Of a stretch of DNA of 64,000 nucleotides, positions 1 through 64,000 are shown piece by piece. A program made the position numbers and the translations under genes. Each line of letters begins with the position of its first letter. Within the stretch, counting starts at the first letter, position 1. Origin of the DNA: Moniliella sp. 'wahieum' (Eukaryota); the NCBI GenBank assembly GCA_003971905.1, contig RSEE01000022.1, positions 310,001 through 374,000 on the forward strand. Direction: 5' to 3'. Below the pieces are notes generated by a model, which saw only the letters and a list, made by a program, of their open reading frames with translations, was not told where the DNA came from and made no database searches.

Positions 1-1063
1 TCCCGAAGAGCCAGACTGGGCATCTGGTCTGGGGCTCACTTGCACTCATGTTGGCGGGGAAGGCGTGTCGCCTGTGAACGATAGTTTCTTTTCGTCCGAG
101 GGGAGAGAGAAGGAGCGAAGGGACGAGTTGGGGTCGCTGGAGCTAAACGTAGCCAGGTAATCGATTGTACTGCTGAAACGAACCCGAGTCGGGCATATGC
201 AGTGCGTACCAACCCATAGGGAACAGGGGGCAACATGCTTCGGCAACCGCACTGGTGTTCGAATCGCTGCTGGTTTGGCCCTCTGGCTCTTTGGATGGTG
301 GGATCTCTTTGGGGGAACTCTCCTTGACAGGTAAAGGCGAAGAGGCACCCCTACCCAGGATACTAAGCATCTCCTCCATCTCGTCTGCCTCGCCAAACAC
401 ACATTGGGCCCCGTCGCAATCGCATCCGAGGTCGACTTGTCAAGGATAATGTCGAACAGGATCGGAGGTTCGGTACGAGATTTGTCCTGCCCACTCCCCT
501 CTTGGAGCTTGAGCTGCCATCCTGCTCCAGCTCCGTTTGGAACTGGCCCATGAGGGCATGCCAGTCCAACAATCACCCACAATGTACCGCATGGCATCTC
601 CATCCGTTGGCGGCTCAAGCTGCTTGGCCGCCTTGATGGCCGAGCTAACATAGTCCAAATTCTTCGGGTTGGTTAATACTTCCCACGCCACGGTCAGCGA
701 ACCCAGAAATGCACATACCCAATAGTCGTGTCTTGGCAGCTTGGCACCCACCCATGCTGCGCCCGTGAGGACGTGAAGCGCACTTGAACCGCAGCCAATG
801 TTCAGACAACGTATTGGCTCGTACGGCGACACGGTCTGGTCAGAGCTAGAGCGGCGGAGCCGGATCGTAGGTGGACCCGCTGCATGCGGCTATGCCTCCG
901 AAGGAGATGGAGACGCATGCGTGGCAAGATAGTCAACAAAAGGCGGCAAGAGCGTGTCGGCGCCCGTGCCAAGCCACTCAAATTGTGTCCCGGCGGCAAG
1001 GTCGGACGCAAAACGCGATTCCCAGTAATCGGGCGTGTCGTATGCGGGGGGAGCGCCGCCCAT
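1..1063 (-). CDS. Class I SAM-dependent methyltransferase, EEF1AKMT4/Efm4-like; appears to run off the left edge; frameshifted in this assembly
   Basis: Motifs spread over three ORF fragments: MGGAPPAYDTPDYWESRF..FEWLG (890-1159), IRCLNIGCGSS and NLDYVSSAI (440-832), FDIILDKSTSDAI (46-651). ATG at 1063. Confidence 0.75.
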
Positions 1064-2320
1064 AGTGGATGCTGGAGGTAGGTAGAATGGGGTGGCCGCG
1101 TTCAAGCAGGAAGGACCAGGAATGCTGGTCCGCAGTGGTGGTGGTGATGATGGTGGCAATGTGCAGACAGATGGATAAGGTGGGGTCTGAAATCAACTGC
1201 AATGTCGGGGGGGGCGCTGCGACGCTGGGGAAGGCAGGGGGCGGAGCGTGGCTGGAGGAGCGCGGCAGAGCTGAGCGATGCTGAGAACTGAGAACTGAGA
1301 TCCTAAGAGTTCTCTGATCCGGATGATCTGAGATGGTCGAGGGGTGGCAAGATGAGGCCAGCGGATGACGCAGATGACAGATGACGCGACGGCCCCGTGG
1401 CGGGTGGCTTGCCAGAGACGGCACCGGACGGCGGAGCGAAACACACGTGGTGGCTGGGCGCCTGGAGCACGCAGGCTGAGCGAGCGCTGAACGCCAATAT
1501 AACGCAAAGCATCCTAACGTTGGTTCGTTACCCCCGCTGGAAAAAGAAAAAAAAAAAAGCAGCCCGCGCCCGTGATTATGTAATTTCCAGGGATATTGAA
1601 ACCAACTGTCCGTCGTACGTTGAACATTCAAGTTCAACCTACTGCTCAACGTACTCACTACTCACTACTCACGACTCAACCTAGCCAACATTGCTTGTCG
1701 CTTAGATTGGTACGGGGCGTTCTAGCTCCTAGTAGATATAACTGGCTACCGCCGTTACCGATTGGGTCTTAGATCGTAGGCCCCAAAGCCTACTGCCTCA
1801 GTACTCGGACTGGATAGACCTAAGCTTCAGTGCTTCACGCCCTCAGGCTCAAGCCAATCGGGACTTCCTTCGCAGGATGCTCGAGGCACTCGGCAGCAGA
1901 CCAGAGAGGCTCGTGTCGCCGGAGGGAAAGGAAGGGTGCTTGAAAAGCTTGAATCAATAATCAGGCCTCAGGTCTCAGGACACTTCGACTTGAAGCTAGC
2001 GTGACACTCGCCGTTAGTCAACGTGTAGTGGCGCGCTGCTGGCGCTACCATGCTGACAGGGCCCGGTCCTACTAACCCAGTACGTACCATGTTACAGTTC
2101 TCAGTTTGAGCCTGTTTTGAGCCCAACCGCTGGGCCAAAATTTGGGCCCAAGAAGGGTTCGTTGATTAGGAGTAGGTATATCCATTAGGAGGACGACATG
2201 CACAATGACATGTGGCAAGTCGACGTTGTCTACCAGTCACTACCACACGATTGTCGGCACTTGATAATTCCAAAAATGCGAGAAATGCGAGAGTGGGCTC
2301 TTGTGTTTGGCCGGGTATTG

Positions 2321-4201
2321 CTACACACATGGCACGAAGGAGAGTGCGCGGCTTGAGGCGCCGGCGTAGGCCTCTTCCGTCGAAGGGATGCGAAGGGGCC
2401 CAATTTGTCCCCCCGGGCTTTCTGGATGGATCTTTTCGTAGAACAAGAGATACGCGCTTTGCCCCAACACCTCCTCTAACGAACAAGGCCGCACGTCGGC
2501 ATCAGAGATGCGCAGCCACTCTTCTCTCTTGGGGTCGACAAGAGCATCCTCAAATTCGTCCGCCTCGGCAGACGAGGAGGGTCGTCGACGAAAGGCAATG
2601 TAGTGCCCATAGCCGTGCATCCCACAAATGAACCACGACTGCCATCAGACGATACATCTCGGCCCGCTCATAGACTTGCAACTCTGCCCTCAGTGCGTCC
2701 AACTTGGCCTCAGAAAGACCGAGCAGCGATGTCTGTCCTTCCCTAGGCTCAGCGCAAGGGCTTCCTCATCCGAAATGCGCGGCTCGAAACATCCTTGCGG
2801 AGGCAAACACAAGGTCTCGGGGAATGGGATAAAGGCCGAATTCTTCACCGCACCACCTGCGAAGAAAGAAGAACGAGACAAATGGATTGGGGAACCTCTC
2901 CGCCACGGAGGAGCGTCTGACGGGTGGCAGCCATGTTCGGGAACCGGTCCCCTCGTGCGCAGCTCGGACCATAGTTCCTCGTGATCAGACTCGTCCAGTG
3001 GAGACGTAACCATGTCCTGATTTTCTCAGAGAGGGGAACCCCCATCTCTTCCACCTCGTCTTCACTCAGGTTGTCCCGTAAGATCCGTTCGACTTGTTGA
3101 AGTACCCTTAATGGAGCAATTTGCGCTTTGGGGATCTACACGTCGCACCTTGTCCTTCTTGGGTTTTTTCTTTTTTCGCTTCTTGCCCGATACCGAAAGG
3201 CGGCCCACGTCCCCATTCGGCATTTCCCCTTGCTCAATATCCTTGAGCTCCAATAACCGGGAAGAAAGACGGACCTGGGTACGTCTTACGCTGCAGCGCC
3301 AACAGGTCCCATTCCACGCGCTCTTCTTGTCCCCAGCGGACCAGGGAGGAAACCAAGTCAGCCTCTGGCGTTAGCTCCAATACTGGTGAGGAGGTAACCC
3401 GCATGCCTGCTGTGTAACCACAGACCAGGCAGCGTGTCATCCTTCCTACAAGACTTTGGAGTGCGGAGAATTTCCTTTCTTGTTGTGGCGGGGAGAAAGG
3501 GAGGAAGGCCCGCAGCCCACCTCGAAGGAGCCGGGTGTATTCGCCGCAGTACCGCTGTGTACGATCCTGCTCTTCCTGCAAGGCATCCAGCAGGAGCAAC
3601 AGCAGTTCATGTGCATCTTGCTGTTCATGGGCACCCGTCAGCGTGCGCGTGCTCCATCCCCCCGGCTTGGGGGCAGAGAGGGCACGAGCGACGGCAGTTG
3701 CGTGGATCGCCCATGGGCGCGAACGGGGCCCATTGAGCTCATCCCACAGGTCCCCACTCGCTTGCAACACGGGTGCCGACAGTTCGCTCTCCCCTGCCCG
3801 TCTTCGGGCATTCTCCACTTCCTCCACGAAGCGTGGAACACTGGCCAGGGCTTGGAGAGTGGAGTTCATAAAACACGTGTTTCCTGCATTGTAGATGCCG
3901 GGGAGGTAGCCGCCGCGTCTCGTGGGTGGAGGCGGGGGGTGGGGGGAGCAAAGCGCGCCCACACACCCGATGCGCTAGGGGTCAAGCCGACGCCTAGCAT
4001 AACAACCAAGAGAGCAAGGAATGTGAGGAGGCCCACAACGAGGTTACTCGGGGGAGTCCACAGAGACGAAGTTGGCACGGATACGGTAACAATGGGCTGG
4101 AGCTGGGGCCAGTTGATGCCCATCGGCCCTCGGCTGGTAGCGGGGAAGGGCGTTGAGAAGGCGTGCGATGGTGGGTGCAAGGAAACATTGCCACTGGCCA
4201 T
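2321..4201 (-). CDS. Ubiquitin-specific protease (peptidase C19) with N-terminal TM anchor, Ubp16/USP30-like; frameshifted
   Basis: Cys box GIYNAGNTCFMNSTLQALAS, QQDAHELL, His box HGYGHY..WLRISDADV..SAYLLFYEKI. Hydrophobic LVVGLLTFLALLVVMLGVGL near the N-terminus. Confidence 0.85.
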
Positions 4202-4393
4202 CCTACAACGCCGCCAGCTGTGCTGTGCGCCCAGCTCATCGATCTCATCGGGCGTCGACTGGCTACTGCCGAAACAATCACTCGATCACCGGGATCACCA
4301 CTGTAGGACAACTAGCTGCCTGCCCGCCCAATTCCGCTCCAGTTTCAATTCTTCTGGTGACCCCCCCCCCACCAGCCCAAGTCCCCGCAGACA

Positions 4394-4742
4394 ATGGCCG
4401 CGGTGCTCAACGACGCTTTGCACTCCATCGCACGGCACGTGGCGCCCTCAACGCCATTGGCGCGCTACGTAGCGGCGGTGCTCGCGCCTGCTGCCGAAAC
4501 GTCTTCCCCGGCGGCAGCGGTGGTGCGGACGGCAACAAACCTGGACCTGTTCCTCAGCCACCAGGCGACCCATGCCGTACGTCTTGCGCGTAGCCCCATG
4601 GGCAGGACTGGATACTAACAGCAGTGCGCAGGAGCTGGTGGCCAGGTACAACCCCACCCTCTCCGCGGACGAGGAGGAGCGTGTGCGGCTGACGGCGCGG
4701 CGGGTGGGGCTGGACGTGCCGAAGGACGCGAAGCATGACTGA
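4394..4742 (+). CDS. FMC1: Mitochondrial ATP synthase assembly factor FMC1-like, two exons (intron 4577-4631)
   Basis: Intron GTACGT..CTAAC..CAG. Exon 2 gives ELVARYNPTLSADEEERVRLTARRVGL, the characteristic fungal Fmc1 C-terminal motif. Confidence 0.75.
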
Positions 4743-5228
4743 GACGACACTGCGGTGCGGCTAGCAGACTAGCAGCACAGTGTTATACTTACACGCTGGA
4801 ACTTGTCTCGTGGCCCTGTCCAATCCCATCGAACCCGTCTAATGCTAGTGCAGCCGGCATCCAATCCATTCGAGTGGTCAATGGCCGAGGCGGATGAGAG
4901 GCTGTGGAAGGTTGAAGCGGGGCGGGTATGGTAGGCTGCGGATGGCGCTGATGCTCAATGTTCAATGTTTAGTGTTCAAACGTTCAATGCCCTCGGGCTT
5001 CGGCGTGGGCTGCTGCTTGCCTCGAGCGGAGCAGGTGGAGTGCGCGGGGCACCCAGCGCGCGCACCCACCCGCACATTCGCTTGCGCTTGGTCAGCGCAG
5101 CTTGCCTAGCCGCCGCTCTTACCGCACCAGCCCCCGCCAGGCCCACGTCCTTCCCGCCCGCCGCTCCCTCCCCTCGCCCCTCGCCTCCGGCCTCCCCTGC
5201 CTCCCTCCGCCCCCGCCCACCTGGCACG

Positions 5229-7221
5229 ATGGCGCCCAGAGCTCCCGGCATGCGTGCCGCCCTGCTCCGCCACCTGGGCCTCGCCATCATGCGCTGCGTC
5301 ACCTTTTCCATCTGGGTGCAGGTGCCGCTCTGGTGGGCATTCGGCCTCCTCTACCTCCTCCACCTCCTCAGCCCCTGGGCCGTGCTTCCAGCGGCGCTGG
5401 TGCACATTCTCGACGCCCACCCATACACCGCCTGCGCTCTCTTTGTCTACAGTTGCGCCGAGAACGCCTTCTCCCTGTATTACCAGTACCTGTGCCATCT
5501 CATCCAGCAGCCCGGTCCACGCCCCATGTATGGCCGCCGCTTCTTGCGGTATGTGCTCTCTCGTGCTCTCGACTCGGCATGTTCCCCACCGCCGATGGCT
5601 CTCACCCCCTCGCCTCAGCTCTGTCCCCAGTCACGCGGCACCGACTCGACGCACACGCCTTGGAGCCCATTGAGGTCCTCCAGCCGACCCACACCCCAGC
5701 CGAGCCCCAGCCCTAGCCCCAACGTGACTCTCAACACGTCTGAGCAAGAGCGAAATGAGCGCGTACGCCGTCTTCGGCGTGTGTCCTACGTCCCGGCATT
5801 TGTCGACGATCGCCTAGCCGCCGATGATCCGCGTGCCCAATCTTTTGCCCGGAACAGGGCATGTGGTACTGGAGCCCCCCACCTCACAATTTGACCCGGC
5901 GGGACGTGGAGCATTGGCTTGCATGGGCGCTATATGGCATGCATCTTGCCGATCTTGAGGCAGAAGCAAGCGACCCGCATTCCCAAGCCCGCAATGCCAA
6001 CGCATCCCCTGCTCCGCCCTCCTGGTCCGAGCCCCAAGGCCGTCGGCCGGGGCTGGTGGATGTGATTCCTCGGCATAAGGATACGCGGGAATGGGAACAT
6101 ATCGAGACTCGCGCACGACCTGGGGAATGGAACGACCCCGTCCATGGCAACAGGCTAGACTTTTTGCGCTATTGCCGTGAACTGATTGAGGCTCGCCAAG
6201 GATTTAGCCTGTCCCTCCAAATTGAGGGAGGGATCCAAAGTGGCTCATGAAGGACCCCACAACGGGGGAAGTGATGCACCGTGTCATGCGTCTCACTATT
6301 GATCCCGTCCGTACCACAGCGCGGCCACTTTTATTATACCTCTTAGTCAACTCGTTGAGCTATCTCGAGATCGCCTGGGTGCGCCGTCATGGGTTTCAAC
6401 AAGAACAAGAGGGACGCTTGCGTTACCTCATTTACCGCCCATCTGGCTGGACTCCTGAAAAAGCTGCCAAGGACCAAACCTCCTTCACTCGCCCTCTGGT
6501 CGTCTTTCACGGGCTTGGTATCGGGCTGGCGCAGTATGACTCGGTGTTCAAGCTCCTAGTCCAAACCCCCGAGTTTAAGGACCGACCCATTCTCATCCCT
6601 CGGCAAGATCAAATCTCCATGTCAATCTTTAGCCGAGACTACCTGCGTCCGCTGGCGCACCACGAGACCACCCAGTACTTGCATCACATTATGGCACGCG
6701 AGGGCTGGCTTGACCCCAAGGTAGGAATTGAAATCCTGGGGCACTCGTGGGGTACGATTGTAGCGTCATGGACGCTCAAGTCGATGAACACGTTGGTCAA
6801 GCGATGCTGTCTGGTGGATCCCGTCTGTTTCCAGCTGTGGGTGCCGCACGTATGCTTTAATTTTGTCTATCGCCGTGCCGACGACGCAATTTCCCTGATG
6901 ATGCGGTACTTTGTGGCGCGCGAGGTGGGCACGGCCAACGTGCTGTGTCGCTACTTTGATTGGTCCTCCAACATTCTCTGGCCCGAGGAGATCCCCTGCC
7001 TCGACGATCCCAACCGGGTGCTCATCATGCTGGCGACGAACGATGCCATTCTAGATTATAAGAGCAACTACGATTACCTGGCTCATGGCATGCGCGACTT
7101 TAGCCAAGGCGGTGGACTGTTTGTTGGCCCCGGGCTGGCCCATGGCGAGCTGCTCCTGCCTCACAGCCAGGGTCTCAAACTCATTCACCAGTTCTTTACC
7201 CAGAAGAGAAAGGCGGAGTAG
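5229..7221 (+). CDS. Fungal membrane-anchored alpha/beta-hydrolase family protein; frameshifted
   Basis: N-terminal hydrophobic segments, PLVVFHGLGIG, nucleophile elbow GHSWGT, LVDPVCF. Fragments 4965-5894, 5861-6250 and 6247-7221. Confidence 0.75.
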
Positions 7222-9396
7222 CCCCCATGTATTCCCTCATCGATCCTCATCGATCATCTTTCATGCATATGTGTCTTCTTGCTCTTCTCTCGATGTAGCA
7301 AATAAAACGGGGCTAGACTCGATCGGTTCGCCTTTTGGCCAGCTACGGAGAGCGATAATCGATAATCGATAAGGGACGCGAAGAGTGCGTGCCCAAACTA
7401 CTGACACTCCAAGCGCAGCGGGGCAACGGGAGCTCTCGCCGTACTACTATGTTGCTGAGTAACCCGTCGGTGCATCATTCTCCAATATCTGCCTCCCTCT
7501 GCAGTGGAGAGGAAACGAATATATTCTTGACTTGCCTACTTAGCTCACATATGAATAGCAGTGTGCACTCTGCAACACCATCAACTGCCTGTGCTCTCTG
7601 GTGTTCGACACAATTCTCGTTCCAACAAACGTTTAACTTGAACAAACCCCGGTGACTATAGTGACTAGTGAACGTTGAACGTTGAGTACGTGTTGAGTAC
7701 GTCTTGAGTACGTTGAACGTTGAACGTTCAACCACAGAGCATTAGACTGATGCCGTGTCAGCGCCATCATGCATGCAGCTGATCACGCATCACGCATCGC
7801 GCTGTTCTATCCGACTCTCCTCTATGTTCTGCCCCTAACGGGCTCCTCTCTTGGAATAGATCCATCACCTCCCTCTGTCTTCTTCCTTCCGTAGGCCTTT
7901 GTCCTCGCATTAACATGCCGGCGAAATGGCGCGTCGTGGATGCATGATGCACATCATGATGCACGCAATGCACACTTGTAAAGACCAGAGGACAGGCAGT
8001 TGGTAGTGAATTGCATTGCACATGAGCTACAGAGGCTAGAGAATATTCCTGCCAGCCAGGAAGGAATATTGCACGGAACAAGCCAGAAGGTTCCGGACTT
8101 TTGGGCTACCGGCGCCACTACACCAGTGTGGCGTCACAACACTGTACGCGAAAGACGCGTAACGAACCCCGAGAAACGCGTACCCCCTATTATAGCGCGG
8201 CATTTACATCGCTGTAATGACTTGGAGCTACTAACTACTAGCTCGGAACGCGTACGCGTAACTGAATAAGCACTAATAGTCGCTACAGACTAGACCCATG
8301 TTTATGACACGCTATAATTTAACGCGTAAAGCGAAAGGCCAAAGTTGACTTTTGTAGCAAAAGGAGGGACTAGTGACCCTGTCGCGTGGCACGATGGGCG
8401 CATGGCCTAAATAATACGGCAGAGGTTCTGTCATGTCACATGTCACATGTCACATCAATCATCGGTCCAAATTTCCAACCGAGTATGTGCAGCCTTGGGC
8501 GCCTAGCCGCATGTCACGTGTGATGTCACGTGGCTGGGTATGTGAGGAAGCGTGTGTGTATTGTGAAGCATGTGACAGAGCATGTCAGCCGCCAGACCTA
8601 CCCCGAACGAGGCCAACTGGCAGCCACTCGGTGCTGGGCCTTATACGCGTTGGCGTTTCAATCCTCCTCCGCACTTCTTCAGGCTCTCAGGCTCAGGCTC
8701 GGGCCCTCCCCCAACCGCTGCGCCAACGGATACAAAGGGGGCTCTCCTCTGCCCGCATCCGAGCAGGCCAGCGCACGGTCCAATCGTACTATTATCGTCC
8801 GTGCAAAAGCTTGCCTTCCTTCGACGCGTGTTGTGGGCGCATAGGCAAGCATCCGCAGCGCTGTCCTTTGCGGTCCTTGCTTTGCCACATCTGTAGCCTC
8901 TCGGATCGCAGATCCACTAGTTTCTCGTCACTCTTCCAGCTTCAGATCTCCGTAGTGTGTCACATGTGACAGGTGACAGGTGCTGTGGTGGCGTGTCCTT
9001 GTCATATGTCACACTGTATCACTCGCCCGCTCCCCAGGGCAAGTAGGGCTATAGTAGGGGCCAGCCAGCCATTTTCAAGGCGCCGGCCTCCGCCTGTCGG
9101 GCGGGCGGCGACGATCAGACCCAGCACAGTTTCATGCCGGCCTCCCAGGTGCGGACGCGCCTTTGCGGGGACGGCGCCCAGGAGACAACTGGGGCCCTCC
9201 GCGGGAGGGTTTGCTTGGTGCCGGTGATTGCGCTTGCTTCTGGCACTTCTCGGATCCCATTGCGCCCCCGTCATGGTTCTTTATAACTGAGGCGACTGCG
9301 CCTGTAAAAAGCAGGCTCGACCTCCCTTTCCCCCTCCCCCGCCGTTCTCCTCTTCTCTTCTCTTGCTCTCTCTGCGCCCGCGCCCGCTCGTTCGCC

Positions 9397-10065
9397 ATGC
9401 AGATCTACTCTGTCGTCGCTCTCCTCGGCGCCGCCGTGGTTGTCCTGGCTGCCGGCAAGCCCTCCGTCGTCACTCCCACCACCACTCTCATTACTGGTGT
9501 GCCCATGCAGATCCAATGGACCGACGGCACCGCCCCCCTTCACCCTCGTCATTAATACGTTTGCTGTATGTTTTCCCTTGTTGTTGTTTCCTGCCGGGTA
9601 CTAACCTTCCAACCTGTGCAGAACGGCGTAGCGACGAGCGTCCTCAAGACGGAGACTGGTGCCACGTCGCCCGTCACCTACACGCCGCCGGCCAGCGCCG
9701 CCGGCAAGATGCTCCAGTTCGACGTTACTGACGCCACTGGCGCTCTTGGTCAGTCGGGTGCGAGCCAAGCTGTCATCGCCGGTCCGGGAGGTTCAGGATC
9801 CAGTCCGGCAAGCAGCAGCGCTTCTTCGTCGGTCGCTGCCACCTCTGCGACGAGCTCCGCGGCTGCCGCTTCCAGCCCGGCGGCATCGTCCGCTGGCAAG
9901 CCTTCGTCGGTGGCCAACTCATCTGCCGACGTCAAGTCATCCGCCTCGTCCTCGGCGGCCCCCGCGGCTGCGACGTCGTCCAAAAAGTCACCTGCCTCCA
10001 ACGTGCGTGTTGCTTCGGTGGCTGTGGCTGGTATTGTGGGCATTGCGGCCGCTGCCCTTCTCTAA
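9397..10065 (+). CDS. Secreted Ser/Ala-rich, probably GPI-anchored cell-surface protein with one intron (~9560-9621)
   Basis: Signal peptide MQIYSVVALLGAAVVVLA, Ser/Ala-rich stalk, hydrophobic C-terminus VASVAVAGIVGIAAAALL*. CTAAC..CAG acceptor at 9601-9621. TATA-like TTTATAA at ~9280. Confidence 0.75.
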
Positions 10066-11053
10066 CGATCCGTATACGTTGTTGAGAGAGACGGCAACGA
10101 CTTGCTCGGCCGAGTTCTATAGACTGCTTCCCCGCTTGGTCGCCACGTTGTAACCTTCCACCTCACGGACCCTCCGGATATGCTTCTACCTTCTTGCCCC
10201 TTCCGGCGCTCATTTCCTGTTTAGATCCTTGTCTGTCTCCAAGTCATCCTCTTATTCAAGCTGTTTGCACCCGTTTCCTTCCTCCCCACAAGTGTTACCT
10301 TTTAGCTAAAAAGTTCGTAGCTCCTTCGAGGGTCATCATGCTGCATCAGATCGTGGGCTGTATCGCCCCGTTTGATGCCAGCGAGAGAGGGTTCATCATT
10401 TGATTCTTCTTCGTGCAAGACCATGTCTACTGTGGTTAAGTATTGGAGTGCATAGCATTGTTCGGAGCCCATCTTGAAGTCACTCCGCTGTTCAAGGGAA
10501 TACGAAAAGCAGTCAGTACCTGCAACGCCGAAATGCTGGCTTGAGCTGTCATAGAGGTAGGTACATAAGTACAAGAACTATCGTATGGTTGTGGCTTCAC
10601 TACGAAAGAGGGGAGCTTCATCCATCCGAGAGCAGACAATTCAATTCAATACGAGAACCCCGCGGTAGGGGAAAGGGAGAACAGGAGAACAGAAGGAAAA
10701 GGAACCGTCGGTTCGAGAAAACAGAGCATCCGACGGTGTCGGATGCGTCCGGCAGTTGGCCGGAGGGACCAAATGATTTCATTGTATGCTCTCTCCAACA
10801 ATGGCGCATGAGTAGGTGGATAAACCCTGAGGCAGGGCCGACGGAGCGACGTGCTCGACCTCGTTAAATCTGTCCTTCTCATCGCTCATCAGGAGAGAGT
10901 GTCCACTCTCCAGTTGGACATCTTCCTTCCGTACATTCAACATGCCCTATGTATGCTGGATTTGATGGTGGGGCGCTGGGCCGTGGAACAAAAGGGCCAG
11001 TGGGCGCTAATCCAAAACAAAAGTTCAAGTAAAAGTAAACCGGATGGCGGTTA

Positions 11054-12369
11054 CTACGGCAGGTGAATGTTGCATGGGTAGTCCGTGCCGCATTGGAGGT
11101 CAAAAAAACGATGCTTCAAGGCCTTCTCGGCCGAGATGCGCAGGCTGGGGTTGGGCTCGAGAAGTTGACCGACAAGGTCCCGGAAGCAAATGTCGTAGGT
11201 CATGTACTTTGCTTCGTTCTGGTGGTACTGGTACCGAGAAAGTGGGGTGGATGAGATCGGTTTGGTGGTGCGCACAGTGCCATCGGGGAAGAAGAGCTGC
11301 TGACGCTTGTCGGCGGCAAGGTTGGCCAGCAGGCTGTTGGGCATCACACCCAGCGCGCTTTGCATCTGCGCCAAGAGTGGGGTGTCGCTGGCCTTCAAGG
11401 CGTGCTTCTGTGCTTTGTACTGGTTGCACGCCTCCTGCGTCCGCCAGACACCACGCGCATGCGGTCCAAATGGAAGCTTGCCCGCCATCAGCTCCAGCAT
11501 CACACACCCAGCTGCCCACATGTCGAGGGGCCGACCAGGCGTGGGTGCCAAGGAGCGCCTCGGGGGGAAGATAGGCCTTGGGAAGCGCACTCGGTTTGGT
11601 GCTGGGGCGAATGCGGATGTTACCCGCACCAGTCATGTGGACCATTGGCGAAGAGAGGAACGGAACCACCTCGCCGTTATTGGAGGGATTGGGGATGGGA
11701 ACAGCGGTGGTGCTGTCGAACCGAATGTGTTATGCGGCCAGATTGCCATGGATGAAGCCCTGGTAGTAGAGGGAGGCCCGAAAGAGGAGGAGTTGCTTCA
11801 TGATGGCCTGGATGTGCTTAGTGACACATGATGCTGTTCGCCCACCCAGACATTGTCTCATGCTTTCAACCTCCGTTTGTGGCGGCAGCCTCTCTCTCAA
11901 GAGATGAGTGAGTTGTTTTGGGGTGAATTGATACCTATTATGATCTGTGGGAAGCACAAAGACTCCTCCCCCTCTCTCTCTTTTGTTTACCGACCGTCGC
12001 TCCACATCTCTCCGGCACGGTCCCTGGAAATGTGGAAAAAGGGACTGGCACACGCGTACCGAATATCATATCGGAGAAGCTACCCACATTCAAGTTGAGA
12101 AAGACTTTCTTGCTAGTCATTGGTCGCGGCCCCGGAAGCAGAAGGGGGGTTCCTGCGCATGAAGGAGCTGTGGACGTTACTGCATCAGCAGCGGCACCAG
12201 TAATGAATCTGCACCTGCGCCTGCGCCTGGACCTGCATCTGCATCTGCACCCACAGCCGTGCCAACAAAAACCCAACTCGGGCATAGGCTGTCGCCAGCC
12301 CCGCCTTCATCCGTGGCGCCCGTTCTTGCACGAGATATACCTCCTCTCAATCTCCGAAGAAGGGGCCAT
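11054..12369 (-). pseudogene. Degenerate CMGC (LAMMER/CLK-like) protein kinase; pseudogene or pseudokinase
   Basis: NVGSFSD (Gly-loop relic), HIQAIMKQLL, FIHGNLAA*HI (HRD loop with in-frame TAA at ~11730), VHMTGAG in the DFG position, YLPPEALLG, DMWAAGCVMLEL, LAQMQSALGVMP, FRDLVGQLLEPNPSLRISAEKALKHRFF. Confidence 0.65.
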
Positions 12370-13346
12370 TATGTGTTCCTTTTTCTTGTTTCTGTAGCCA
12401 TGCAGTCCCTCGTCGATGTGGGTCTAGCTTGGCTACAACTACTAAATGTTTCCCTAGTGTAAAAGTCTCGTGGATTGGCTCGAAGTACCACTGCCCCATA
12501 AATACCCCACTCTCCTAGTACGATTGCATCGCACGTACTATGCAAAAGAGAGCCATACCATGCAGGGCTTCTCTAGGATGATGTTTAACCACTGTGGTGT
12601 CGAATCCTCTCCTATCCCAGGAAGCGCAATAGGATGGTTTCGTTAGTGCCATGAGCCTCACCCTCTCATGTGTATTAGCAAGTGGGATAGGATTGTTCGA
12701 CGGGAGTGGGAAATCAAAACGGAGGAACCAGAGATGTTCTCGGTGTGGTGTCATGTGTGAGCAACCTCAGACTCAACGCCCTCTCTCCATAAGGATGATC
12801 ATCCTCCATCACGCCCTTCATATCAATTTAGGAGCCGCAACACCACCTTTCATCCGCTCTGCGACCTGAGCGCGGGCGCTTTGCTGTTACTGACATCTCA
12901 GCTTAGAGGCATTCCCCTTATTGATGAAAATATACTAATACTAAGCGAGACTTTTTGCCGGCAAACCCTCTCAGACCCAACGACGATAGTGATGTTTGTG
13001 AGAGTGAGGAGACCAGGAGAGAACTAAATAAACTGATTGTGGGTAACGGGAACCGGTAACCAGCCAATCAGGGAATGGAGGAGGTGGGGATCCGGACCCT
13101 GTTTTGCTTTTATTGGGACTTTTGTTTATGGTCACGGAAACGAGCGTCCTCGCTGCCCCCTTCGTGGTCGAGAGAGTGCTTCTGATATTGCACGACAAGG
13201 TCGTCAGGGTCACATTACGGAGAATTTTCGGGGAATTACTATTATCGAAGCCATATGGCAACTTGGCTACCCCTCTTCCTTCATCTCTCCCTTTCCTGTA
13301 CATGCTTATGTGTAAGAGCGGGCGATATGAGTCATAGTCTGACTGA

Positions 13347-13860
13347 GTGTGCCCACGGCCGGGGGGGCATATATATCCCCGACACCCACGTCCGCAACGA
13401 ACCTATGGTGGAGGAAGAGGATGGGACGAGGCGCGGACGGAGGGCACAGCCCACCGACTACCGCGCGTGATGGGGCTCGGAGCACTCGGAGGATCAGGAA
13501 TGGAGGTAGACCACACGTTGCGGGACACGGGATCGCTGGAGGCTCAGAGCGCGTTCCGGAGGGTGGTGCATAAGAGCACCGCAACCCTTGGAACGCCGGG
13601 AGAAGGAGCTGCTTCGGCTGCTGGAACAAGCAGAATGCGACAAGAACGCCAAGTACCTGGGACGCACTCAAGAGCCGTTTTACCCCCTGGTTTTGACGAC
13701 GCGAGGATACTACGGCACCAAGACGGCGGGCAAGTTGTTTGCGCATTGGGAGGATTTGGCTACTGAGTCTCAATGGAAATGGTTCCTCGCTCGGATGTCA
13801 ACCACGTTCATCCGTGTCCACACGCGCTTCCTAGGGTACGGGACCGGATGGCGATCACCG
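13347..13860 (+). mobile_element. Remnant of the restriction-like endonuclease (RLE) domain of a non-LTR retrotransposon (CRE/Cnl1-like)
   Basis: Across frames: VRNEP..TRR/ADG, RVMGLGALGGSGMEVD, then E..DKNAKY..PFYPLVLTTRG..LFAHW..FLARMS. This is the usual R(A/P)D..D..K..KY layout. Contains stops and frameshifts; no RT domain seen. Confidence 0.55.
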
Positions 13861-16360
13861 AGGGTCCTGATATCCTGGCGATCCCCTGGTTCCTTGACCT
13901 TGGTGGCGCCTCCAAGTAACCCCCGCAAGATGAACGGTTCGGTTAGACGTAGCGTTCTCCCTGTCCCAGCCTTAAGCTCTGTCAATGATATGGATTCAAA
14001 AGAGAGAAGAGAGACGGCGTCGAAAAGGAGTTGATGTGACGTACGACAAAGAGTACGGTCGCGGGGGAGGGCGGGCGTTTTGAACGTAGAACGTTAAGGT
14101 GGATCGATCGTCGATATCCGTCAATAACCGCGGGCGGGCATTATAACCCGTGCCTTCTCGCGCTCTGTCGATGGATATCTGCGCTTTTTTGGAAACGAAT
14201 ATGGTGGGGAGACCAACGGTCTGTGTTGTGGCCTCTGCTGACGCGCTGACGGCACTACATGTGGCCCCCTACTTGGATCGGCGCAAAATGCGGCAGCAAA
14301 CGCCAGATGTGATGGATGAGATCTGAGAGAGCCGGGTAGGCGAAGAAGCGTTTCCCCTGTCCTTGCCCGGAAGGAGATACAATACGTCTGCAACCGAGGA
14401 TAGGATCGATAGGTACTGTGGGTATGCATGTGACAAGTGTGTTGTGACACATGTCAGTCACACTCGAAGGTTGATGCATGATGCATGATGATGTGCAGAG
14501 ATTGGGTTAAGCTTTCGACAGGCACTTGCCCTCGGCCCAACCCAACTCGTCTGGGCCACTGACTCATTAGACGCCACACGCCACTGCTGCTGAGTACTCA
14601 GACTGAGTACCAAGTACATTGAGTACGAGTGTCCCACGTGGATCGTCTAACGTACTCTAGCGTACAGGCGCGGCAAATACGTCAAACGTTAAATTAAGGG
14701 CCATAGTAGAATGGATGGTCAACATCATTTCTCGTCATCGAGAGAATCCATTTGCATTATCGATTGTCCATCGTCGAAGACATGGCCACCATCGCGCTGC
14801 GTCTCCCTCCTGGCCGAGACCAACACTTGTGGATCTCAGTTGCTGCGCTGCAAGACTTCCTCCGTATGTTAGGGACCGCGGTACCTATAGGAAGCGCACG
14901 GCGCAGTGTCACCCACTTTTTGTATGCGATCGCAAGATGAATGATGGTGAATTCACCATCAAGAAGACCTTTACCGGGTACCAGCTTCAAGCTTCACTGG
15001 TTTTTCACAATTTCACCTGTCACAGACTTGCGCTGTTTGCACTGTTGTGCGCGCACAAAGCCCACAACCTTTTGCTCCAGTTGTGCTCCGGGGTGACGTC
15101 GAAAGGGCCAGGAAGGAAGTCCACACAGGGCACACCAAAAGAATGGGATTAGATCGATTATAGATCGTTTCGAGGTTGCCTGAAGCTTGAAGCTTGATGC
15201 TTTTGCTGGTTGAACGTTGAGAAGATGGAATATGGAAGGAGGGAACCGGGAATGTGGACTGTGGAATGTTGCAAGGTGGGTTCGGCCTCTCAGATCTCAG
15301 ACTGAGCTCTCATGGTCCAGTCTACCAAACAGGTGTTGTGTGGCAGGGTGACGCAGGTGACGCCCGGTGACGGTGGCCCAAAACACCATGATCCAGTGTT
15401 ACATCTTGCCTGTCTTTCTGCCCAGGTTGAACGGTTGAGGCTCAAGTTGAGCGCTGAGCCCAGCGCTGATCCTGTGCGAAGCCCCACACTCAACAGAGAT
15501 CTGTGGGATTTGAGGCGAGTCACTAGTCACTAGTCACTAGTCACATGTCACAGTGACTCGTGAGTCACGCGTGATTAACTCGATTAACAGGATGAACGTG
15601 AACTAGGAACTGAGCGACAGTAGGTTGCTATGTGAACAACTAGCTTTTGCATACATCCCCTCTCTCAGATCTCACCCTGCGTACTACGTCCACAAACCTC
15701 GGTAGAATCACAACTGCGGGGAAGCGCTGCGTGGCCATATTACAGTCAACGTTCAACCTGACTTATACCCTGCTCGACCTATCCCTTCAGACTGAGGCGC
15801 TGAGGCGCTGAGGCGCTGATCTCGTCTCCTCCCCGCGGCCTCGTGTTGCACCTCATGCCTCAGGCTGAGGCCTCAGGTGAGGGATCAGCGCTCAGCCACT
15901 AGTCAACTAGTCAACTAGTCAAGTGGCGTCAGTTACTGACTAAGTAGTCACGAGGAAGTGGTAGGCACTAGTCATAGTCATCGATCATCCTCAGCGCGCT
16001 CAGCGTTCTACTGGCGAAGAAGTCCGCCGGTACAATGAATCGCATGGAGGTCCTCTGAGCTTCATCGATCGGTTCTTTCCAATTCTCGATCTTATCCAAC
16101 AGGCATATAACGGCCTGACACACCGCATGGGAGGAGCATGCTGTCGCAGGAATTATATCGCGATGCTTCTGTAGGTCCACCGAGTAGAACGATATATAGC
16201 TGACACTCTCAGCGAAGAGTAAACAGCCGGAACCCCTCCACCCCTTTCACCTTCCCCCCTACCGTTCCCTCTCGACCGTGAATCGTACCCAGGCTGGACC
16301 TGGCGTGGCTGGACCACTCTCTCATACGGCTGGACCACTCTCTCATACGGCTGGACCGAC

Positions 16361-17862
16361 ATGTTCTTCTTCCTTCTGCTTTCCGTGGCCCTGGTGGCCA
16401 ATGCTCTCCCTCTTCCCCCTTTTGCGGCGCCTGGAGCGTCGCGGACCCCACCTCTGCTGAGCAGTCGTCACCACCCCCACCACCACCCCAACACCTCTGA
16501 CTCCAACTCGTCTATTTCCCACTCGTCTGCTTCCCACTCGTCTTCCTCCCATTCCTCTGCCTCCCACCATTCCTCTACTTCCCACACCCATTGGACACCT
16601 TCCCATGCATCCTCGCTGCCGGACGGTGACGTGGACGTGGGGTTCAATTTGACGTTGGTCACACAGCGTGCGGTGGAGCTTTCGACACAGAGCTGGGAGT
16701 TGGGCAGCACGTCCCAGTCGTTGCTCGAGGTCTATTCTCCCCAGCATTGCATTTATGGTGACAAAGCCCTCAACGGCACCCAGCTGCCGACGATGCGTCC
16801 CTCCACCCCCGCCCTGGCCTACGCCAAGGAAGTCGTACACACAACACCTCCACCCTCGCGGATGGAAAAGGCTCCTCGGGCGACCCGGCATCGCTGGGCG
16901 TTGCAGCCACGCTGCTGGGCGCAAGCACCCCCGTCTACGCTCACGCAGCTCAGCGTCAACTCGCCACCCTTCTGGAAACGATGACGTACCCCTCGGGCGC
17001 ACTGAGCTCGCGCACCAACGAATTGGCCTACTGGGCCGACTGGGTCGTACGTTCCCTCCCTTCCTTACCTCGACCGTATTGCCGACGCACGGAAGACTGA
17101 CCGGATGGATGATGATATTCGGATCGCTGACAATGCATGCAGTACATGGCGCCCGCCCTTTTTAGCGTACCAAGCTGCGATCCAAGCCAATGCCTCCCTG
17201 CTTCGTACCACACTCGCCCTCACCTTCTACAGCCAAGCATTGAGTTTGAACGACTCGAGCGCGCCCGCTGCGGTGCAAGGTCTGTGGAAGCACATCAACG
17301 GATCCTCTGCCCAGTCGGTGGGGTTGTGGACGACGGGTCAGGCGTGGGCGTTGAATGGGATGCTGCGGGTGCTGGCCACGATGCGCCATGTTCCCGCCTT
17401 GGCCGACTGGGAGGAAGCTAGGACGCTCCTGACCCAGATTGACGCCATTCTCCACCCGATTGTGACGTGTGTGGCGAGCGAGAAAGGGTGTGGGTTTGTG
17501 CAAGATGGGCTGTTGCGCGGGTACTTGCGCGGCGGGCCATCGGGCTGGAACGATACTTCCTCCTCTTGGCCGGGCGAGGTGAGTGGGACGGCAGGTGTGG
17601 CCAGTGCCTTGTTCCGCTATGCGGTGCTGGCGCCGTACTGGGGACAGTCGGTGGCATCGTCGTACTTGATGTGGCAGGCACGCTACGGGCGGCTGTGGCG
17701 CAGCACGTCAATGCCACTGGCTACGCGCAGCCGGCCATGAACCCGTACGACTGGACGGACCCCAGCACGGTGGACGCCAGTCCCGAGGGGCAGGTGTTTG
17801 TGGGCTTGATGGGCGCAGCGTATCGGGACTGTGTGGCAAAGCAGGTGTGTGCTGCGGCGTGA
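16361..17862 (+). CDS. Secreted six-hairpin glycosidase, GH105/GH88-like; frameshifted
   Basis: Signal peptide, SWELGSTSQSLLE, YMAP/PFLAY, GLWKHING..GLWTTGQAWALNGMLRVLAT, GEVSGTAG, NPYDW..SPEGQVF. Confidence 0.75.
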
Positions 17863-18332
17863 TGAGGGCGATCATGGAGGATGCGGCGAGGAAGTGGAGG
17901 GGGCATATGCAATGGGATGCGATGTGGGGAAGGACACGAGGTCTATATAGAGGGGATAAGCGTGTGGGGTTGTGTGAGCAGAACAATGGAGGGCAGAGGC
18001 GCTGGTACCAGGCAGCGCTGGTCATGTGACCCAGTGGGTAGGCCGATGGTGTGCGGTGGCGTGCTGCGGGGAGCAGAGCGTTTGAAAGTTGAGGCCCGGC
18101 GGAAGCTCCGCCTCAGCTGTGCGGCTGCGCTGCTGAGCGCTGAGCGGCTGAGCGCGCTGAGCTCCACCGCTGGCTGCCAGCGAATAACCTGTGAGTGACA
18201 TGTGACGGGGCATGTGCCAGTGCCATCACACACCCCGTTGTGCCCCACCTGGCGACCTGATCTCCCTCTGCGCACATGTCACCGTGACACCCACCACACG
18301 CGTCTGCGCTGCCCCCCCACCCCCCACCCCAC

Positions 18333-19808
18333 ATGAAGCTCGTCTCGCTCCTCGTTGGTGGGCGCGACCACTCCCCCGCCGCTCCCATCGGCACGGCCGA
18401 CGCAGAACCCAAGGCGCGCCCCGCACCCTCTCCTTCTCGCGCATCCGCCGCAAGCCACGCCCCTCCCCGACCCCAGACACCCCCGCGCACCCCACCGCCA
18501 GCACCCCGCCCCCATCCCCATCCCTCCTCCACCCAGCACCCCTCTCGGCCAGCACCTCCTGCGCCCCTCCCGCGCCCTGGGGCTGTGATCCTGCCGCTTT
18601 CATCCCCCACGTCAGAGCTTCCCCCCACCCTACCGAGCGCCCGCCTCCCCGCCAATTCCGTTGCCCCGCCCCGCCCCCTCCAGCCCCCACCACTTACCCA
18701 TGCTTCCACCCCCGTCTCCGCCACGCTTGCCCGTCCCGCCATCGGCCCTCTGCCCCTCCGATTCCTACCTCCGTCTTCCCGCAGGCGAGAGAGATTCCTC
18801 CAGCCCGCGCCCCGCGTCCTTTTACTCCGCTGTATCCTTGCCCCTTGCTACCCCGCCCTTACCTGCTGGTCCACCGACACCTACACGAACCCCTACCACC
18901 CCTCCCATCTCTCCGCCATCATCCGCGCCCGCCCCCACAAAACTCGCCAAGACCCACTTGCTACCCGCCTGATGCACCTAACGCTCGCCTTTGGAGATAA
19001 CCTGTTGACCGACGAAGAGTACCGCTCGCTTCGTACCAGTGTCCTGTCTGCCGCCGTCGACGCTGAGACGGGGACAGCCCATCACGACAGTCCCGCCACC
19101 CACGACCCCACACTCTCTCCCCCCCACGATCCGCCCTTGAACGGGCGTCTGCAACGCTCTGGTTCCCTTGCCTCCCACAGCTCTCACACCTCGGCCCGCA
19201 CGGCCCTGTCGCGCCTTACTCCGCCCCGGCGCACCGTGCAGGCCAAACGTTCCCTTCCGCGTCTCAGTTCGGGCGCCAGCCTCCTTTCTGCCTCTACCGC
19301 CGCCGGCAGCAGCAGCAGTGCAAGGCGAAAGATGTGCGGGACCGGGTGGCGCAGGAGCGTAAGCGCCGAATCTTGCATGGCCTCCCGCCCAGTGGCGATG
19401 GGCGCTACCCGCGCTTGGCCCACGACGTCCCCCCGCGGTCCCAGGCCGAGTTGCGCGCCGAAGTGCAGGTGCTGGAGCGGGAACAGAAGGCCGTGCTGGG
19501 CATCATCCTGCAGTTGCGAGGTCAACAGGCTGTTGCCGCTGGCGCGCCAGTCGACCAAACCGAGCCAGCCGAGCACGTCGTGCAAGCCAACGACGCTGAC
19601 CTGGACCGCGCCCGCCTCACCAGCCTCCCGAAGCGCCGCAGTTTTCTCAGTCTGCGCCGACCCAGCGTGGCGGTGGAACGGCAGGTTCGCTGGCGGACCC
19701 GTTGGCCGAGGCGGTGGCGGCGCGGTACGAGGAGCGCGTGGCCGGGCTGCAGAGCGCTCTGAGGAGCGCGCAACTGCGCGAGAAGGCGATGCGCTAGTGC
19801 TTCCGTAA
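18333..19808 (+). CDS. Hypothetical Pro-rich protein with a C-terminal coiled-coil-like segment; frameshifted
   Basis: Long ORF with ATG at 18333. The alternate-frame piece RDRVAQERKRRILHGLPP..ELRAEVQVLEREQK looks protein-like. No family recognised. Confidence 0.5.
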   Translation: MKLVSLLVGGRDHSPAAPIGTADAEPKARPAPSPSRASAASHAPPRPQTPPRTPPPAPRPHPHPSSTQHPSRPAPPAPLPRPGAVILPLSSPTSELPPTLPSARLPANSVAPPRPLQPPPLTHASTPVSATLARPAIGPLPLRFLPPSSRRRERFLQPAPRVLLLRCILAPCYPALTCWSTDTYTNPYHPSHLSAIIRARPHKTRQDPLATRLMHLTLAFGDNLLTDEEYRSLRTSVLSAAVDAETGTAHHDSPATHDPTLSPPHDPPLNGRLQRSGSLASHSSHTSARTALSRLTPPRRTVQAKRSLPRLSSGASLLSASTAAGSSSSARRKMCGTGWRRSVSAESCMASRPVAMGATRAWPTTSPRGPRPSCAPKCRCWSGNRRPCWASSCSCEVNRLLPLARQSTKPSQPSTSCKPTTLTWTAPASPASRSAAVFSVCADPAWRWNGRFAGGPVGRGGGGAVRGARGRAAERSEERATAREGDALVLP

Positions 19809-20567
19809 TGGGGTTGTGGACATGCATAGCATCTCACAGTGTGGCAGTCATGTTGGCCTATATATGTATGTACTACGACAAGGGGCCATTCAAAAGCAGC
19901 TGGCGGGGCCCGGAGCTGTTGGAGATCAGTACCATCACTTTGCTCACAGTACTTTTGATCGGTACTTGGAGCTCAGTGTGCTCTGTCTGAGAGGCTCAGG
20001 GCGGACTCAGGACTCTTGTGGACTGTGGACTGGGAACTGACTGGTGCATGATGAGGTCAGTGAGGTCGGTGAAGTCGTCGTGGGGTGGCACTGTGGTATA
20101 GGGCACGGCAAGTGATTATACTAGTGATAGTGTTTTAGTGGTTAGTGATGCAAGTGATTTGTGATTTCACATGTGATTCGCGTCACGTCCTCCATTCAAG
20201 AGCGCGGTGCGATGAGGTCGATGGAGTCGATGAGAAAGGATGAGCAGCAAGAGGGACGAGGGATGGGTTGATGGGGGCCAAAAGGGCAAGCAAACTGCTC
20301 TACATAGCTAATCGAAATTTCTAGTCACAACGTTGCCGCCGATCTCGCCTCAAGGTGAGAAATTGATACCGTGAGTCTATGATTAGAAGTGCCACAACCC
20401 TGTACAAGAAAAGCTTGCGCAAGATGGTCGCCAAGGTCGAGACAATCTATACCCGACAGCTTGGCCCCAGGTTACCCCCAGCTACCCCCCACCTATCCCC
20501 GGACAGTCCGCAGCCTTGCTGGCAGGCTGGTGGCAAGGCTAGCCACAGATATTTTCACTAGGCTGGC

Positions 20568-20625
20568 GGCTAGGGCGGTGGCTAGGGTGGTGGCTAGGGT
20601 GGTGGCTAGGGCGGTGGCTAGGGTG
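20568..20625 (+). repeat. Tandem 12-bp repeat GGCTAGGGYGGT (4 full units plus a partial) inside the left end of the transposon
   Basis: Read directly from the sequence. Confidence 0.9.
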
Positions 20626-21741
20626 CCACGATGCTATCAGATCAGGCAGTGGATTATCTTTAAAAGCATGCATTGCCATGGTTGTTTACAGAGACGTAGA
20701 GGAGCGCCAAGGCAACGGCAGGTTGTTCGAGGAGCCTCAGGACGGCGGCAACCACAGAAGCTTTGCCTTCGTCGTTTAATCGCAGACCAAAAACATCATG
20801 GGGACACGGAGATGATAGGGATCGAAGGGCAAAGATACAAGAGCCATACAACTTGCGGCGTGGGGACGAAGCGTCATCGCGTTCGAGAGGGAGAATGAGT
20901 CCCGCAACCATACGGCGAACGATGATCTGTGTGCAAGCCTGTATATGTTCCGTGGTCGTTTCCTCAGCACTTGAGCGCCTTCTCCGATCATCCTGCTTAA
21001 AGGTGTTCAGTATATGGGCGGATAAGGACAAAGCGCAGGTACTGACCTGGCCGGGGAAACCGTCGCCGTCGACCGTCCGCTGGAAGCGCCCCCGTCGTTG
21101 ATCTTCAACTCGCCTTCGGGAGGTTGACCGGCATCTTGGCGCAAATGATATCAGGCAAGGCTGTGCCGCCAGGCGTGGCCGACTCAGTTCCGGTGGCTGC
21201 GCACAGGCCAGTCAGGACGGCAGGCATCACAGCATGGGGGGCGTGGACGTACCGAGGTCGGGCGCGTGCACGGCAGGGGGGCGTCAGTGGGCGGCGATAG
21301 CAGCACACGTATTCATGGTGATTAGTACAAGCCGTGCACACGGCAACAGCTCTGGTAGTAGTGTGTGGCCAACGAGAGAAGAGAGGCTGTGGTGGTGGCG
21401 GTGGTGGTGGTAGTCGAGAGGCAAGCGCATCGGCGCAGCTGCGTGCGGTTATAGGCGCAACCACCGGTGGCCCACCGGTGGTCCACCCGCATGGCGCCAG
21501 TGTTGCCCCCCCACGCCACCGCCAGCTCAAGGCGCCCACCTGCAGCCTGAGCGTTTAGTATATATAGATTTTTTTAAGCTACGCACTTGAGATAGTCGTG
21601 ACAGCAGCTATATACAGCACGATACTCCAGTCCAACCGTCTCGTTGCGAGAGAAGACCGCATTCGCACAAGTCGCGTTCAAGAGTGAAGGGAAATTGCCT
21701 CTCTTTACTCGCTCAACAAAACTAAAGGCAATCGAGACGGT

Positions 21742-24700
21742 GTGCCAGCCTCGTGTGTATCGAGCAGTTTGTATCAGGAGACGATATACATTGGGTCCTT
21801 CGCGGGCGAGACCGCATTTTCCACCTCATACATATCCTCGAACTCGTCCATCCGCTCCAAGATGTCACAGTATCCCAATCCCTGGTCGCTCAGGGCGATT
21901 GTCCAGGCCCTCAAGGACGGGTTCATTGAAGAACCACACAAGGGACGATGGGATCTGATCGGCACAAGGACTCAGCCGATGTCATGCTCAATAAGCATCC
22001 ACGCGATCTGGCCATTCACATGTACCTTGGCGAATCTGTTCACCTGGTCAGCATTTCGCGCCTATCTTTCCCGTCTTGTGGCAACACGACGCTGATAGCG
22101 ACTCGTGGCACGGGATCGGAATCGACCTGGTCCAAGACGAGACGTCCAACCTGCTGAAGTACACCGGCAACAGGACACGCGCCTTCATTCTTACTCAGTT
22201 GGACATAACCAAGTTGCGCCTCTAACGACTATACCATTAGTAAGTTTTCTTGCTCTTCACGCAGCGGCAATTCTTGTCGGGTTGACTGATGACTTCACAT
22301 CTGGTACGACACAGGAACAAGGGACGGTGAGGAAATTGGGAAGAGCGTCATCCCCTTCGAGCCAAGGCCTGTGGCCGAGCTCTGGTCCGTCTCCAGCTAG
22401 TGGGCTGGGCTGATGGTTTTGCAGACAATGTGTCCAATCGGCCAAGCTCTCTGAACAGCATGCTGCTGGGCAACATGCACGTTTCACGGTCGCAGTCTAG
22501 ATGGGCAAGGAACCTTTTCCTCTTTGCATCGGAAACGGCCAAGTCTCTCCTCCCGTTGTGTGAGCAGTTGGTAAAACAGCTAGAACCCTAAGTGAGTATC
22601 GCAATCTAAGCCAAGTTGCCTTTGAAGTCGCCGTGATTCCTGGGCAAAAGCAGCATGCTAACGTCTTTTTCGAACTTGCAGGCAGTATCACGAAGACCTC
22701 ATCCCTGTCTGGGATTCGACCACCGAGGGATGGATCCTTGTACAGCCCGTGCTGCGGATGATAAAGGGCGACAACGTGGCCGCGAACGAGATGGCTTCCA
22801 TTATGGGCATGACTGCCCACGTGTGCTGCCGTTTTTGCGATGGCGGACGGCAACGGGGAACGAATACGTTGGCGGAGAACGTGGCTGACTGTCTTGTGCG
22901 TATACGACACCACTGGTGTTACTGCTGTGCATCAAAATGGGACTGGGAAAAGGCGATCTACGTTCAAGTGTCGAAACTAGGCGCGAAGTCGATCACCAAT
23001 AACTCGACATGGTCGTCAAGAACGACGGCCGTGTCGACGATCGGGCGAGCCAGACCGGGGTTAACGACAAAAGTATATGAAAGACGTATCCTTTATCCTG
23101 TTCAAGTCCCGCAAGACTCTGGAGGACTCAGCCGGGGCGACGAATGGCAAGAAGCGGAAGAGGCTGCTTTCCAATTTGGACTCCGGCGTTCGTGAGCTGC
23201 TGGATGAGTTCAAGAACAACGGCTAAGTGTTCAACCCCTTTTGACTGTCCACGAATGGCAGGGGTGCTCGAGTTTCTCGGTCGGCAAGAGCCTGGCGATC
23301 GACGTCATGCACACAGTTCTCCTTGGGCGAGTCAAGGCCTCGGTCGAGCTGCTGACGGACTCGAACTTCGATAAGGGGCCCTCGCTAGCGCTGTGGCTGG
23401 ATTCGTTCAACTCGTGGGGCATGGAATCGGTGGGTCGACGGCTCAATGGCACTAAAGTGGTTCACAGCATGCGCTCAGTCATCACGGGGGTTGACTGCAA
23501 GATATTATGCCAGACTCTCCCTCTAGTGCTGCCCAAGTTGGTGGCCACTCTGCGGTTGGACTCCGCCAAGCCCGGCGTCACGGAAATGGCGAGACAGAGA
23601 CTTCTGAGCAAGATTGAGAGGCTGGAGAATGTCCGCAAGTGCATTGTGGCCGCCGCACGCATTAAGTGGCTTTGCTACATCGATAGCTTCGCATTTCAAG
23701 ACCGAGCTACATATGGCGTACATCTGAAACTGCTAGCTCTCCTAGGCCCGTGATCATCTTCGCTAGTCCAAGTTCACAACTTACATTCTGCCCCGTACAG
23801 ATGTGCCCACAGGAACTGCTTGACAAGGCGGTGATTCACATTTTCATGGCCATCGCTGCCATCGACCCGGCCATGCTCGTTCGTCGCCCCAAGTTCCACC
23901 TTCTGAGTCACCTCTCCCAGCAGGCGCTGTTGTGGGGTCCTCTCAAGAACGCTGACACACAGCGTGAGGAGGAGTTTGTCCGCGTCATGCGCAATGCGGT
24001 AATATTTACGAACCGCAAAGATATATGCTGCGACTTGAACTACACGGTAGCAGCCCAGGAGAACCTGCAAAACCTGCTATGTGGAGGGCGGGCAATCGAC
24101 ATGCCGCGTGCAAAACTCGTGTCCCGCGATACAACCCCTGACGATGAAGGGGAGGATGTGACACAGGGTCTGCCCGGTGGGAACACCAAGAAATTGTCCG
24201 CAGAGGTCTGGATCGGCAGGGGCCGAGCAGCTTTGCAATTGAATGGTACACCGCCTCAAGCTGGCACGACGATTCAGCTCTTGGGCCAAGGGCTCGGCAG
24301 TGTGTGGCAAGTCCCTCCCGCACCCGGTACCGGCCGCAACAGCCCTTCCAGCGCTGGATCGTGTCCGGCTTCGATCCAGACTGTGGCTAAGGCCAAAGTC
24401 ATATCGGTGCACGACAAGGTTGGGCTTCCTGAACCAATGACAGCAGAGCGGCGTTCTGCCACTGGGCCGGTCGAAGATATTGTCGACCTGCCATTGGTCC
24501 GCGTACAGCATGGCCAGCTTTGTGCCAGGGGGGACTGGGTGCTTGTTACCCAACAGGATATTGGTGACGTCCCCCCACCCCGCCATGCCCAGAACCATGA
24601 TGCGCCGCCCTTCTCCATTGTGGCTGGATAGAACACGTTGCCGCCCAACGGCCTAATATGGTTGCTGTGCACCGGCGGGCCAATCCGACTCGCGAGGGGG

Positions 24701-25218
24701 GGTCGGGAGCAGCGAGGACTGGTTCCAACCTTGTGCTCCCTGTGCTTTGGGTCAATGTCGCTTTGGCTCGCATCATGCCTATCGACTCGGCATATGACAT
24801 GCGAGGCCTTGAGCTACCGCGCGCGTCCGCCCGACGCATGACTTACATTCCGGCTTCGCAGATCCACACCATCTTTGGTTCGCTTAACGTCCAGCACAAT
24901 TGCGTGAAGGCCAAGTGCCGGGTTGTCCCCAACAGCATTACGGATACAACCACTGGCTTGACGTTCGATGGGGTCCAGCACAACAACTTGTCTGGGATGT
25001 CGGCGGAACAGCGCTACGTGCTCAACCACTTTGTCAACTCTTTCTCTCCCCAAACACCGATATATTCTGCGACTTGCGGACTTGGCTTTTGCCCAGCACT
25101 GGGCGGTCGAGGGCGAGAATGTCCCTTCTGCCGACGATGTTTTGGAGGCAGTACAATCCGTAATGAATGTTTAGATACTTCCCGAATGGCTACTAATGAT
25201 GGTAGTCACCACTGTTGA
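21742..25218 (+). pseudogene. Disrupted CMC/CACTA-like DDE transposase of the fungal 'DDxSG / GDN..CRxC / HTxLLG / PKFH / NVQHNC' type
   Basis: Motifs in order: TDDFTSG (~22285), IKGDN..HVCCRFC (~22760-22838), IDVMHTVLLGRVK (~23298), RPKFHLLSHL..WGP..TQREE (~23885), LNVQHNCVKAKC (~24883). Has in-frame stops (e.g. 24629) as well as frameshifts. Confidence 0.7.
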
Positions 25219-26035
25219 TGTATACTCTACACCATCAGTCTATCAGTTGCTAGCGACTTGGCTGAAAACGGACACAGCACATGTGGCTGCCCAAAGATTG
25301 CCAAATTGCTGCGGGGGTCTTAGGCTCCAATGGTGCAACGGCCAATTCCTACTATTGGCTGGAGAAACCTCAGGTTCAATTCGTGGGTGGGCCATTTTTT
25401 AAGATGTCTCGAGGCTGGCCGCCGTTCACAATATTGTGATTAGAATAGCGGGCAAGGTTGTGACGAGCTTTATAGGCAGCAATCTAGGGACAACCTCGCT
25501 GGGCGGCCTTGCCGCAGTGTGGTCCAAGAGGTTGGGGCTAGCTGTGTTGGCGAGGCGAGGCTGTGACAAGGTTGTGCCCCTCAAATCTAAAGACAAGCTT
25601 GTGGTGTGGCCGGCAAGGTTCTGGGCTAGAAATTTCGATTAGCTATGTGGGGAAACCCTGGTTTGGGTATACACTTTTTGACTCCTGTGGTATATAGGTA
25701 AGGCCTATGAGGGGATGAACTGTGTGCAACGCCACCGCAACCTCTGTGTATCGTTACAGTCCCTTTTTGGCCTTTTTTTGCTGACACGCTTCTCTTTCCA
25801 TCTGCCAACGTCTCACGGTAGGCAGGGCTGAACCCGTCATACGCCACACCGCTTGATGCTGCAGCCGAAGCCGGCACCATTGGCTCCCTCCTTCCCAACG
25901 TGCCAACTAGCGGTCCTGCCATTTTTGAACGCAAGGGAGAGGTCGAGTCGGGTGCGAAAAGGCCCTAGTGATTCATGTGTTTAATTGAGGGAAACACTGA
26001 GGCACCGTGCGCTCCGCGATCGTCGATATGGCAAC

Positions 26036-28042
26036 CTAATCCAATACTGCCTTCATGTCCATACCCTCCGTACCAGCTCCCTCTCCTCTCTGCTTTGCTT
26101 TGTTTGCCCGACCAGGCGGCCTGCTGCAGGCTTCAATGATCTGCACCATGGTAAAAATGGCTGGACAAAACATGGTATCGCGAGGTCGTGGGGTACAAGG
26201 GGAGGAGATGACAGATGACCTCATCAACAACTTCATCCCTGAGGGGGGGGCAGGGGTCTCGTCGAAGGGTTTATTTACTGAGCCCCCTCCCCGAGAAGGC
26301 AAATCAAGGCGGACAGGCATTTTGACGAAGAAATTCCATCGGCACGGCTTGTTGGTTGCCCTCGGCGACCCAGGAAGAAACCAGGGTACCAAACGTACCT
26401 CCGGACGTGGCCGACGAGGGCAGGGGCCCAGGGGGAGCGGGTGGGTGAGCGGCCACAATGTCCGTCTCCCCTTCGAACCGAAGCGAGGTGCAGGACTTGG
26501 AGGGGGCGCGCATCGCGTCTTTCTCCTTTTCTTCGCTGGGGTAGGCCGAGTGTGGCTGGATGGTCTGGGACGAGGGGGAGGAAGGCACGTGCGGAGAGAA
26601 GGGGGAAAAGTGCGAGTCGGGGGAAAAGGGATCGATCTCGAGACGCATCTCGCTTAGATCGGTCCCTTGCTTGGTCCAGCTCTTGTCCCCAGAAGTACTC
26701 GGATCGGCTGGCGTAACCCGAGTGAACGAGTCGGGAGATTCGAAGTCGAGGTCGGGGTAGACGTTGGTGTGAGAGAGACCACGGGCGTGCGCGGTTCGTA
26801 CTTCTCTCCGTGCGTCACCCTCAAGTCGAGCGGAGGCGGGACCTTGGCGTGCAGGAGAAACGGGTCGCGGTGCAGCACCGAGGACGCGCGGCTGCCCACA
26901 TCGCTCTTGGTTGGTTCTCGCTGCAGGTCCGCATGCGCCGACCAAGTGAACTCGTCATGGATCCGGACCCGCCTGCGCGACGTGTCGTCGCGGTACAGCT
27001 CGAGGCACATCAGGACCAGCGCGAGATGGAGCGCGAGCGCAGTGTAGTACAATCCAAATCCAGCCCCTACATGGGCTTTCAAGCCGGTTTCCGATTGCGT
27101 CGAGATCATGATGGGCATCGGTAACGCTCCAGCGAGCGTATCCAGCATCACGGTCGATGGCAGCCATACTTCCTGATTCGCTTGGTTAAACCCCCGCACA
27201 TAGCGCCCCACCTTGATGCGCGTCACCACGGTCAAGGCCAACTCGGCGGCAAGCAGGAGCGGGAGGAGGAGGCAGTGGACTTGCTGGTACTTGATCGACA
27301 CTTTCTCCATCGTGGGATTGGAGCTGGGCGAGAAGCGAGACGTGGGGTGGCGCTGCGCAATGTAAAACAGAGCGAGGGGCATACTCGTGCCCGCGATCAG
27401 GACAACGAGCAAAACCAAGACGACCAGCTGCAGCGATGGGATCGCACCCCATCCTGTGGGGAGCGCAGCGGTGTCGAGGGGCGTGGTGAACAAGAGGGTA
27501 GCCAGCGTCGCGTTTTTCTCTGCCGCCTCCAGTTCGGGAGGAGAGGCGGTGAGATAGGCGGTTGAATTGACCCAGGGGATGCGCTCAAAGAACTGCGGGG
27601 ACAGATGCGGGTGGAGCGAGGAACGCTGGCACAGATTGTGGGAGTTGAGGGTAGGCTGGGCGTAGCAGGTGCCCAACAGCCCATAGCTCAAGCGCAGGGG
27701 GCTCTGCCACGACGCCGGGTTGGGTGTAATTTCGCGGACGTAGTCGTAGAAGAGAGTATCATTGATCGAACCTGCGCGCTTGCTGTTGGAGCGGCGGCTG
27801 ATGCGGTCGTTGGAGACGGATGAGCCCCTGGTGGTGTCAAAGAGCTCTTGCGTTAGCCTCATGAGGTTGGCCTTGTTCTCCTCGCTGTGGCGTGGGGCAG
27901 GGAGGAGGTCGAGCATGGTGGCTGAGCTTTGGGACATGGGGGCCGGGCTGCAGAGCGGGAAGAGGAGGAAGGCGAGAAGGGCGAGGTGGAGCAGGGCGGC
28001 GGCCCATCGCTTGGCCTCGTCGTGTGTCGTGTGGTCGCGCAT
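26036..28042 (-). CDS. Multi-pass membrane protein, SUR7/PalI-like, with a disordered C-terminal tail; 3' end uncertain because of frameshifts
   Basis: ATG at 28042 (MRDHTT..), TM1 AAALLHLALLAFLLFPLCS, loop motif YGLLGTC..C, three further hydrophobic helices, last one GAGFGLYYTALALHLALV. Confidence 0.55.
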
Positions 28043-28795
28043 GGGGCGCGGATGGGAGGGGTGGTGGTGGTGGTTGAGGGATGGGGGCGAGATGGACGGC
28101 CGCCATGGGATGGGGCGCAGCCTCTGCTGCGCGGCCACAGCTGACAGGCAAGCCCAGGGCGGTGGGGCGCATAACGGAAGGCGTCGGGCAAACGACACAA
28201 AAGAATGGCCGCCCGCGTGCCTGATAAGATCTGCGAGCACAGAGGACACAAAAGGAAGGCGTGTGGGGTGCGCAGGCGGAATGCGGAATGGGGCTGCACA
28301 TGCCGCTGGGGGCGCAGATGCGGCAGGCGGGAAAGATGGCTCTCTGGCATGCCATTTCAAATTTCACCGCTCGCCCGGGGCTGTCTGGAGCCTTGGGGCG
28401 CGTACCTGGAAAGAACGATTGATATTGATATCGATTCTTCCCAGTGGAGCACGCATCCTGCATCCGATCTCAGAGATGCCAGGCGCAGGCCCCAGCCCCC
28501 ACAGTTTTTTGCCTGGACATCCAGCCAGGCACAGGCACAGGCGTGACATGTGACATGTGACAGGGCACGTGACGTGTCTGATTAACTGATTTGGGGTTGG
28601 GGCGGTGAGTGACGTGTGACGCGTGACGAGCGGCGGGCACTTAGCCACTGCCGGCGACGCTCGGCGTTCAGTAAGTTCAGCATTCAGCTCGACGTCGCCC
28701 ACACCTCCCGCCGCACCCCCCCCGCTGCCTCCAGCCTGCCCAGGCCCAGGCCCACCCCCGCCCATCCGATCGCACGCTGGACGCGCAGGGAGGCC

Positions 28796-31700
28796 ATGGC
28801 GAGGGCGCTTGCACCGCGCATCCAGGCGCATCTGCCCGCCACCATCCTCCTCCTCCTCCTCCCTTTTCTCTTCCTTGTCTCCGCCACCGACGACCTCCCC
28901 CGCCCCCCCGCCCCGCCTGCTACGTCCCCCTCCCAAGCTTCTCCATCTTCTCCGACGCCTCCAGCCCCAGCCGATGTCGCCCTCGTGTCTGCCTTGCCCT
29001 CCACCTACTCGGATCGATGCGAAGTACACGTAACTCTCGCCCCCGTGTACCTTGTTCTCAACGTCACCGAGTCGGTCTGCCCCACCGCCTCCGCCCCATC
29101 GAGCACTGCCGATCGCGGTACGCGGCCCTACCCTACCCCCAGCAGCCTCTCCTCTCCATCGTCCGAGCCTCCCTCCCCCGATGCCGCCGCTACGGACCGC
29201 ACCCATCCTGACGATGGCTTCTGGCGCCAAATGGACGGGAAACAGGTGTGGATCCCGACGCTTCCCTTGGCCGGGACCTCTGGGGGAGTACCGAGCAGGA
29301 AGTAGCCAAGGAGTATGGCGAATGGATGGCTTCGATCGGGGGCGAGTCTGCTCCGGCATTTCTCTCCTTTTCCGATTGGAAAGAGCGCCACCTTGCTGAA
29401 AAGCAGAGGGAAGAGCAGGAGCGGAGAGAGCGCCGCAGGAAGGAAATGAAGGAAAAGAAGGAAAAGAAGAAGTGGGACCATGCGCATGTGGAGCCAACTA
29501 ACGCTACTGCCGTTCCCACTCCCCTCCTTCCCCTCCCCTTGATACACCTCGCAGCTCGGCGGCGGCTGCGTCGAATAAGGCACCCATCACCAGACATACC
29601 GGCCCTGCATCCTCCTCCCTCTCCTCCACCTTGGTAAACAGCACCAGCGAGCCGACGCCAGCACCCCCATCTCAGTCAGATGAGGGGGAAACACCACATC
29701 GTCTTCCTCTGGCGAGGACCAACGCCCTTCCCCCTCTTCCCCCGTGAGGAGAATGCTGATCCCCGCTCAATCCGACCCGGGAAAAGAATTGGCGACGCTG
29801 CGCCACGCCGCAACTTTGCCTCGGCAGATTGTGCAGCACAAGTTCAGCGTGCCAGCGGATCGGTCAAATTTGCCTCGGCGATTTTGAATGAAAAGAAAGA
29901 CCGATACCTGCTTGCGCCTTGCCCCGAGGGAGACGATCATGAGATGTTTGTCACGATTGAACTGTGCAGCGAAATCAAGGTGGATACGTTGGTGTTGGCC
30001 AACTACGAGTTCTTCTCCCGAGTCTTTAAGCGCGTCCGGTTCCGTGGGAGCAAGTCTCTTACCACCCCGTTGGAGGACTGGTCTGATTTGGGCACGTATC
30101 TCGCTCGCAACATGCGTGGATCGCAGAGGTTTTGGCGTTCCCTCGCATTTGCAACAATACCTCAAGTACATTCGCATTGATTTACTGGATTATTATGGCA
30201 CAGAGGCGTATTGCCCCCTGACTCTACTCCGGGTTTATGGCCTGTCCCACTTTGACGGATGGGAGCTGGAAGACTTTGAGGACAAGCGCAAAGAGCAAGA
30301 GTTGGAAGAGGAAGAGTTGCGGATTGAGGAGGAAGAAGCACAAATTGACGTTGAAGCCCAGCCCACGCCGCCTACTCCTCCTTCTCCCAATGCGGCAGCC
30401 AGTACGGCAGTCTGGAACCGACCACACTCATGTCTGAAGCGTTGCGAGAGATGATGATCCGATCCTTGCGTGGCCTCAATGCCTCATCTGAGGAGGAGCC
30501 TTACTCTCCCGAAGACGATCATGAATTCTCCCGCTGGTCCGACGCGCCTGTTGCATGGAACGACTCGCTGCCTTTCCTTCTCAATGCTACGGAGAGCAAT
30601 GCGACCAAGTCACGGCGTCCCCAGCGGCTGACGCCCACGGGGGCAGGAGGGGAGTCGATCTACCGCTCCATCACTCGGCGGCGGCTTAGTGCGCTCGAAG
30701 CGAACGCCAGTCTGTCCCTGCAGTATATGGAGCAAAGTGGGCAGATGCTGTTGGACGCTCTTAAGAGGATGGACCGGACGCGCGATGCACAGTTGACCCT
30801 TCTCAATCTCAGCAACACCAACGAGGTCCAAACCCTGCGCCGGCGACACCACATTGACCTACAGAGGATGATGTTTGAGTCGGATGTGCAACGTTGCCTG
30901 GGCTCAAGACAAAGCCGAATTGGTACAACGCATGCATCTCCTCAGTTCCGAGTTGCACTTTGAACGGCGCATGGATGCTGTGCAACTAACCTTGCTCTGT
31001 GTGTTGTTTGGCCTGATTCTGCTCACGCGTGGAACCCATACCTCGGCCCTCGACCGTGTTCTGCACCGCTCTTCCACCACGGCCAGCACCGCCCCCTCGT
31101 CCCCGTGCCTTGCTTCGCCCGCCCCACTTGCCCCGCGAAAAATTCCCGCTCAAATCCACTTGCGGCGGCGGAGAAGGCCGCGCCGGGTACGGGGCAGTTT
31201 GGGCGCCCTTCTTGTTCCTCACCAGAAGGCACAGATCATTGAGGTGCGCTCACGCTCGGGCTCGGAGGGCGACATCACCCTCTCGGCCCCTCCCAAACGA
31301 GGCGAGGATGGCTACATCACCTCCACACCTCGGAGTGGAGTGAAAGAGAAGACGTCCAGTGGAGGATGTTCCTTCGCCTCCACGGTCTCCACGAAGAATA
31401 GGTGTGCCGCTGGAACGTGTGCCTACCGATCGTACCCATACCGAGCGGCTCGTGCGCTTAAGCACCCCTCGCCCATTGTTTACCAAGCGTTCCAGCGGAT
31501 CCGAGGGGGACGAGTCGGACGATGCGGCGCCGGTCCCGTTCCCGCTCTCTGACGAACCGGGCCCGCGTTTGGTCAGCCTCAAACGCTTCCTCCGCACCCG
31601 CTCTCATAGCGGCAACAAATCTCTCCACTCCCTCCCCTCTCCCAGAGCAGGCAGCTCCTCGCCTTCACTTGCCCCTGCTACGTCTAAACTCGTCCCTGAG

Positions 31701-31814
31701 TTGCAGGGTCTGCGCCCCATCACCTGCTTGTCCTCTGGGGGCCTGGGATCCCCTCCACCCAAACCGTACAAACTGGATTGGGGAACATGCATGTTATTTT
31801 TTTTCACCTGGTAG
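28796..31814 (+). CDS. SLP1: SUN-domain ER membrane protein Slp1/SUCO-like; frameshifted
   Basis: Signal peptide, RNFASADCAA, ASAILNEKKDRYLLAPC, IELCSEIKVDTLVLANYEFFS, YGTEAYCPLTLLRVYG, ESIYRSITRR..LSALEANASLSLQYMEQ, C-terminal TM. Confidence 0.85.
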
Positions 31815-32876
31815 TTTATTCGGACTTAAAGAATCGCTCGATCCCGCGGGTACGCTTGCTTTGGACAGGGGAACTGGGCGAATGGGAGCGTTTCTGCCCC
31901 TCGGGCTGGACGAAGGTGCGTGGGTCGTAGGTTTTTTCTTGGCTCCGGATGCGGGGACACCCCGTCGCGCCTGGGCTTTTCTGGACTCGTTTCTGTTTTG
32001 ATCTCTTTTTTGGCCTTGGCTCGCGGGGGGGGCTTTCCTGGCTCGCGGGGAGGGGCTTTCCTTGGCTCGCGGGGGTGTTCCTTGGCTCGCGGGGTTTTTT
32101 CCTTGGCCCCGGCCCCAGCCCAGCACTTTGCCTTACCAAACAAGTTCTCGAGCCCACCCTTGTGTTCCTTCAAGGGCTGGACAAACGAAGGATCCTCGTT
32201 CCGCACATTGCTCACCTGGGGTGGGACAAGGTAATGTTCCAAAGGAGCTTGCCATGGCACCAAACATGATTTCCACGGTCTTTTCCCGACTTTGCTGCGG
32301 ACGTGGGAGGGGCTCGAGGATGGGCTGGGTTGAGCACTGGCTTCTGCTGTGTCGGAGCCGTGTTCGGTCCCGAGCCCCAACCAAGCCGGAAAGTCCTTTT
32401 TGTCTAACACCAGCGGTTGACGCCATGGATCGGCTGCATCCACTCGGACGCAGGGACAGTGACGATGACAAACCCCGCAGGACCATAGACGCACCGAGTG
32501 CAAGGTAGCCACATCGTGAGGGCGGAAGTAGTAGGGGGGGCACGGGTGCGTTCGGACCATTCATAAAAGCCTTGGACAAACAAGATCCCGCGTCCGCCCT
32601 CCTTGAGCAGGTTACCCCACACGCCGCGCAGCACCGTCTCGGCACGCGCATTGATGTACATCCGCTTCGAGGGACGCACGCCCCAGTGCATCGGCTTCAT
32701 CGTCACCTTGCCTCCTCAACCTCCACGATGGGCTGGGCGGTGCCAGGACCGACATTGTACCGCGCCCTGTACTCCGTCGGCGCTTCGGGGTCGACGTGCA
32801 GGGGGTCCGGCAGCTCGGGGGCTACGTTCTCCACGTACTCGTCCCACGCGGCGGCATTGGCAAAGCGGCCACACAT
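31794..32876 (-). CDS. SRAP-domain abasic-site processing protein (HMCES/YedK family); frameshifted
   Basis: Starts MCGRF (catalytic Cys2) at 32876, then MHWG, YINARAETV, QGFYEW, WMQPIH, RQPLVL, QVSNVRNEDPSFVQP. Confidence 0.85.
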
Positions 32877-33322
32877 GGTGTGCAGACGTTGGAAGGCGGG
32901 CGGCAGGACACGCTGGTGCTGGTGGTGTGGTGCTGGTGCTGGTGCTGGGGCTGGGCTGGGGCTGGGGGGCAGCAGACTCGAACCGAGAGACCTAATATCC
33001 TACTCGCATCCCTCGCCACTGCTGCCGACCCCGTGCGGGCAGTATCGGTACAAACGGGTATGGCCTGGTCCTTCGCACAGGCCAGGTTGGCTGAGGAGAT
33101 AAAAGGTCGGTTTAATTTAGGACGCTAGCTTTTTGATTGCATTACCCCAGCTGGAGATGATGACGTCGCTGTGATGTTGATGCCCAGGCTTCAAGCTTCT
33201 ATGGCTTGCCACGCGTGGCCGGCCCCATATGCCGCTATCCATTTCAATAACCGTTGACCATGATGATGCTCAGACGAGAGGCGTTCTTCATCCATTCCCC
33301 CACCCCCACCCGCCCCCCTGGG

Positions 33323-34568
33323 CTACGCCGTCCAGACCAACAGCGATGCGTCCCACGAGCCCGAGCACAGCGCGTGTCCGTCCGCGCTGACAGCCAGGCT
33401 GGATACCCTGCTCTGGTGGCCCACCAGGGTCGCGACCCGTTCGGCCCGCAATGTGTCCCACAACAGGATCTGGCCCATCGTAGCCCACGGCCAACAGCCG
33501 TCCGGAGCGGGCAAAGCCTAGGGTCGTCACGGGCTGCGTCAGCATCGCGTTGCTGTACGCTGCCAGTGCCCGCGGCGGCGCGCAGGTCAAACAACTTGCA
33601 CGTCGCGTCTTCCGAGCCGGTGGCCAACGCATTCCCGTCGGGAAACATGCTGATCGCATTGATGTCCGAGTCGTGGGCATGGAAGCTCTGGACGGAGCCC
33701 TTGGTGTTGGGCACACGCATGTCCCATACCTTGGCTACCCCGTCGCACGCACCCGATACAAATAAGCTGGGATGCACCGGACTCAGGTCCAGGGCCATCA
33801 CCTCGGCCGAGTGCTCAAAGTACTCGGCTTTGGTTTGGCCGGTGGCCAGGTCCCACAGCCGGCAGCTGTGGTCGCCGGACGACGTTACCATCTCTGCCTC
33901 GGAAAGAAAGCGGCAGTGGGAGACAAATGCATCGTGGCCCACCAGCTGTTGCACGGGCTGCGACGCGTACGCCATGGTCATCGCGATCTCTTCGGGCGTG
34001 GCGTGCGCATCCGTGGCAGGCAAGCGGAACAGATGACACGCATTCTCCAACCCCACGTGGCCACCATCTGACCCGAGGGCGAGTAGGCACAGTCCATCAC
34101 CCACTTGAACGGGAGCGGCAAGGCATGCACCTTGTTGTTGGTGTAGGCGTCCCAAATGATCATCTTGCCATCTTGGCTCACCGATACGAGATGGCGCGAA
34201 TCGGATGCCCAGTTGACAGCATAAATCTTGGACAAGTGGCCATTCAGTGTTCGACGCACGCGCAGCTGCGGGCCTCGCGCCAAGGGCGGCACTCCCTCCA
34301 CCCCCACTGCTCGCAACGTGGTATCTGCCAAGGCTTCCTTTTGGGCGGCCACCCGCGCCTTGAGCCCTTCGGCTGCGCTGCGGGCGGAAAGAATGCGCTG
34401 ACGGAGCGCCTCGGCCTGTTGCTGCTGCAGTGGACCGAGGGAAGCAGGGGCAATCTGCGATACACTTCCGGCGCTTCGACCTTGGGGCGCCGCCACGTGG
34501 GCCGAGTGGGGAGAAGAGGAGAGTGAGGGGTTGGCAGGCTGACGGAGGGGTGTCATGGGATAGTCCAT
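33323..34568 (-). CDS. Heterotrimeric G-protein beta subunit (WD40), divergent; frameshifted
   Basis: [101 protein letters not shown]. Confidence 0.9.
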
Positions 34569-35507
34569 CTTGCAGATCTCTAGATGGATGCCCAGTGGTG
34601 GTCGTGGCCAATGGTTCCGGTACGTGGGAAGGGCGAGATGGATTATACCATACAGGGTAGAACGAACGACGCGCATCTACCACGATCTGCCAGCCCATTT
34701 GTGGTGCAGTAGGGAAACGAGGCACTGGCCCGTCCCACCGTCCTCCCCCACGAAAGGACACAAACGGCCAGGGTCTTGGTGCCCAGCCCGCGCCGCACGG
34801 GGGGAGCCAGTGGAGCATTGCCCGTCAGCTATTGCTCAGCTTTCGCGTCAGATCTGAGTCACTCGTCACCGGTAGTCACGTGGCTGGGTTAGGAGCGATG
34901 CATGATGATCGATGAGTATTGAGTTCTTGCCTGCGCTAGCTTGAAGCTTGAAGCTTGACCAGCATCAAACTCAGCTGGGCGACCAAAGCCATAATACCTC
35001 GCAGTGCCTGTTATGTGCCCGCGCCTTTCTTGCCGCTGGCCGAGGTGTTTCTACTGTTGGTGAGGTACAAAGAGAAGCTGTGCTCGGGAAGTATGCAGTG
35101 CCACGATCCTATCCCCAAGGGGATCCTGTTCTTGCCTTGGTCGGTCCCTATGCAGAACCGAACCAAGTCGGTGCGGGGTGTGTACGTGAATTTGCACAGT
35201 GGCGTCGCCCGCTCAGAGGCGGAAACCCAGTCATAGTAGTAGAGAGTGGAGTACGGAGATGGTTGAAGGTGTCGCCAACTGCGAACCAAGAAGGGGTAGG
35301 ATGCTACGCCATGGATCCCCTCGGTCGGGTACCCGAGCGGATCCACGGGTGGTGGGTGGGGATGCCGCAGGCTGGCAAGACATACCGATAGTTTTGATAA
35401 CACCAAAGATGCAAAGGCAGAAGGGTAAAGGGCATGCTCTGATGTGAACGCCACGCGGGAGGAGGGGACACGCCAAAGCCGAGCTGTGCTAGTCTAGTCG
35501 TAGGGTG

Positions 35508-35801
35508 TCATGGCCCCATTACGCCGCCGGACTTGGCTTGGCCGGAGTTGACTCGACCGGCGGCCAGCCCAGTTTCCTGCCCTGAACTCGCGCCAGAATT
35601 CGGAGGGTCATTGGCGTCAAAGGCGGCTTGGCGAGCAGCCTCGTTGATTTCTTCGTTGCGAGCCGCGTCGTCGGCGGTGATGCCGCGGCGGGCCTCCTTC
35701 TCCAGCGTGTCCTGGTACGCCAAGACGGGCGGGATGGCGATGAAGGAGGAGAAAAGGGTGAAGCCGAGAACGATGGAGATGGGCGTGGTCCAGCGGGCCA
35801 T
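35508..35801 (-). CDS. Small (97 aa) protein with an N-terminal hydrophobic signal or TM segment
   Basis: MARWTTPISIVLGFTLFSSFIAIPPVLAY followed by a hydrophilic tail. Intact ORF with GC-rich codons. Confidence 0.55.
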   Translation of the reverse strand: MARWTTPISIVLGFTLFSSFIAIPPVLAYQDTLEKEARRGITADDAARNEEINEAARQAAFDANDPPNSGASSGQETGLAAGRVNSGQAKSGGVMGP

Positions 35802-36555
35802 CGTGCTGGACGGGACAAGGCGCGGCGTGTGGCAGACGGCTGGCAAGACTGTGCAGTTCCTGCTGGTGCCGCCCCCTTCCGGCCTAGCCCTGGCCAGAAG
35901 GCAGAACAGAACACCGGGCGAGGGCGGAACGGTGCGTGCAGCGGAATGCAATTCTCCGTTGCACCGGCTGTCGTGTCGAGGCAGGTGTCGATCCAGGGCT
36001 GGCGGGTGAGGTAATGGATGATGCAGCTGTGGCAAACGGGCGGGTGGTGTGACAGTGACACGTCAGTGTCAGTGACATGTGACATTGGGCGTGGGACAAA
36101 TGACGGTCACGCGTCGGACGGAGGAGCGCACTGCCCGCGTCGGCCAGCGCACGTCCCCACTGGGCAACGGGGGCGCTGTGGGGTGCTGCGTGGTGCTGAG
36201 GGCGTGGAAGGCGCGCCTGCTGCAAGGGACACGCCTGGCCGCTGCATGTGTGGGCCTCCCGTCACCGGCCTGCACACTGCGCCTGTGCCCGCCGGGCGCG
36301 TCGTGGCTTTCGACGGCATTCCTCAGGCGAGCGCAGGACCGGTGAGCGTCACCCGGGCGCACCAGCCTGACCCAATTGTGCCTGCAGCGAAGCGCCAGAG
36401 CGGTGCATGGCAGCTCCAGCGGGGGGCAAGCCAGCGCACCTCACCGCACCCCAGCGCACCCGACGGCGTTGGCGGCCAGCGACATCTTGGCTTTATTAAA
36501 ACGCGCTCCTCCCCGCCCACGCCTTCTCGCCCTCTCCCACCACCATCCCCACGCC

Positions 36556-37555
36556 ATGACTGTTATTGTTTGCGGAGGCGCCGGCTACATTGGCTCCCAC
36601 GCCGTCGACCAGCTCATCTCGGCTGGCTACGACGTGGCCGTGGTCGACAACCTCGTCACTGGCCATCGCGCCGCGGTCCACCCTAAGGCCCGCTTTTACG
36701 AGGGCGACCTGCGCGACCGCGCGTTTTTGGACAAGGTGTTTGCCCAGGAGAAGGACACGCAGGGCGTGATGCACTTTGCTGCGTTTAGCGTGGTTCCCCA
36801 GAGCATGAAGGACCCTCTTCTCTACTTTAACAACAACACTGCCGGCATGGTGACGCTGCTGGAGGCCATGAACGCGGCCAATGTCAAGTTCATTGTCTTT
36901 AGCTCCACCGCCGCCACCTACGGCGAGCCGAAGAGCATCCCCATCCTTGAAACCGACCCTCAGATCCCTACCAACCCCTACGGCGAGTCGAAGCTGCAAA
37001 TGGAAAAGACGATGCGGTGGTGCGACGAGGCATACGGGACCAAGTTTGTGTCGCTGCGCTACTTTAATGTGGCGGGTGCCAAGGAAGATGGATCGATTGG
37101 CGAGGACCACAACCCAGAGACGCACTTGATTCCCATTGTGCTCCAAGTCGCTTCTGGCGAGCGGGAGGGGATGCAGGTGTTTGGCGACGACTACCCTACC
37201 CGCGATGGCACCAACATTCGTGATTACATCCACGTTGTCGACCTTGTTGATGCTCACATTCTTGCCTCCAGTACCTCATCAAGGGGGGCCAGTCGGAGGC
37301 GTTCAACTTGGGCTCGGCCACTGGGTTCTCCAACTACGAAATGTTGGCTGCTGCGCGGGAGGTCACTGGCCATCCCATCCCCGCCACTGTCGGTCCCCGC
37401 CGGCCAGGCGACCCGTCGACGTTGATTGCTCGTCGGACAAGGCCAAGAAGATTCTGGGATGGAAGCCCAAGTACGATGATGTCAAGGCCATCATCAAGAC
37501 GGCCTGGACCTGGGAACAGACCCATCCCAAGGGATACGATGACAAGAAGAACTGA
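36556..37555 (+). CDS. galE: UDP-glucose 4-epimerase, bacterial (Firmicutes/lactobacillus-like) type; intronless; two apparent 1-bp indels near 37268 and 37430
   Basis: [43 protein letters not shown] (YxxxK), [43 protein letters not shown]. Confidence 0.95.
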
Positions 37556-38317
37556 ACCCCCGGTCTCGCTGGGCCTTATATCTAGGACCCCCCAAAATGG
37601 CCGGCTGGAAGTCTTCTTTTACCTTTCTACTATTTGAATTCATATGCGAAAGCGTTTCGATCCGATTGCTCTTATGTCGAAGTAAACGATAATGGACATT
37701 CGTGCCACTCCCCTACTAATCGCCGAAGTGGTGAACGTCGAAACTCGGAAGAGAACGAGTGAGATCAATTGCCGAGCGACTGCGTCCTGGCGCATTTCCA
37801 GTGTCTTGTGCCTTGAAGCATTCGCGAGTTGGTTGTGAACGCTGTCAATCTGTCACAGGGCATGTCACATGTCACATGTCAACAGGCATCCTGCCCCTGG
37901 CCACTGCCCGTTTTACAGCAACCATACGGTGGTGTCTGATGGTGGCTTGGGTTCAGTGGCATCCAGCACAACTCAAATGATCTCGTTGCCATCGTAAAAG
38001 GAAACCGTTTTCCTCGTTTACTTCTGTCCCCCCCTACCTTTTCCTCTCACAACAGGTACAGGTAATGCGTAATGCGATGAATGGATTTGGAGTAAGGTTT
38101 GGCCATTGTCAAGATGCTGTGAGGCCTGAGGCCTGGGGTAGCCCACATCAAAAAAGCTTGTCGTAGTTGTAAGAATAGGAAGACACACGCATTCATACTA
38201 GTACTTAGGGTAGCCACCGAGTCAAAGGTATAGACTCGTACGGAGCTGGGAGACATTCGATATATGCAGCAGCCAGGAATCCTGAATCCGATGGGTGAGA
38301 CAACGTGGACAATGCAG

Positions 38318-39503
38318 TTACGCCTTGTAGAAGCTCTCACTAACGTTGGGGGATTAGTATCTGTTCACCAAAAAAGCACAAGTGAGGGGGGGGGAACGGC
38401 ACGTACAGTTCTTCCACGTCCTCCTTGGATCCGAGGAAAATGCCGGTGCGGGAGTGAATGCCATCTGGCTGGATGTCCAGTACCCTCATTGTACCCGTCG
38501 TGGCCTTGCCACCCGCCTGAAACCAACCAAGTCAGTGACAATCCCCATGAAGCAAAAACAAAAAAAAAAAACAAAGACACAGAGCGCAGAGGGGCACGAC
38601 GTACCTGCTCGACCAAAAGCGACATGGGGAAGGCTTCATAGAGAATCCGCAGCTTGCCCGTCTTGCTCTTGCTATCGGCGGGGTATCCGAAAATGCCGCC
38701 ATAGAGCAAGGTGCGGTGCACGTCGGCAACCATGGAGCCAATGTAGCGTGCCGAGTAAGGCTTGCGGCCATCCTTGGGGTACTTGACGTGCTCCAGGTAC
38801 TTGAGCGTGGGCTGGTCATAGTAGGCAGAGTTTCCCTCGTTGATAGAGTAAATCTTGCCCCGCGAAGGGATTTGAATGTTGGGGTGGGTGAGGATGAACT
38901 CGCCCAAGGCATTGTCCAACGTGAATCCATTGACACCCTTGCCTGTTGTCAGCACCAAATTGGCCGAGGAGCCGTACATGCAGTAGCCTGCAGCGACCAT
39001 CTCGTTGCCCGGGCGCAGGACATCGGAGAGGGTGCCCTCGCTGTTGGGCTTGACCGCATAGATGCCAAAGATGGTGCCAATGTTGACACCAGCGTCAATG
39101 TTGGAACTGCCGTCAAGGGGGTCAACACGACACAGTACCGCCCCACCGTGGCCTTGGGTGAGTCTTTGACAAAGATGGCCTGCTCCAGCTCTTCCGACAC
39201 GAGCACCGCAGTCTTGCCACTGGCACGGAGTGCGTTGATCATAATCTCGTTGCTGAGCACGTCCAATTTCTTCTGGTCCTCCCCCTGCACATTCTCAGCG
39301 CCGGCAAGACCAACCAGGTTGATCAAGCTGGCCTTGCGCACATTGGACTCGATAAACTTGCACGTGGTTTGGAGCGCGGTGAGGAGGATGGTCAGGTCGC
39401 CCGATACATCCTCGTTGGCCATCCGCGCCTCAATTTCCGACTGGAGCACCCAGCGTGTGAGGGTGATGAGGTCGGTCTCGGGGGGGAAGTAGTCGGCGGT
39501 CAT
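38318..39503 (-). CDS. FBP1: Fructose-1,6-bisphosphatase class I, with two introns near the 3' end (~38514-38604 and ~38341-38406)
   Basis: [79 protein letters not shown]. Confidence 0.95.
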
Positions 39504-41356
39504 GACAGGCAGGCAGAAGAAGGCAAGCAGAGGGGGAAGAGGGGAGGATGGGGGGGAGAGGGAAGAAGGAGGAAAGACGGTCCAAGCGACCCGAGAAGCG
39601 TCGGCTCTTTTAAAGCACCGCCGCTGCCACCTGCCACCATACCGGCAACTCAAGCCATTCACGCCCAGGCCACCGCGGGAGTGTGTCGCCACCAGCCGCC
39701 TTGTTTGTGGCCGCTCAGCTGAGCGCTCAACGCGGCTTGCAGCTTGAAGCATGACTCGTTGGCCGCAGAAGCGGGGAAACGCGGGGTGTGGGGAAGGCAC
39801 AGCGCCAGTATCCGCGTCTCGGCTCCATGCGGTCCGATCGGGGCGGCGACAGTGGCGCCGGGCGGGCACCCGAGGTGCTTGCGGCAGTGGTGAGGAGTGC
39901 TGAGCCGACGCGGTGCCCGAGCGCGGGGTCACACTGGCCCCCTGCCTGCGGCCCTGGCGATGCAGGGTGCTGTCCAAGGCGCGGCGCGTGCATGCGGAGC
40001 TGGATCCTGGGGAGCAGCCGGGGGGCAGCATGGGGCAGCCGAAGGGACGCCCCCCCTGCAGCTGGCAGGCCCCCAGCCTCCCCCCGCATGCAGCACCTGC
40101 CGCACCGCGCATGGCCTGCGTGGCCACGGCATGGCCACTGCCTGGCCCCTGCATGCCCCCGCACCAGGCGCGTGCCTGGTGCATCCGGGACGCTCCGGGC
40201 GCCGCATCGTACCGCCCTCCCGCCCCATCGCACTGGGCCATGCACATCCAATATCCACGCTCCAAACTCCAAGCTAGGTTCAAGCCGCCCGCCACCCGCC
40301 GCCCGCCGCGCAGACACTGCCCGAGACACATACCGCCGCACGAAGCACAGCGCGGCATGCTGCGCAACCTACTTGATTCATGATTAATCATCAAAATCAT
40401 CCGCCAGCATCTCCTGCCCTGGGCAATGTGCTTTTGGCCCCGCACCCACACCTCCAGCTGCTGAGCCTGAAGCTTACTTGACCATGTCTCGTCGCGTACC
40501 TGCGTCCATATCGCGAAACGGGGAAAGCTTATTGGAGCGATACGAAGAGCCAAAGTTAGTTGCGAGGACGACTGCAATCCACAAAACGGGTTTTGTTTGG
40601 GAGGCAAAGAATAGGGGAAGAAAAGGTGTGCTCGCGTAGGGGTATAGAGACAGCCATTGGTTCCGAGGATATTGTGTTGCATCCACGTTTCCCTCGTTCT
40701 TGTCCATGGATCATAATTGCCGAGATGAGGTTTGCCGTGTGCGAGATGAGGAAGGTGGGGAGAGGCGGGTAGGCCATCAGAAGCAATCGCGTTTGCTTGA
40801 GTGTGGGTACACCAACCCATCATTAGTCGGCAAAAGGGGCCCGCTTCACTTTTTTGAGTGTAAGGGACTCAAGTCGCTATGGCATAGTCGAGTGATGCCT
40901 ACTAACTCGAGGAATTCGAGCAAATACCGAAACATTATGTCCCCACATGGACTATACCTCTCGGTTCCGATGCAAACTATCATTAAGGAATGACTCATTT
41001 GGATGTTCCAGAACAAGACAAAACGCCCCCCCCAACCCGCCTCTTACCGACAGGCCTTCTAATACCACTGCCTCATCCCGGGGTATCGAGCATGGCGTAT
41101 GGCATCGAAGGGTGGGATGCAATGGCAGTTGAGTTTTGCGTGATGCGTAGATGATGATGCGTAGATGATTGGATAACAGGGAGGGGCAAGCACAGGGAAG
41201 AATGCGGGTGGGAGAGAGGGTGGGGGTGAAGGTTGAACTGTGGGCACTGTTTAAAGCAAGAAGTGCAATGGGCAATGCAGTGTGGGACAGCCACCCGCGA
41301 GCTGCAGTCCAACATCGTGAATGATAAGAAGGAGAGGGGATAAACGAGGGAACACA

Positions 41357-43433
41357 TTATAGTTGCAGCAACGGCATGTCCCCCACATGCTGCACCACAT
41401 CCTTCCACATTTTCCATTTTGCCTGTTCTTCCGAGGAGAATTGCTGCCACTTGGCGAGCCAGCTGGTGATGCGGGTTCGGTATTGCTCGACATCCTGCGC
41501 ACGTACCTGTCGTACCGCCACCTTGGCTTCCGCCGGATGAGGCGAACGGTCGAGTAACAACAGTCCCGCCAATGCCAGCACATACAACCCGCAATCCGAT
41601 TCGTTTTCCTGCGGCTCCAACTCGTCCGCCTCTTCCAACGGAGACAGCCCGTGCTTCGCAGTGGGGCAAAAGCACGTGCACCACCGCTCCCACACGCGCC
41701 AGGCACTCTCCCGGTTGGTGGGAACCATGGAATCGTAGTGCCGTGCCTTAGTCTTCTTGCCCGTATCCGCGCCTGTGATGACAATCAGCGACCAGTGCGA
41801 GCCGCCCTCGGCCTCGAGTGCCGGCAAAGACTCTGACGAGTAGCCATCGTTGACAGGAAGCATGACAATGGGCTTGAGGGGTGGGAAGAGGGCGCGCGCT
41901 TGGTCCGGTGGCGTGCCTGCAAATCCCAGCAATGGAGAGAGCCCACAGAATAAGAGAAGGAAGAAGAAGAAGAAAGAAGAAGAAGAATGAAAGAAGAACA
42001 TGTCAGAACATCAATCTTGTTAGCCAAGTCAAGATCACATACCTTCCGGCAACGCCGACATGAGCTCCACCACACTGGGAGGCCAGAGAGATGCCGAGCA
42101 GGTGCCCTGGTCTAGAATTTGGGCCTCGATCAGCTCAAACCAAAAGGCCAGCACATTGTCCGAGAGCCACTCATTGGGACCGAGCGTAAAAAGATCATAC
42201 TCTTTCAGACTACCCGAGCGGAAGGTAGCCACGGCATTATTGCCAATGGCTGGATCAGGCGGCTGCACCGGGGAGGCTGGTTCCTGGGGTGGAGGCGCAG
42301 ATGGGAGCGTGCTGGCATCTTGCTCCTTCGGGGAAGAGGTGGTTGCTTCAGCTTCCATTTCCGCCGAGGAGGACAGCGAATGGTTCTGGGGATTACTGTT
42401 CGCCGTCTGGACAACCATCTGCCCTGAAGCAGAACCAGAAGGGGTGGCGGTATCATCACTACCAACGGGATTAACATGGGTGGGAGAGATGGGGGCAGGA
42501 CCAGGAGGAGTTGCGGGCGTAGTTGCTGGTACTGATTCCGTACGCGACGGTTCCTCTTCCTCGGGCCAAGCGCGAAGGGTAGACTGCCCCCCGTGAGCCG
42601 AAGAGGGCGGAGGCAGCGCATGAGACGTATCGGTACTACCGCTGGTGCCATCGGGCGTGGCAGATGCGGCGGACTCGGGGCTGCCCCTTGAGCCGGCATG
42701 GGCGTCTTCGACTGCTCCATGCGTCCCGGAGGACGAAGGGCGGGCGGCAGAGGAGGGGGTAGGGCCTTAGCATCAGACCCGCGGGATGATACGGCCCAGC
42801 TGGGGCGGTGCTGGGTCGCAAACGTCCCAGCCGCTTGCGCCCTGCCTCCTTGGGGCTGTCACTGCCACCACTGCCAAACGTCCGGGATAGATGGCCGCCC
42901 ACATGACCAACAAGCGCGGACAAAGACACGTCCCGCCGTGTATCGGGAGAAGGGGTGCGTCGGAGAGAGCCAAACGAGCCACTGCGCCCGCCCGATTTTT
43001 GGAGCCCATGGCCTCGGACGGTGAAAGGCGGGACGCACTGGGGCTGGTACTTGCACGGGCGAGGGAGGGAGGGGGGCGTGAGAGTTGGGTTTGGTGGAAT
43101 GCATGGGCGTGGGTGCATGGCCATTAAGAGGAGTGACTGCATCGGTACCAGAACTGAGGCTTGCAGTGCCCATAGAAGCTGTGGTGGGGGCAGGCGGCGC
43201 TGAAGCAAGCGCAGGAGCCCGGGCTGGAATAGGGGCATGGGCAGAGGCCGTGGGAGGGGACGGAACAGAGGCAGGTTCCGGGGGGAGGTAGGCAAGGCGG
43301 ATTTAGGAGCAGGAGATGGCGATGCGGATGGCGGCGCGGATGGCGGGCTAGAAGGCGATGGCGATGGCGACGGCGATGGCGTGTCCCGGTGTGGGTTGAG
43401 CCTGTCGGCCAGGCCGCGAAGGAGGCCCGCCAT
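41357..43433 (-). CDS. Ulp1-family (C48) cysteine protease, NEDD8-specific SENP8/NEDP1-like, with a long low-complexity N-terminus and one intron (~41930-42042)
   Basis: LGPNEWLSDNVLAFWFE, MLPVND..GGSHWSLIV, HYDSM, PQENESDCGLYV. Confidence 0.8.
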
Positions 43434-43689
43434 TTTGGTGGATGCGACGGCAGGGACTTGGCCTGAGGCGGCAACACCTGGTGGGCTGAAGGGGAAGGCG
43501 ATGCGTTCCCTGGATGAGTTGCGCGCGCTACCAGCTGCTTGCGGCGGGCTTGGAGAGACGGTGGTAGACCAAAGGAGAAATTGGGCGCATGGGTTTGGGT
43601 TTGTGCACGATGGCCCAATTATAGGTGTACCTGTTCGCGTTGCCGACGGAGTGATGGCATCGGTGACGGGGAGAAGTCACATGTCACCT

Positions 43690-45196
43690 TGTTGGCCTAG
43701 GGAGCCGGACGGGCAGAAGGATGAGGAGAAGGTGATGGATTGGAGCCAGAGTTGGGTCTGGGTACAGAGGCATCTATATAGGAGGCTGGACTAGGCACAG
43801 GGACAGTGAGTCACACAGGAGAGAGTGCAGGGCACAGGGACAGTGACACGCAGGGACGTCAGCGTGGAAGCCGATGGAACCGAGGCGAACCTGGTCTACC
43901 GACTGGGAGCCAGAGGATCACAGTCAACACCCCCGCTGGCCAGGGAACCCGGAGACATCGGTTGGGATGAGCTCCTGCCAGTGGATGTAGAGAGGGGAGG
44001 ACTTGAGTGGCAACCGGGACGAATGGCCTGGAGTTGTGCATGGCCACACGACTGGCCTACACCCCCGCTGTCCAGGATGACACCTGAACGAGCCGAGCGC
44101 TTGTGGTTGGTGTATTGTGCGACCGCCAGATGCTTGTAGAAGTCTTAGAAGTAAAAGTAGTAGGGGTTGCGCCCCGAAGCGATTTGGTGGGCAAAAGTAA
44201 AAAAGCACCAGTATAGGTGTAGTGAAAGAAATTGGAAACTTGGAGTAAATGCGGTCCAAGGTCGTTTGGCATCAAAATTGGATGCGTTTGGTAGTGTTTG
44301 GTTCCGCATGCCTGGTGCCAGTGGGGGTCCATTGGGCATGGGAAATGAACGGGCGCTATGCGTCAACCGTTGATCTGTTGGGTTCTCTTTGTTGTTGAAA
44401 AAGAGGAGTGGAAGAAGTGGGTGACCACCCCCCCCCATCCTTTCCCCAGGTGCCCCGGATGAATTGGCAATCCGGGGCGTGTAGTGTAGCCGTGGGTGGG
44501 GCACTTGATGAGCAGCCACCCCGCTTTCTGCGATTCGCCTGCGCCGTTTTGTCGTTGGAGGAATTTCGTCTCGTTGACGATACCCGACACGTTTTGTTCC
44601 GTCGTGGTTGTCCCTAAAAATCATGCCCCATCTGTGGGGGACGAGTGTGCCGATTGTGGCGGTAGTATGCCGATTGTGGCGGTAGTATGCCGATTGTGGC
44701 GGTAAGGTGCCGATTGTGGCGGTGGGTGTTGTTGGGCGGGAGGACGGGTGTGTCTTGTGGGGCTTGGCGGCTTAGCTTGGGCTTGTAGGCTTGGGGGTGG
44801 CTTGCTGAAGAGCGCTCCCCTTCCGGGGGGATCAGATTGTGTTGTTGGCGGGAGGAGGACGGGTGTGTCTTGTGGGCTTGGCGGCTTAGCTTGGGCTTGT
44901 AGGCTTGGGGGTGGGGTGCTTGAAGAGCGCTCCCCTTCCGGGGGATCAGATTGTAACTCTGTTGGCCTAGGGAGCCGGACGGGCAGAAGGATGAGGAGAA
45001 GGTGATGGATTGGAGCCGAGTTGGGTCTGGGTACAGAGGCATCTAATAGGAGGCTGGACTAGGCACAGGGACAGTGAGTCACACAGGAGAGAGTGCAGGG
45101 CACAGGGGACAGTGACACGCAGGACGTCAGCGTGGAAGCCGATGGAACGAGGCGAACCTGGTCTACCGACTGGGAGCCAGAGGATCACAGTCAACA
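43690..45196 (-). mobile_element. Non-autonomous LTR retroelement (TRIM-like), 1507 bp, with 4-bp TSD ACCT
   Basis: Near-identical direct repeats 43690-43929 and 44960-45196, each TGTTG..CAACA. ACCT at 43686-43689 and 45197-45200. Purine-rich AGCGGGGG on the minus strand abuts the left LTR (PPT-like). No intact internal ORF. Confidence 0.9.
44648..44954. repeat. Internal tandem repeats of the LTR element: four copies of a 20-bp unit (TGCCGATTGTGGCGGTAGTA, 44648-44723) and two copies of a ~114-bp unit (~44727-44954)
   Basis: Read directly from the sequence. Confidence 0.9.
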
Positions 45197-45349
45197 ACCT
45201 GGTCACCCGGGTGGGACAATAGACTGCTATGGGCGCAGCGGCTGAGACCCGCATACCAGGGAATACGCTGGCCGCCACGGAGATCCTGAGAGCGGCGGAA
45301 CGGCCCGTCCCTGGTCAGCATGTCAGGTAACTTGACCTCAGGTCCTCAG

Positions 45350-45431
45350 GCTTCAAGAGCTTCAAGCTTCAAGCTTCAAGCTTCAAGCTCAAGCTTCAAG
45401 CTCAAGCTTCAAGCTTCAAGCTTCAAGTTCA
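45350..45431. repeat. (GCTTCAA)n heptamer tandem array, about 11 units
   Basis: Read directly. TCA-AGCT periodicity, with occasional 6-bp units. Confidence 0.95.
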
Positions 45432-46190
45432 GTCGCAAGTTCAGGGCCATGTCATGCGTACGCCCACGTGGCGTTTCGTTCTTCGTGTCCGGTCACCGGT
45501 GACCTCACCCCTGTGTGCCGTTCTCTGTACTGCTTCCGCTCCTTCTCCCGCGCCGCCATCCCCATTTGGGCAGCGCCCGCCCATCATGTGTTCAAGCGTT
45601 GACTTTTGCGACCAGACTGCAGCTCAGTACGGATTCCGGACGCTGAATCATTCAGCGACACGCAGTTGTACACTGGCCCCACGTCGCCAGTACTCAACTC
45701 GGTTCCTAGTTAACTGAGTGGCTCAGCAGTGAGGCTCACTAGCACTCCGTGCCTCAGTTACTCAGACTCGGCCTGGGTACTTGGCCAGCACACGGCGCTG
45801 CTGAGCCTGAGCGCTCGCTCAGCGAGCCACTCTTGGGCCTTCGGGCGATCTTCGTCCCCCACTCGCGCAGTGCTGAGGCTGGCTTCCATTGCCAGCAGCC
45901 CAGATGCCCCCCTGGCCCATCGGGAGGGGGCAGTGCTAGCTCATATGACGTCATCGCCCCTGTACGTTCTCCGGTCAGAGTTCAACGTTCAAAATACGTC
46001 ACGTGATCTGCCTTTGGGCCTACCAACAAGTCCCCATCCAGCCTCCTTTGCCCGGCCGCATCCGCCTCGGCAGTCGTGCACCGCCCCCACTCTGCCGCGC
46101 CTCCCCGCGTACTGCTTCCCACTTGGCACGCGCCGCCTCGCCGCGCGGCCTGCTTGTTCTGCCCCGCCGCTGCTTGACCCGACCCCTGCC

Positions 46191-47353
46191 ATGGCGTCTC
46201 CTCGGCCTGCCCCGCCGCCGGGCCTGCCGCCCATGATCGAAATTGGCTCCAACTTGCTGGACTCTATGTTCCAGGGACGTTTACAACAGCAAGCAGGCTC
46301 ACGACCCTGACCTGCTCGATGTGCTCCACCGAGCCCGCCAGGCCGGTGTGGTCCAAAGATTGTCACCGCGGCTCCCCGACGAGGCCAACCAGGCCATGAC
46401 CCTCGTCGCTGCTCATGGTACGTGTGTGGCCCTTGTTCGCTGTGCCTGCCCCCCCAAGATTTCCTCCACACGGCGTACTGACTCCCCGTGTTCTTGCAGA
46501 TGACCTATTCTGTACCGCAGGCTGCCATCCGACACGGGCCCGTGAGATGATGCAATTCCCCCAGGGTGCAGCCGCCTATGTCGGGCAGCTGCGGTCCTTG
46601 TTGGACCTGTATTCGTCCCGCGCGTCTAGCACGGGAAAGATTGTGGCGGTAGGGGAAGTGGGCTGGACTATGACCGTCTTCACTTTAGTTCGGTCGAGGA
46701 GCAGAAGCAGGCATTTGAAGCGCAGTTGATCTTGGCCGAGCAAGCCCGTCTTCCTCTCTTTCTTCATTCCCGCGCCGCCCATACCGACCTGGTCGCGCTT
46801 CTGCGCCCACACTTGGAAGCACTTCAGCAAGCCATCGGCGGCCCCGTTGGCGTGGTGCATTCCTTTACGGGTACGGTAGAGGAAATGGAGGAATTGGTCG
46901 GACTCGGACTGTACATTGGCTTGAACGGCTGCAGTCTCAAGACGGACGAAAACCTAAAGGTGGCACGTGCGGTCCCCCTGGACCGGCTCATGCTCGAAAC
47001 CGATGCACCATGGTGCGAGCTACGACCTACCCATGCCTCCGCCACAGTGCTGGCTCCTTTCAAGGCCAAGTTTGCCGCCCCTGCCAAGCCGCAGGGCAAA
47101 AAGGACAAAGCGGCTACACCTGCCTCGCCTGCTGCGGACGCGGCGCCAAACGAAGAGGAAACGGCCATGTACACTGCTTACTTTCCCCGCAGGTCAAGAA
47201 AGAAAGTGGGTGAGCGGGAGCAGTGTGAAGAGCCGGAACGAGCCCTCGGCCATTGGGCAGGTGGCCCTCGTCGTGGCTGGGCTAAAGGGGGTGTCGGTGG
47301 AGGAAGTGGCGCAACAGGCAACCGCCAACACAAGACGTATGTTTGGCCTGTAA
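46191..47353 (+). CDS. TatD-family DNase (TATDN1-like), one intron (~46418-46499); frameshifted
   Basis: IEIGSNLLDSMFQG, TAGCHPT, VAVGEVG, LPLFLHSR, GVVHSFTG, IGLNGCSLKT, LMLETDAPWC, RNEP. Confidence 0.9.
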
Positions 47354-48115
47354 TGCAGAAAAAAGAAACCCAACGATTGGGGAACGATGTGCCCTTGGCA
47401 TGAAAGAGATAGGCGTAACCAGTTTTGAGGGGCAGTCCCACCGTTCCTGCGCGCGCATCCACCCGCGCTTGTAGGATCTCCCTCCATCTTCCACTATTGG
47501 TGTCGTCAGAAGATTAACTCCTGGTGATTTGGACCTGTCGGACACCATCATGCTGTTGATTGTCCCACGAGTATACGCCGCAGAGAATGGAATGGGAGGG
47601 AGGAGACATCGATTCCTACTAATAACTTCATCGTGGCATCGAGTCTTTTATGGCCAGGTCCACTGCTGCGACTAGTACGTACCATCCTTTTCCCGTCGCA
47701 TGAGCCAGTGCCAGTAGGCCGCATGTAGTCCTTAGCACCTAGGGTGAATAAGTACGCACAAGGAGACCACCAGGCCGACAGCCCGGTCAACTGGGGCTTC
47801 GCCCCAGCTTGGTGCTCGGTGCTTGTATGTACGCATTCTGTGCTATGAAGGCACGCTGATTGCCCCATTTCCATTCCTTTCGAGGTTCTGACGGGATGGA
47901 ATCATGGAAATGACGGGGCCCAAACAAAATGACGAGATGCTACAGCCACACTATATGGATCTGGCATGGCGAGAACGCATGGATGTGGTCTCCTCGTTGT
48001 TGCTCCTGTTCACAGCTTCCTATTCTTGAAGCTTGCAAAGGCGTTGGAATCAGATGCGAGGGGTTCTAGAGTACAAAAAGCCCGCGAGAGGACAGATGCA
48101 GTGATGGTGAGGGTG

Positions 48116-49465
48116 TTACGAGCGCCACTGAAGACAAAGCAAAACGGTCAGTCAGTTGCTCCTGCGGTGGCAAATAAGATTGGAACGTACAGAGATGAGT
48201 GGGGCATCCGTCCGGAAGCGCTGGGTGGTGGTCGACTTGCTCAACGGCGTTTCTTGTCCCATCCTGCGAGCCAGGAGCCCTGCATGCGCAATCATGATCC
48301 CATTGTCGATGCAGAACCGCTCATCAGTAGCAAAGACGCTCCTCCTCGCTCCGCGGCCATGGTGCCCATCATTTGTTGCAAACGGGCGTTGGAGCCGACC
48401 CCACCAACGATAGGACCTTTTGGAGCCAACATGGGCCATGGCTCGCTCAGTAATCTCAACCAGCATCGCAAACACGGTCTCTTGCAGTGTAAAGCACAAG
48501 TCAGCGGGTGTAATCACATCCTCCTCCTCCGATGCAAGGACCGCCTCTTGCGTGGCGGAAGGCAGAGACGATTGGGCGTGACCGACGTGACGGCCATCTC
48601 CACTGACGCCTGTCCGTTGGCCAGGGACCCCACTTCGCCCGCCGGTACACGGGCTTGGTTGGGTCGAAAGCGGGCGTCACGCGTGTAACTTTCGGCAGCG
48701 GCCAGAATTCCGCCAAGGGCCAAATCCATCCCTTTGGTAGTGTAGGGAAGAGAGAAAACGCTTCCCGCTACGTGCCTCCAGCTCGATGTTTTGACCCGGA
48801 CTGGGGTCGTTGGAGAGACCAATGACGCGCGCAAACCGGTCCAGGCAATTGCCCACGGCAATGTCGAGCGTTTCGCCAAAAATACGATACCGCTGAGCCG
48901 AATAGGCAATCACTTGGGTGTTGCCCCCGCTGACGTAGAGCACGACGGGATTGCGGGCGCCAGTGATGGTCCGTCCCATTTCAATGTGGCCCACACAATG
49001 GTTACCCCAATGAGCGGCTTGTTGTACAGAAGAGAAAGAGTGCGGGCAATAAAGGAGACAGCCTGCAATGGTGCGCCCATACCAGGGCCTGGAGGCATGG
49101 CGGAGGAGCCAGTCAGTTGGGCGAGTCGGGCGAGGCGGGAGGGGGGAGGGGGACGTACCCTTAGTAAATGCAATGCACTCCACGCTTTCCAGGCCATCGG
49201 GAAGGCCGGACGAATTGACTGCCTCCTGAACGACCTGGAGGATCCAGGCCTTGTGGTGCTTGGCTGTATCGCCCGGTTGGAAGCCGGTGCCCGGTGGGGT
49301 GACATAGGTGTGGCGCACGTTGGACAGCACGTCGACCGAGCCGTCGGGGTTGTGGCGGACAATACCGGCGCCCAGCTTGTTGGCCGAACCCTCGAGCCCG
49401 AGAGCAAAGATGGGGTGGGACAAGGCAGGGAGCGGGTCGACGGCGGCGGCGGCAGTAGCAGCCAT
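48116..49465 (-). CDS. KAE1: tRNA N6-threonylcarbamoyladenosine synthesis protein Kae1/OSGEP, with introns; frameshifted
   Basis: [94 protein letters not shown]. Confidence 0.95.
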
Positions 49466-49802
49466 GGCGCGGCGAGACGGGGGGGCGTAGATCCTCCCAG
49501 CAGATGGATGCAGGGAGGAGGATTGATCAGTGGTCTTTGCTTTTTGAATTGGCGGAATGGCGGAGAAGCGGAATGGCGGCGGGGCGGATCGGGAGTGGCG
49601 CACCAGGCAGTCGGTGGCGTTTGCGAGCTAACGCGCTAACGCGAGGCAGGCCAGGGCAGGTTGGGCCTACCTTAGGCCTTGAGGCAGCCCAGCGACACGC
49701 CGCGCGCGGACCACAAAGAGGAGCGTGACGCGTGACGGTCGATGAGCTAGCCCCAGACGGCTTTGGTGTCCTCCGTCCGCTATCCCCACCACCACCGTCA
49801 AC

Positions 49803-51483
49803 ATGGCCGGCCGCTTGGGTATGATGCAACCCCCTGTCTTTGTCCTCCGGGAGGGCACCGATACGTCCCAAGGAACAGGCCAGTTGCTGAGCAACATTGG
49901 TGCGTGCCAAACCGTTGTTGATTGCGTCGCCTCAACCCTTGGCCCCCCGGGATGGACAAGCTTATCATTGACAGCCGGGGCAAGAGCACCATCTCCAACG
50001 ACGGCGCGACGATTCTCAAGCTACTCGAGATTGTTCATCCTGCTGCGCGTACCCTGGTGGATATTGCCCGGGCTCAAGATGCCGAGGTCGGAGACGGGAC
50101 GACGTCTGTTGTGCTCCTGGCCGGTGAGATGCTCAAGGAAGCCCGCCCCTTTGTTGAGGATGGCGTTTCGCCCCACATCATTATCCGTGCCTTCCGCACT
50201 GCGGCTCAACTGGCTGTCGAGCGCGTCAAGCAACTGTCCGTCGCTATTGACCGCAACGATCCCGAGGGCTTCCGCGACCTGCTGATGAAATGCGCCGGTA
50301 CGGCTATGAGCTCCAAGTTGATCGTCTCACAGCGCGCTTTCTTTAGCAACATGGTTGTCGACGCCGTTCAGGCACTGGACCAGGATGATCTAGACGAGAA
50401 CCTGATTGGAGTCAAAAAGGTGCCCGGCGGTGGGATGCAAGATTCCGTCTTGGTCAAGGGCGTAGCGTTTAAGAAGACGTTTGCCTATGCTGGCTTTGAG
50501 CAACAGCCAAACGGTTCGCCAACCCCAGATTCTCAATCTCAATGTGGAGCTTGAGTGAAGGCGGAGAAGGACAATGCTGAGGTTCGGATCAATGAAGTGA
50601 GCGAGTACCAAGCTATCGTCGATGCCGAGTGGAACATTATCTATGCCAAACTCGAAGCGATCGTCAAATCGGGGGCACAGGTGGTCTTGTCCAAGTTGCC
50701 CATTGGCGATCTGGCTACACAGTACTTTGCCGACCGCAACATCTTCTGTGGGGCCGTGTCGCAGCCGATGACATGCAACGCGTGATTCAAGCTGTAGGGG
50801 GTTCGGTGCAGTCAACCGTATCTGACCTACGCCCGGAGCACCTCGGTACTTGCGAGCTGTTCGAGGAGCGCCAGATCGGCTCGGAGCGATTCAATCTTTT
50901 CGAAGGCTGTCATTCTGCCAAAACCTGCACCCTTATCCTCCGTGGCGGGGCTGAGCAGTTCATTGCTGAGGTGGAGCGCTCCCTCCACGATGCCATCATG
51001 ATCGTCAAGCGTGCGATCAAGAATGGTTCGATCGTTGCCGGCGGTGGCGCTGTGGAGATGGAACTGTCCAAGTATCTGCGTGATTACGCACGGACCATCC
51101 AGGGGAAACAGCAGCTAATCATTGGCGCCTTTGCCAAGGCGCTCGAAGTGATTCCGCGGCAAATTGCAGACAATGCCGGGCTGGATGCTACGGATTTGTT
51201 GAATCAGCTGAGGATGCGGCATGCTCAAGGCCATGCTTGGGATGGGATTGATATGGATACCGACGGGGTGGCTAACAACTTGGAAAAGTTCGTGTGGGAG
51301 CCATCGCTGGTCAAGATCAACGCCATTTCTTCAGCTGCAGAAGCTGCCACTCTCATCCTTTCCGTCGATGAGACGATCAAGAACCAGCAGTCCGAGCGAC
51401 CCAACCCAGGACCCCCAGCGCCGCCTGGGACTGCGCAGCGCGCGTTGCGCGGGGCCGGTCGCCGAACCGGTGGGCGACGGTAA
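49803..51483 (+). CDS. CCT7: T-complex protein 1 subunit eta (CCT chaperonin); frameshifted
   Basis: [84 protein letters not shown]. Confidence 0.95.
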
Positions 51484-51673
51484 GTGGCTGCCTATGCCAC
51501 CAGGGCTGGTCTTTTCTTCTCGTGTCTCCCTACCTTGTACTTTTTCCCGCACCAAATGAGCCCCGTGTTCCCTCATTGATACTCTCCTGCTTGGCAGCCT
51601 AGGCCAAGCCAGGCCAGCTGCCTGCCACGTGTGAGTCGCCCTCTCTATAGAAGCTGTCCAGGGAGAAATTTTG

Positions 51674-53670
51674 TCAGTTTAGAAGTTGGGTCGGGGCGTG
51701 CGACCAGTTTTCGTCGCCTTCCAACAGAGTGAACACGTCCACCTCCCAACCGAGCAAGAGCGGGCCGCGATACTCGCGGGGCGCATTGTCCAAATCCACT
51801 TCTTCCACGCGGTGGCCTGCGGCCAAGTCGGTGCAGGTAGCGCGGAGATGGTCTTGGATCAGGGCCAGGCCCTCGCCGGCCCGCACCCGTTCGCGCGCCA
51901 TGCATGTGATCAGCAAATCCTCCAGCCGTTCGGGAAAAGGCATGCGCCTGGTCCAGCGCCGGCGGGAAGCGGTCGGTGCACCAGGGGGACGGATGAGGCA
52001 CCATCCGCGCCGGGTTGCGGCCCGTTGGTTCCAGCCCAGCGACTATTTGCGGCAACAAACCTCGGGCGCATAGGGATCCGTATCCAACATCGATGCTCGT
52101 CCCGCGCCGGCAGGGAGCCCACCCGTAGCGACATCGATGGTTTCCTTCCTGTTGGTTGTTGGGATCGCTCCGCTCCCCGCGCGCGAGGGGACAGATGAGT
52201 TCGTGGACGCATAGCAGTCCGCCGTGTACAGTGCATGCCGCCCCACCAAATCCTCCGCCCCCACTCGAGCCGAAGAAGACGCGGGATGAGGCGGAATGCG
52301 CGGCCCAGGGCCCAGGCCCGGTCCTGGGCTACCCCACTCGTGGTATAGGGCATGTAGAGCGCGGTCAACATTAGGCTCAGCAAGCGCGTTTGCAAAAGCA
52401 CATGGTCGCGGCCCAGTTGGTCCAGAAGGGTTTGCATCGCATGATCCATCTCTTGGATCTGCACAATGCCCCGCATTGGTCCCTACTGCTCCTCGAAGGA
52501 GCATGGTACAACGATGCCTCGCCCACCTTGCGCGACCATTTGCTACCAGGGTCAACGACCATTCCGACCATGCCGACACCGGGGTGGAAGTAATCGAAGC
52601 CCATCCCACCAAGGGGGTGCATACCATCCAATCGGCTACCAGGAGGCCCCACAGCTCAGCATCTCCTGGGCCGTCGAAAGGGGCAATCCCAGTTCTTGCG
52701 CGATAGTAAGGCAGGTTTTCAGCAGCTCAGCCCCGCCCGAGGGGGCAGCCATACATTCAGGCGAAAGGAGGAGCGCCAGTCCGTTGCGCAAGATGGCGCG
52801 AGCCGAGTCTCCTGGCCAGAGATGGGCAGGGTTGTGCCCTCTGGTTGGCCGAGGCGACACTGGCATGAAACAATTTGATAGACTGATGAATGAGCGCTGA
52901 ACTGTGGACGTGCACCTCGGATGCACGGCCAATCATCCCCCAGGCGACCAACTGGAGCGCAGGCAACACTTCGCAGGCTGAAGCAAACGCAGCAATCAGA
53001 AAGCCGAGGTTGCCCATCACGGTTGCCAGATCGGGGTGGTGGGCCTTGGATACTACGAGCCCCAACAGGGCGAGGTCCAAGATTTCGTGCGAGTACGAAC
53101 GCCAGTTGGCCCGCGCTTCCTCTTCCATATCGGCCTGGGAGTAAAAGGGCCAATCGGCGGAATAAGAGGCGTACACATGCAACAGAGCTTGTACTTGCAC
53201 CAGGTGCGCTGGCATCACCGCCCGACACGCCTCCAACAGTTTGGTTTCGGCGGGGGACATGTGCCAATCGTACTTTGCCTCCAACGGCGCAGGGGGAAGT
53301 GGGTGTGGGCGTGGACGGGCGGGGAGCGGATCGGGGGGGCGGCTGAAGCGGGGCGCCGGAGGCGGCGTGGGAGCTGGCTGACGGCGCACCGGCAGAAGGG
53401 CCGAGCGGGAGCAACACGCTTGGGACATCGTGAGGCGGTGGCGGCGGCAAGGCCGGGCACGGCGGTTCGTGGTGTGAAGAGGGGAAGGGGAACGCGCCAT
53501 GATGCAGGCTGAGGCAGGCAGGCTGCGTGCCTCACAGCGGCCGCAGATTGGCCGCCGCCGGTCACAGCGGACCTTGGCGTCACGGCAGGCGGCGCAGCTG
53601 TGGATCTTGCGGCGCTTGGCGGGCGGATGAGAGTGGGGGGGGCCTCAGGGCGCTTGTGGTGGCCGTCCAT
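51674..53670 (-). CDS. Hypothetical protein, Pro-rich N-terminus plus a helical domain; frameshifted
   Basis: Consecutive protein-like minus-strand fragments (53215-53850, 52757-53500, 52636-52932, 51910-52476, 51674-51943). No family recognised. Confidence 0.5.
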
Positions 53671-53716
53671 GAGGAGGGCAGGGAGTGTGGAAAAGAGTGG
53701 GGAGTACGGAGAGAGA

Positions 53717-53799
53717 GGTAGAAGCAGAAGGAGAAAGAGAAGGAGAAGGAGAAGAAGAGAAGAGAGAAAGAGAAAGAGAAGGAGTAAGAGAAGAGAGAA

Positions 53800-53832
<33 letters not shown>

Positions 53833-53841
53833 ACGAAGAAG
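53717..53841. repeat. Polypurine (GAA/AGA/GGA) low-complexity tract upstream of the minus-strand hypothetical gene
   Basis: Read directly from the sequence. Confidence 0.9.
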
Positions 53842-54459
53842 ACATCCCACTCCCAGCGGCGCATATATATCTGTTGGTCATTCATGCAGCCTAGTGCTGC
53901 GCCACAAGTAGGCAACAGGGAGCGGACGATGTGGGCGGCGGATGATGTCGATGATGCAGATGATGTGAAAATGGAAGCTTCAAAGCTTCAGCCTCAATTC
54001 ACCAATCAGTTCCACGTCCAATTGCACGTCCAACGTCCGAGCCAGCGTGCACAAGCACTGCCGCATAATGTCACCTGCGTTGCGCATCATATCTCACCTT
54101 CTCGGCCGCTACCCAAGACCAAGAAGACGCGTGGCGCACCGCGCTCAGACCATCGGTTGATCTATCGATTGAGATCAATCGATCGCCATTACTCATCCGT
54201 CGCGCAGCACTCCGAGGGACAAGTGGGGAGCGGGCGGCACACTGGCTGCGGCTGCGCCCGGGTGGTGAAGAGGGCGTGGATAGGGGCGGGGCTGGTCCTG
54301 CTCAGGCTCACGCAGGCGTGGGGACCGGCGCTCGAGTGATCTAGGGATCTACCCGAGCAGCATCACCCGGTGGGGTGGGGCAGTCGGGGGCGGGTGCTGC
54401 CGGCAAAGCATGCTGGTCGGGTCGGAGATCGGAGATTGGACCAGTGATCGAGTCACTAG

Positions 54460-54524
54460 TCATCGATAGTCATCGATCATCGATCATCGACATCGATCAT
54501 CGACATCGATCATCGACATCGATC
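54460..54524. repeat. (CATCGAT/CATCGA)n tandem array
   Basis: Read directly from the sequence. Confidence 0.9.
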
Positions 54525-56319
54525 ATCCCTTTCATCGATCAATTTCAATTTCATCAGCCATCGATGCGTGTGATGCGTGTGATACAGACACCTGAAACGC
54601 ATGACATGTGACATGGAGGCCCGTGCGTCTTGTCCAGTACCGTCCTATCTCATGCGCCTATTACCTCCTCTCTCCCCTCGCCCTCCCAATGCAGGCAGCA
54701 ACCCATCGAAACCGCCATAGCCGCGCCCCGTCCCTAGCGCTGCGTCCAGCCCACCTGCGCGCGGACCAATGGCGTGAGTTGCCATCCAACGCACGGGCTG
54801 GCACGCTCTGCCATCAGCGCCGACGTGCCGGGCTCAGCACTGGCTCCTCCTCGGCTGGCGCCCGCGCTCCACCCCCCCACCGGAGGGTAAGCCTGCGCTC
54901 CCCATCGCGTACCGAGGCATGTTCGCCGATTCGCGCCGCAGGCAGCGGCGGCGGCAGCATAACGCGCGCCCCATGGTAGCCCCCCGGGCTGGCGCGCAGC
55001 TGCGGCGAGGCCGTGTCGCGAAGCCGCTGATATCTACCACCACCGAAAACTCGTTGGTCCGAGGCGGAGCGAACGAACGAGGTCGGCTTGGCGATGGCAA
55101 CAGTAAACGGTAACGGTACCGTACCGGTGGGGATGACGTACAAGCTTCGCCGCTCTGGCGGGAGGAGGGGGAGGTAGACAGAGGACCCGGTGAGGTGGGA
55201 GGATACTCGGGTGCCGCGTGTCCGCCAACGACGCGGGAACAAAGGACGGAGGAGGGCATGTCTGGGTGGGCCAAGACGGGTGACATGGTTGTCATGCTGC
55301 CGCCCAAATGCGACAGGGCAGGTACAGGAGGCGCTACAGTGGGAATCCTATGCGCGTAGGATGCGGTCTCGGCAGCGTAGTTGCGTCCCAACGTTTGGAA
55401 ACGCTCTGGAGGCAGATGGGAGAGGCGGGCGATGGATGCGTGGAGACGTGGAGGGGGTTAAGGAGGTGGCTCAGGGGACTGGAGGGGGACAAGGGATTGT
55501 GTTGGTACGTGGGACCACAGATTAGATTCGGTGCGAGTTGAGGACTGAGTTTGGAACGGGGTCCGAGGTTGAGAGTGTAACGCAAGAGGGAGAGCAGGCT
55601 ACTCGGTTCGCACTGGTGGGCTGAGAGAGTGCCTTGTGGCCATGGAGAGGGCGCTTGCCGCTTCTGTTGCCAGCGTGGGTGCGGGTGTCGAGGGGGGCAC
55701 GAAAGGAGCGATAAACTTCTCGCCGCGGGTGACAAACGGACGAAGACGAGCTTAATGGGGAGTCCACCGCTCAAGGGGGTCCATCTCGACCAAGCCCTGC
55801 AGAAAGTCAATGAAGCAAGCACGCTGAGTTTGTTCTGGATCGATCTTTCTATCCCGCTAAACAACCAATATGAAGAGCGCCTAGCAGATTCGGGGCAACC
55901 GAGCATGCTGGTCGTTTTGAATTTATGGCCAGACTAGACGTTGGCTCAAAAAGCCAGTGAAGCGTGCACACCACTGGACCCATGACGCGACGGCAGCTAA
56001 CATTTGCATCCTGAGGCAGACGTCCTTGTGAGGCTCCAGCGAGTCGGTCCCCACAGGGCCGCAGTAGCGGTGCCTGGCCTGAGGAGACCAAATCGATTTG
56101 GACAAAGAGGCGACGGCGGGGGCGGAGCAGGCGGAGAAGGGTGAGCAACCCTACCGAGAAACGCGAAATGCTGCGGGTGCGTTCGCACTGCCCCTCTGCC
56201 TGGTTCTGTCCAACCCTACTGCGGGGCGCGGAGGTGGGCACGGCTGCGAGCGCTGCGCTTGCCCATGGCCGCCGTCGCTGGGTCTGGTGGCACTGAGACG
56301 AGCCACCAACCCAACTGCC

Positions 56320-56825
56320 ATGCCCACCCGTCTGCACAACACGCGCAAGCACCGTGGCCACGTGTCCTCTGGCCACGGCCGTATTGGGTGCGTACTCTCC
56401 CGTCTGTTGCTTGTTCTCAGCGGGCATAGTTGGCCCTGACGCTCTGGCCTCAGCAAGCACCGCAAGCACCCGGGTGGTCGCGGTCTCGCGGGTGGTCAGC
56501 ACCACCACCGCACCAACTTTGACAAGTACCACCCTGGGTACTTTGGTAAGGTGGGTGCGCCACTTCCACCAGCTGACAACCACTACTGGCGCCGGTGATC
56601 AACCTGGACAAGCTCTGGACTTGGTCCGGCCTCGGCGCGGGAGGGTCTGACGGCAAGCTCGACCGAGGTGCCGGTGATTGACACGCTGGCCGCCGGCTAC
56701 GGCAAGGTGCTCGCCAAGGGCAACCTTCCCAAGCTCCCCTTCATTGTCAAGGCGCGCTTTGTCTCGGCCGCCGCCGAGTACAAGATCAAGGAGGCTGGCG
56801 GTGGGGTGATCCAACTGGTGCGTAA
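56320..56825 (+). CDS. RPL28: 60S ribosomal protein uL15 (yeast L28 / metazoan L27a), intron ~56388-56453; 3' end approximate
   Basis: [23 protein letters not shown] | [58 protein letters not shown]. Confidence 0.95.
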
Positions 56826-56933
56826 GCGTACCCCCCATCAGGTCTTTCCTGTTCGACTGGATTCATTCGCACTCTTTGGTTTTCGCTGATTACATCCAAC
56901 GGGCATAGATTCACACTCTCGTCACATAGCAAC

Positions 56934-59201
56934 CTACCCCCTGTTTGCCTTGGGTCGGTACCGGTCGTGCCGGGCGGCCGCGTGCCAGGCTACGCTACTG
57001 GTGGGAGTGGCGGGCTCCGGGGCATATGACTGGGGCGAGGGCTGTTGTACGGAGAAGAGTCGACGAAGAGCGGGGACTAGCGGTACGTAAGACGGGAGGT
57101 ACGCCCAACCGTGGCTCGGGCGGTGCCCGAGGGCTGGCAGACGGGTGGCCCACACGGTGAGAGGGCCCAGGAGGATAGTGAGACTGGTGGCTGGCACTGT
57201 TGGTAGTGGCCCAAGCCGGCGACGGCTCGGCTCGCAGGCGACCTAGCACCACTCCCTGTTCGGTATATACGTCGAGCCACTGCGCTGCCGCCCCACAACT
57301 GCTCCTCCACCGTGTTGGTTGGGATGGAAAGGGGCATGCGCAGCAGCTGCGCGGCCAGCTGGTCAGTGGCACAGGTGGGGCTGTCCGAGCCTGCGTACGA
57401 CTGAAGGATCGAGTGAAGGAGGGACGAGAGGATCGCGGCCGGCACTCTCCTCGTCGGGGTGGGGCGGGAGGTGAGGGCGTCCATCATCGGCACTGGCGTG
57501 AAGAAAAAGGGGTCGGACCAGACTTTGGCGACGGATGACGACGCCTTGGGTCCGGGGAAGCGAAGGGGCAGGAGGGTGCATGGACCACCAGTTGGACAAC
57601 AGTGCGTCGGAACCGCCCGGCCCCGATTCCGACCCCGTTCTCTCGTCCTGCATCGCACCCCCAGCATCGGGCATAACCGAGAACGGAGGCTGGTCAGGAA
57701 GTTGTCCGTACTGGGACACTGGATCCGGGGAGGGTGGCGATCCTCCAAAATCCCCGTTTGTTCCCGATGGGAGCGGCGATTGGTATGCGGCAGTGAGCCC
57801 GACAGTGTATGTTCCACTGGGGCCCGTACTGCTGAGCCCGACTTGGGCCTGCGCGCCCCATTGAACCCCGAATGGGCCCTGGGGTTGGGAAGGAACGGTG
57901 CTGGGAGGGGGACTGGTAGGTACACTTAGTTGATAGGGGTAGGGGCAAATATGACCCCGGCAGAGCTGGGTGTAAGGAGCCGGGGCCCAACCCCAAAGTG
58001 GCTCGGTCGAAACAGCAGAACCTAGAGAGACTTCATGGGTTGCATGCATGACACCGTCTTTGGGCGGAAGGGGCGGCGGCGAGTCAGGGTCGTCGTGCTG
58101 CTGTCCACGTGGATGGGGTAGGTGGGCTTGCGCAAGGGCCGAGGCGGTTTGCTAGGTGCAGGTGATGCAGCTGCAGGTTGTTGAGGCGGTGAGCGGGGGA
58201 CAGCAAAGTTGGAAGGATGCCTATGTACGGATCCGGGAGGGCGAGCGGGGCCCTGCTTGGCATTTGCAGTGGCGGTGCCCCACTGCCCCCAGAAGCCTGT
58301 GTTGACCAGGTGGCAATGTAACAGGTCATCTCAAAGGCACGCTCTGCCTTGTGATGAACACTAAAGGCCCAATCGGAGGTGCGTTCAACAGTGGTGATAA
58401 AGAAGACGTCTCCCTCGCGCAAATCGTAAGAGGGCGCATAGGTTTGCATGATCCAGCCCATATGCTGAGAGAGGTAATTGCGGACAACACCTTGGGCCAG
58501 ACTCAGCTCGCGTTCCACCGGGTTGCGCAAAACCATGATCGCGCCATCGTCGCGGCCAACGGTAAAGCCCAGCGTGCCGCCGACGGGGACGCCGTGCACG
58601 GGGAAACCTCCTCCAGGAGCAGCCTTGACCCAGCTGACGTCACGCGAAAAGCGCGGTGCATAGGAAATCTGGTGCCGTTGCAGGTTCAACGCAGCCGGGT
58701 CAAGAGGCGGAGGGGGCGGGCCGACGGGATAGCGGTGGGAAGGCAAGCGCAGCATATCTCTCAGCGAGGAATGCCGCCGCAGCTGGCTGGAGGGCGAAGA
58801 TGTGGAGAAGGGCGGGGGGTGCAGGATGGATGGACGGGCCGGGCTGGAGGAGGTGGATGGAAACTGCGGGACACCGTCGTGCGGGGGGGCTGGAGGAGGA
58901 GAAGAGGCGGGTGGAGCGAGTGCGGCTGCGGCTGCGACTGGAGCTGCGGCTGGGGCTGGGGCTGCAGGCAGGGCTGATGCTGGTGCTGCGGGGGAGCGGG
59001 CGAGGCTGCGGCTGCGGCTGGGCATGCTCGCAGCGGCAGGAGGGGGGGGCGGGGGGCCGTCGAGGGCGTTGAAGAGGACCTGGACATGGCCGTCGCGCTC
59101 GAACGCCACGTCGCCGACGCGGGCTGTAGGGATACCACAGCGCATTGCCCTCGCAGACGGTGTAGAGGGAGTCTGGAAGACGTGGTGCAGCGCGGCACCA
59201 T
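56934..59201 (-). CDS. Hypothetical basidiomycete-type protein with a possible gasdermin-like core and Pro/Ser-rich insert and tail; frameshifted
   Basis: Reconstructed: SLYTVCEGNALWYP/..ARVGDVAFERDGHVQVLFNAL, GAIMVL, YLSQHMGW, LREGDVFFITTVERTSDWAF. 3' limit uncertain. Confidence 0.55.
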
Positions 59202-59631
59202 GCGTGCGGAGAGGAGGGGGGGGCGGTGGGGAGCACCGCACGAGGCGCGGCAGCCGCGTGTGGGGGATGTGGCGGGGACGCGGTGGCGGGCGCCGGTGCC
59301 CCGTAGCGCACGTGACCAGTGTGACGCGGATGGCAGCGCCATTAGTAAGGCATTCCACGTGGCAGGACAGGGGTGGGGTGACGTCATTTGCCGTCATCAG
59401 TGCGTTATCATGGGCGCAGGGGGCAGATGCGAGGAGGTGTGTGTGCTGCAGTGCCAGCGGATGCGCAGCCGCAGCATCGATGGCTGCGAGGGGTGGGTGA
59501 TGGCCTGCTCACCAAGCGCGCATCCAAGCAACGCAAACTGCGCACCCGACACGGCCACCCCACCCAGCCAGCCAGCGCCAGCCCCCCCCCCCCGCCTCCG
59601 CCCGCCCCCTGTTCCCCGCCGCCTCGCCACG

Positions 59632-62600
59632 ATGCCCGCTGCGCATGTCGCGCTGTCGCCCAGCGAGGCGCCGGCCTTCGCCCATCTCTGGCGCCTCGCC
59701 GACCCCGCCAACACCGGCCGTGTCACCGGCCCCGACGCGGTCCGCTTCTTTGCCTCGGCCGGCCTGCCCGCTGCGACGCTCAGCGACATCTGGAGCCTGG
59801 CCGACCACGACCAGAACGGCTTCCTGACCCCGCCCGCCTTCAATGTCGCCCTCCGCCTCGTCGCCCACGCCCAGCGCGGCCAGCCCATCACCCCCCCCTC
59901 ATCGACCAGCCCGGCCCGCCGCCCCGCTTGGCCGGCCTCCCCCACCCCCCCCCCCGCCCCCTCGTCGGCCTCCCGCCCCTTACTGCCGACGACCGTGCCC
60001 GCTTCAGCCGCATCTTTGCGTCCGCTTCCCCCATCGGTGGCCTGCTCGACGGCGACAAGGCCCGCGACATCTTTCTCAGGTCCAACCTGCCCTGGGACAA
60101 GCTCGGTACCATTTGGTCTCTCGCCGACACGCGTGAGCGCGGGGAGCTGGGACGTGACTGACTTTACGTGGGCATGTACTTTATCCAGCACACCATGGAC
60201 GGCGACTCCCCTCCCTGCCTGCCTCCCTGCCGCCTGGCTCTATGAGCAGGCCGCCGCCGGCGCCCCTGCTCCCGGCCCTGTTGCCGCCCCTCCTTCTGTC
60301 CTGGGCGGCATCTTTGGAAACGACCGGTCTTCGTCCCCGCTCCGCTCACAGCGCAGCACACAGGTGCGTCAGCTGGCTTTGCCAGTGCGCCTTCGGCGGT
60401 GACGCGGCAGATGACGGGCGGCGTGTCGGCGCAACACACTGGCATTGCGTCTCAATACACGGGGTTGCGGCCTCAACCGACGGGGTGAGTGCCCAGCATA
60501 CGGGCCAAGCTTCCTTCCGCTCGGCTTCTGTTGCTCCACCTGCACCGAAGGGGACAGCATGGGATGTGATCCCCAGCGAGAAGGCCAACTTTGATCGTTA
60601 CTTTGATGGGCTAGACACGGCCAACGGGTGCGGTGGACGGCGCGGCGGTTGTCCCGTTCCTGATGCAGTCCAAGTTGGACGAGGCAACGCTGGCTCATGT
60701 ATGGTAAGTATTATTTTCTTCCCCCTTGTGGTATCTGCTCTTTTCTCTCGACCAACCCCTGCGGAGAGCTAACCTTCATGTGCCTCTGTAGGGATTTGGC
60801 CGACATTACCCAGACCGGATCCCTTTCCCGGGACGAGTTTGCAGTGGCCATGCACCTCATCAATCGCAAATTGAGAGGGCAGGATGTTCCGGCTACCTAC
60901 CTGCGACGCTCATCCCGCCTTCGCTACGTCACATCTCTGTCCCTGCTCCTGAGCCCCAGACTGAGACGCAGCGTGATCTCTTTTCGTTAATGGACGATGA
61001 TGCACCTCTACCCCAGGTGCCGATTCGGGCCGACTCGGCGTTCAGACCGCCCAGCGTGGCGGGAAGCAATACGCCCAACAAGGCCATCGCTTCTCCTGGT
61101 ATTGCCTCTCCCTCTTTCGGTGCCAATCGAAATCCTCCAACGGCGACCAATGGGTTTGAGAACAGCTTCAGCCCCCGTGTGGCTTCTCCTGCCGCATCGG
61201 CAGGTCCATCGAGCAGTTGCTCCTCCCGTTGCTACTACGGCTACTACGGGTGGTTCTGCAGCCGTGGAAGAGGAAAGCGAGAACATTTTTGATGCTGCCG
61301 CTTCTGCCACTGGTCCCGGACGGTATGGAGAGGTTCAAAGTGAGTTGGAGAAGGAGCGGAAGGCGGTGCGGGAGCTGGAGCGCAAGAACAAGGCGAAAAT
61401 GGGCGAAGTCGAAACGGTGCGCGCTGACTTGATCCACGAGGAAAGCACACTGAGTGCCCTTCAGGCGAACAAAGACGAATTGGAACAAGCCCTGTTGAAG
61501 GATCGGGAGGAAACGCGGGTTCTGCGCACTCGCGTGGGGGAATTGGAGCCCAGACCAAGACGTTGGAAGAGGAAATGGAGAAGTTGCGTAAGGATGCTCG
61601 TCATCAAAGGGGGCTCCATGCCATTGCCCAAAACAACTTGCCTCTGCCGAAAGCGAGTGCGAGCGCTTAACCAAGGAGCTGGAAGAGCTCAAGAACCCTG
61701 CTTCAAAGTCTGCCACGCCAGCTGAGGCGGCCCCGGCACCCCACCGGAAGGATAGCGACGCAACGGCCAAAGTTAAAATCCCTCACGATGTTGCTACGGT
61801 TCCTGCTGCTCCTGCACGGGACCTGAGTAGCAGCCAGCGCAGCGCCAATCCCTTTGGCATCTCCGATGCAGCCCTTACTTCGGCACCGCCGCCGCCCAAG
61901 ACCGGTACCAAAGGGTTTGATGATGCATTTGGTGCGTTTGATGTGCCGGCACCAGCTGCACCTGCCCCCGCGGCTCCGGGGCCCGTACCGGGCGGCTTCA
62001 AGGATGGGTTTGATGATGCTTTCTCCGACTTGGCTCCGCCGCCTCAGGCAACCGCAACTCCAGCTCATGCTCCTGCTTTGGCCCCAGCCGCTGCGACGAG
62101 GATGACGATTCGTCCGAGGACGATGAAGGTCCCGAAGACCTGGATCGCCCCCGTACTGTGCCCCGATGGGACGCCGCCAACTCTCGTCGTGTGCCGCCCG
62201 CTGTACCTGGGCGTGCACCGCGGCGCCAGCGGCCGCACCGCCAACCTCGTCCCTGAACGACTTTGACTCGGCCTTTGCCGGCTTTGGCCCACCTGCCCCG
62301 CCCCCCGCCGACAGGAGCGGCTAAGGCGGCCGCCTCGGCCGATCCGTTTGAACCAGACTTTAGCTTTGCCCCCAGTTTTGCTCCCGTCACTAGCACGGCG
62401 GCAACCGCGTCCAAGCCGACCCCCTCTGCCCCCAGCTCTAAAGCGCCTGACTTTTTCCCCGGGTTTGACAATTCGTTTGGCTCGGCCGCGCCTGCCCCCA
62501 CTCGGGCACCAGCGCCCCCCACCTCGTACAGTAACAGCGCATTTGATGATGCTTTTGGTGTCTCCTCTGCACCCGCTGCACCCCCGCTGCGCCGCCATCC

Positions 62601-62821
62601 TTTGCCCCGGCACCTGCAGCTGCACCTGCACCCGCACCCGCACCCGCACCCGCACCCGCACCCGCGCCTGCAGCTGCAGTAAAGCCGCCCAGCCGGACGA
62701 CGCGCGTCCAGTGAAGCAGTTGACTGCAATGGGCTTCCCACGGACCAAGGTACTGGCTGCGCTGGAGGCAAGCAACTACCGTGTGGACCGCGCACTGGAA
62801 CGTTTGTTGGCCAACGCTTAA
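59632..62821 (+). CDS. EDE1: Endocytic scaffold Ede1/Eps15-like (3 EH domains, coiled coil, UBA), intron ~60704-60791; frameshifted
   Basis: EH motifs LSDIWSLADHDQNGFL, LGTIWSLAD and DLADITQTGSLSRDEFAVAMHL. Coiled coil, NPF/DPF/FDDAF motifs, C-terminal UBA VKQLTAMGFPRTKVLAALEASNYRVDRALERLL. Confidence 0.9.
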
Positions 62822-63316
62822 AGGCCCACCAAACGCTGCATGTCGCCGTTTTACGGCCGTCCTTCTTCCCCTGTGCCGTCCTGCTTGTCTGCTTGTCTTC
62901 CTTTTCCTTTCCTGGCTGTGTCTCTGGATCTTTTTTTTCTTGCTTGGGGACACGAATGCACTCTTTCTTTTGGTCTGGATGCGTATTGGTAACGAGGCTG
63001 ATCCCAAGCGCAGCTGGCCAGAGTAAAAGGCAGTCTGGCGCGCAGATTGGCGTGCGCCGGCCATGCGCCTGTCCTACACAATAGCTAGCACCGCGCGGCC
63101 GAATCATGGAATGATCAAGGTTGCCATTCAACTATCACGAGGAACTTTTAACTCTGAGCCGGTGAACGAACAGACAAGCGTCTGTGTCGCTGGCGAGATT
63201 CATACTAGGGAAAATTGACAGTGAAGGAAGTTTTGGTTGTGTCGTTCGTCATGGCCCGAAGGGCAAGGAGAGAGCGAAGGAGGGGCCAGAGGGGAGGGGA
63301 GGAAAATCGGCACTGT

Positions 63317-64000
63317 TCAAGCCCACGTGAGCGAGACGGTCTGGTTCGCCGGGAAAGTGTAGTGCACGTTGGTCACGTTGAGCAGACGACGCTGCGAGTC
63401 AAACGAGAAGGTCGCGTTGTGCTGGGCAAACGAGACCGTCTTGGGTGCGTGGGCCAGGTTGAGCAAGACAATGTTGGTAAGTGCCTGGGCGGGCTGGAAC
63501 TGGGAGCCCGGAGCGAGGCTCAAGTCGATCTGGTGCTTGTTGTTCTGGTTGTTGGACTGGACCAGGAGCGTCGAGTTGGTCGAGTAGGGCGCAGGTGTCG
63601 TTCCATCGTCCAGGTAGAACGAGGACGAGACGGAACTGTGCTGGTCGAGGTTGACGATCAGGCCGTAGGGTTGCTGAGCGGTGGCGTTGGTGGTGTACTG
63701 GGGGTGTTGGTGCGTGAGCAACGCACGGGCCGGACGGAGGTGAACGTTGATGTCGTTCAGTGCAGCCGGGACGGGAACCAGCTTGTTGGACTGGACCGAC
63801 AGAGGCTGGTAGGTAAAGATGTTGTACCACGTGCCCTGGGCATCCGGGAAGACGCCCTTGGCTTGGGTTGCGTTCGGCTCAAACACCGGCGTAACAAGCA
63901 ACGTGTCGCCCCAAAGGAATTGACGTGCATCCGACGTGTCGCGCGCAACGTCAAACACGTGCGGGAAGTCGTACCACAAAGCGCGCAAAGCCGGGGTTCC
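63317..64000 (-). CDS. Glycoside hydrolase family 31 (alpha-glucosidase-like), C-terminal part; continues beyond the window
   Basis: RALWYDFP, QFLWGDTLLVTPV, GVFP..WY, INVHLRP, FYLDDG. Confidence 0.85.
   Translation of the reverse strand, partial: GTPALRALWYDFPHVFDVARDTSDARQFLWGDTLLVTPVFEPNATQAKGVFPDAQGTWYNIFTYQPLSVQSNKLVPVPAALNDINVHLRPARALLTHQHPQYTTNATAQQPYGLIVNLDQHSSVSSSFYLDDGTTPAPYSTNSTLLVQSNNQNNKHQIDLSLAPGSQFQPAQALTNIVLLNLAHAPKTVSFAQHNATFSFDSQRRLLNVTNVHYTFPANQTVSLTWA

Follow-up and report, generated by a model that had tools for sequence, protein, structure and literature searches.

It is well established that single metabolic genes can pass from bacteria to fungi. A 2024 survey (PMC11708051) counts 20,093 bacteria-derived genes in 750 fungal genomes. 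The accessible portion of its supplementary file 3, which covers 829 fungal genomes, classes as prokaryote-derived and GalE-like two genes, 5978_t and 6700_t (Event1556), from Moniliella sp. 'wahieum' (GCA_003971905.1). The best matches given there for this pair of genes are the GalE proteins from Lentilactobacillus diolivorans (59.9%) and Fructilactobacillus sp. (61.9%). Among the '4-epimerase' rows listed in that portion, only two of 16 have a best match in the Lactobacillaceae, and both belong to Moniliella sp. 'wahieum' (PMC11708051). The main text of the survey does not contain the word 'epimerase'. These two supplementary rows of PMC11708051 are the only trace we found, in the portions of the literature available, of a galE transfer from Lactobacillaceae to fungi, and no paper discussing such a transfer was found. 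The accessible part of a study of fungal UDP-glucose 4-epimerases (UGE) describes their groups as polyphyletic and names no such transfer (PMC8092308).

A related precedent comes from Malassezia, where, according to the portion of the report available, a bacterial flavohemoglobin gene has been domesticated (bioRxiv 10.1101/2020.01.28.923367). Like the gene described below, as far as that portion goes, it is a single bacterial metabolic gene in a yeast of the Ustilaginomycotina; the gene and its donor differ. The words epimerase, galE and Lactobacill are absent from that report.

Here we describe a galE gene in a window of 64,000 nucleotides, by which we mean the whole stretch of DNA analysed and to which all positions refer. 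As in the two Moniliella genes entered in the available rows of PMC11708051, the best matches lie in the Lactobacillaceae, and Moniliella falls in the same subphylum as that indicated by the fructose-1,6-bisphosphatase (FBPase) gene of the window. For this reason the window galE and Event1556 may represent the same or a sister event. However, the identities listed for the Moniliella genes (59.9% and 61.9%) are lower than the 76-80% found for the window galE, a comparison of those listed values and not of sequences.

The galE gene and its frame breaks

Frame reading and profile matching identified galE on the forward strand as an intronless gene of about 333 codons (Table 1). As assembled it is not one uninterrupted reading frame. 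It falls into three pieces, and bacterial GalE queries are collinear over all of them in tblastn searches. Since the three pieces continue a single profile, TIGR01179, in collinear order, the gene is complete, contains no intron and has exactly two one-base breaks. This bears out the initial annotation, which had claimed an intronless epimerase of about 330 amino acids and implied two indels in its reading frame. The peptides quoted in that annotation are all present, in frame 1 and in a second frame.

Table 1. Features of the galE locus and of the surrounding window.
Feature	Position in window	Strand	Description
galE	36556-37555	+	about 333 codons, intronless
galE piece 1	36556-37266	+	237 codons; TIGR01179 profile positions 2-241; Pfam Epimerase 1.9e-56
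galE piece 2	about 37263-37430 (distinct part from 37269)	+	begins QYLIKGG; TIGR01179 profile positions 242-296, E 3.1e-12
galE piece 3	37430-37552 (distinct part from 37433)	+	ends KGYDDKKN; TIGR01179 positions 298-331, E 7e-8
galE stop	37553-37555	+	TGA
Frame break 1	37264-37269	+	one base missing at the GCC-TCC junction; Ala-Leu in relatives
Frame break 2	37428-37433	+	one T missing at the GCT-TCG junction (Ala-Ser)
Upstream element	about 36493-36501		tttattaaa
SUN-domain gene	about 30131		split across frames
G-beta (heterotrimeric G-protein beta subunit)	33247-34824	-	PF25391 WD40_Gbeta profile 7-123, 137-258, 296-339 in three frame pieces
FBPase (fructose-1,6-bisphosphatase)	about 38394-39494	-	Pfam FBPase and FBPase_C; tblastn with P0129, P0133
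FBPase intron	38340-38406		67 nt, GT..AG
FBPase gap	38520-38604		85 nt, between two matched protein parts; read as an intron
FBPase frame shift	about 39123		intron-free; GTGTT-GAC junction; Val-Phe-Asp in relatives
CCT chaperonin	49922-51480	+	Pfam profile 11-193, 214-276, 278-489 in different frames
GTGACAT tandem motif sites	8433-8455, 8957-9012, 15010-15023, 15538-15551, 18195-18208
GTGACAT tandem motif sites	28543-28563, 36072-36085, 37862-37882, 43674-43687, 54601-54614

The first piece alone (residues 1-237) scores 303.3 bits against TIGR01179, above the curated cut-off of 262.3 bits, and the second and third pieces add 46 and 31.7 bits. In enzymes of the SDR family the Gly-rich NAD-binding motif is GxxGxxG and the catalytic centre consists of Ser and Tyr-x3-Lys. 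In the galE protein the NAD-binding sequence GGAGYIGSH occupies residues 7-15, SSTAATYG begins at residue 116, and YGESK of the catalytic centre lies at residues 142-146. When the protein is read through both breaks and compared with 93 bacterial GalE rows, it departs from none of the 72 invariant columns and from none of the 45 columns conserved at 95% or more (117 of 117 kept). An Atlas cluster look-up returned 'Bacillota UDP-glucose 4-epimerase'. From its sequence, the predicted galE product is a UDP-glucose 4-epimerase of the TIGR01179 / extended SDR family.

Among solved chains the best match to the protein is 2c20, which we take to be a Bacillus enzyme, at 279.5 bits. Yeast GAL10 (1z45) follows at 192 bits, human GALE (1ek5) at 178 bits and 4lis, presumably UgeA of Aspergillus nidulans, at 170.8 bits. 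The native fungal enzymes 1z45 and 4lis share the SDR fold family with the window galE and presumably catalyze the same reaction, but galE is far nearer to the bacterial chain than to either of them and has no mutarotase fusion.

The start codon at 36556 lies in the context cacgccATGac, and no AGGAGG-like (Shine-Dalgarno) stretch is found in the sequence upstream of it. A tttattaaa element is present about 60 nt 5' of the start (TTTATTAAA; Table 1). The GCCATG context without a Shine-Dalgarno sequence and the upstream element had both been pointed out in the initial annotation, and both are found as described. The GC content of galE is 58.6%, compared with 59.4% for the whole window.

The two breaks were compared with contigs from two public runs of one study, X1 and X2. 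These contigs are short, and the two runs match shares of 0.09 and 0.07 of the window; stretches without such cover, including 33500-36541, are uninformative. Over 293 nt, one X1 contig (record 2, 37281-37573) differs from the window at two letters and one gap, the gap side including one more T after 37429 in the contig. The T missing at the second break is also present in two X2 contigs. At the first break an X2 contig that is 82% identical has an extra base (T behind 37265), and no near-identical contig covers this site.

Several other genes of the window are broken in a similar manner. The profile of the CCT chaperonin is matched collinearly across three or more frames with no intron-sized gaps, and roughly four frame shifts fall between about 50490 and 50790. 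FBPase contains an intron-free frame shift, and both the G-beta and the SUN-domain genes are split across frames as well (Table 1). Because of these similar breaks, the X1 contig that lacks the second break, and the retention of all conserved columns, we read the breaks in galE as probable errors of assembly, each a one-base deletion left by a lack of polishing, and not as the marks of a dead gene. One-base deletions are abundant in this assembly, and automatic annotation would turn many essential genes, together with galE, into false pseudogenes.

Relatives and phylogeny of the epimerase

All of the named proteins among the best 120 matches to the first 237 residues are Lactobacillaceae GalE, with identities of 73-80%, and no fungal protein is present by name among these 120. 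GalE of Levilactobacillus is 78-80% identical over this part, with Levilactobacillus brevis at 80%. The only closer match among the 120 is P0001, an uninterrupted protein of 334 amino acids that is known from public run assemblies only and is 94% identical over the first 237 residues and 93.3% identical to the read-through protein. From their sequences we infer a fungal origin of P0001 and of the X1 and X2 contigs. Over the full length, the best of 93 bacterial rows is Lentilactobacillus parafarraginis at 76.7%, and several Levilactobacillus and Lactiplantibacillus rows reach 75.5-75.8%. In a scan of prokaryote genomes that took one genome per species, identity across 80 loci is highest in Levilactobacillus (78-79%) and then declines to about 60% over the remaining Lactobacillaceae, Enterococcus, Listeria, Bacillaceae and Clostridia.

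A scan of metagenomes (80 loci) yielded bacterial-type relatives only, the best at 76%, and a second fungal galE locus with its flanks was not found among them. The eukaryotic GalE among the 120 longer proteins listed are those of chytrids, Paratrimastix and an ostracod; neither a Gal10-type (mutarotase) fusion nor a fused close relative occurs among these 120.

Two side observations were made in these scans. In P0259, P0264-P0267 and P0273, GalE is joined in one protein to domains of the galactokinase or GalT type (PF01087/PF02744); these proteins are bacterial or metagenomic, 57-62% identical to the query, and none is near the fungal gene. In addition, a metagenome-assembled genome labelled Caulobacteraceae carries a Bacillota-type galE (locus L126; 68% identity to the query), owing either to a transfer or to faulty binning.

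GalE proteins of Levilactobacillus, Lentilactobacillus and Lactiplantibacillus have the same length of 333-334 amino acids as the window galE and are collinear with it from start to stop. The Lactobacillaceae rows that were checked show 74.5-76.7% full-length identity, and their NAD and Ser/Tyr/Lys motifs are identical to those of galE. Unlike its Lactobacillaceae counterparts, however, the window galE lies, as assembled, on a fungal chromosome, uses host-like codons, lacks a Shine-Dalgarno sequence and sits on a long stem of its own.

A maximum likelihood tree was built from 100 rows and 332 columns. The rows comprise the window galE (read through with X at both breaks), P0001, the 80 genome loci, 13 named Lactobacillaceae proteins, and five eukaryotic GalE (three chytrids, Paratrimastix and the ostracod, with no Dikarya Uge/Gal10 among them). 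The window galE and P0001 pair with support of 100/100 on a stem of 0.50 changes per column. The pair falls within a clade of 55 rows (97/97) that otherwise consists of Lactobacillaceae GalE with nested Bifidobacteriaceae. This clade in turn lies inside a clade of 66 rows (99/95) that adds Lactococcus, Pseudolactococcus, Staphylococcus, Enterococcus, Vagococcus, Listeria and a Lactobacillales metagenome-assembled genome. The three chytrid rows are far from the window galE. Forcing the pair together with the five eukaryotic rows costs 33.6 lnL units (p-AU 0.02), in a comparison that involves long branches and no Dikarya rows. In this tree the window galE thus groups with Lactobacillaceae GalE and away from the five eukaryotic rows.

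The position of the pair relative to the Lactobacillaceae is less firm. The apparent sister, Lactobacillus sp. S2-2, has support of 79/45, and a tree in which the pair is held outside the 53 Lactobacillaceae/Bifidobacteriaceae rows is 10.9 lnL units better than the free tree (p-AU 0.743). Since this outside placement is not rejected, a donor within the sampled Lactobacillaceae and a donor sister to them are both allowed. The description of the protein in the initial annotation as a 'Lactobacillus-type' GalE therefore holds at the family level, but a placement within the Lactobacillaceae is unsupported.

As a separate observation, the galE genes of Bifidobacteriaceae (L107 from Pseudoscardovia; L113-L116 from Bifidobacterium) nest in the Liquorilactobacillus/Ligilactobacillus branch (support 99, quick tree). 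This nesting suggests a separate transfer between bacterial phyla.

Genomic context, codon usage and inheritance

Both flanking genes are fungal. The initial annotation had placed G-beta upstream and an intron-containing FBP1 downstream, and the two were recovered at these positions. FBPase contains one GT..AG intron, and a second gap between its matched protein parts is probably an intron as well (Table 1). The best named matches of FBPase are Kalmanozyma brasiliensis (86%) and Malassezia sympodialis, Violaceomyces and Tilletiopsis (83%). As these belong to the Ustilaginomycotina, the host lineage points to that subphylum. Eukaryotic or fungal genes occur throughout the window and include, in addition to those of SUN, G-beta, FBPase and CCT, genes for UCH, a kinase, Ulp1, TatD and Kae1/TsaD, a Zn2Cys6 factor, and EH, UBA and GH31 proteins. 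We found no other bacterial gene near galE, in that no ORF of eight Lactobacillaceae galE loci, apart from galE itself, matches the window. The linkage of galE to G-beta and FBPase is present in the assembled window; none of the independent contigs spans the distance from galE to an adjacent gene.

The GC content at third codon positions (GC3) is 0.767 in galE, compared with 0.724 in the host (ten segments, 1182 codons pooled) and 0.57-0.67 in three Levilactobacillus galE genes. Relative synonymous codon usage (RSCU) in galE correlates with that of the host at r 0.86 and with that of Levilactobacillus galE at r 0.33. No composition step is seen at the edges of the gene, and its nucleotide identity to 80 bacterial galE genes does not exceed 70%. 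In both base composition and codon usage the gene is ameliorated to its host, in agreement with the host-like codons noted in the initial annotation.

Contigs from the public runs cover parts of the locus. In X1, short contigs match the 3' part of galE, the spacer (37660-38038) and FBPase at about 99% identity. The X2 galE contig of 1030 nt has 171 differences over 971 nt (82%), and the X2 FBPase contigs are 81-83% identical to the window. Thus galE and FBPase diverge equally in X2, as expected if the two were inherited together. Among the 35 X2 galE differences listed (the list gives 40 of 441 differences), 29 fall at third codon positions. We consider these to be signs that galE may be kept under purifying selection and vertically inherited. 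X2 contains at least three versions of a GC-rich galE, with identities to the window of about 98%, 82% and 80%; they may represent either several related organisms in the sample or paralogues. Although one X2 contig skips the 67-nt FBPase intron, a different stretch of 103 letters is retained in another contig at the site of the other intron, and X2 was therefore not taken to be RNA.

A perfect inverted repeat of 14 nt brackets galE (36072-36085 and 37862-37875). A reading of this repeat as the two ends of a mobile element was considered and set aside, as the underlying heptamer-tandem motif is scattered across the window. This motif, a partly palindromic tandem of GTGACAT, has 20 matches with up to two mismatches, compared with 0.35 expected from shuffles (Table 1). 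It resembles a dispersed or regulatory element of the host genome at large and not a mobile-element end specific to galE. We also observed a GC-rich stretch at 39600-40400, just upstream of the FBPase start, that reaches 0.755 in 400-nt windows and contains long spurious ORFs on both strands.

Origin of galE

The bacteria-to-fungus transfer proposed in the initial annotation is supported by the relatives of galE, by the maximum likelihood tree with its AU test, and by the host context. We consider it very likely that galE is a bacterial gene, acquired from within or next to the Lactobacillaceae and kept in a fungus of the Ustilaginomycotina type, where it presumably works and its breaks are assembly errors. 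A UDP-glucose 4-epimerase gene would have come from a bacterium of, or next to, this family, and the epimerase gene alone would have been retained. Its base composition and codon usage would then have come to match those of its host, and purifying selection would have maintained it through the division of the host lineage into two or more forms. The gene is proposed to be transcribed from host signals. Its product begins at the same point as the bacterial proteins, and, as there is neither an intron nor an N-terminal extension, it is presumably cytosolic. With bound NAD+ and the Ser / Tyr-x3-Lys centre, the enzyme is predicted to interconvert UDP-glucose and UDP-galactose, with a putative role in galactose use or in the synthesis of galactose-containing wall material and glycoconjugates. 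The role proposed in the initial annotation, in which galE may supply or replace the Leloir or UDP-Gal/GalNAc function, is likewise putative.

The two frame breaks in the assembled gene, the first of which (near 37266) lies where no near-identical contig is available, could also be explained by a recently inactivated xenolog, in which the transfer is real, both one-base deletions are genuine in the strain and an enzyme would no longer be produced. We regard this as unlikely, since the essential host genes for CCT, FBPase, G-beta and SUN break likewise, the T absent from the second break is present in the contig that differs by two mismatches over 293 nt, all 117 conserved columns are kept, and P0001 is intact. 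It is considerably less probable that the gene results from bacterial contamination or a chimeric join, with a Lactobacillaceae fragment stitched into a fungal contig. Continuity across 34.5-39.5 kb is provided by the visibly error-prone assembly alone. However, codon usage and GC3 follow the host and not the Lactobacillaceae, and neither bacterial neighbour genes nor a composition step at the edges are seen. In addition, contigs of other public runs contain the same GC-rich galE alongside the host FBPase and spacer. Identities to the 80 bacterial galE compared reach at most 70% for nucleotides and 80% for protein, so that no sampled bacterium could be the contaminant.

The remaining explanations concern the route by which the gene arrived. 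That galE is a vertically inherited fungal epimerase merely resembling bacterial GalE seems to us scarcely credible, given 76-80% identity to Lactobacillaceae GalE and scores of 192 and 170.8 bits for the fungal chains against 279.5 bits for the bacterial one. Fungal UGE groups are, in the part of PMC8092308 available, polyphyletic and weakly structured, and our tree was built without Dikarya epimerases, both of which favour vertical descent; yet no named fungal protein is present among the best 120 matches the chytrids are far off, and the AU test with the five eukaryotic rows gives p-AU 0.02. A second-hand arrival, in which the bacterial galE would first have entered another eukaryote and then reached the host lineage by eukaryote-to-eukaryote transfer, would fit the long stem (0.50) and a bacterial sister that is not settled. 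It too is improbable, about as much so as contamination, because the best 120 matches include no other eukaryotic carrier, and neither do the metagenome scan (80 loci, the best at 76%) and the Atlas clusters, which are of Bacillota. We retain direct acquisition from, or from next to, the Lactobacillaceae as the preferred explanation.

A more far-reaching version of this explanation is possible, though on balance doubtful: a Lactobacillaceae-type GalE may have replaced the native epimerase throughout a lineage, perhaps a Moniliella-like one, and may since have been inherited vertically and duplicated, serving as the sole source of UDP-galactose for galactose use and wall galactofuranose. Such a lineage might live alongside lactic acid bacteria in habitats that are sugary or fermenting. 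A replacement would be compatible with the matched divergence of galE and FBPase, with functional columns that are fully conserved, and with the listing of two copies in Moniliella sp. 'wahieum'.

The case combines an unusually high identity to the donor family (76-80%) with codon usage that is fully recast, and the donor group is clear. The transfer of galE points to an ecological link between yeasts of the Ustilaginomycotina and lactic acid bacteria. If galE is the only UDP-glucose 4-epimerase of its host, it would be a clean case of a core nucleotide-sugar step that is run by a bacterial replacement.
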